Source: Glycera tridactyla (Eukaryota). Taken from it: a DNA stretch of 63,528 nt. The stretch covers positions 7,378,001 to 7,441,528 of the forward strand of contig OZ286477.1 in the NCBI GenBank assembly GCA_965644265.1, in the 5' to 3' direction. Both the position numbers and the translations under genes were made by a program. Below, one piece after another: positions 1 to 63,528 of the stretch. Each line of letters starts with the position of its first letter. Within the stretch, counting starts at the first letter, position 1. The notes under the pieces are model-generated. The model ran no database searches, was not told the origin of the DNA, and saw nothing but the letters and a program-made list of their open reading frames with translations.

Positions 1-757
1 ATCGATAGAACAACTCTCAGCTGTCACTTTTCTCCACAAAGATTCTCAGATTTGCTCCCCATTTAGCATGATGAAAATCAGCTGAGGTGTTGACATCCCA
101 AAGAATCAAGTTTCCAATATTGAGATATGCTTGAGTATATTTTCATTTGAAAATGGACCTGTCTCCCTTTCCAAAAGCCCTGTGTCATCAGCCTGAGTGA
201 AATTTTCTTTCAGATACACACACTTAGTTTCGAGCGAAAATTTGATTTTGCCATTTTCGAGACATTATTCAGCAAGCCATATGACCTGGTGGCCTATCGT
301 GAAAGTCAATGAAACCCATACACTTTCAATCCTGAGGAAAGGTTTCACTGATTACACTTAGTTCCTTCATTTGAAGACAAATCCTAAGAAAATGTACCTT
401 TTTCTGATAGAATATCATTGATTCTCTTTTTTTTGTGGGGGGGGGGGGGGGGGGTTAACGACTTGATTCATCTTCCATGATTTTTAAGAGTAGGGCTTCC
501 AAATTTTAATGGACACAGATTGAATACTATATTATGGCAAAACAACAGCAGATCTATTTATACGTGCTTAGGTTTTTTTACAGAGTCCAGATTTGCTTCA
601 TATTTAGCGTATCGAAAGCAACTTGGCTATTCACATCAGCAAAAATCAACTTTCTGAAATTATGGCATGATTGTCAGAATCTCTATTTGAAAATGGACTC
701 CTCCCTCTACCCAAAAAAATCTGTGTCATTAGCCTGAGTGATGTCAAGGAGGATGTT

Positions 758-969
758 NNNNNNNNNNNNNNNNNNNNNNNNNNNNNNNNNNNNNNNNNNN
801 NNNNNNNNNNNNNNNNNNNNNNNNNNNNNNNNNNNNNNNNNNNNNNNNNNNNNNNNNNNNNNNNNNNNNNNNNNNNNNNNNNNNNNNNNNNNNNNNNNNN
901 NNNNNNNNNNNNNNNNNNNNNNNNNNNNNNNNNNNNNNNNNNNNNNNNNNNNNNNNNNNNNNNNNNNNN
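758..969. other. Assembly gap (N run)
   Basis: Run of N bases. Confidence 0.99.
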
Positions 970-1299
970 GGAAGCAGGAGGAGAGAGTGATAGAGTGATG
1001 ATACTGATGAAAATACAATGCTGACCAGTGTAAGGGGATGTTGTTATGTTACCCGGCAGATGGCAATCAGAGGTGATAACCTGCAACTCGTCTACCAGTG
1101 GCCCCTTGCCCTTTACTCCCAGCTAAACTGCCGCGAGCCTCCTCAAAGTCCCTGTGATACGATGATTGCTGCAATATTCGCTGAGACATGTTTTTGAGCG
1201 ACCAGATATAGCTCAAGACTCTGTACAATCTGTGGACACAGTGTTTCATCACTGAGCGAGAGTAGCCAACTAATCTTTGCACTATGCACAAGAAGATTA

Positions 1300-1391
1300 A
1301 AGCAAGAAATCATGGGGTGGGCATCGCCAGTATAATTCACTCGATTTCGTGATGTATAACTTCCGGGACAGTACCCCATGGTTTCTTGCTT
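1300..1391. repeat. Palindromic (hairpin) dispersed repeat, same family as 60834-60954
   Basis: Arms AAGCAAGAAATCATGGGGT (1300-1318) and ACCCCATGGTTTCTTGCTT (1373-1391) are 18/19 complementary. The same arm and the GTGATGTATAACT motif recur at ~60.9 kb. Confidence 0.7.
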
Positions 1392-2322
1392 ATATACCAC
1401 GATTCAGCATGCTACTTGAAGGCAATTAGCTTATCTGAGTGGAACTTGGTTTATTTGTTGATTCCATTCATCCCATCATGAACCCCATGTATAAAACATA
1501 CGGGAGTTACAATATATAACCAGCATGAACAATTTAGTCATTCAAAACAAGCTAGGGACCCTGAAGTAGTCTTGCTGGACAGTGCAGTTCATAGGGAATT
1601 CATCGATGTCTTATTTGTCTGTGTAGCACCTTAATTGATGACATGCAATCGAAAATTATATGGAGCAGAAATCATTTTACAGACATGAACTTTGCCAGAT
1701 GAGCTGCCTGCGGATCTGTGTCTATTTCAAATGGATTTATTTCATGCCTTGGCCGTGGACACAGTGGTCCTGACGAGTTATCACGGTCAGATACAAACTA
1801 ATTACTCTAAAGTACATGATAACAACCTGGTGTAAGTCATCAGAGGTCCACGCCCATGCCGAGTCCCTTGATAATAATTATTATGGACCTGATATCAATG
1901 TGATTTAAATGGAGAATTTGAATGTACTGGGACAATCCATTCCAAATGACAACGGCAGATACTCATTTGTTGATGATATTTTTTTCAACGATTGCCCTGT
2001 TCGAAGAAATGAAAAGCCTACAGATCAGGATGGTCACTTGGCCTTCTCCTTTTCCATGTCCCGTGAGCACAATCTGAGCTATATTGAGATGTGCATGCAA
2101 CAAGCAAGAATGGGATTGGTGTGGACTTTGTAAAAGTTATGGACTCTCAGGAGCCATCTGTGACTTATCCGTTTTCAGTATAAGTAGCCAAACACTCAGT
2201 TTGTTGCGTGTTTCTTTTATCTTTTCGGAGGGAAGTGAATCATGTTCAGTAACATTCCTGCACCCTAGTCGCTTCCAGAAAGTTAGAAAGATGAGACTGA
2301 TCAATGTTTTGATTCATTTCAG

Positions 2323-2490
2323 AGATAACTGAGATGCTGCAGTTAGGAGGCCATTCATATCGGTTTGGTTGGAATGCTTTGAATTGGGCAGATTGTCAGA
2401 CCTACTGTCATGATATCAGAGGATATCTGGTACAGTTTGAGACAGATGATGAAGCCTCAGAGATTCGTGACTACATCATCACAAGATATG
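2323..2490 (+). CDS. Lectin copy A, exon 2 (N-terminal half of C-type lectin domain)
   Basis: tttcAG acceptor at 2321-2322, GTAGGT donor at 2491, 168 bp, phase 1/1. Translates EITEMLQLGGHSYRFGWNALNWADCQTYCHDIRGYLVQFETDDEASEIRDYIITRY, matching the CTLD W-x-x-(A/C)-x-x-x-C...G-x-L-V pattern. Paralogous to 23714-23881. Confidence 0.88.
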
Positions 2491-4420
2491 GTAGGTTGCT
2501 CTGCTTTGGTTTGGTTCAGGTTTGGTACTATCCCAAAAATATGATATATGTTATGTGCTTCTGAGTTATGGAAACTGAATACTCCATCCGCTGCAGAGAG
2601 TACTCTCATAAACCCCAGGTGCAAAACGATGTGAAAGCAAAAAGGCGGCCATATGGAAGTAGCTGATAGGCCAGAAACATCTGCATGTGCCTCACAAGGA
2701 GACTGCTGTTTGTCACGGATGGTACAAAACAGTGCTCCTGGAATCAGAGAGAGAAGGAGCATCGTACGCGTCCAGATGTTCATCATGAAACTGATGCACT
2801 GTATATTATTGGGCACCTCATGAGCCAGATGAAAGCGGTGCTTGTATATGGATGAGTGGGGGATACCACCTCTATCTATTTGATGATGTTCCATGTGATT
2901 GGTTATTGTTTCCTCTCTGCGAATTCGAATTCTAGATGTTTGAACTGCAGAGCAACATTCAGCAATAACTGAATAAAAGAATTTTCGGTGAAGATTGCAG
3001 AGGGTGATGAAGTCCAAAAATAAAAATGGAGAGGGAAAGATGATACATGATTATGGTCAGATATATACGAGTATTAGATATTGTGATTGGGTAATGACTA
3101 TGGTATTTGAGTTAAAAAGAACTATGTTGATATGCAATCCACCAGTACATCGAGCAATAACAATAGCCATATCTAAACAATTGTTGGATGGACAAATTTC
3201 ACGACAGATAGACAAGGACGGACTGTCACGCAGTGTCATAGGGCAAGAGTTCCTTAATGCAGCACCTCAGATCATAGCATCACCTGATACAAATTGAGTG
3301 CATGTCTGGGCAATTTCAAGGTCGCATCACTCTGTCTGCTGCGTGAACCTCGGTGATACAGCAGAACGCATGGTCGAACATTGATGCATTCCATCACAAT
3401 GGCTTCATGACACTATAACGAAAACAGTATGCAGCTGGATATGTCCATGATTTGTTTGTTGATTCGGGGTTATGGGATCTATTTGCAAGTCATAATCTAA
3501 AGGGTCATGCATCCGATGGGGTCAGGAACCATGAAGGTACATGCTGTACTCCCACAAGCACCAACATTATCGGAAACATGAGAGGGGAGAAAGTGGTATC
3601 AGCGGATAGATTGGATATACATCTACATGCTTGTCATGAATTCAGAGAAACCAATGAATGGCATTTGAAGGCATATCCAGCTATGTAAATGACCTTAGGT
3701 TGACAGTTGGTATGGAAAGCTTCAATTCCATGTAAAATCCGTCACTTGTGCTGTCCCTGGCCCAAGAAATACCTTTTCGTCAGTTCTCATCTCTCACCTT
3801 TAAACTAGGTTTACAGTAACTGGTGCTTTATTTCAATTGTACAATATTTGAATATCTTATCTGGACTACCAGAGGGGAAGTCAAGGACCACATATCACCT
3901 CTCATTGCCATAATAGTCTCTAGTAAACCAAGTCATAACCCTAGTGTTCCAAAACACATGTGCCTGATACCCGCATTTTGTATAATCATACCACTGTCAC
4001 AGGTATACCATCTGCTACCAACACAGAAGTTTCAAAAAAGAGTAAATACGATGTGATTTTTGCAGGAAATGCATTCTACTGTGAGGATGATGAAAAATTC
4101 AGGCACACCTTCACACTTCACGTTCTGAAATATTGAAATGCATCAGGTCCGGACAGAACTTACTAATTTGTCTGTCTTTTGATGGACTGTCATCTCCAAA
4201 ACAAGTTTCATGCAAATGGATCATGCAACTAATGCTATATGTATATGTCAAACGCAACACCGTGCAAAGTATACCAGATCAACCTAAAGGTGGCACCAGA
4301 AAGACCAATGAGGCTGTATTGAATAATATATGGAGATTATGAAGCTAAAAATATACGCAAATCAGAATGAATACACGGAAAGAGATTGATGATACATCAT
4401 AGTTCCTCATACTCAGTGGA

Positions 4421-4612
4421 GCCTGCCTCGGTGGCCCAGTGGTAGCATGCTTGGCCAGCATGCAATAGGTCCGGGGTTCAATCCGCGGTCCTACCGTGCA
4501 GGAACGTTTCACTCTTCATCTTCGCTCCTACGTGGCAGGTAGTCTGATTCAGCCTACTCAAGTGCAGAAAGTTGACCTAAAACCTCAACGATTCATCTCA
4601 TTTTCATTTTCA
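4421..4612 (+). mobile_element. tRNA-derived SINE
   Basis: Pol III A box TGGCCCAGTGG (~4432-4442) and B box GGTTCAATCC (~4475-4484), followed by a non-tRNA body and a simple (TTCAT)-like tail. Confidence 0.7.
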
Positions 4613-5339
4613 TACTCAATAGGTCAACATTTAGGCAATGTATCATCCCTCACAAAAAGAATGGTTCATCCTGAATATTGGTGACAGATGCCATCTTTAT
4701 CTCTAGACCTGAACCCACATCGAACTAAGATGAGAGGGTCTTCCAATATCGAAGGACCTTGGAAATCATACAACGTTTAGAATCCAAGTACTCTTTTTGT
4801 TCGGTCATCTTAGATTACATACTCCCATCTCCAGTGGGTCAATATTCAACAGTGTCTCTATCCCATACCAGTGAATTAACTAGTTCAGAAGGGAGGTGGC
4901 AGAGACCATTTTCACTTTCAGGTCGGAAGCAACATTGAATCAAGACAAGGAGGTCAATCCTTCACTCGGTCTCCCCTATCTCTTGAAGTCATGTATGTTG
5001 CTATCAGATCTGTACACAAATTACCTGCTGTCATTAGGTTTCAGGTCGATCCAATCTTCTACTTCTTCGGTGAGTAAGTGGAGTACTGAGGATTTCCCCT
5101 TGCGAGGAACCTGATAAAGTCTTGAATGATCGCTGTTGATGATCTTTCAGCAACTGGGAAAAAATGAGAACAAGTTCATTATAGAGATTATATTGATGTC
5201 AATCTGTATTTGGAAATGCATAAAGATAACGATAATATTGAAAATGATGATGATGATGATGTCCTCTTGATATCAATAAAGATAATGATAAACTCCCGTG
5301 TACTGTGCTTCATTGTTGAGTAGTGAATATGCAATTAAC

Positions 5340-5900
5340 AGTGAGTAACTGCCACAAGCCTGGCTGCCTGGCGTGAAAAACTTGCTCCCTTGGCTCATGC
5401 AGTTTGAACAGTTTGAACAGACTTCTATAAACTCCATAATCGGACATCATACATATTTATACCTGTGTCGGGGATGGTTATTAAATAAGGAAGTTGTTGT
5501 TCGGAAGAACAGAGAGAGAGAGCAAGAGGCCCGAGGAGACGAAATTGGCATTCATGGAGTTTGGGAATGGCTGATTAAATTGTTTATGTAGTACTTCACA
5601 ACTTGCGAATCCAGAGCAATATATGTTTGATCTCATAGCTTTATTTTGAACTTTTCTTAGTATTATAGGGTCAGTCATTCCCAGACTATCGTAGATGATA
5701 TCACCATAGTCAGATATAAGGAGGATGAGGGTCCTGTTCAGCATCAAGGCAGTGTTTTGGTTTGCTACTCCCCTCAGTCTTTCCAGGACCCACACCCTTT
5801 TGAAGTACTCAGCATGCTGCATGATATTGAACTTGTTATCATGCACAATTCTCAGTGATCTACTAATCATAACTGACTCCAGAAGATATCCACTCATATA
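5340..5900 (-). mobile_element. Decayed CR1/L2-like LINE fragment (post-RT C-terminal region)
   Basis: ORF 5481..5897(-) contains LERLRGVANQNTALMLNRTLILLISDYGDIIYDSLGMTDPIILRKVQNKAMR, typical of the LY-x-TLILP-x-x-DYGD-x-x-YD...LQKLQN-x-A-x-R segment of CR1/L2-group ORF2. Confidence 0.7.
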
Positions 5901-5929
5901 ATTCCCTGCAAAAAGGTGTCTAGATTCAT

Positions 5930-6378
5930 AGATTCGATCTCATTACACCTTCCTCACCTACCTATCAGCTTTTCACTTGTATGAATCTCTATACCTGTAC
6001 CGAGGATATCACCCATGCCCACATACTCTCGGGAAAGCTGTTGCTCTTAGCTGTTCTTTAGGAAATGTACTCATGTTAGCATATCCTTTGTACTCCTACA
6101 TCAGTCTTATTTCACTTTGTTCCTCTCTCCTTCGGCACTTCACTCTGCTTCTCACTCTACTTTGTCCTCCCCTACTTTGACATATTTTCCCTATTGCCCC
6201 TTTCAACTTCTGGCATCCAATTTCTGTACTTATTTTATCTTTGACCACTGTTACTCTCTTTATATTGCCCTTGGACACGGTATATATATATTGTATGTTT
6301 TGCACCCCTTGAAGAGAAAGACATAGTCCTGTGACCTGCCTGACCAGAGTTTAATAAAGTTCTTCAAACTCAAACCTG
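5930..6378 (+). mobile_element. Probable 3' end of a non-LTR retrotransposon
   Basis: Ends in AATAAA plus the short repeat tail GTTCTTCAAACTCAAAC after a T-rich 3' UTR-like stretch; no clear coding motif. Confidence 0.35.
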
Positions 6379-6559
6379 CCGATGATAGACTCTCATTCCC
6401 ATGCTCCATCCAGCTGATGCAAAATGCTTATCTGGCAGGTGTCACTGTCACTTCAAGACATCCCCTGATCTCTGACTCGTGCCTCACTCCTCATTGAAAA
6501 CCTATATTGAAAAACAGGCTGCGTGTACTGTGCTTCATTGTTCTAGAGATACATTGGTG

Positions 6560-6960
6560 AGTGGATTGATGGGCAGACAGACAGATGGATGGAAGGACTG
6601 ATGGGCAGACAGACAGCCCGATCAGCTGATGAACAAGGGGACTTGCAAACATCTAACAGACATTCTGACAGACAGACAGGTGGACTGATGTAAGGGTGAA
6701 CAGCCAGATGGACGGATGGACAGACAGACAGACATATAGACTGACAGACAGACGTATGGATGGATGAATGGACAGACTGACAGATGTAGGCATGGACGGA
6801 CAAACAGACAAATGGATGGATGGATGGCTGGACATTTGGACAGACAGACAGACAGACACACACACAGAAACGCAGAAGCACAGAAACACAGACAGAAACA
6901 CAACCTGAGACTGACACACAGACAGATAGACATACACAGACAAACAAATGGTCAGACGGA
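6560..6960. repeat. Compound microsatellite (GACA/GATG/CA)
   Basis: Degenerate CAGA, GGAT and CACA tetramer runs. Confidence 0.9.
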
Positions 6961-7930
6961 GAGAAAGGGTGATGAGATTGACGATTATGAGTAGGGAGTC
7001 ACATATGTACAGAGGGCTTTAGATGGAGAAAGGGAGACAAACAAGAAAATAGAGAGAGAGACAGAGGGGAAAAAGATGTGAATGCCAGTTTGCTAACTTT
7101 GTAGCACGTTGAGCAGAGAATATTTTTGACAGTCATCACAGGTTTCTATAATGAATGCGGAAATCGAAAAGAATCGTGAAGAAACCACCTATGACTGAAT
7201 GATGCAATTCATGTGTGAAATTATATCCATCAACGACTATTCACCTATTCATGTAAACATACAGTTGAATATTCTCCCTGAAAAGAATGCATTGACCCTT
7301 TAACCTCCGTAATTGGTTTTTAGTGCAGCCATATATTCTGGGCATTTTCGTACGATTAATTTTTGGCTGGTTGTTTTTCTTGCATCTGAGGATTATCATC
7401 TATCGTATTTTGAGTCTGTCTCGATGATGAGTTGAAACTTGAAGTGATGGATATGGTTCATTGTGGCTTCTATGAACACTAATTTATGGAATCAACATTT
7501 TATATCCAATGGGCACAGCCTGGGCTGAGTTTACACGTCCTTTCGATGGGCATAATTGGGACATTCGAAAATTCTTCTAGGTCTCCAATGGAAAGTTGAA
7601 TTTTGCGATATTCACAGACCCTTCGAGGTGATATTTTCTACTTGTCTGGTTTCAATCTGAATTGCCTGACACCTAGTTCTTCCTATGTTTGTTTCTCACT
7701 CTCACAAAAATGACATTCCATTAGATGCATTTCATATCATATAGCCATTGCATTCAGAAGCAAATGTTCATGGACATATTGACAAGTTTTATGATCTTGC
7801 ATCACAAATATGCCTGCGAATTGATCAGTTTTTTCCTGAATCAGAGGAACCCATCAAACCCTGTGTATACTACCTTTTAATCATTATTATTTGTTGTGGG
7901 ATTAACAAATAACGATATACCATATTTCAG

Positions 7931-8144
7931 CAGACAATTTACGCCTTTGGACCAATGGCCATCAAGTTGAGGGGACATCACTTGGCAAGAGAGTGGCCTA
8001 ATAACTACCTCTAACTTCTGGGCATCTTCCAAGCCATCATCGAGCAGTGGTTGCATAAGGATGGGAGGTGGACATTCTTCCTATCTTTTCGATGATACTT
8101 CGTGTCAAAAAGAAAAGTATCCTATCTGTGAATTCGAATATTAG
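7931..8144 (+). pseudogene. Lectin copy A, exon 3 (C-terminal CTLD) with 1-bp deletion
   Basis: tttcAG acceptor; 214 bp versus 215 bp in copy B. One base is missing at GTT GA- GGG GAC (7969-7974). The restored frame reads DNLRLWTNGHQVxGDITWQESGLITTSNFWASSKPSSSSGCIRMGGGHSSYLFDDTSCQKEKYPICEFEY*. Confidence 0.8.
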
Positions 8145-9457
8145 GAAACGTTCAGATATCAAAGTGATATTCAGCAATGGTAATTGCAATTCATGATGCG
8201 TGGCCATATATTTCAGGACGATTACTCATAGAAGGATGGAGTGAGAGCAGTACTTTCATGGAACTGAAATCCGGGCGTAACTGAAAAGATGGCATCTCAT
8301 ATGGTGATCAGCCATCACGCAGAGGACTTTTGACTCATAGCAATGGGAAAATACAATGACGCTTTGTGGATCTATAAATGATGTGATTTAACCACAGGTT
8401 TGTTCATTTGTTTGAAAATCATATAGTTTGGTATGGTATGATATGATATGGAACGATGCGGTATGATATGGTATGGAATTGTGCGGTATGGAATAGAGCA
8501 GTATATAATGGAAAGTCTTCTATACAAGGTTGAAGAACACGAGAGCATACATGTTGTATGCAATAAGATATGATGAAATTTGATTGACACCTGGTGGCAA
8601 TTTTTGAAAATATGGTCACGTGAACTCAAACAAGTCCTGCAAATAGAATCTTACAAAGAAACAGATGAACTCAACATATTCACACAGAACGAGAATGTCA
8701 AAATTAACACATATCTCACTTCTGTGAAGAACTCTTCTCTGAGAGCCAGACAGAGATGATAGCAGATAAGCAGTCAACAGGATGGACAAGCGGACAGACA
8801 GACACATGATCCGACTAGAGAATGCGTATCAACAGATGATAGAAGAATCTTGAGGGTATGCTTATATTTGCGGATGAGAGGCCATTTCATAGCGAACATA
8901 CTGTTCAAACACAGCATCACACATTGCACAAACCTGAATGAACCTTGCGATGGTAATCATCAATCTTACTGAATGAAAGGTGACACTAGATCCTGGTATG
9001 GTGTTTTTTCCAGCAAAACGCTGCTTTTAGAACGATGAAATGTATGCGATTCTGAAAATACATGAATGAAGTTCTTTGTTATGAAGGAGTATTTGTTGGA
9101 GTAGACAAAAGCTTATGAGATAGAATCATCATAATATGCAAACAGGGCCCAGAATTTTACTGAATACAGTGAATAACAGCATTTTCTTCCTGAAATTTCC
9201 ACCAGGGTATTTCAATGTATAAACACGAGCAGGCAGTCACAGTGAGCTGATTTCTACCTCCTGTTTATCACCACCTTCGGAAGCTTGATGAATGTGGAAC
9301 AAAACTGGTTTTACAAGAATCAATATGATATATCCAACTTGTTTTCTCGATCATCATATGTGTCTGATAAAGTACAGCAATTTCACAGCTGTATCAAATA
9401 AGATCATAGCTAAGAGCGTATCATCGGCAGATGAGTGGTATAAGTACCAATATCCAT

Positions 9458-9982
9458 CTTGAACTTGAACTTGAACTTGAAAAACATTCTATTGCGCAAG
9501 TTGGTGCATATACAATGTATACAATACATACATTCACTCAGGGAGTCATGTTACCTGCTTACGCAGACATAGTCAGAAATACAGTACAATTAATAACAAA
9601 CAGATTAAGAAATGATGATATTTACGAATGAAATATGTTGACATAGTTCAGGTCAAGATGTATGAGCATATCTGGGACAGCAATGATATACAGGTAGACA
9701 AGATCAAGATATTCACAGAACTTAGCATAAACTTGCCGACAGGTACTACACATCTTCGTGTACTCAGAAATTCAGACGTACTCCGTCACACTCGCATACA
9801 CTCAAACCTACACACTTTTCAATGTGAAGATAAGCCACTAATTATCAAATTGACCACCAACTTATACGAGTTTGCCCTCTACACGTTTGCCGGGGAGGCA
9901 GGACAGCCACCAACCAAGACCTGTGTTTAATACTGAATATAGATAAAACCTGGATGACATCAGTCTTCACATTGCTCATTTG
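9458..9982 (-). mobile_element. Insertion specific to duplicate A, probable 5'-truncated LINE 3' end
   Basis: Absent from the paralogous block at ~36165-36185. Begins with (CTTGAA)n, i.e. a (TTCAAG)n tail on the - strand preceded by an AATAGA-like signal. Confidence 0.55.
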
Positions 9983-10262
9983 TCACAGGCACATGTCGTA
10001 TGAATTGAGATTTCATCTTAGCTATCTGTGAATTCATGGCCACCGCAGGGCGGAGGCTGGAAGCGATAACTAAGCCTGCCTCCCGAAAGCCAATGATGCT
10101 GTGTTTCGATCAATATTGTATCGGTATGATAATCGCATGTTTATTGTTGAAAATGGTCGTCTGATGCGATAGAATCAGGACGACATGCGTATGTGACACT
10201 CGAGCTGGTATCACATACACAGTTCGTTCTGTTCATGTATACCTCACATGCTTAAGCTACAA

Positions 10263-11572
10263 ACAGGCTCTGGATACAGCACATAACATTGCCTCATAGC
10301 AGGCTCTGGATACAGCACATAACATTGCCTCATGGCGAGCTCTGGATACAGCAAATAACATTGCCTCTTGGCGAGCTCTGAATACAGCATATATCATTGC
10401 CTCATAGCGGGCTCTGGACGCAGCACATAACATTGCCTCATAGCAGGCTCTGTATCCAGTGTATGGCATTGCCTCGTAGCCAGCTATGACTACAGCACAA
10501 AACATTGCCTCATAGCGGGCTCTGAATACAGCACATAATATTGCCTCATGACGGGCCCTGGATACAGCACATATCATTGCCTCATGGCAAGCTAGGGATA
10601 CAGCACATAACATTGCCTTATAGCGGGCTCTGGATACAGCACATAACATTGCCTCATGACGAGCTCTGAATACAGCACATATCATTGCCTCATAGTGGGC
10701 TCTGGATACAGCAAATACTATTGCCTCATAGCGGGCTCTGGATACAGCACATAACATTGCCTCATGGCGAGCTCTGAATACAGCATATATCATTGCCTCA
10801 TAGCGGGCTCTGGATACAGCACATAACATTGCCTTATAGCGGGCTCTGAATACAGCACATAATATTGCCTCATGGCGGGCCCTGGATACAGCACATAACA
10901 TTGCCTCATAGCGGGCTCTGGATACAGCACATATCATCGCCTCATGGCGGGCTCTGGAAACAGCACATATCATTGCCTCATGGCGAGCTCTGGATACAGC
11001 ACATAACATTGCCTCATAGTGGGCTCTGGATACAGCACATAACATTGCCTCATAGCGGGCTCTGAATACAGCACATAATATTGCCTAATGGCGGGCCCTG
11101 GATACAGCACATATCATTGCCTCATGGCAAGCTCTGGATACAGCACATAACATTGCCTCATAGCGGGCTCTGGATACAGCACATATCATTGCCTCATGGC
11201 GGGCTCTGGATACAGCAAATACTATTGCCTCATAGCGGGCTCAGGATGCAGCACATAACATTGCCTCATAGCGGGCTCTGGATACAGCACATATCATTGC
11301 CTCATGGCGAGCTCTGGATACAGCACATAACATTGCCTCATAGCGGGCTCTGGATACAGCACATAACATTGCCTCATAGCAGGCTCCGAATACAGCACAT
11401 AACATTGCCTCATAGTGGGCTCCCAATACAGCACATAAGATTGCCTCATAGCAGGCTCCGAATACAGCACATAACATTGCCTCATAGCGGGCTCTGAATA
11501 CAGCACATGAAATTGCCTCATAGTGGGCTCCAAATACAGCACATAACATCGCCTCATAGTGGGCTCCAAATA
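10263..11572. repeat. 36-bp satellite array, left part (copy A)
   Basis: Unit GATACAGCACATAACATTGCCTCATAGCGGGCTCTG, about 36 copies. Confidence 0.97.
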
Positions 11573-12411
11573 CAGTCGAACCTGGTCTAGCATGAACTTC
11601 TACTTAGCATGACCCTCTCTTAAGCATGCACTTTCAATTCCCCCTATCATATTTTCACTCAATCTGACCTTTACTAGGAGATCAGCATGCACTTTTTTTA
11701 GACCCCCTACATGAGCACACCCCTCTTCTAAGCATGCACTTGCATCTAATCCAGGGGTATGTTCGACCAATGATTGCAATCATTCAACAAACTGTTATTG
11801 TTCTTAGCCGCTCAACTGTATTCCCTGGCCACTGCCAAAGTTACCCAATGAATGATCACCACCCCATCACTATTTCCCTACCACAAATTTAGACCAGAAG
11901 CCAGTCTCTCATGTAATCTTCACTTCGATGCATGTCGTTCGAATTGGATACAAAATGACGAGTCCGAAGAGGAAATGCCTAACATCAGCAGAGAGAGTGG
12001 AGGCACTGAAACTCATTAATTCTGGTAAAAACCTGGTATCATTGCTAAACAGTATGGTGTCGAGAAAACACAACTTCATTCACAGAAGAAGAGGAAGCAT
12101 GAGGTGATTACAGAATAGGAACAATCAGCAAATTCTGACAGCAAACGGCAATGCAAATGAACTGGATTCGAGGATATCAACAGTCTCATATGGACCTGGT
12201 TCCAAGATGCAACCATCTTTTGGTTCTGTATCAACCATGTATCTATTTGAATCAGTTAATCTGCTTTATTGGTAATACACAGATTTCATCTGCTCATATT
12301 TGTTCATATTATATTCAGGTTTTTGAACGGGCGGGCCCGTGTGTGCCCCTACTAAGCATGCACCTCTTCCAAGCATGCAGTTTAGCAATTTCCATAGGAC
12401 AGGTATAACTG
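11573..12411 (+). mobile_element. Internally deleted pogo/Tigger DNA transposon
   Basis: TA duplication (11571-72, 12412-13); imperfect TIRs CAGTCGAACCTG / CAGGTATAACTG. Region 11955-12214 encodes a broken HTH_psq/CENP-B-like N-terminus: MTSPKRKCLTSAERVEALKLINSGK/..IAKQYGVEKTQL..KKRKHEV...GFEDINSLIWTWFQDAT. Confidence 0.85.
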
Positions 12412-13383
12412 TACAGCACATAACATTGCCTCATAGCGGGCTCCGAAAAACAGCACATAACATTGCCTCATAGTGGGCTCCAAAATACAGCACATAACAT
12501 TGCCTCATAGCGGGCTTCAAATACAGCATAAAACATTGGCTCATAGCAGGCTCCGAATACAGCACATAACATTGCCTCATAGCAGACTCCAAATACAGCA
12601 CAACACTTTGCCTCATAGTGGGCTCCAAAATACAGCACATAACTTTGCCTCACAGAGGCTCCAAATACAGCACATAACATTGCCTCATAGAGGCTCCAAA
12701 TACAGCACATAACATTGCCCCATATTGGGCTGCAAAATACAGCCCATAACGTTGGCTCATAGTGGGCTCCAAATACAGCATATAACATTGCCTCATAGCG
12801 GGCTCCAAATACAGCACACAACATTGCCTCATAGCAGGCTACAAATACAGCCTCATAGGGGCGCCAAATACAGCACATAACATTGCCTCAAAGTGGGCTC
12901 CAAATACAGCACATAAAATTGCCTCATAGCGGGCTCTGGATACAGCATATAATATTGCCTCATAGCGGGCTCTGGAAACAGCACATAACATTGCCTCATG
13001 GCGAGCTCTGAATACAGCACACAACATTGCCTCTTAGAGGGCTCCAAATACAGCACACAACATTGCCTCATAGCGGGCTCTGGATACAGCACATAACATT
13101 GCTTCATAGCGGGCTCCAAATACAGCACATAACATTGCCTCATAGTGGGCTATGAATATAGCACATAACATCGCCTCATTGTGGGCTCTAAATACAGCAC
13201 ACAACATCGCCTCATAGCGGGCTCCAAATACAGCACATAAAATTGCCTCATAGTGGGCTCCAAAAACAGCACACAACATTGCCTCATAGCAGGCTACAAA
13301 TACAGCCTCATAGGGGCGCCAAATACAGCACATAACATTGCCTCATAGTGGGCTCCAAATACAGCACATAACATTGCCTCATT
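12412..13383. repeat. 36-bp satellite array, right part (copy A)
   Basis: Same unit, mostly the GGGCTCCAAATACAG variant, about 27 copies. Confidence 0.97.
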
Positions 13384-14433
13384 GCAGGAGAAGCTACTCA
13401 GTCTTCTGATTCACTGAGAAATCAATATCATGGCTTGTTCATTCTCAGCTTCATGCCTCAAACAAGTGAATAAATCGGCATCGAGTGCTACGTCTATCTA
13501 TGTCAAAGACTCAGCCATCTAGCAAAGGAAGTCGGACAATCACTTCCAATAGCTGCCACCTGTTGTCACTCTTTTCAGTGTGCATCCGAATGAATTGCTC
13601 TTGGCTTTCATACTGCTCGATGAAATATCTGACCAGGACCCTGAAATACATTTCAAAAAGCAGGTGTTGTCTCGACCAATAGGATAGCATATCAGATTTT
13701 CTTATTTGAAAATATTTTATTTGGTAGCATATGACAATACAATCAATTTATATGCCAACAGAACATACATACAACAGCAGATAAGTAATATTTACAATAG
13801 GGTAGTGAAAAAGTCAAGAGGATACGGATTGAGGATGTAAAATGTATATGAACATATGACAATTGATGGAATAGATGTTTATATCATACTGAACAAGAAC
13901 TGCGGCAAGCTGCATGAAAAATTCATAGGACCCGGACATTCGGGTACTCCCGCTGATGATCAGCAATTTCCGTAGTAGGCTCAATCATCCAGTCCAATGC
14001 CTGTCGTGTGCATCAGGGTCTAAAGCGATGTTATTCGATCGCATAAGATATACACTTTGGAGTTTTCATCATTCAATTATTGTTCTTCGCCCATTCTCAC
14101 AGAATTTCACTGGATTTACTCGTGCTAAGGTTTATTTAGTTGAATCTCGATCCAATGATTTTCGCCTGAACCTGCTAACCGCGGATTGTTCAATCAAAGA
14201 TGACATCGTATACGACAGCTCCACAGTCATGAAGTGAATATAGTACTACTGGGACTACTGGGACTTCAGCGGCAGTCGGCGCCCTTCAGGCACCTCCGGC
14301 CGCCTATGGTGGCCTCGGGCCCTGCGAAAAAAAAAATTGAATAGTGAAACCACCCTCCTAGTAAATTCTACTTGAATTGATCACGCTTGCAGATGTATAT
14401 AGACAAGACAATTCGACAGAATGATTGAATATA

Positions 14434-16110
14434 CAGTCAAACTTGCCTTAACGTGAACCTCCTCTAAGCGGGATCTTGTCCTAAGCGAACACTTTCAATT
14501 CCCCCAACCATAATTTCACTATAAATCACCTGTTCTAAGCGTGAACTTATGCTGCCTTCAGACTGACGCGATTTCACACACGGTCGGCGCCCGATCAACG
14601 TTCTGCCTCAGACCGGCAGTAAAATCGTCTCCCATCTGCGTCAGACTATGTCAGACCGTGTCAGTCTGTGTCAGACCGTGACTGCCAATTTTTCCGGTTC
14701 TAAGATTTTAGGAGGTGTTAAAATCTTGGACACGGAAAAGTTTTCTGTCTCCCAACTGCGACGGATCTGTGTTAGACCGGCTGCCATCTGTCTCTTTCTG
14801 CAATAAATCTGCGGCAGTCTGGTCATATTTTTCACAAGGTTTGGAGCAAGATCAAACACGTAATGACGCAGAATGACGCAGAATGAGACAGATTGGACAC
14901 AGATTTGTCATAGTCCGACAGAGAATGAAGCAGAATGACGCATACTGCACAAGTATATGACACAGACTGACGCATATTGCGGAAAGCTGAGAGACAGACT
15001 GACACAATTTTCATACAGAATGGGAGTAGTGGTGGTGGCGGGAATGGTGAGAGCCAGTGTTAGATGCCATGGTTTTCCTCCTCCAAAACGTGTCCATCGT
15101 TTTGCTCTTACACTGAGCCGATTTTACTTGGGAGTCCGTCGCCAATCTGCCACAGATTGATGTGAAGGTATTAACCACGAATTCGGCTCCCGACCGCGTT
15201 AGTGTAAAGGCAGCATTACGCGGATGGCGAACGATGATTTGGCTTCCTGTCGAGCCACTTAACTTGTATTAAACGTGACCTGTCAGTACAGGTGAGTCAC
15301 TATCATATACAAAGACGTCACGGTAGCCTGCACAGAAACAATAGCCAGTTGTTCTCGAGGTCAGTGTGTAGCTGGAAAAGCCATTTCACGCCTTTGCCTC
15401 GGCTATCATTAGGTCGTTCCCGATCCACACTTCAATGATTTACGGGTGAACGCCACAATAACGATTTATCAGCGAAATATCCATTGTTTATCGCGCATCG
15501 AGTAGCAGTCTAATCAAACAAGTGACAAAACACACGTGGCCTGAAAATGAGAAGGAAGTAAAATGGCGGGATTTGAACCAGCTTCAGAAACGCATATTTC
15601 GTATCAAAAACGTTTTTCAGAAATAGTTGGAAGGGTCTTCAATTTTCTGCTCACATTAGACGTTTCAAACTTATATTCGTTCGCAGATTCATTATTATTA
15701 ATGTTGTTGGGAAACAAGGATGCCGTATCTGAAAATAGATACTCGCATGAATCATGCAGAATGAGGGGTTCCTTTGGTGATGGATGTAAACAGTTCGTTT
15801 GTGATACATTGAAAGCACACAAATTTAACCGTTTCTGGCAAATAATAGTGAGATTTCCACACTGGTTTTGTCAACAATTTAGTTTATATATCACTTCTCC
15901 GCGTGATTCGCGTGTATTTCGCGAAATGTTCGGCGATTATCGATGTTTACTCAGCAAAAGCTTGGTGGGCGATATTGGGAGTATTTTGTATGTGCACATG
16001 TGTTCCCAATCAGGCCCAGCTGACGAGCGAACTTGTACTAAGCGAGAACTTGCCATAAGCGACAGGTTTCGGTTCATCCCGTGGCCCCCTGCTTAGGACA
16101 AGTTAGACTG
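14434..16110. mobile_element. Non-autonomous Tc1/mariner-pogo-type element (TA TSD) hosting a nested insertion
   Basis: TA flanks at 14432-33 and 16111-12; TIRs CAGTCAAACTTG / CAAGTTAGACTG. Shares the subterminal CACTTTCAATTCCCC motif with the element at 11573. Confidence 0.75.
14550..15215. mobile_element. PIF/Harbinger-like non-autonomous element (TTA TSD)
   Basis: TTA direct repeat at 14547-49 and 15216-18; TIRs TGCTGCCTTCAGACTGACGCG / CGCGTTAGTGTAAAGGCAGCA (17/21 complementary). Confidence 0.7.
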
Positions 16111-19100
16111 TATAATAGTAAAAAAAATCGAATGGTGAAACCACAACTTCTAGCGGATTCACCGAGAACTAGTCGCGCTTGCAGTGCTACCGCCTAGCAG
16201 CGGTCTTCTTGGAAACTATCATTCCAAAATATTGATCCAAAAATGCAACACGAAATCCAGCCAGAACCCAAGTAAATGCTTCAATGAAACCTGCGGTCTT
16301 CAGAAAGATGACTGAACAGGACCTCTAAAGAAAGCATGAGGTCGAGTGTTGCGAAAAATGCCTGCCAAAGATACCTGCCTATGATGATTCGCCAAATAAC
16401 AATCACTCCAGGGGGGTCAACTGAGAAAATTATTGGTTTGAATATAGCGTCACATGTGTATACTTTCGCACTCATAAATTGAGAGCAATATCACATAAAT
16501 GGATTGAGGACATATAAATTGGATGATAGATACTGAATGCTCCTCCTGCCTTGCATGGAACGGCTGCAAAAGCCTCGTAGTCGTGCCTTAGTAGGCACTC
16601 CTGTCATTTGGTCACTTGTGTCTTCTGTGGGCACAGCTACTTGGCATGTATGGCCTTCTCATTCCCGGCATTTGGGGCATTCTATATGGGTACATATGAT
16701 AACTTTTGATTACTTTAGTTGATTGGGATGTTCTGTTTACTCTGTCCATATTGATTGTTTGCATCGGCTTATCACAACACGTTTTTTGGTCAATAAAAGC
16801 CTACCTCATCTGAACTCTCGCTTTTTTACACAGGCCAGACAGGAAGCCATGATGATCAATTCGTCCACATTGCATCACATATACATAATTGATGCCATGA
16901 ACTCACTTGGCTTGTGTACTTTCATCCAGCCTCAATTTTAAATTTTGTTATTCCATATTATTTATGTGAGCCATAGCAAGCTACTATTTAGATCTAGAAT
17001 CAGATTCCACTTTTGCGACGGTAACTTCCATCTATAATGGCGTATCATATCGGAATAGCACAACTCCATAGGTGGGGTCTTGCGCCACTCACTGGTCTGA
17101 AGCAGCTCCTTAAAGGCTCTACTCCTTGATTTGCATTGAATTGAGAAGACTATTCAGCTGCAGCCAGACACGTCAAGTGACGTTTTTTGTCTATAGGAGC
17201 ACAAAAACAACATTTACAAATCGGTAACATTCATAATACTCATAACAAAAAAAAACCATATATACAGCACATTAGCAATAGAAGAGATATGGCAGTGATT
17301 GAAGTATCAAGTATGAGTAGTTTGTGAAAATAGAATGACCAGTGTTATGGGGAACTTTAGATATACGTTGAGAATAAACCTGGAATAATTCGGATATAAG
17401 GGTATCATTATTATGATCAAAATTAGTCAGAGCCAGATATATATATTATTGGAAGTAGGAGGATTCAAATGAGTAAACGGTGAAGAAGTTTAGGGACTGC
17501 ATATATCTTATAACATAAGATATAAACATTCATAGGACAGTAGAAGAGATTGGTGTCTTAGGTAATGAGACAAAAGGAGGAATATACAGATACAAGAATA
17601 CAAGAATGTGGGGCCATGCCCTTCCAGAGTCTCCTGATTACACATATCCATCGATGTATCAAATGCATGTAAATGTGTGCGTGCTTGTGGCCAGAAGTAA
17701 GTGTGGCTCTAGCTATGTGTGTGCAAGTGTGTGAGTGTTTGTGGTCATGAAATCGTGCGTGAGTAACCTGTACATAATATCCATTCTCATCATGCTAATG
17801 ATGACTTGTATTTGATGAGATGGAAGTTGTATGTATGACGAATAAAATACTTGTGAATAAAATTTCGCGATACTGGCAAAAATGAGATGATGGGAGCTCG
17901 TTGAGACAAGAGGTTAATGACTGAACCGGGACCAGGGCTGCCACGTCACACCTTATCAATTATCATTTACTTGGGTTTTCCGGGAAGTTCACTTGTAAGG
18001 CCATCTAGACATCGCACCACGACCAGTAGCCAATGTAGGCTCTTTGCTTATCCAAAAAAACAGCTCAGAGATATGACTGGTCATTTTTCAATGAACATAA
18101 AATAGGGGAAGATGTACTACCCTTAAAATTGCCCATCACCAATGGTGCTGGGACACCCATTTTTAGGCCCTGATGTAATGACCCCCCTCCTCAGAAGCAA
18201 GTTTGACCATCTTGCTTCGACCACTTTGATGAAGGGCAGCCACTGTAGGTTATTCACGGGTGCGAGGTGGGGGGGGGGGGGCACCCATTTTGTGTTGACC
18301 AGGGGCTTGGTTCCAAACCGTGCCTGAAGAGGAGCTTTGACTCCAAGACCGAAGGTGATTGCATGCCGAAAATGTCTTTGGCAATGTTGCAGGATACTTG
18401 GGAGTGTAATTGGTTAATGCATTCTCGAATTATCAATTTCTGTGGAGAGTGAAAAATGAGAAGCACACCTTTTTGAAGACAGATAGTCTGAAACTGCTCT
18501 CACATTCACTGCAATACTCGGGAGTGGAAGTGGGGATTCCCTGGTTGTTTCTAGGGAATGCCCCTCGATCCCCTGCAACTGATAAGCAGATTTCTGGTCT
18601 ATGAGTGAATGCATTTCGAGGTGACGTTCAGATCTACCTTAGGTTTGAGATTGAGATTGATTGAGATTGAAAAGTATTCATTTGGTCTAATGAAGATGTC
18701 AAACAGACCATATCTTCTCCACACGAAAAAAAAACACATTCACAAGTTCATGTAATCCGAATAGTACATCGAACACAGTGCATAGGTACCCACTTATTGT
18801 TGCATACATTCTAACCATACTCAAACGACACTGATGCCACGCACACACACACTCACATGCTCATACCCACTCTGGTACACACACACAGACACAACACACA
18901 GCATGCACACACAACAAGGGTATATAGCACGGACAACATTATATACATGGATGTCATAGAGATGTGCACAAATGATGGGAAGGTAGTTGTGGACAAAGCA
19001 CTCCAACCAAGTAGGGGGGGGGGAGTGGTTAAGTGACCCGGTTTTGGCTGGAAACGAGTGTCCAGCCTCAAAATGTAACAAAATGTATCTCCCGTTTGGT

Positions 19101-19289
19101 AGAGGTTAACAAAGTTATCCAAACAAAAACTGGCCAAGCACACTCTATCGAGTAACCTAGTGGCTGAAAGGCCATGCTGGAAAAAACACATTGGAGATCA
19201 CCTCTCTGCTCCGTCACATCATGTATATATATATATATATATATGATGGAAAAAAAATATATAAAGCAAAAGACAGTGACACAGAATGA

Positions 19290-19380
19290 CAGAGTGACAG
19301 AGAGAGAAACAGAGACAGAGACAGACAGGGGGAGATGGGAGGAGGGGAGGGAGGGAGGACGAGGCTGACAGGCAGGCAGG
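19290..19380. repeat. GA-rich microsatellite upstream of lectin B start (conserved upstream of copy C at ~61340-61480)
   Basis: (GA)n/(GGGA)n/(GGCA)n runs precede both exon-1 copies. Confidence 0.8.
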
Positions 19381-19453
19381 CTTGTCGATTATCATTCAGG
19401 TGTAGCATGCACTCGGATTCCACCTCACATTCGGAGCCATTAACTGCTGAATC

Positions 19454-19784
19454 ATGCTTCTTCTAGAGATGGCATATCTTGTCTTATCCCTCCTTCTATA
19501 TCACTCATCTCTCACAATAAGAGGGGAAGTCCTCAGAATTGGAAGCAGCTCTTTTTTGGACACCCTCGACCATCTGCATGACAACCTGACATGTCATAAT
19601 CCTGTGCAACAGCACATGCGAGGAAATGTCTTCTGTGCTCTTCTTTGCTATCAACAGGAATTTTGTGAGTTCCACTTTGTCGTCGATGCCATGTGCTTCA
19701 CCTGCATTCAGGCTGCTCCTGACAATGTGCAGCTTCAAAATTTCACAACTGACCTGAGTGGTATTGATGTCTACAGCAACCAAG
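19454..19784 (+). CDS. Lectin copy B, exon 1: signal peptide + PAN/apple-like Cys-rich domain
   Basis: ATG start, hydrophobic leader MLLLEMAYLVLSLLLYHSSLTIRG, six Cys (LTC..FCALLC..FC..MCFTC), donor CAAG/GTATTT at 19785. 331 bp, phase 1, compatible with exon 2. The PAN assignment is by Cys pattern only. Confidence 0.82.
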
Positions 19785-21536
19785 GTATTTCATATCCATG
19801 CATGTATGACAGAATGGAATGTGGGGGTGGATATGGATATGGATATGGGGACAATGAATTGAGAGATGTATGAATGACTTGGTATGTGTATTGATTGATG
19901 AATATTCAGATAGATTGATGCATCAACAAAGTAATAGATGCATGCAAATATGAATAAATGTAGTGATAGGTCTGGGAGAGATGGATGGGTGTATATATAA
20001 TTTTTTTTTTTTTTTTTTAATTCTTTGAATTTTAATTTCAATTTTTACTTCGTGTGGATGGGATTATCATATTCCCATCACAGAGCTTGACCACTTGTGA
20101 GGAATTTTTTTGAGATGGTTGCCATCAGAGAGATCAGATGCATTTTGTTGATAACATGCCATTGCTGACATATGTGCATCACTTATTTCTGGCCCTGCTC
20201 TCGGGCATGATTACTGGTTGGATCTCATATCGAGATCTCACCCAATGATACTTGTTGTATGCTGGGATGTTCGTCAAAAACATTCACATACATTAACATA
20301 CTATCAAATCCTGATATGCAGTCCTACAAGAATTCACATGTTTGTTGCTACGGGTCTTGCATTGCCAATTACCAATTTCATGTAATTTGGTTTTCATCTT
20401 GGGTCCATAGTAAGCCAAATACCATAAATTCTGTAATTGGCAGTAATTCAATATAGATTGTTAGTTCAGTTGATTATATTTTTCAATTCTGTATCTATCT
20501 TGATTATGAAACCAATGCCTAGATATTGTCAACCCGAAAAGTCTGTCTCCAACAATCTTGTATGTAGAATTCTCTCGCATATCTCCCTTGATGTAGAAAA
20601 GATACTTAGGAGTGAACTGGTATCAATCATTGATGTATTGGTGCCACAAAATTGACTCTCTTCAAGGTAAAATGACGCCATTTCATCACTTTGAATGGGA
20701 AAATCAGTTAAATTACATTTCAAAAATCCTAGCAACCACAGTGGTGATGTGCAGTTATGTATGGTATGTTATCTGTTCAAAATGAGATTCGGCACACAGC
20801 TTGTTCGTTTGATTCTTTATTTGAATTCGTCTTAATTAGCAACATGTATCATAAAAGCTACAAATGTATATGAGCCCCTAATACAGGGTCTTTCCCATAT
20901 TGACGATTGATAGACATTACAAGTTTCAAACCTTTCGTCATAACCAACAATTAATAAACAATAAATTCCTACCATATCATCTATTTGTGATCGTTGTGTG
21001 TATGAGGATGAGATGGAACAAACGATATCAATGGAGCAAGATGAAGTATGGCTATAATGAATATGAATCAGCCTTCATCCTAACTATTCAAATTCTATGA
21101 CACAATAATAATACAGTTTACTCAATATTTCTAAATATGTAGACAATTTGAAAGTTTTTCTTCAAAATTCTTTGACACATCACTACCCATATCTGGGAAT
21201 TCGGCTACATACGTATTCCATATTTTAGCCCCTCGATGTCAGAAAAAGCCCTCGACTTGTTTTAGCCGAGGCTGATCAACTTGCAGAAATGGCTTATCAC
21301 AGTATCTGGTAGCGTATTGGTGGGTTGGTGTAATGAAGTTACACAATAGGGAGTATTGTACATATTGCTCGCCCACCAGTATTTTGTTTACTTCTTTCTC
21401 ATCTTCAACTTTTTATGAGGAGATGATGCAAGAAAGGTGGTATGGCATTGTGTCCAGTTTACACAGCATGGTAGATTTATAGCTGTTTTGGGGCATTTTG
21501 ATTGGCATACTTGCGGTCTACCATACATGTGATATA

Positions 21537-21712
21537 CAGTCGAACCTGTCTATAAAGACCACCTTCGGTCGCACCAAAAGTGGTCTTTATAGGCAGGTGG
21601 TCTTTATAGAGAGGTCATTTATCGTTGAAAATACTACCATGGTCGCAGCTCAGGTGGTCTTAATAGAGAGGTGGTCTCTATAGAGAGGTGGTCTTTAGAG
21701 CAGGTTCGACTG
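21537..21712. mobile_element. 176-bp MITE (Tc1/mariner-pogo type)
   Basis: TA TSD; perfect 12-bp TIR CAGTCGAACCTG extending into TAAAGACCACC; internal repeats of AGAGAGGTGGTCT. Confidence 0.9.
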
Positions 21713-22421
21713 TACGTGTAGGATATGAGCGCAACAAACGTGTATGATGAGAATACATGTCTGTTTAGTACCAGGTTTGACGGCTACCAGAGTTGAGCAC
21801 TGATGAGGCACTCTGCACAGGTTGACATACTCAGTTAGTATTCTGAACAGGCATCTCTCCTCTTGAAGTGACCTGCCTTCAACATCAGTGCAAATTCAGT
21901 CAGCTTGTTCCAGCTGCCCTGTTACCAGAATGTTCGAGCATTCGCATTCCATGTGTGATTCTGTAGGATTCTATCAGAAAATTTGCTTGCTCATGCTTTC
22001 TTGGAAATTGTGAATTCAGCTCGAATTCTCCTACAAACAACCACACATGTCAAGCATGTTTGAGCAGTCTTGTCACAAGGAAAGCCCACACAATGGTCAT
22101 TGTTGGCCAGCCGATTTCATAGATTGAATTACACACCCGGTATCGAATTGAGCATGTCGCAGTGCAATCATTTCGCCTCCAGAGTAATCAACCAACCTCC
22201 ATACAGATTGGATAGGGGCAGCATTGAAGCTATTTGTTGACACACACATTCACGCTTAGCCAAACTTGAATGCTGCATGCATCACCCTTGTCTGAAATTT
22301 AGCTTCATTCTCATATGATGCGCAATTCAATTTTGAAATCCTTCCTTGGAGTTGTATATCAATTGGATGCGAGGTCATTCTTATGTTGATCTCCATATCT
22401 CTGGGTTCTTGCAATACTGTT

Positions 22422-22655
22422 TTTCATGTTCTCCCTGACCTTTTGGTTCTCAGCACACAGCTTCAACTGTTGTCTCTATCATGCCAATTTGTATTGCACT
22501 TTCATGTTCTCCCTGACCTTTTTGTTATCAGCACACAGCTTCAACTGTTGTCTCTATCATGCCAATTTGTATTGCACTTTCATTTTCTCCCTGACCTCTT
22601 GGTTCTCAGCAAACAGCTTCAACTGTTGTCTTTATCATGCCAATTTGTATTGCAC
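22422..22655. repeat. 78-bp tandem repeat x3
   Basis: Unit TTTCATGTTCTCCCTGACCTTTTGGTTCTCAGCACACAGCTTCAACTGTTGTCTCTATCATGCCAATTTGTATTGCAC. Confidence 0.93.
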
Positions 22656-23384
22656 ACAAGGTGTGTGAACAGCCCATCTTTCTATTTCATTTGACAGAAA
22701 AGAGAAATATTCCATATGACTGATGAAACATCCCCATGGATTGTATTTCCAAATCTTCAAGCTCTGAACTGCTATAGGATTCATGACACTTGAAGATTCC
22801 ACTACCCTCGATCAGGTAGCACTCCCACATGGATCATTTCGACCATTTATTAATCCATCTCTTGGCAGCTTCATGTGGATGTCATTCTTCAATGAAAATC
22901 AGACCTCTTCTTAGAATTTTCACCACATGCCATTCCTAAGGTAATCACTTATGTGCACTGAAACTCCTCTCCCTCTTATGTGAATGAGTCAGGGAGTCAA
23001 CGCAACTAAACCAGAAAGTGATCTGCGCATTGACAACCTCTCAGAAAATGATCAAGGGGCTGCTCTCAGGTTCTGAGCATGCTCAGAGGATCAAACTAAG
23101 GGCATAGTGCAAAATCACCACCATCCCATGTGATATGATTAGCGAAAGTAAGAGTCTCTTTACATGCCTGTGAGGTGTCTTCTGTGCTACCAGATTGATC
23201 TTAAAATGTTTGCTTAAAAGGTCATGCATACAGACTACAGCTACACAACTTTCTAACCGCAGATTCTAGAATATGTGAATGACTGATTTTAAAGCCATGT
23301 GGAAGTGTTCTTTTACATGTTGGTCATCTCTACTAGGACATCGAGTTGGTCTTCGTAGTACTATAGACACCCCATTTCTAACCT

Positions 23385-23490
23385 TCCAAGAATGGATGGA
23401 TGGATAGATAGATGGATGGATTGATGCATAGATAAATAGATCGATAGATCGATATATAGATAGACAGATGGATGGATGGATGGATGGATG
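23385..23490. repeat. (GGAT/AGAT)n microsatellite
   Basis: Tetramer runs. Confidence 0.9.
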
Positions 23491-23713
23491 CGATGGACAT
23501 GATGGGAGCCTTTATGACAAAATTCGTAAAATGCATGGACACTCAAGAGACATACGTGACCTGTCTGGTTTCATTATGACCAGTCAAATACCCAAAATGT
23601 TGCATGAATGATCTTTTTGAAGTTACGAGATTATTTTCAGTGATATCCCAACACTGTAGTCACATTCACAAAGTTAGTGAGATGAGACTTATCAATGTAT
23701 TGCAATTTTTCAG

Positions 23714-23881
23714 AGATGACTGAGATGCTACAGTTGGGGAATCATTCATATCAATTTGGATGGACTGCAATGAATTGGGCAGATTGTCAAACCTACTGTC
23801 ACGATATTGGAGGATATCTGGTCCAGTTTGAGACTGATGATGAAGCCTCAGAGATTCGTCACTACATCATCGCAAGATATG
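23714..23881 (+). CDS. Lectin copy B, exon 2 (N-terminal CTLD)
   Basis: ttttcAG acceptor, GTAGGT donor, 168 bp, phase 1/1; EMTEMLQLGNHSYQFGWTAMNWADCQTYCHDIGGYLVQFETDDEASEIRHYIIARY. Confidence 0.9.
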
Positions 23882-25289
23882 GTAGGTTTCTCTGGTTTGG
23901 TTTGGCTCAAAAATTGTGACAAGTATCAACTCAGAAGCGCAATATATGCCATGTGCTCCTGCAGAAAGTACTTATATAAACCCAAGATGCATCGTGTTGT
24001 GGGAAAATGAGGGGTGGTCAAATAAAAGTAGCTGATAGGTCAGAAATATCTCAAAGTACCTCACATGAATTCGAACAAACCTGCCACAGATGGTGCAGAT
24101 TAGTGCTCTCAAAATCAGAAAGAACAGAAGCGTCGTACAAGTCCTGATGGTCATCATCAAACTGATGAACCACACGGGTTGTCAATCAGACTTGCAACAC
24201 ATACTGAATCATGAATAACAAGGCGCCAGGTTTCCTGAATGATCCCACACGAACTGCATATATATGTTGTTTTGAGTGGACTGTTTTGTTGCTACATTTA
24301 GTCTTTTACCAAAAGAAGATCAGCTTGTGTGGACAACTATGCCAAGTAATGATGCTCTCATTGTATCTTTTTGATAACATGCCTACTCATGTCTTTGATG
24401 CAGATTGCTCTGTTGTCAGAGTCAGAAATTCAGTATTAGACATATCCAGTTCTTGGCAAGATTACCATACATAATGGAAAGATGATTTTGCATCAATGTA
24501 ATGTCCTAATGAAAGTGTTCAATGTGAGACATATATCATATCCAATACCATGGCATAGGTTGCCATGGCAACCAGGCTACCTAAAATTCACTGAGAAATC
24601 ACTCATCTTGACCTGGCGCCATGTCTCCTCCATGTCAACTCCCTATGCAATGATTCCATTTCATAAAGGAACATCATTCATACAATATCAAAGATGTATG
24701 TTTTTTATTCTTGGATTATTTTTGTCAGGATTGGATTCTTAAGTCAAATGAATTCGGAAAACTACATATTATTGTGTATGTAATCTGAAATATCATCATG
24801 AGAAATATCGATCTCAAAAAGATGCATGTTTTGAAAGATCATGGTAAAGTCCTTCTACAATATTAAGAACAAATCATCCATGTAGATATGCACAAGACAT
24901 GGCGCCAGGGACATATATTGAACAATACAACTCGAATAAATTGTAACGTTCTTTCCTCAATCTATACTAACTTCAGATTGGAGAAACTGATCATCATCTT
25001 GTTCTAAAATTCGATTTCGGAATAGGTGTTGACCACCCAATCAAATGTACCAAAATCTGCATTGACGACATGAGTAACTGGATCATCTGATGACACCTGA
25101 CAATTTGGCCCGACAACAAGGCTCTAATTTCGAGCAAGATACAGTACAGGATATTGGAAAAAGGTCAGGTTTGAAAGATACTCGAACATTGTGTTCACCT
25201 TCGAACTGACTTCATGATGGTTTGCAATTAACAGTTTAGTAGAGCAATCATATCTTTCAATAGACCTAGTAGGAGTCCTGATAATCCAT

Positions 25290-25630
25290 AACTCAATTCT
25301 CTCCTTCGAGTCATGGCTGAGAGCTTCCATGACGTACGAGTGAGTTAGTACTAGCTCTCACTTATCACTTGAGCTCGAGTGATTTCCTCCTTTGAGTCAT
25401 GGATGGAAGCTCTATGATGTACGAATGAGTAAGTACTAGCTCTCGCCCATCACTAGAGCTTCGCGCCTGCAATTCAATTTCCTCCTTTAACTCATGGCTG
25501 AAAGCTTCAACGATGTACTTAGCTCATACTTAGCACTTGAGCTTTGCTACTGCAACTCAATTTTCCCCCTTTGAGTCACGGCTGGAAGCTTTCATGACAT
25601 ACAAGTGAGTTAGTACCAGCTCTCACAGCA
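25290..25630. repeat. Diverged ~85-95 bp tandem repeat x~4
   Basis: Recurrent CTCCTTTGAGTCATGGCTG..AGCT..ATGA.GTAC.AGTGAGTTAGTACTAGCTCTC blocks. Confidence 0.7.
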
Positions 25631-25697
25631 AATGTGATTTTACTTAACTCAGATTGACTTCATTATCCACCTCATAGTCATATGACGTCACTTAGAA

Positions 25698-25846
25698 AGA
25701 ATGCGCCGAGTGCCGTGTCCGTGGAGACCGTAAACGCCGAGTAGCGATCCCCGGGGACGCGCGAGTGGCCAGAGGCCACAAGTGCGTCCCCGGAGATCGA
25801 TACGAGGCGTTCATGGACTCCACGGACACGGCACGAGGAGCATTCT
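25698..25846. repeat. 149-bp GC-rich imperfect palindrome
   Basis: GTGCCGTGTCCGTGGAG / CTCCACGGACACGGCAC (17-bp perfect), CCGGGGACGC / GCGTCCCCGG (10-bp perfect), apical GTGGCC-AGA-GGCCAC. Confidence 0.85.
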
Positions 25847-25850
25847 GGAC

Positions 25851-26149
25851 TTATCATCCGATAAATAGATAGAATAATGAATCAGCTTCAATTTGGTGTT
25901 TAGATTGTGAAAATCGGACCACTGGTTGCTGAGATATGGTGATTCTTGTAGAGGTATCCTTCCTAACATCTGCCTTGACGCGATACTGATCGAACAAGCG
26001 ACACGGCCAGTTGACCCTTGACCTCGATTGTTTCGCAGTTGGAGTAAGCGTAAACAACACGTGATTTACGCTATCGAATTAAAGCACGGCAGCGAGGCGG
26101 GAGGGTAGACGGCGTGAAAATACCCACTAGACTCTATATCGGATGATAA
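25851..26149. mobile_element. ~300-bp MITE-like element
   Basis: Perfect 13-bp inverted ends TTATCATCCGATA / TATCGGATGATAA; no clear TSD. Confidence 0.5.
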
Positions 26150-27280
26150 TCGGAGTCACTGCCATCTCTGGTACCTCTAGTATTATGAATTATACGATCT
26201 ATTTGTACCATTTCCCCCCCAAATTTAGCATTTCCAAGGCCAATAGGCCTACAAGCGAACATAACAACAATAAGAATTTAAATTAGAGGATGGAACCTCC
26301 CCGACCTCATGAGCCACCAGATGGCCCAGTGTCCCCAGATGACTACGGAAGTCGCTATCTACGCCCTGTTTACCTTTGAATTTTTCAATTTTGCTTACGG
26401 CTATTTAGTTGGAAAATACCCGGGCTCTCACCAAATTATTATTTTTGCGGCCTACAACTCACAATCTTGTCGCATGTGCAGAATATCATTTGTGGACCTT
26501 GATTTGTGAATATCCATGCGTTTGATATGTATCATTGCGTTTGGAGTAGTTTGCAAACGATATTGTTGTTAGCGTGTCGGGGCGCGTTAAATAAGGGAGA
26601 GAACACAGTGCGTTAGCCTCACCGCATCTGGTGGTAGCTGCCGGGGCAGGAGGAGTTCTTCAAATTGAAACTACATAACTGATCATGGTCTGGTCGTTCC
26701 TTGTAGCGACCGTGTTATCTGCACGAACGTATGCGTCATCAAATTGAGACGTTGATACCTTACCTGTCTCTCCCTCAAATTCTGCACCCCCAGTGCTTGA
26801 TAACCCATAATCGAACTTTCACAACAAAAAAATAGAAATTCTATCTAGAGTTCTGAACCATCCATCGCCACGACACCGCCATCTCGCGTTTATACCACGA
26901 ATCAGGCAAATCGCGCGCATGCAATTCATCTGCAGGCTGATCAGTTGAGCTAACGGAGAAAACGTTCGCCAAATCTTCTACCAAATATTCTCTATCATAA
27001 GTATGTCAAAAAAGAGTGGGGACCCTATTCCCGTTACGTAACGTTAGCGGTTGTTAGCTGCAACTGAACAGCCTGCTGGTTCGTGGTATTAACGCAAGAT
27101 GTATTTTCTCTTTTCGGCCATTTGCAAATGGCCGTTTGAGAATACCCCATCGAATTTCTTCGAAATTTGAATGCTTTATACAAGCCAACAATCGTTATTC
27201 TAGTCGTGTATCACTTGCGGAATTTATCGGGATTGTATTGATATAGGTGGGAATTCGTTCAGTTTGTTAGAATTGCGTGT

Positions 27281-30200
27281 GTGGCGTTGTTCGTTTACGG
27301 TGTTTGTCGCTGGTTGACAGCTGAAGCTTTGCGCATTGGAGCAGAGCTCCCCGCATCTGTAGTGTCACCGGGCACCGGGCATAGTGGCACAGGTGGAGCA
27401 GTAGGCCTCATAAGTCTCGCAGATATGCGAAACAATCATCACCACCAGTTTCCATTTCATCTTCCGTGAGAGCTCCTCTCATAAGGTGACTACGAGTAGG
27501 TCCCTAAAACCTATGGTAGCCAAGAAGAAGTCTTTTTCTCACTTAGATTTGCCAGGGGCTCCATCTAGGAAGAGTTCTAGACAGTCAGTGAAATCACTCC
27601 CTGTTGATTCAGACCTAAACATATTGTTCAGACCACCCTTAGTTCCTGTGGATATCAAGAAGCAGGCAAAGATCAAGGGGCACTATTCCACTGAGAGACA
27701 CAGTTGTAGTCCTCACGGACAGTGCTAGTACAACTCAAAAAAACTAAGAAACCAGTTCCCTCGGCTAGTACAGAGCAGAGTGTGGTTTCTGGAAGGATGG
27801 AACGAGTGCCTAGGTCAAGTTTGAAGGCCTGTGTTCTCGCTCCAACCAAGTCTGGCAGGAAGGGGTCTGAATTCCATTCAGATAGCTCTAAGGTTGATCT
27901 GACTGGGCATCATGCACCGGGCATCAGGCAGACAACTGGAGCAGACTCTGTGCAATCTGAAGATGCCTCGAGAAGCCATCAGTCTCCAGGCACTGGGCAC
28001 CTGGCGCTTGGCACAGGTCACACTCCCAGAGCTAGGTCCCTAGATTCCAATGACTCTATGGGCCATCATGCACCCGGTATCGGGCACCGGGCGATGGTCA
28101 CAAAGCTAGGTCTGCCCATTCTGAGGAGATCTCTAGGGGCCACGATGTAGCGGGCGCCGGGCACCGGGCACCAGGCATAGGTCAGTCTGTGCATTCTGAT
28201 GTCACACTCAGGAGTCATCGGGCACCAGACTCAGATCAGGTGGATACAAATGAGTCACAACCAGAAGTCACACATAGAGACCAGGACCAGTTGGGTGAAG
28301 TAGATAGGGTTGGGGATCACCATTCATCATCTCATTGCTCAACTTTCAATTTGGTCAGGGTGAAAGCAGTGGTGCACAATACTGATTCTTCTGAACTCAG
28401 TGTAGCAGTTATCCAGGAGAGAATGCAGAAGCAGGGACTGGATATAGCTACACAGCATAGAGCTACTTCCTCTGTATGGTCGAGATTAGAGCCACAGGTT
28501 GACTCCAAAGCGGAGGAAAAGTTTAGCGAGGAGGAACAGATTTTGCCTGTGGAAATATTTGGTCCAGAGGCTGAAGAGGATCCAGCAGCTAGACTAGTAC
28601 AGCTACTCTTTAAGAGACAGGCTCCCGTCAAAGTGACAGTAGGTCAGTCAGGTGGTAGACTGGTTGAAGACATGAGGAAGAAAGGTATTCCAGCTGCACT
28701 TGGGAAACCCCCTCAGGATATTATGGAAACATCTCCTTGAAGTGTCCTACTCATAGATCACACACTGCTAGAAGTTGTCCTTCTCCTAGTAAGAAGTCAC
28801 CAGCTAGGAAAGGGTCTTCAAAGAGAGATTCTCCACATAAGAGTTCATATCTTCGTAAGGTAGCTAGTTCTCCTTACATGCCATCACACTCTTCTCATAA
28901 GAGGTCATATCCTTCTCAAAAGGTTGCTAGATCTCCTCACAAGTCATCACACTCCTCTCATAAGAGTTCATATTCTTCTCATAAGGTAGCTAGTTCTCCT
29001 CACAGGTCTTCGCATAAGAGTTCATATTCTGCTCATGAGGTAGCTAGTTCTCCTCCGGAGCAATCTCGACCCAGTTCATCTATATCTCATTCAAGGTAAA
29101 GTGCTCTTCAGATGATAACATCATCCACCTCAAAGGTTCAGTCGAACTCATTGTCCTCTAAGAGTGCTCAATCATTAGTCACAGAGGTGCGAACTCAGGT
29201 AGTGGGGCCACAGGCTCAGTCTCCACCAGGGCCAGTTTACAGAAAGAGGAAGGCTTCACAGACCTTAGGAAGTGATGCCCAGTCTGACACATCTTCTCTC
29301 AAGAAGATTAAGAGAGCTACGGAATGGTGGGATAAAATGAGGAGGTTTGGAAGTATGGACCCACAGCAGACTACCAGATAGCTTGCAAATACAGCCTGTG
29401 TTAGATGTCAACGCAGATGATGATATTTCGGTTGAGAGAAGATCTACTCAACCATTGATTTATAGCTTGAGACAGGAGATAGTTGATTCACGGGAGGAGG
29501 TGAGAAACAAGGATCAGAAGTCCTGAAGGGCTGATCCAGTAGAGGATGAGGCCGAGAGACCAGCACATGTCGCAAGGAAATGATGCAAACTTCTAGGCGT
29601 TTCGCATCTGAGATGTTGCCACAATTTACAAAACAGCCAGAAGCTGGAATGGTAGATTTCGCAGGCATGACAAAAGATACTCTCGACAAAGAGAATGTCA
29701 CAAAAGTGGTCAAGAGAATGGTTGATACAACCTTGTCATTGTCTCCATTAATCCCAAACACTCTGAGCTTCTTAGACAGATATCTTCAGGGGAGAGTCAG
29801 TAAACAACCATCAGTAGACATTGATGCTTCATTAGAGGAGTTTGTAGGCAGCAAAGACGAGAATGCAGAAGCTTTGAAGAGGGTATTTATACCCAATTTC
29901 CCGGTAGTTTATGGTTGCAACAATCGGGTGTACAGGGTCAGACCCCCTGCTGGTAAACTAGATGGTCATTTAGTTACTCCTCCGGAGATCGATGTTGATT
30001 AGGCTATTTGGGGCAAGGCCTCAAAACATAATTGAAACCTTCCCCAGAGAAGGGCATGCTGAAGGATACATTGAAGATCCTTTTGTATGTGGATGTGGCC
30101 TTGGCAGCAGGAATTCAGGCAACACATCTGTATGTTGAAGACACTCCCGAGATTGTGGAGAAAGCTGAATTAGCTATGTCTATAGGGTCAAAGGCTGTCG

Positions 30201-30418
30201 AGCATGCTACTCTCTCAATTACTAAGATTGTGGCCAATATGGAGTTGAGCAGGAGGTCCTTAGCCCTGAAATCACTGAATGTAGATGATCAGGCAAAGGC
30301 AGAGCTTAGGTCACTACCGTTTAGCCGACGCTTTCTTTTCAGTGGTAGGCTTGCTGAAGCTTCGGACGAGTCCATGGCCAGATCGGAAAAAAGGAGAAAT
30401 ATGGACTATGATTTCTGA
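27281..30418 (+). mobile_element. Decayed DIRS-type (tyrosine-recombinase retrotransposon) gag ORF, 3'-truncated
   Basis: Stop-interrupted ORFs with GHRAPG and Ser/His/Lys repeats. The C-terminal segment (30032-30418) LKILLYVDVALAAG..SKAVEHATLSITKIVANMELSRRSLALKSL..LRSLPFSRRFLFSGRL is homologous to the gag upstream of the DIRS RT on the - strand. Confidence 0.65.
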
Positions 30419-30419
30419 A

Positions 30420-33400
30420 AAGGCTTCACAGCTTCCAAACCTTCTGGGGGAATGATTACTAACATTTCTATGTGATCCATGAAGGTACGCCATTGGGACA
30501 GGAGAGCCATATGTATTGGTCTCATATGGAGACGACCCAATTTGATGAACTCCACCATGCTTGACATGTGTCCTAGCTGTGTTAGAACCGATCTTGAAGG
30601 CTGACAAGGACGGCGTAAGAACGACTTCAGACAAAGAATCAATTTGTGAACTCCCCTCAACGATGGTCTGACGATTCGCAGATGGATGTCGAACTTGATG
30701 CCGAGATAGACAAAAGTCTAACTCGGAACTAAATCCGACTTCTCGAGGTTGACTACCCATCCAAGTCTGGCAGCCAGGTCCAGGACGTACCGCAAATGAA
30801 TGCTTAACATACCTGGATCCTGATGACGGATCAACCAATCGCCAAGGTAGAAATGTACTTTGACTCCCAGCTGATGCAAGTGGTGCGCCACCTCCATGAG
30901 TACCATAGTGAAGATTCTTGGGGATGTTGAGAGACCAAAATGGAGAGCCCAAAACTGGTGGGCCTCCGTCTCCGACAGAGCAAATCTTAGATACGTCTGA
31001 TATTGTGGATGTCCTGGTACATAGAAACATGCATCTTTGAGATCGATTAAGACGGTCCAGTCGTTGATTGCAACTGTTCTCACGACTGATCGAACAGTCT
31101 CCATCTAGAACTTCTGATTCCAGATTTATTGATTTAGTGGTTCGAGATTTATGACAGGCCAAAACCCGCCTGTAGCTTTGGAAACTTAGAATAGGTTGCA
31201 GTAAAATCCTGGACTGCTTGTTTGTGTTATTTGGATGACCGCCTTTTCTCTTTCATTGCTTCTATTTCGAGAAATAGAGTTGATTTTCTTTCTGCCCCTT
31301 TTGGGTTAGAAAAAGGAATGAAAACGTTCCAAAGTGATGGAGGTTCTTGAAAGCTTATGGTGAACCCCTCTCTGACTATGTTTAGGACGAACCTGTTTTC
31401 TGTTATCTCTTGCCAATGATCTGCATATTCCAACAATCGAGCCCCCACAATTCAATGAGGTGGAGAGTTGACGCCGAACTCCCTAGGGCTGCTTCTTGCC
31501 TCTTCTGCGTGGTTTCGAGGAAGTAACCTTGAGATCTGTCTTGTTTTCTCGCGGCTGAGACTGAGTAGTGTTATTGAAAGATCTTCTGCCAAGAGAACCC
31601 CTGCCTGCACCCCTACCTCTGCCTTGGCCTCGACCACATTGGCTTCCTGATGACTGCTACTGCCAAGTTTTCTGCTTCTCTCTCTTCCCTGAAGAGGCAT
31701 TCGAGAAACTAGACTGCCCCTCGAAGTCGAAGGCCAGCTCTCGGCTTCTCCTGCCAACTTCAAAAGCCTCCTTCGAGGCATCCTTGAGCTTGCCTCTGAA
31801 GAGCTGTCTCTGAGAATTGCTTTTACTTCATAAAAACCTAACGACTCAATGGCAAAAGTACGTCTAGCTACTTCCATGTTGCCCACTACTTCGAGAAGTA
31901 ATAAGGCAATATGATCCACTGCTCTGAGTCCAACCCAGGTAGCCTCTTTAGCTTTAAGACGTACATCAGGAATGTCATTGTCTGACAGATCTGCTGCACT
32001 CGAGCCAGTAGCCAATGCAATATCTGCATAGCTAATGACCTTGAGTGCCTCCCTTAAAGTGATCTCATCATCGGACAGTTCAGCCTCACTCTTCGGAACT
32101 GACCCATGATTCGAATAGTCCGAGTCCAGTACAGGTGCCTGCACAAAATACAATCGATATTCATCCCCACCTTTGCAAATCTTGTAGGCCTTGGGATTAC
32201 ACCCAAACACCTCGAGAACATCGACTTTGAAATACCTGGAGTCCACTTCTACCAATCCACCCTTTCCTACCACAAAAGACTCTATAGGAGTCTCATTACT
32301 CTGAAGTTCCTCCTCCTTCTCCTTTGACTGTGGACACTTGTTGAGTATCTCTTGTGTGCCCACTAATATCGGACACAATGGAAGAGCAGTTTCAGATGCA
32401 AAAGAGACTTCTTTCGCTCGATGTTCGTCTATAAATGAACAGTCAAAGTTAGTGACCCCAACACTAGTAGAACATATATCTGCTTGATCTTGTTTAGGAA
32501 TATGATTCGGGAGTATCTTCATCCCGAATTTCCCAAAATTTCGCAATCTTCTCCTAACGGCCAGCTTTATGGTGGCGTCATCTGACTCCTCCCCAGAGTC
32601 AGGAGCATCCTCTCTATCAGCTGTTTCTCTCCTCTCTTACATCTCTTCTATAGATAACAGCCTATCTGTAATCGAATGAAACCACACCTTCTGAGATAAT
32701 TCCTCCATAGATCGAGCTGCTAGACTTACTGGACCATCTTTATGAGTTCTCATCCTGGCAGTACGGCCTGGAGTACTGGCAGTACGAGGAGCTAATCTAG
32801 TCATCTTTCTCACTGGGGATTTCACCCTAGAATGTCTATGTCAAAAAAGAGACTTACCCGAAGTTCTAACCGGACTAGAAGCTCTACTGAATGAAGTCTG
32901 TCTCTCCTCTTCCTCCTCACTCTCACTAACTTCTTCCGCAAAATCTGCTCCAAGTTTTCTAGTGGAGTAGAGTCTCTTACCGACGCTGGGGACTTCTGAA
33001 CTGAATTGTTGAATACAATCTTTTGTTCAATGGACGATTCTGTTCCATGGTAAATCGATTGATCTACATTAAAAGGAAGTACACTGTCCTCCTTATCAGA
33101 CTCTATCAACACAGTCCGATCTATCTGAGATGTAGACGGAACTTTCAGAGTACTAGGAGTCGTAGGACTGAGTGAAGGAACAAGTGGAGGGACTACACCA
33201 TCAATTCTCTATAGTAATATCAATAATTGGTTTGAGAGCATCTGACTTCTTTTGCTGTGATCTGGTCAGTTGTACCGGGGTCGCAGATTTCTAAGATACT
33301 ACTGTCTCCCTCTTGCGGGGTCTATCTGCAGACATGGGACCTGAATCTGAACTTACCTAGGTTCTGGGCTTCGAGTAGGGGCCGATTTCCCTGCCGAAAC

Positions 33401-33660
33401 AGAAGGCTCTTAGATCTTTCTCTCCAAGATTTTGAACCTGGTCTAACCTGATCTGTTCTCTTTTTGGATGTGAAAGTACAACGGCCAAAATGACGTGCCC
33501 CTTTCTCAGGAGACAAATTCTTGCAAAAGTCACAAGTCCTCTCAAGCTTGGTAATCAGGTCTGGACCTCTATCACACATTCTACATGACAGACATGTTGG
33601 ATGATTGTCCCAGTGTGCCATAAAATGGCCACAAGAGTCATGTTTCTGTGGGGTACCCAT
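30420..33660 (-). mobile_element. Decayed DIRS-type retrotransposon: gag + RT, truncated before RNase H/YR
   Basis: N-terminal Cys/His knuckle SCGHFMAHWDNHPTCLSC..CDFC (33322-33660); gag body 31452-32546; RT start MGARLLEYADHWQEIT..VLNIVREGF; RT core IDLKDACFYVP..LRF..FGLSTSPRIFT..YLGDWLI..NLEKSDLVPS*; connection LGHMSSMVEFIKLGRLHMRPI. The catalytic YLDD is mutated to YLGD, with stops and frameshifts. Confidence 0.88.
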
Positions 33661-34658
33661 AGCTAATGCAACCTAGGTAATAGTGTAAGGAATATGTTAA
33701 TCAATCAACGGAAGACCGTCTCCTCTTTCTCAATTGTAGGAGCGCGTGAATGTGACAACTAACAACCGACCTGTGACAGTAGGCAATGAGCATATGTAAT
33801 TCACAGGTCGCTCAGACCATTTCAGAACATACTGCGGCTGAATCACAGATCCCGAGAGTCATTTCACCACACTGCATACAGAACAACCGATAGTGTGCTA
33901 AGGCAATGCATGCCTGGCACTAATATTATCCACTCCGCTAACGGCGCCACATCACACGGCCTCCTCGCTAGCTGACTCCACTAGTCTTACCGTCAAAGAT
34001 AAAAATTTCTTCCAGAACCTGCCAGGTGTAACAAAAATATCGCACACTATATTCCAGACACAGAATAGTAATTCTGCAACTAATTGGCGTCAAGATGTAG
34101 AAGCAGGCGCTCCGATAAGAGCTTGAAAATTCAAATTCTTATCGCAGCCTGGGTATTCAACAACTTTCCTTGACAATGTCATCCGATCTCATCATCATCA
34201 AACTCACTCTCTTTCTTTGAAATTCTGAGTATATGTCACACGCTTCACTGCCTTGAATCTCATGAAAGCTATGTGTATGATCTCTGGTAACAGACCCAAA
34301 GGAAAATGTCAACCTCCTTAGATTATGCAAATGTCACCAGGCTGATAATAAGCTTTCATTTTGAGCGTAGACAGTGCAAAGAGAACAGAGAGGATACAAC
34401 AGGTCCTGTTTATAATGACACCACTATGTTAGTTTCACCCTCTCACAGAAATGACATTCCATTAGATGCATTTCACATCATATTGCCATTGCATTCAGAA
34501 GGAAATGTTCATTAACATATTGACAAGTTTCATGATCTTGTATCACAAATTGATCAGTTTTTCCATGAAACAGAGGGACCTATCAAACACTGTGTATACC
34601 ACCTTTTAATCGTTATTATATGTTGTAGGTTCAACTAATAATGATATACCTGTTTCAG

Positions 34659-34873
34659 CAGACGATTTACGCATTTGGACCAATGGCCATCAAGTCAATG
34701 GGGACATCACTTGGCAAGAGAGTGAGCTAATAACTATCTCTAACTTCTGGGCATCTTCAGAGCCATCATCGAGCAGTGGTTGCATACAAATGAGAGGTGA
34801 AAATTCATCCTATTTTTTCGATGATACTCTTTGTCAAAAAGAAAAGTATCCTATCTGTGAATTCGAATATTAG
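34659..34873 (+). CDS. Lectin copy B, exon 3 (C-terminal CTLD, stop)
   Basis: tttcAG acceptor, phase 1; DDLRIWTNGHQVNGDITWQESELITISNFWASSEPSSSSGCIQMRGENSSYFFDDTLCQKEKYPICEFEY*. W-x-(N/G)G, FW...EP, C-(I/V), C...ICE motifs. Spliced CDS 331+168+215=714 nt, 237 aa. Confidence 0.9.
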
Positions 34874-36466
34874 GAAACGTTCAGATATCAAAGTGACATT
34901 CAGCAATGGTAATTGCAATTCATGATGCATGACCATATATTTCAGGACGATTACTCATTGAAGGATGGAGTGAAGGCAGTACTTTTATGGAACTGAAACC
35001 CGGGCGTAACTGAAACGATGGCATCTCATATGGTGATCAGCCATCACGCAGACGATTTGTGACTTATAGCAATGGAAAAATACAATGATGTCTTTGTGGA
35101 TCTATGAATGATGTGATTTAACCATAGGTTTGTTCATTTGTTTGAGAATCGTATAGTTTGGTATGGTATGGTATGGAACGGTGGGGTATGATATGGTATG
35201 GAATTGTGCAGTATGGAATGGAGCAGTTTATAAGGAAAGTCTTCTATACAAGGTTGAAGAACACGAGAGCATACATGTTGTATGCAAAAAGATATTATGA
35301 AATTTAATTGACACCTGGTGCTAATTTTCGAAAATATGGTCACGTGAACTCATACAGTACCGGCAAATAGAATCTCACAATGGAACAGATGAACTCAACA
35401 TATTCACACAGAACGAGAATGTCAAAATTAACACATATCTCACATCTGTGAAGAATTCTCTGAGAGCCAGACAGAGATGATAGCAGATAAGCAGTCAACA
35501 GGATGGACAAACGGACAGACAGACACATGATCCGACTAGAGAATGCGTATCAACAGATGATAGAAGAATCTTGAGGGTATGCTTATATCTGCGGTCGAGA
35601 TGCCATTCCATAGCAAACATACTGTAGTCCTAACACAGCATCAAACATTGAGTAAACCTGAATGAACCTTGCGATGGTAATCATCAACCTTACTGAATAA
35701 AAGGTGACACCAGATCCTGGTATGGGTTTTTCCAGCAAAACGCTGCTCATAGAAACGATGAAATGTATGCGATTCTGAAAATACATGAATGAAGTTCTTT
35801 GTTATGAAATAGTATTTGTTGGAGTAGACTAAAGCTTATGAGATAGAATCATCATAATATGCAAACAGCCCAGAATTTTACTGAATACAGTGAATAACAG
35901 CATTTTATTCCTGGAATTTCCACCAGGGTATTCCAATGTATAAACACGAGCAGGCTTACACAGAGAGCTGACTTCCACCTCCTGTTTATCACCACCAACG
36001 GAAGCTTGATAAATGTGGAACATAACTGGTTTTACAAGAATCAATATGATATATCCAACTTGTTTTCTCGATCATCATATGTGTCTGATAAAGTACAGCA
36101 ATTTCACAGCTGTATCAAACAAGATGATAGCTAAGAGCGTATCATCGGCAGATGGGTGGCCTAAGTACCAATATGTATCACAGGCAGATATGATATGGAT
36201 TCGGATTTCATCTTAGCTATCTGTGAATTCATGGCCACCGCAGGGGCGAGGCTGGAAACGACAACTAAGCCTGCCTCCCAAAAGCCAATGACGCTCTGTT
36301 TCGATCAATATGGTATCAGTATGTTAATCACATGTTTATTGTTGAAAATGGTCGTCTGATGCGATAGAAACAGGACAACATGCGTATGTGACACTCAACT
36401 GGTATCACATACGCAGTTCATTCTGTTCATGTATACCTCATATGCTTGAGCTACAATCAGTGAATG

Positions 36467-36781
36467 GCATTGCCTCATGGCGGGCTCTGGATACAGCATA
36501 TAATATTTCCTCAAAGCGGGCTCTGGATACAGTACAAAACATTGCCTCATAGCAGGCTCCGAATACAGCACACAACAATGCCTCATAGCAGGCTCCAAAT
36601 ATAGCACACAACATTGCCTCATAGGAGGCGCCAAATACAGCACATAACATTGCCTCATAGCAGGCTCCAAATACAGCACAAAACATCGCCTCATTGCGGG
36701 CTATGAATACAGCACATAACATTGCCTCATAGCGGGCTCCAAATGGAGCACATAACATTGCCTCATAGTGGGCTTCAAATA
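36467..36781. repeat. 36-bp satellite, left part (copy B)
   Basis: Same unit as 10263-11572, about 9 copies. Confidence 0.93.
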
Positions 36782-37590
36782 CAGTCGATCCGAGTCTAGC
36801 ATGCACCTCTACTCAGCATGACCCTCTCTTAAGTATGCACTCTCAATTCCCCCATTATATTTTCACTTAACCTGACATGTACTAGGCAGGAACTTGCCTT
36901 AGGTTGGCAGCATGCACTTTTTCAGCCTCCCTCCATGAGCACACCCCTCTTCTAAGCATGCACTCACATCTTATCCAGGGGTATGTTTGGCCAATGATTG
37001 CAATCTGTCAATGAATTATCACCACCCCATCACTATTTCCCTACCAAAAATTTAGACCAGAAGCCAGTCTTTCAGGTAATCTTCACCTTGATGCATGTCG
37101 TTTGAATTGGATACAAAATGACGAGTCCGAAGAAGAAATGCCTAACATTATCAGAGAGAGGGGAGGTGCTAAAAATTCATGAATTCTGGTATAAAAAATG
37201 GTATCATAGCTAAACAGCATGGTGTAGCGAAAACACAACTTTATTTACAGAAGAAGAGAAAGCATGAAGTGATTACAGAATAGGAACAATCAGCAAATCC
37301 TGACAGCAATCAGCAATGCAAATTTACTGGATTCGAGGATATCAATAGTCTCATATGGGCCTGGTTCCAAAATGCAACCATCTCATGGTTCTGTTTCAAC
37401 CATGTATCGATATGAATCAGTTAATCCGCTTTATTGCAGATACACAGATTTCATCTGCTCACATTTGTTCACCTTATATTCAGGCTTTTGAAAGGGTGGC
37501 CCTTTTGGTGCCTTCCACTAAGCATGCACCTCTTCTGAGCATGCAGTTTAGCCATTTCCCTCGACCGCATGTTCAGGACAGGTTCAACTG
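36782..37590 (+). mobile_element. pogo/Tigger remnant, paralog of 11573-12411
   Basis: Same TA-flanked site in the satellite, collinear sequence, ends CAGTCGATCC / GGTTCAACTG. Confidence 0.85.
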
Positions 37591-37738
37591 TACAGCACAT
37601 AACATTGCCTTATAGCGGGCTCCAAGTACAGCACATAACATTGCCTCATAGCGGGCTCCAAAATACAATACATAACATTGCCTCATAGCGGGCTCCAAAA
37701 TACAGCACATAACATTGCCTCATAGTGGGCTCCAAATA
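37591..37738. repeat. 36-bp satellite, right part (copy B)
   Basis: About 4 units. Confidence 0.9.
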
Positions 37739-39484
37739 GAACCAAAACTCCGCAGCCTGAAAAAAATGAGAAACACACGTTGAGATAACACAGAGAAGAG
37801 GAGGATATGTGAGCGAAAATTGATCTACACAGTCCATTCCGTTTTTTCCAGCCATACGGGCCAGAATTAAATGGGAAAATGGTCCATATTTTTTTTATGT
37901 TGTTTAATTTGTGGCATATCTAACTATGCAAGTAACCTGAGGCTAACAGTCAAGTCCCAGGATTGTTTCTACTTTTGATCCCTCACCTTCAAACTGGCTC
38001 TCCAATGATTTGTACCCTTTATTAGTGGTATAAAGCCATCTTAGACTCTTGTAAATCTATTATTGACATTAGTGAACTAGAGCACATGGTCCTCGGCCTG
38101 CGGTGTGTATAGTGAAACTACTGTCACAAAAAAACATCAGCTACCAACACGTATGATCAATTCACGGAAGATTCAAAAAAAGGTAATGCTGGTGTCACTT
38201 TGAGGGAAATGCTAAGAGAGATGATGTAGAAATTGAAAGGCATGTTTCACCTTATACATGTGATGTCATTTTACTGTGAGCATAACCCAATTCAGGCACA
38301 CCTTCACTCTTCAAACCTTCACACCTCAAAATCTGACAATCAGTCCTGGACACATTTTTTCTTGCTTCGAACAAAACTTAGCATCTGAAACGAATATTGC
38401 ATTTGGAGAGAACATACTGATGGGTTCTTTCATTGACTGTTAACTTCAAAACAAGTTTTACAATGATCGTACAATGATGGGTCATACATCCAGACTACTG
38501 GCGAATGTCGAGAAAAGGTGAATGTTACAGTATATGTCGAAACAACACCCTGAAAAGTATACTGGTCGAAAAAGACATTGATGTTTGAAATCACAACTCC
38601 TCATACCCAGAGATGAACATCTAGACAGTAGATCATAACACATCAGAAGAGTGGTTGGTTATGATAATTGTGGCACATGAAATCTTCATCGCTAGATCGG
38701 AAATCGAATCAAACCGCGAGTAGAGGGTCCTCCCATTTCCGGAAACCTGTGAGTTTGTATGAAGTTCAGAATTTACATAGTTTTTGCTGTCATCTTAGAG
38801 TGATATCGAACAACTTATCAATGACAGCCAATATGTCAACACCCATATGGAACAATCATCCAAGTCAATAACCCACGAGAAAACTCATCATCATGCATCA
38901 TGACTCCCACAATGAAGAGACATCCCATGACCCCCAGGAACATTAATGCCTGCCAACCTTCATAAGGCCTAGCACCATCCGTATACACTTCAAGATTGTC
39001 CACAGATTAGACAGCAGGTCAACATGAACCTCAACATGAGTCCCCAAATCGAGGTGGAATTATATGGAATTCATGGAAGAAAAAAAGGGAAGAAAGTGAT
39101 AAAGAAAGTTCGCCTGTTGCTCAAAGATATGTAACAACGCAACACGATTATGAACACGAGGCGTTATTGATTGATAGGAGCTTGCTTCTCTGTCCTCTGA
39201 CGGCATCACTCTCACAACCCAGAACAGAAGATAGAGGGGAACAAGAATTTTTGCCACAACTGCGTTTTCAAAGCAATGTAGAGTGTTTGGAACAAAAAAA
39301 CATTCAAGACCAGAAAGTGCTCAACCATGGTGTTCAGTTATGGAGTGTCAACTTTGATTCAGTTTCACCACAATTTAATTCTTGGCAGTAAAATGACATG
39401 TGCAGTGTCTCAGAATTAGATCAAAGATTACAAATCTTCGCATTTATACTGATGTAGTTGATAGATCAATTGTCTCTTTCCGGT

Positions 39485-40026
39485 GGGGTGGCTATGTTTG
39501 GTGATGTGATCCCCTCGTGGCCAGGAGAGTAGATTTTTATCAGTTGGTATTTCCAGTAGGGAGGCGCTGCTATGTTTGGTGATGTGATCCCCTCGTGGCC
39601 AGGAGAGTAGATTTTTATCAGTTGGTATTTCCAGTAGGGAGGCGCTGCTATGTTTGGTGATGTGATCCCCTCGTGGCCAGGAGAGTAGATTTTTATCAGT
39701 TGGTATCTCCAGTAGGGAGGCGCTGCTATGTTTGGTGATGTGATCCCCCTAGTGACGAGGAGAGTTGTTTTTCTATCTATTGGTATATTCAGTAGCGAGG
39801 CGCTGCTATGCTTAGTGATGTGTTCCCCCTAGTGACCAGGAGAGTTGTTTTTTCATCTATTGGTATATCCAGTAGCGAGGCGCTGTTATGCTTAGTGATT
39901 TGTTCCCCTAGTGACCAGGAGAGTTGTTTTTTTTCATCTATTGGTAAATCAAGTAGCGAGGCGCTGCTATGCTTAGTGATGTGTTCCCCCTAGTGACCAG
40001 GAGAGTTGTTTTTTTATCTATTGGTA
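39485..40026. repeat. 78/79-bp satellite, left of the LTR insertion
   Basis: Unit CCAGTAGGGAGGCGCTGCTATGTTTGGTGATGTGATCCCCTCGTGGCCAGGAGAGTAGATTTTTATCAGTTGGTATTT; period 78 (39553 to 39631). Confidence 0.95.
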
Positions 40027-43000
40027 TGTAACGCCACGTTTTTGAACATGTGACGTTTGTTAGAATAACATGAACAATATAGGGATTTCTGGTAGCGGAA
40101 TTCGCGGAATTCCTCTTTTGAGGCCCGCGGCACTAGTTTAACGCTACTAGATTGATATTTATTCCTTCCTAATCCAGAAGCATGAGATAGTTTCACTTCT
40201 ATTAGTTGAAAAACAGTGGCAATCCTGTTAGTTTTCTAATATTAGTGGTTTCACCTATCTGGTTGTTGGTGTGGCAACTAGAGTTTGAGTTACACGCAGT
40301 GGACTCGCCGTTCGCGGCGGGTGCCCAGCTTGCAGTGTTTCTAGGGTGAAACAGTAAAAATGCGATATCTCCATGAATAATGGACGTAGGAAGACCATAT
40401 TTTTACACGATATGTATCTGTATTAGGGCTGAAGATATCCTGAAGATGGGAATTGTATCTTCTGAGGCAAAATTGTTAGTCCGTGGGATAGGCCGTTTAT
40501 CGGACGGTTTTTGCCAACAGCGTTGATCACATAGCATAGTGAACGACTCCCTGAGCAGGAGGAGCTCGGAGTCGCGCAGGAGGAAAGTGATCTGCAATGT
40601 ACATGCAATGTACATGTTTTCTCAGAAAATCTTCTGTAATCGATCTAGAAAAGTCTCGAGCGAATACATTCGAGGTAGCTGACTTGGGGAACTTGACATC
40701 GCTTCTCCCGCTCTTTTTTCCCGCTCTTTGCTGGCTCTTCAGGACGGATACATAAAAGTGTTCCAGACAGGAGTTCTGGCACTTGGAAATTCTGTCCTGA
40801 AGAGTACGCACCGGAGCTGAAGGAGTCGGGAGTTGAGAACATCTAGCTTCTCCAAGATCGCTGCCTTGGACTAAAACCGATGGACTCCAATACACCGCCT
40901 TGAGCTCAACTACATCCAGTAAGTGTTCATGAGATTTAGAAATGTTTTAGGATCCATTTAGGAGGCTTTATTAGGAGTCATTTGCCCCATTTGCCCAAAT
41001 GGCCATTTTTAGTATCATGCCATTTCATGTCATCGGATCTTCCGTGTTTTGTATTGAATGTACCGTCTTTCGAGCATACGTGGTCAAAATCTAGAATTTG
41101 CATGTTTTTGGATGATTTTGGATCATTTTGGATGATAGGATTTTGTTCCATAAATGCCGTCCTGATCCAAACAAGTAATTATTAATTCTCGCGGATATTG
41201 GTAGTTCTATCTGTTTCTGTTGATTCCCTGTGCTGTTCCGGTGAATTTGGAACAAGTGGAACTGCGTGGAACTATGCCGTGTTCCCCCAGCATTGTTCCC
41301 GGTGCAGTACGCCTGTATGGGTGGAACGGGGCTATGCAGGAATTTGTAATATAGTATTTAACGCTTGGACTCACTGAATCCTCCGGGTGAGAGAAGCTGT
41401 GTGTATGAACTGCTAACACGTCTCAATATAGCTCTTACCGATCAGATTCTGATCATTTGTGTAATATTTCGGATTTCTGTGTGAATTAGATGATTGAATC
41501 ATTCAAAATTCAATTATATTCACGGGATTTCCCTATAGGAATAAAATTGTGAAAGGAATATTTCTGTAAGATCATTTTCAGTTGAAATATCAGCAGAGAC
41601 GACTGTGTCTTTTCTCTCTGAATCTGTGTGTTTTTAGACCCGGCTACTCTTCCAGTCCATGTGGGCTGAGTTGAAATGAACATGCCTATCTCGGTATGAC
41701 AATGGCAGCTCGCTGTCATGTGTACTAACCAGGTCACCGCTCAGGTGAACTCTGCTGCTGGTTTCGTAAATAGCACACACAGCTGATCTGTTTTCTTTAG
41801 CTTCCCTGATCATATGAATAGAGATCCAGTCAATCTTTTCTTTTCCGAGTGAAATTCTTTATTGAAAAACGTATTTTCATTGAAACGGCTTGTTTTGAGA
41901 AGGTAATAATCTAACGTCGTTCATATGGTGTGAAAATCTGGAATTCTTCGACGGTTAACCGATCGATTAATCGATTAATCGACCGATCAAATATGCTTCA
42001 ATTTCAGTATTCTGAATTTATTTCGGCTTGCAAAAAGCTTGTTTATAAACGATCAAGTGCTAGTTTGATGGTATTTCAATTTCCATGACCACAACTGTCG
42101 TATTTGTCAATTGAAGATCCGGTGGAATGTTTTTGGTGCTCGTACTTGTAATAGACATGTAGGGGAGACGACAAACCGAGACTTGTTTTGTTTACACGTA
42201 GTGCCTGCTTGTGATTCATGTGCCCGGCCTGAATTTAGACTTTTTCAGAGAAGGTCCACTCTGATAAGCTTGATTTCTGTCCTAAGCGCCGTATATCCTA
42301 AGCACGGACCCGTCCTAAGCTTGCTTAGTCTTGTGTAATGTCCCTGAGTCCCGTGACCTACTTTTTGAGTGAAACCTCCGTATTGAGACCAACCTGTCAC
42401 ATGTGACCACCTTGAGATTTTTGGTCTATATGATCTGCGACATCACGTTGGACTGTATTTTCGAAGGAAAATTCTTTTGAATTGATTTTAGACCTTCAAA
42501 ATGCTGCATTTGTAATTGTTTAGCTCTCGTAATGAATAAGCTGCAATGCGCTGTCATTTGAGCTCCGAGATACTTTCTGAGCGTTCTGGAATGAACAGCT
42601 GTTTCTGACTGATCGGTCAGATGTAAACAATCCGCCATTTTGGATTTCCATCCGCCACATGTATGAGCCTCACTTTGAGCTTCCGATCCACTTTACACTT
42701 TTCAACAAGTTTGAAACTTTTTCACTTTTTGATAAAAGCTTTTAGAAGCTTTAGAATTGATCGGAATTGTTTCTCGTTATGTGCGGATCGCTTTTATAGA
42801 ACTTCAGTGTGCTGGCTTTAGCGCTATTTGTGATTTGACAGCGCGAACTTAGCGCGTTGACTGAAACTTAGCACGGTGCTTACCGGACTTACTCATGGTC
42901 TTACCTAGTAAGCACATTTGTGTTTGAGGTTTGTGACATATGGGACTGCATGTAAATGCATTTCGCTCTTATATTTCTGGAATTACATGACTAATTTCGA

Positions 43001-45198
43001 CTTTAGACATTACCAAATGGCTTGAAATGAGTTGAAATTGGGATTTGGTGAATTTTAGAATTCGAACTTAGCACTGACTTGGTAGATCGGAACTTAGACC
43101 CCGCTGCTGTTGCAGCTGTGACTTAGTTCGTTCCGGTCTATGTTAGGTAGGTCATACTCACAGTGTAAGGGAGGGGGAACTTGGGTTGATTTCAGATCTT
43201 GCCTCTTGCTTCGGTGAGTGGTGACTTTATCTGATACTGTCTACAAAGACCACCTGTTCTGAATAGATTGATTTCTCTATCTTGGATTCTTAACTTAGAA
43301 TTTATTCAAATTTTTGAATTTGATTTGATGAGGACTTGACTATTTTTGATTTTGAAAAGCGTGCTTGCTCTTTTCATGCAGACAGTTGGACTTCAACTTT
43401 TTCGCTGTATTGCTGCTGCATCATGATCCCAGCTGACTGAGAGAGGACTTGGTGTGTGCACCTTTCTAGTTCATTTCCCGTGAACTTAGCTCTCTCTGAT
43501 ACAGCTGATGATTTTTTAATGCCTTGTTCATTGATAGATTAACTTAGTTGGCTCAGTGCCTGCTCCGTTGATAATGGCTTAAGTGCATTGAGATTTCTTT
43601 TCAACGGTGATACTTGCTGATTGTCTTTTGACAATCTCTTCAACTGAATGTTGAAATATTTCTAGTAACTTGATCAATGGTAACTTGTAAGTTAAATTCT
43701 TATGCTATTTAGTTAGTGGGGAATAGAGTGGGATCCTGCCTTCCCACTATAATAGATCTGGCAACTGCAAGTAACTAAGTGCACGCAACAAACATAAATA
43801 AAAACTTAGAGTTGTTTAAAGATACTTTTTGAATTAAAACTTTTCTTTATGATACTTGGACAAGTTTGTAGGAGACTTTTTTTTATCTTCTTGCAGCGAC
43901 CAACGCGTCTGAGATGTTGTGAATTGAAGAGGTGCGTACTCTTCAGACCACTCCATTCCCACGTCGCCTCCCGGGCTTATGGGATTCTACTAATATAGGC
44001 GGATATGCCTAGCCGTCGTCTACATATTCTTTAGTGTGTTAAACGCACTATACACATGTGAGATGTGTAGGACATAATCTCTTCATACGGTGAGATGCTG
44101 TTAGCTATCTTTACGAGATAAGCTACTTCACTCGAGAGGAATGATGTCTCCTCTTTACTTCTACTTCCATCTACGATACGCGTTCTAGTATCAGCTACCA
44201 TCAGTCTCTAGCTGATATGGATATATAACCAAAGTTCGTCATCACATGTGCAACTAGGTGGCCACCACTATATTAACTTTTAAAGTCGATCTTGCATCGT
44301 GGGTCTTTAACCCAAAACTTTTAAAGTCATATATCTAAAGTGCACTAACTATCTAGACACAGTGTCTTTGACTTTGTTTATATTTCTAGCTAGCTGCAGT
44401 GGCCACTTCTCAAGCGCCCAAGTCAACGATGGAACAAGAAAGAAGATAGTACTATAATAAGGTTTGAGCTCAAGCTTGTGACTATTTGAGTGTGTACTTG
44501 TATAACTCAATGAGGTACCTCACTTTGTCATTCTGCCATGAATATCCTGTGTACGTGTATGTCGTGAGTTGTATAAATCTGATATATCACTGGTATTTGT
44601 GTACCACGAGTTCATCCATACTTGTCATATATGTATATGATTTAGATCTGAATATTTGAAATGAATTTATTTATTGCATCATGAGTATAACTGACTTTTT
44701 GTCTACTTGATACTGTGATAATCTATATTGCTTCATTCAATTTATGATCTATCATTTACAACCTACCTACTATGTGAACTTTATACAAATTAAAATATGT
44801 ATCTACAACTCTATTTATGTGTCATCTTATACTTTTGAACCAACAATTGAGTTCCCTGTGTGATAGATGAGATGTCTTTATAGATTTATGGTTTCATTAG
44901 AGCTGGCAAACAATGGGATTCAACATGTAATACTGATCGCGCTTATAACATCTTATAGTACAACGTATATATTTTTGTGAACATCGATCCACAGGAGCAA
45001 TGCCATTTATTTTGACATTGGGATAAATGGGGTAAAAGCCCGGTTAACCTATACATTGCTTCCTGCTGTTCTTGATAATGGTAATTTAATCAGATATAAA
45101 CTTCTTGCCAAGGTTGCATCTTAAGGAAGAGGAGGGAATACTCCTACAAGCCTGTCGGATGACTGGTTCAATTCCATTGTCATATTGGAAGGATTACA
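40027..45198 (+). repeat. 5' LTR (5172 bp, TG...CA)
   Basis: Starts TGTAACGCC, ends GGATTACA, immediately followed by the PBS. Confidence 0.93.
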
Positions 45199-45200
45199 CA

Positions 45201-45210
45201 TGGGGGCTCG
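45201..45210 (+). promoter_or_regulatory. Primer-binding site complementary to the tRNA-Pro 3' end
   Basis: TGGGGGCTCG, 2 nt after the LTR end; matches the first 10 nt of the canonical tRNA-Pro PBS TGGGGGCTCGTCCGGGAT. Confidence 0.8.
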
Positions 45211-45229
45211 CCTTTTATACATGTACTGA

Positions 45230-47376
45230 ATCACGAGATTCAAGTCTGAGTCCTTGAGTTGTTCATTTCTCCAGTCAAAAGACTGGGAGTCACTTGAGAC
45301 ACCAGATCAAGTGGTTGAACACTCTTCAGAGCTGTCCTCTGAAACCACTCCATTGATCGAGAATGTAAATGTAGGTAGTTTAGACGCGTCAGTTTTCGGT
45401 GTCTCAAGTGACTCCCAGTCTTTTGACTGGAGAAATGAACAACTCAAGGACTCAGACTTGAATCTCGTGATTCAGTACATGTATAAAAGGCGACCTTGTA
45501 AGCCCAAAGACTTTCCTAAAAAATATAGGAAGCTTTTCTACTTCCGAGATAGGTTAGTTTTTAATTCCGAAGGGGTATTGTGCAAGAGAACTGAAATTGA
45601 AGGGTTTGAATATCTTTTAATTTTGTTGCCCCACAAGTGTTTGCCCAAAGTTTTACATGCTCTGCATGATGAGTCAGGCCATTTTGGAGTAGAGAGGGTA
45701 GTCAAATTCTTCCAGAGAAGATTTTATCTTTCTGGACATGTTAAAGCTATCACAGAATATATCTCTGCTTGCAAAGAGTGTCTATTGAAAAAGACTTCTC
45801 CCTCTAAACAAGGCATGTTAGGTGAAGTTGCAGCTCAGCGACCTTTCCAAGTCCTATCCATGGATTATCTATCCTTGGATATGGATAAGCATGGATTTGG
45901 CCATGTGTTGGTTGTAACCGATGTGTTTAGCAAATATGCTTTTGCTATACCCACCAAGAATGAGACCGCCACCACGGTCGCTAAGGCTCTAGTTGAGAAA
46001 GTTTTTGACATTTTTGGATTGCCTGAAAAGCTCTTATCTGACAGAGGCAGAAATTTTGAATCACAAGTGATTGACCAACTTTGTCAGTTACTTGGTATCA
46101 AGAAGGTGTTTACTTGCCCATATTCACCTAGGAGTGATGCCATATGTGAGAGATTCAATCGTACCTTGATTGACATGATTGGCACAATGTCCACACAGAA
46201 AATTTGCTCTTGGAGTAAATATTTAGGGCATTTGACCAACATTTATAATAGCTCAATCCACTCCTCCACCAAGTTCTCACCTTTCAACTTATATTTGGAA
46301 GGAAGAGTCGTTTACCAGTAGATGTCATGTTAGGGACTTATCCTGAGGATAGGAAATATGACAGTCTCAAACAGTACGTAGAAGCTTTGAAGTCTAGGTT
46401 GGAATTTGTTCAAACCATAGCTAGCCAGAGTCAGGACTTTTCTCACATGTCTAACAAGTATAGATATGATGAGAAGGTTAAGTCATGCATACTCAAAGTT
46501 GGTGACAAAGTTCTCGTCAAGAACGTTGGTATCAAAGGGATGCATAAGCTAGCCCCAACCTGGTTGCCCGAAGTTTATGAAATCGTAAGATTGGTAGATA
46601 ACGAGAACAGGGTGTACGAGCTAAAGAATTTGTCTAGACCAAGGAAACCTCACAGAGTTTTACATATTGATATGTTAAAATCTATTGAAGATTTTGATAG
46701 GAAATATTTGAAAACTCATGTGGTTCTAGATGAAAAGGGTATAAGTGAGGATATAGTTCAGCTCTTTGCTGAAGACACGGTGAGTAAAGATGCTGGTACA
46801 GTTATACAACCTGGCCAGAAATCTCGATACCGAACCCGTGCTTCAGAACAAAAGGGTCAATTGGAAGATAGCTCTGAAAGCTGTGATTCTGATTCATTTG
46901 AGGACGAAGAATATGTAGTGGTAACAACCCCATCTGCTAGTGATTTGTCTCCAACAGCTCAAATTGAATCTGATCATCCTGAACATGCTGAACAAGGACA
47001 AATTCAGCCAAATGTAGACCAACATTTAGGTGAGGATTTAGAGTCCACCCCAGCTAGATCTCAGTCAGAATCCAGTGTTGTGGAAGCTGGAGTTGATATT
47101 GAAGAGGCCCAAAATCCTCTTATTGAGAATTCTGATGAGATTGATGCTCATGACGAAGATACTGAGTCTGATCTGAATCCTGACACAGAATATCATTCTG
47201 CGTCAGATTCACCATTGTCTGAAGAGACTGAAGTAGTGAGTGCTTCACCACCAGGAATTGCCCGTAGAAAACCGGAAAGGGTGAGAAAACCTCCAGATAG
47301 ATGCGGTGGATATATCTCCTGGCTGTTGAAAGGAGACAGACAAACTAGATCAGCGGGACCTATTTTGGAGGTTTAG
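45230..47376 (+). CDS. Gypsy-type integrase with acidic C-terminal extension (one 1-bp frameshift at ~46294)
   Basis: HHCC finger HDESGHFG...CKEC; DD35E core MDYL, SDRGRNF, CERFNRTL. Frame-corrected FGRKSRLPVDVMLG joins ORFs 45254..46321 and 46327..47376; ends RKPERVRKPPDR. Confidence 0.88.
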
Positions 47377-47646
47377 GATCCTTTGCTTCTCATGGAATTG
47401 TAGATAAGATTTCCACCCTGGTCTCCAGTAGATCTAAAACTCTGCTTGGGAAAGGACCTTGAATTATAGTTAACATTATTTTTGAAGATAAATTTTTAGA
47501 TGGTAAGATTTATTTTTGAGAATAGGGTTGTGTTCCATATATTGTTCTTGTTATAGTTATAGGCAATAAGTGTGGGACACATAATTTTGTCTTGTTCTTT
47601 TTCGCAATGTTTGGTTGCAGCACAAACATTTATACCCCCGGGAGCA

Positions 47647-50600
47647 TGTAACGCCACGTTTTTGAACATGTGACGTTTGTTAGAATAACATGAACAATAT
47701 AGGGATTTCTGGTAGCGGAATTCGCGGAATTCCTCTTTTGAGGCCCGCGGCACTAGTTTAACGCTACTAGATTGATATTTATTCCTTCCTAATCCAGAAG
47801 CATGAGATAGTTTCACTTCTATTAGTTGAAAAACAGTGGCAATCCTGTTAGTTTTCTAATATTAGTGGTTTCACCTATCTGGTTGTTGGTGTGGCAACTA
47901 GAGTTTGAGTTACACGCAGTGGACTCGCCGTTCGCGGCGTGTGCCCAGCTTGCAGTGTTTCTAGGGTGAAACAGTAAAAATGCGATATCTCCATGAATAA
48001 TGGACGTAGGAAGACCATATTTTCACACGATATGTATCTGTATTAGGGCTAAAGATATCCCGAAGATGGGAATTGTATCTTTTGAGGCAAAATTGTTAGT
48101 CCGTGGGATAGGCCGTTTATCGGACGGTTTTTGCCAACAGCGTTGATCACATAGCATAGTGAACGACTCCCTGAGCAGGAGGAGCTCGGAGTCGCGCAGG
48201 AGGAAAGTGATCTGCAATGTACATGCAATGTACATGTTTTCTCAGAAAATCTTCTGTAATCGATCTAGAAAAGTCTCGAGCGAATACATTCGAGGTAGCT
48301 GACTTGGGGAACTTGACATCGCTTCTCCCGCTCTTTTTTCCCGCTCTTTGCTGGCTCTTCAGGACAGATACATAAAAGTGTTCCAGACAGGAGTTCTGGC
48401 ACTTGGAAATTCTGTCCTGAAGAGTACGCACAGGGGCTGAAGGAGTCGGGAGTTGAGAACATCTAGCTTCTCCAAGATCGCTGCCTTGGACTAAAACCGA
48501 TGGACTCCAATACACCGCCTTGAGCTCAACTACATCCAGTGAGTGTTCATGAGATTTAGAAATGTTTTAGGATCCATTTAGGAGGCTTTATTAGGAGTCA
48601 TTTGCCCCATTTGCCCAAATGGCCATTTTTAGTATCATGCCATTTCATGTCATCGGATCTTCCGTGTTTTGTATTGAATGTACCGTCTTTCGAGCATACG
48701 TGGTCAAAATCTAGAATTTGCATGTTTTTGGATGATTTTGGATCATTTTGGATGATAGGATTTTGTTCCATAAATGCCGTCCTGATCCAAACAAGTAATT
48801 ATTAATTCTCGCGGATATTGGTAGTTCTATCTGTTTCTGTTAATTCCCTGTGCTGTTCCGGTGAATTTGGAACAAGTGGAACTGCGTGGAACTATGCCGT
48901 GTTCCCCCAGCATTGTTCCCGGTGCAGTACGCCTGTATGGGTGGAACGGGGCTATGCAGGAATTTGTAATATAGTATTTAACACTTGGACTCACTGAATC
49001 CTCCGGGTGACAGAAGCTGTGTGTATGAACTGCTAACACGTCTCAATATAGCTCTTACCGATCAGATTCTGATCATTTGTGTAATATTTCGGATTTCTGT
49101 GTGAATTAGATGATTGAATCATTCAAAATTCAATTATATTCACGGGATTTCCCTATAGGAATAAAATTGTGAAAGGAATATTTCTGTAAGATCATTTTCA
49201 GTTGAAATATCAGCAGAGACGACTGTGTCTTTTCTCTCTGAATCTGTGTGTTTTTAGACCCGACTACTCTACCAGTCCATGTGGGCTGAGTTGAAATGAA
49301 CATGCCTATCTCGGTATGACAATGGCAGCTCGCTGTCATGTGTACTAACCAGGTCACCGCTCAGGTGAACTCTGCTGCTGGTTTCGTAAATAGCACACAC
49401 AGCTGATCTGTTTTCTTTAGCTTCCCTGATCATATGAATAGAGATCCAGTCAATCTTTTCTTTTCCGAGTGAAATTCTTTATTGAAAAACGTATTTTCAT
49501 TGAAACGGCTTGTTTTGAGAAGGTAATAATCTAACGTCGTTCATATGGTGTGAAAATCTGGAATTCTTTGACGGTTAACCGATCGATTAATCGATTAATC
49601 GACCGATCAAATATGCTTCAATTTCAGTATTCTGAATTTATTTCGGCTTGCAAAAAGCTTGTTTATAAACGATCAAGTGCTAGTTTGATGGTATTTCAAT
49701 TTCCATGACCACAACTGTCGTATTTGTCAATTGAAGATCCGGTGGAATGTTTTTGGTGCTCGTACTTGTAATAGACATGTAGGGGAGACGACAAACCGAG
49801 ACTTGTTTTGTTTACACGTAGTGCCTGCTTGTGATTCATGTGCCCGGCCTGAATTTAGACTTTTTCAGAGAAGGTCCACTCTGATAAGCTTGATTTCTGT
49901 CCTAAGCGCCGTATATCCTAAGCACGGACCCGTCCTAAGCTTGCTTAGTCTTGTGTAATGTCCCTGAGTCCCGTGACCTACTTTTTGAGTGAAACCTCCG
50001 TATTGAGACCAACCTGTCACATGTGACCACCTTGAGATTTTTGGTCTATATGATCTGCGACATCACGTTGGACTGTATTTTCGAAGGAAAATTCTTTTGA
50101 ATTGATTTTAGACCTTCAAAATGCTGCATTTGTAATTGTTTAGCTCTCGTAATGAATAAGCTGCAATGCGCTGTCATTTGAGCTCCGAGATACTTTCTGA
50201 GCGTTCTGGAATGAACAGCTGTTTCTGACTGATCGGTCAGATGTAAACAATCCGCCATTTTGGATTTCCATCCGCCACATGTATGAGCCTCACTTTGAGC
50301 TTCCGATCCACTTTACACTTTTCAACAAGTTTGAAACTTTTTCACTTTTTGATAAAAGCTTTTAGAAGCTTTAGAATTGATCGGAATTGTTTCTCGTTAT
50401 GTGCGGATCGCTTTTATAGAACTTCAGTGTGCTGGCTTTAGCGCTATTTGTGATTTGACAGCGTGAACTTAGCGCGTTGACTGGAACTTAGCACGGTGCT
50501 TACCGGACTTACTCATGGTCTTACCTAGTAAGCACATTTGTGTTTGAGGTTTGTGACATATGGGACTGCATGTAAATGCATTTCGCTCTTATATTTCTGG

Positions 50601-52816
50601 AATTACATGACTAATTTCGACTTTAGACATTACCAAATGGCTTGAAATGAGTTGAAATTGGGATTTGGTGAATTTTAGAATTCGAACTTAGCACGGACTT
50701 GGTAGATCAGATTAGACCCCGCTGCTGTTGCAGCTGTGACTTAGTTCGTTCCGGTCTATGTTAGGTAGGTCATACTCACAGTGTAAGGGAGGGGGAACTT
50801 GGGTTGATTTCAGATCTTGCCTCTTGCTTCGGTGAGTGGTGACTTTATCTGATACTGTCTACAAAGACCACCTGTTCTGAATAGATTGATTTCTCTATCT
50901 TGGATTCTTAACTTAGAATTTATTCAAATTTTTGAATTTGATTTGATGAGGACTTAACTATTTTTGATTTTGAAAAGCGTGCTTGCTCTTTTCATGCAGA
51001 CAGTTGGACTTCAACTTTTTCGCTGTATTGCTGCTGCATCATGATCCCAGCTGACTGAGAGAGGACTTGGTGTGTGCACCTTTCTAGTTCATTTCCCATG
51101 AACTTAGCTCTCTCTGATACAGCTGATGATTTTTTAATGCCTTGTTCATTGATAGATTACCTTAGTTGGCTCAGTGCCTGCTCCGTTGATAATGGCTTAA
51201 GTGCATTGAGATTTCTTTTCAACGGTGATACTTGCTGATTGTCTTTTGACAATCTCTTCAACTGAATGTTGAAATATTTCTAGTAACTTGATCAATGGTA
51301 ACTTGTAAGTTAAATTCTTATGCTATTTAGTTAGTGGGGAATAGAGTGGGATCCTGCCTTCCCACTATAATAGATCTGGCAACTGCAAGTAACTAAGTGC
51401 ACGCAACAAACATAAATAAAAACTTAGAGTTGTTTAAAGATACTTTTTGAATTAAAACTTTTCTTTATGATACTTGGACAAGTTGGTAGGAGACTTTTTT
51501 TTATCTTCTTGCAGCGACCAACGCGTCTGAGATGTCGTAAATTGAAGAGGTGCGTACTCTTCAGACCACTCCATTCCCACGTCGCCTCCCGGGCTTATGG
51601 GATTCTGCTAATATAGGCGGATATGCCTAGCCGTCGTCTACATATTCTTTAGTGTGTTAAACGCACTATACACATGTGAGATGTGTAGGACATAATCTCT
51701 TCATACGGTGAGATGCTGTTAGCTATCTTTACGAGATAAGCTACTTCACTCGAGAGGAATGATGTCTCCTCTTTACTTCTACTTCCATCTACGATACGCG
51801 TTCTAGTATCAGCTACCATCAGTCTCTAGCTGATATGGATATATAACCAAAGTTCGTCATCACATGTGCAACTAGGTGGCCACCACTATATTAACTTTTA
51901 AAGTCGATCTTGCATCGTGGGTCTTTAACCCAAAACTTTTAAAGTCATATATCTAAAGTGCACTAACTATCTAGACACAGTGTCTTTGACTTTGTTTATA
52001 TTTCTAGCTAGCTGCAGTGGCCACTTCTCAAGCGCCCAAGTCAACGATGGAACAAGAAAGAAGATAGTACTATAATAAGGTTTGAGCTCAAGCTTGTGAC
52101 TATTTGAGTGTGTACTTGTATAACTCAATGAGGTACCTCACTTTGTCATTCTGCCATGAATATCCTGTGTACGTGTATGTCGTGAGTTGTATAAATCTGA
52201 TATATCACTGGTATTTGTGTACCACGAGTTCATCCATACTTGTCATATATGTATATGATTCAGATCTGAATATTTGAAATGAATTTATTTATTGCATCAT
52301 GAGTATAACTGACTTTTTGTCTACTTGATACTGTGATAATCTATATTGCTTCATTCAATTTATGATCTATCATTTACAACCTACCTACTATGTGAACTTT
52401 ATACAAATTAAAATATGTATCTACAACTCTATTTATGTGTCATCTTATACTTTTGAACCAACAATTGAGTTCCCTGTGTGATAGATGAGATGTCTTTATA
52501 GATTTATGGTTTCATTAGAGCTGGCAAACAATGGGATTCAACATGTAATACTGATCGCGCTTATAACATCTTTTAGTACAACGTATATATTTTTGTGAAC
52601 ATCGATCCACAGGAGCAATGCCATTTATTTTGACATTGGGATAAATGGGGTAAAAGCCCGGTTAACCTATACATTGCTTCCTGCTGTTCTTGATAATGGT
52701 AATTTAATCAGATATAAACTTCTTGCCAAGGTTGCATCTTAAGGAAGAGGAGGGAATACTCCTACAAGCCTGTCGGATGACTGGTTCAATTCCATTGTCA
52801 TATTGGAAGGATTAAA
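47647..52816 (+). repeat. 3' LTR (5170 bp)
   Basis: Copy of 40027-45198 with roughly 30 differences counted by eye, including a 2-bp indel; terminal CA changed to AA. Confidence 0.93.

Positions 52817-63528: not shown

What the first reader, a model, noticed from the sequence alone, without database searches (positions are those of the whole stretch)
40027..52816. Young giant-LTR, integrase-only Gypsy derivative (LARD-like element in an animal)
Seen: two ~5.17-kb LTRs (81% of the element) with roughly 30 differences (~99.4% identity by eye), a 4-bp GGTA TSD, a tRNA-Pro PBS and a 2.45-kb interior. The integrase frame opens at 45230, about 20 bp after the PBS match, so gag, protease, RT and RNase H are entirely missing. 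Known: most metazoan Gypsy LTRs are well under 2 kb; multi-kb LTRs with a gutted interior define the plant LARD class, which has a non-coding interior. Inference: either a deletion derivative mobilised in trans that kept its cis signals and its own integrase, or an autonomous element deleted after insertion.
Basis: partly seen in the sequence, partly recalled or inferred. Interest (0 to 1): 0.75.

Follow-up and report, generated by a model that had tools for sequence, protein, structure and literature searches.

The report
One-off broken giant-LTR Gypsy copy
This is a real, young retrotransposon insertion with two 5.17-kb terminal repeats, but it is a single defective copy of an abundant 17-kb Ty3/Gypsy family and not a mobile LARD-like lineage; its deletion scar shows that a fold-back copying error removed gag, protease, RT and RNase H.

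Summary
The LTRs are 40027-45198 and 47647-52816 (5172 and 5170 nt), with 29 substitutions and one 2-nt indel (0.56%). A GGTA duplication sits in register inside a 79-bp satellite. The interior is 2448 bp and the integrase frame opens at 45230.

The LARD-like reading does not hold. Full-length partners with the same 5.15-5.17-kb LTR carry a 6.64-kb interior (gag with PNMA-like and CCHC parts, then RT, RNase H, integrase). The native sequence at the breakpoint occurs 4063 times in the 2.04-Gb assembly. Both junctions of this copy occur once, even with 3 mismatches.

The junction is a scar. 12-13 of the 18 PBS bases are followed by a perfect 96-nt inverted repeat (45208-45303 / 45398-45493, 94-nt loop), seeded on a 9-nt inverted repeat native to pol and joined to the PBS over 3-6 shared bases. 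About 4.29 kb is missing. The integrase frame is also broken near 46285-46321.

Best reading: two template switches, a snap-back and then a jump to the PBS. They most likely happened during the reverse transcription that made this copy (about 0.5). Repair after insertion is about 0.3.

Public contigs could not test the assembly.

The parts
39491..40026 (.). 79-bp satellite array, left flank of the insertion; its last 4 bases (40023-40026, GGTA) are the left TSD copy
   Evidence: TRF period 78-79, 6.8 copies; flank sequence
40027..45198 (+). 5' LTR, 5172 nt, TG...CA. No internal repeats, no coding signal, no Rfam family.
45201..45212 (+). Remnant of the tRNA-Pro primer binding site: 12 (perhaps 13) of 18 nt, 2 nt after the LTR. 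Bases 45208-45212/3 are shared with the inverted arm (junction microhomology).
45208..45303 (+). Left arm of a perfect 96-nt inverted repeat. 45208/13-45294 is new DNA, the reverse complement of 45407-45493. 45295-45303 (TGAGACACC) is native pol and is the snap-back seed.
45304..45397 (+). 94-nt loop between the arms; native pol sequence between RNase H and integrase
   Evidence: matches all 29 native copies with scattered substitutions, about 97-98% identity over this stretch
45398..45493 (+). Right arm of the inverted repeat; native pol sequence that served as template for the left arm
45295..46321 (+). Pol remnant, first frame: linker plus integrase zinc-binding domain (about 45629-45796) and catalytic core (about 45836-46129). 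The frame is lost through a one-base length difference near 46285 and closes at 46319-46321.
   Evidence: Pfam PF17921 and PF00665; comparison with L061 and L063
46327..47376 (+). Integrase C-terminal part and acidic/Ser-rich tail, in a different frame from the core; no chromodomain or other Pfam match
   Evidence: L063 reads the same region as one open 693-aa frame
47377..47646 (+). Non-coding 3' end of the interior up to the 3' LTR. No clear polypurine tract; only GGGAG 3 nt before the LTR.
47647..52816 (+). 3' LTR, 5170 nt, 99.44% identical to the 5' LTR
52817..54759 (.). Right TSD copy (52817-52820, GGTA) and the continuation of the 79-bp satellite (237-bp higher-order period)

Best explanation
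The element is a single, structurally unique, defective copy of an abundant autonomous Ty3/Gypsy family. Canonical members are about 17 kb: two 5.15-5.17-kb LTRs, an 18-nt tRNA-Pro PBS, and a 6.64-kb interior with gag then PR-RT-RNase H-integrase. In this copy about 4.29 kb, from PBS base 13 to a point between RNase H and integrase, was replaced by 82-87 nt of inverted pol sequence.

Shown from sequence: the scar has two junctions.
- Junction 1 is a fold-back at a 9-nt inverted repeat native to pol (45295-45303 against 45398-45406). A strand growing leftwards, with minus-strand polarity, paired its 3' end with its own earlier sequence and copied itself up to 45493.
- Junction 2 joins that new end to the PBS over 3-6 shared bases (TCG, or TCGCC(T) in the PBS variant of the nearest relatives).

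Inferred: the most likely setting is the reverse transcription that produced this very insertion. After RNase H removed the template, the minus-strand DNA self-primed. It then transferred to the PBS, on the RNA or on plus-strand strong-stop DNA. That restored a cDNA with two complete LTRs, which integrated normally with a 4-bp duplication.

The copy has no gag, no leader, a shortened PBS and a broken integrase, so it should neither move on its own nor be packaged well in trans. This fits its being a singleton. My confidence that it is a one-off template-switch deletion derivative of this family is about 0.85. My confidence that the switches happened during reverse transcription and not in chromosomal DNA is about 0.5.
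For: Family and partner:
- LTRs of 5149-5172 nt at 89-97% identity flank interiors of about 6.64 kb. LTR starts lie 11.81-11.83 kb apart at many loci.
- Locus L062 has a 475-aa gag (PNMA-like, CCHC) and an open pol with RVT_1 and RT_RNaseH. Locus L063 has an open 693-aa integrase region.
- The native breakpoint sequence occurs 4063 times and the native PBS plus leader 4507 times. On contig C1 these two sites lie 4267-4292 bp apart in many pairs.

Uniqueness: only the window matches across either junction. Each junction pattern has exactly 1 hit at up to 3 mismatches.

Scar:
- The inverted repeat is 96 nt and 100% complementary.
- 29 of 29 native copies share only the 9-nt seed and have different sequence to its left.
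- The PBS is cut at base 12/13.

Feasibility of self-priming: the nascent minus strand ending at 45295, folded as DNA, has its 3' 9 nt paired with the seed in both the MFE and the centroid structure. Self-priming of retroviral minus-strand DNA by RT after RNase H digestion is documented (PMC6088434).

For the reverse-transcription setting:
- The left breakpoint lies inside the 18-nt PBS, the natural end point of minus-strand synthesis and the site of plus-strand transfer. A random breakpoint in the 4.3-kb region would land there about 0.4% of the time (inference).
- A single 4.3-kb jump is ordinary for RT. End joining would have to remove a 4.3-kb flap (own knowledge).

Bona fide integration: intact TG..CA ends and a GGTA duplication in register with the satellite.
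Against: - No read-level confirmation. Logan contigs of four public runs carry the family but none bridges either junction, and two show the native PBS continuation instead.
- The same scar (snap-back on an inverted repeat, synthesis, then annealing at a microhomology) is the signature of SD-MMEJ/Pol-theta repair (PMC5728401, PMC2943611). It also fits replicative template switching in chromosomal DNA. The sequence alone therefore does not date the event relative to insertion.
- Perfect arm identity is uninformative. At 0.56% divergence about 0.5 differences are expected in 96 nt.
- The genome searches score only the best candidates. No further genome DNA could be fetched, so other deletion derivatives of the family could not be inspected.
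Confidence: 0.55

Rival explanations
1. Deletion after insertion. A full-length 17-kb element integrated here. Later a double-strand break or a stalled fork inside it was repaired by snap-back synthesis and microhomology joining (SD-MMEJ/Pol theta, or FoSTeS/MMBIR-type template switching). This removed 4.29 kb and left the inverted duplication.
For: The scar matches the published snap-back SD-MMEJ model point by point: an inverted primer repeat (9 nt here), templated synthesis, then a 3-6-nt microhomology on the other side (PMC5728401). The junction is unique in the assembly. The copy has also picked up a frame-breaking one-base length difference and a 2-nt LTR indel since insertion, so it is decaying.
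Against: The left breakpoint falling inside the 18-nt PBS would be a coincidence of about 0.4% (inference). The templated stretch of 82-87 nt and the 4.3-kb distance between the primer site and the microhomology are both much larger than typical SD-MMEJ/TMEJ products (own knowledge). The element is young (0.56% LTR divergence), which leaves little time for a large rearrangement.
Confidence: 0.3
2. One reading: a non-autonomous, LARD-like deletion derivative that is transcribed, packaged and mobilised in trans by full-length partners, of which this is one insertion.
For: Intact LTR ends, a TSD, a partial PBS and the region before the 3' LTR are present. Thousands of potential helper copies exist.
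Against: No second copy of either junction exists in 2.04 Gb at up to 3 mismatches, nor in one metagenome scan. The whole leader between PBS and gag, where packaging signals of retroelements normally lie (own knowledge), is deleted. The PBS is shortened to 12-13 nt. The 5' end of the RNA would be locked in a 96-bp perfect hairpin.
Confidence: 0.04
3. Assembly artefact. The deletion and palindrome were created by a chimeric or fold-back long read or a mis-join among near-identical family copies, and the real locus holds a full-length element.
For: The family has thousands of copies at 89-98% identity. No independent read support for the junction could be obtained.
Against: Both junctions use microhomologies at biologically meaningful points, the PBS and a native inverted repeat, which an assembler has no reason to pick. 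The two LTRs are each other's closest relatives (99.4% against at most 97% to any other copy), and the TSD is in register with the flanking satellite, so both ends belong to one insertion. The locus lies 7.4 Mb inside its contig.
Confidence: 0.07

Closest known systems
Ogre elements (plant Ty3/Gypsy, Tat lineage)
   Same: Ty3/Gypsy elements whose large size is due mainly to non-coding LTRs of 1.9-6.5 kb (PMC6431247). The family here has 5.15-5.17-kb LTRs on a 17-kb element.
   Different: There is no extra ORF upstream of gag: only about 430 nt separate the PBS from gag in L062. The interior is 6.6 kb against 11-13 kb. Plant Gypsy pol proteins are only 28-37% identical. The host lives in the sea. 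This is a resemblance in LTR size, not membership.
LARDs (large retrotransposon derivatives, e.g. Sukkula of barley; Kalendar et al. 2004, as cited in PMC7215508 and PMC6431247)
   Same: Multi-kb LTRs around an interior that cannot support autonomous transposition.
   Different: LARDs are large, structurally uniform groups with a conserved non-coding core that are mobilised in trans. This is a singleton whose interior is a recognisable pol remnant with integrase domains.
Retroviral and retrotransposon deletion mutants made by RT template switching, and self-priming of minus-strand DNA
   Same: After RNase H digestion, minus-strand DNA folds back, self-primes and is extended by RT (PMC6088434). 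RT also jumps between short homologies. Both steps are what the scar requires, with the right strand polarity.
   Different: Self-priming is documented there in vitro for HIV-1 strong-stop DNA, as a dead-end product. Here it would be internal, rescued by a second jump to the PBS, and preserved as an integrated copy.
Snap-back SD-MMEJ / polymerase-theta templated insertions
   Same: Inverted primer repeat, templated synthesis, then microhomology annealing across the break (PMC5728401, PMC2943611).
   Different: Published products are short (synthesis of a few to tens of nt, near the break). Here the synthesis is 82-87 nt and the deletion 4.29 kb, with one end in the PBS.
Burro/GYPSM1 giant Gypsy elements of planarians
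   Same: Animal Ty3/Gypsy elements far above the usual size, present in thousands of copies (PMC6431247).
   Different: Burro is giant through a 25-kb coding interior. This family has an ordinary interior and giant LTRs.
Mu killer of maize (own knowledge)
   Same: A rearranged transposon copy carrying an inverted duplication of element sequence, whose transcript forms a hairpin homologous to the whole family.
   Different: Mu killer is a DNA-transposon derivative with demonstrated silencing activity. Nothing here shows transcription or small RNAs.

Membership tests
Ty3/Gypsy (Metaviridae) LTR retrotransposon | Direct LTRs ending TG...CA and a short target-site duplication | tested here: met
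   5172/5170-nt LTRs, TG..CA (the 3' LTR ends AA), 4-bp GGTA duplication in register with the satellite
Ty3/Gypsy (Metaviridae) LTR retrotransposon | pol domain order PR-RT-RNase H-integrase, with Gypsy-type RT_RNaseH and H2C2 integrase domains | tested here: met
   Partner L062 has RVT_1 then RT_RNaseH_2/RT_RNaseH. PR is only weak (Asp_protease_2, E 0.064). In the window and in L063, Integrase_H2C2 plus rve lie downstream. In this copy only the integrase part remains.
Ty3/Gypsy (Metaviridae) LTR retrotransposon | gag with a CCHC nucleocapsid knuckle | tested here: met
   Met in partner L062 (PNMA-like capsid E 2e-11, zf-CCHC E 7e-4). Absent from the window copy.
Ty3/Gypsy (Metaviridae) LTR retrotransposon | PBS complementary to the 3' end of a host tRNA, next to the 5' LTR | tested here: met
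   In most native copies the 18-nt PBS is the exact complement of ...ATCCCGGACGAGCCC plus CCA. That tRNA-like 3' half occurs 792 times in the genome and 0 times in the control. Calling it tRNA-Pro rests on my own knowledge of the conserved tRNA-Pro sequence, because no locus could be cut out for ARAGORN. The window copy keeps 12-13 nt.
Ty3/Gypsy (Metaviridae) LTR retrotransposon | Polypurine tract before the 3' LTR | tested here: inconclusive
   Only GGGAG lies 3 nt before the LTR, with no long purine run.
LARD (large retrotransposon derivative) | Long (multi-kb) LTRs | tested here: met
   5.17 kb
LARD (large retrotransposon derivative) | Interior is a conserved core without gag, pol or env coding capacity | tested here: not met
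   The interior is a pol remnant with integrase zinc-binding and core domains, 97-98% identical over the 269 nt at its 5' end to the best-matching autonomous copies and about 96% over the whole pol remnant to L061/L063.
LARD (large retrotransposon derivative) | A large, structurally uniform group of copies spread by trans-mobilisation | tested here: not met
   Both junctions are unique in the 2.04-Gb assembly at up to 3 mismatches, against 4063 native sites.
Ogre / Tat lineage | Additional ORF upstream of gag and an interior above 10 kb | tested here: not met
   About 430 nt between PBS and gag in four partners; interior 6.64 kb.
Chromovirus | Chromodomain at the integrase C-terminus | tested here: not met
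   No Pfam family in the 349-aa C-terminal frame.

The most novel reading that the evidence does not exclude
If the 5' LTR drives transcription, the RNA of this one copy begins with a perfect 96-bp hairpin (predicted -215 kcal/mol, z = -21.6). The stem is 97-100% identical to the pol sequence of the roughly 4000 family members. It could then act as a natural hairpin-RNA locus, a 'Mu killer'-like trigger that feeds siRNAs against its own giant-LTR family. In that case the accidental by-product of a replication error would serve as a repressor of the family.
Probability: 0.06. Interest if true: 0.7.

Novelty: new member of a known kind. Interest (0 to 1): 0.33.

Why it matters
The claim that would have been striking, an animal counterpart of plant LARDs, is not borne out. 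Two modest points remain.

First, this genome carries a very abundant Ty3/Gypsy family: about 4000-4500 interiors, which is at most about 3% of the genome if all are full length. Its non-coding, non-repetitive LTRs keep a length of 5.15-5.17 kb across copies 89-97% identical. That size is otherwise associated with plant Ogre elements. Earlier notes of this scan report 5.1-kb and 6.2-kb LTRs elsewhere in the same genome, so oversized LTRs are a feature of this host's retroelements.

Second, the scar is an unusually legible molecular fossil of a two-step template switch, anchored at a native 9-nt inverted repeat and at the PBS. A census of such scars across the thousands of copies could measure how often reverse transcription of very long elements goes wrong in vivo. 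It could also separate copies born defective from copies that decayed after insertion. That question usually cannot be resolved copy by copy.

Tried and rejected
Attempts that failed or gave nothing:
- Fetching whole partner elements: the fetch from genomes returned only 10 kb per region. I could not inspect the 5' ends of elements L061, L063 and L067, TSDs of other copies, the second short-interior pair on C4, or run ARAGORN on a tRNA locus.
- Read support: one sequencing-run run and one read-laying run. All runs served were Logan contigs of coded marine organisms and metagenomes. None bridged 45207/45208 or 45294/45295 or the satellite/LTR joints. This gives no verdict on artefact, allele frequency or expression.
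- Organism and clade: the protein atlas on gag gave only generic gag/PNMA clusters. The word search on pol gave nearest proteins at 59-68% identity from unnamed metagenome or MAG records and 35% to an Ostrea edulis protein.
- The junction pattern was absent from JGI metagenome contigs. No pol relatives were found in IMG/VR.

Ideas rejected:
- A coding function for the LTR. The only recurrent open frame (139 aa, antisense, LTR positions 504-920) shows substitutions spread evenly over codon positions (22/19/24). There are no internal repeats and no Rfam family.
- Origin by recombination between two elements. The matching TSD in satellite register and the two LTRs being each other's nearest relatives argue against it.

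Not used: the big protein search, structure prediction and complex prediction, because nothing rested on them.

Full report
OBSERVATION

A self-comparison of the region gives one long direct repeat, 40026-45196 against 47646-52814, at 99.42% identity. Reading the ends and aligning the two copies sets the LTRs at 40027-45198 (5172 nt) and 47647-52816 (5170 nt). Both start TGTAACG. The 5' LTR ends ...TTACA and the 3' LTR ends ...TTAAA. They differ by 20 transitions, 9 transversions and one 2-nt indel, a p-distance of 0.56%.

GGTA stands on both sides, at 40023-40026 and 52817-52820. The element lies inside a 78-79-bp satellite (39491-40026 and 52817-54759). Removing the element and one GGTA restores one continuous satellite unit. 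This is therefore a genuine integration with a 4-bp duplication. The interior, 45199-47646, is 2448 bp.

WHAT THE INTERIOR HOLDS

- The frame that opens at 45230 (TGA at 45227-45229) carries Integrase_H2C2 (E 1.8e-12) and rve (E 5.9e-18). No gag, protease, RT or RNase H is present.
- The integrase is not intact. Against two other copies (L061, L063) the window differs in length by one base near 46285. The frame closes at 46319-46321, and the C-terminal part continues in another frame (46327-47376).
- L063 reads the same region as one open 693-aa frame.
- The C-terminal part has no chromodomain.

THE FAMILY

Other copies carry the same LTR:
- Nine LTRs of 5149-5172 nt are 89-97% identical to each other. 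They show no large indels and one more variable segment, at 43.8-44.8 kb.
- LTR starts lie 11.81-11.83 kb apart at many loci.
- In the two cases where both landmarks were available, the interior is about 6.64 kb.

After the 5' LTR come 2 nt, an 18-nt PBS, about 430 nt of leader, and a gag of about 475 aa (PNMA-like capsid, CCHC knuckle). A pol frame follows with a weak aspartic-protease match, RVT_1 and RT_RNaseH. With the integrase downstream, this is the Ty3/Gypsy domain order.

Copy number and primer:
- The native pol sequence at the breakpoint occurs 4063 times in the 2.04-Gb assembly (3 mismatches or fewer).
- The native PBS plus leader occurs 4507 times.
- On contig C1 the two sites lie 4267-4292 bp apart in many pairs.
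- In most copies the PBS is the exact complement of a tRNA-like 3' half plus CCA. That 3' half is present 792 times, largely in tandem arrays. By my own knowledge it is the conserved 3' end of tRNA-Pro.
- The seven copies that share the window's LTR 3' end, out of those retrieved, have a PBS variant (C instead of T at base 11).

The LTR shows no sign of function beyond being an LTR:
- no internal repeats and no similarity to the rest of the window;
- no Rfam family;
- no coding signal in its one recurrent open frame.

The nearest pol proteins in the public protein collection are only 59-68% identical and unnamed. The best named one, from Ostrea edulis, is 35% identical.

THE JUNCTION

The PBS is cut after base 12 or 13. 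From 45208 a perfect 96-nt inverted repeat begins, with arms 45208-45303 and 45398-45493 and a 94-nt loop.

In 29 of 29 native copies the sequence to the left of 45295 is different. Only TGAGACACC (45295-45303) is native, and it is complementary to GGTGTCTCA at 45398-45406. So 45208/13-45294 is new DNA, the reverse complement of 45407-45493. The new DNA is seeded on a 9-nt inverted repeat that every copy has. Its far end shares TCG (canonical PBS) or TCGCC(T) (variant PBS) with the PBS.

About 4.29 kb is missing. The first in-frame ATG is at 45479.

Both junctions are unique. Searches with 411-nt and 211-nt queries across them return only the window in full length. The two junction patterns have exactly one hit each in the genome at up to 3 mismatches, and none in JGI metagenome contigs.

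MECHANISM

The polarity of the scar is that of a strand growing from right to left, as minus-strand DNA does. Its 3' end at 45295 pairs with its own earlier sequence and copies it up to 45493. It then moves to the PBS.

Folded as single-stranded DNA, the nascent minus strand ending at 45295 has its last 9 nt paired with the seed, in both the MFE and the centroid structure. Self-priming of retroviral minus-strand DNA by RT once RNase H has removed the template is documented (PMC6088434).

A jump that lands in the PBS, on the RNA or on plus-strand strong-stop DNA, restores what is needed to finish two LTRs. This would explain why so aberrant a cDNA still integrated with perfect ends. I take this as the most likely origin (about 0.5).

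The same signature is produced in chromosomal DNA by snap-back SD-MMEJ/Pol theta repair (PMC5728401, PMC2943611) or by replicative template switching. Against that rival stand three points, all inference or own knowledge:
- the coincidence of a breakpoint inside the 18-nt PBS, about 0.4% for a random site in the deleted stretch;
- the length of the templated stretch, 82-87 nt;
- the 4.3 kb between primer site and microhomology.

I give the rival about 0.3. The perfect identity of the arms does not help, because about 0.5 differences would be expected at the LTR divergence.

CONSEQUENCES (inferred)

The copy lacks gag, the whole leader and a third of the PBS, and its integrase is broken. Its RNA would start with a 96-bp perfect hairpin (-215 kcal/mol, z = -21.6). 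It should not transpose and should be packaged poorly. That agrees with its being a singleton.

The hairpin is homologous to the pol of thousands of copies. A role as a source of small RNAs cannot be excluded, but nothing supports it yet.

WHAT COULD NOT BE DONE

- Public runs were available only as Logan contigs of coded marine organisms and metagenomes. They hold the family at 95-100% identity. None bridges a junction or the insertion site, and two show the native PBS continuation. The assembly-artefact rival (about 0.07) therefore stands untested.
- The rival is made unlikely by three observations. The breakpoints are biologically meaningful, the two LTRs are each other's nearest relatives (99.4% against at most 97% to any other copy), and the TSD is in satellite register.
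At 0.56% divergence and unknown rates of 1e-9 to 5e-9 per site per year, the insertion would be roughly 0.6-2.8 million years old (inference).

COMPARISON AND VERDICT

The element works like any internally deleted LTR retrotransposon copy. It is not a LARD. LARDs are large uniform groups with a conserved non-coding core (PMC7215508, PMC6431247), and two of their defining features were tested here and not met.

The family resembles plant Ogre elements in LTR size only (1.9-6.5 kb; PMC6431247).

Earlier notes of this scan describe related things in the same genome. One is a one-off defective copy of a 6.2-kb-LTR Gypsy family (s1-333358). Others describe 5.1-kb LTRs (s1-318288, s1-322467). Oversized LTRs and occasional broken singletons have therefore been seen before on other DNA of this genome. 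I did not test those notes.

What this locus adds is a base-by-base account of how one such copy lost its genes.

Noticed in passing
G000 contigs C17 (53387288, 53399115, 53410942), C11 (1402441, 1415855, 1429269, 1442683), C1 (PBS at 11514213, 11526036, 11537858): Three or four LTRs or PBS sites of the family lie at constant spacing (11.82 kb, or 13.41 kb on C11). These are tandem LTR-interior-LTR-interior arrays, as expected from unequal exchange between 5-kb LTRs.
   Followed up: no
G000:C4:5167921-5179007: Two LTRs of the family lie only 6739 bp apart, start to start. That implies an interior of about 1.6 kb, so this may be a second, different deletion derivative. It could not be fetched.
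   Followed up: no
G000 contig C35, from base 248 onward: Hundreds of exact copies of a tRNA-Pro-like 3' half occur in a regular tandem pattern (spacings about 384, 427, 426, 635 and 727 bp, repeating about every 2.6 kb). This looks like a large tandem tRNA gene array.
   Followed up: no
window 43777-44777 (and the same part of the 3' LTR): One 1-kb segment of the LTR is much more variable between copies (80-88% identity) than the rest (92-98%). Many genomic LTR matches stop at LTR position 4050-4350, which suggests LTR subfamilies with different 3' parts.
   Followed up: partly
window 40027-47646: CpG observed/expected is 0.79 in the LTR, 0.38 in the interior and 0.56 in the whole window. This hints that the LTR and the coding part differ in methylation history.
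   Followed up: no
L032-L038 (PBS region): All seven retrieved copies with the window's LTR 3' end carry a PBS with C in place of T at base 11 (some also T or a gap at base 13). The bulk of the family has the exact tRNA complement.
   Followed up: partly
window 10266-11566, 12412-13388, 36468-36784, 37591-37736: Arrays of a 36-bp satellite (with a 108-bp higher order) occur at four places in the window. An apparent 262-aa ORF at 10257-11045 is just this repeat read through.
   Followed up: partly
window 22422-22655, 57049-57413, 57945-58695: Further short tandem arrays with 78-bp, 42-bp and 75-bp units.
   Followed up: no
protein P0109 (cluster of P0002): A pol relative (cluster representative 59% identical) is filed in NCBI under a cyanobacterial MAG (Calothrix sp.). 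This is most likely eukaryotic retroelement DNA binned into a marine MAG.
   Followed up: no
   Followed up: no
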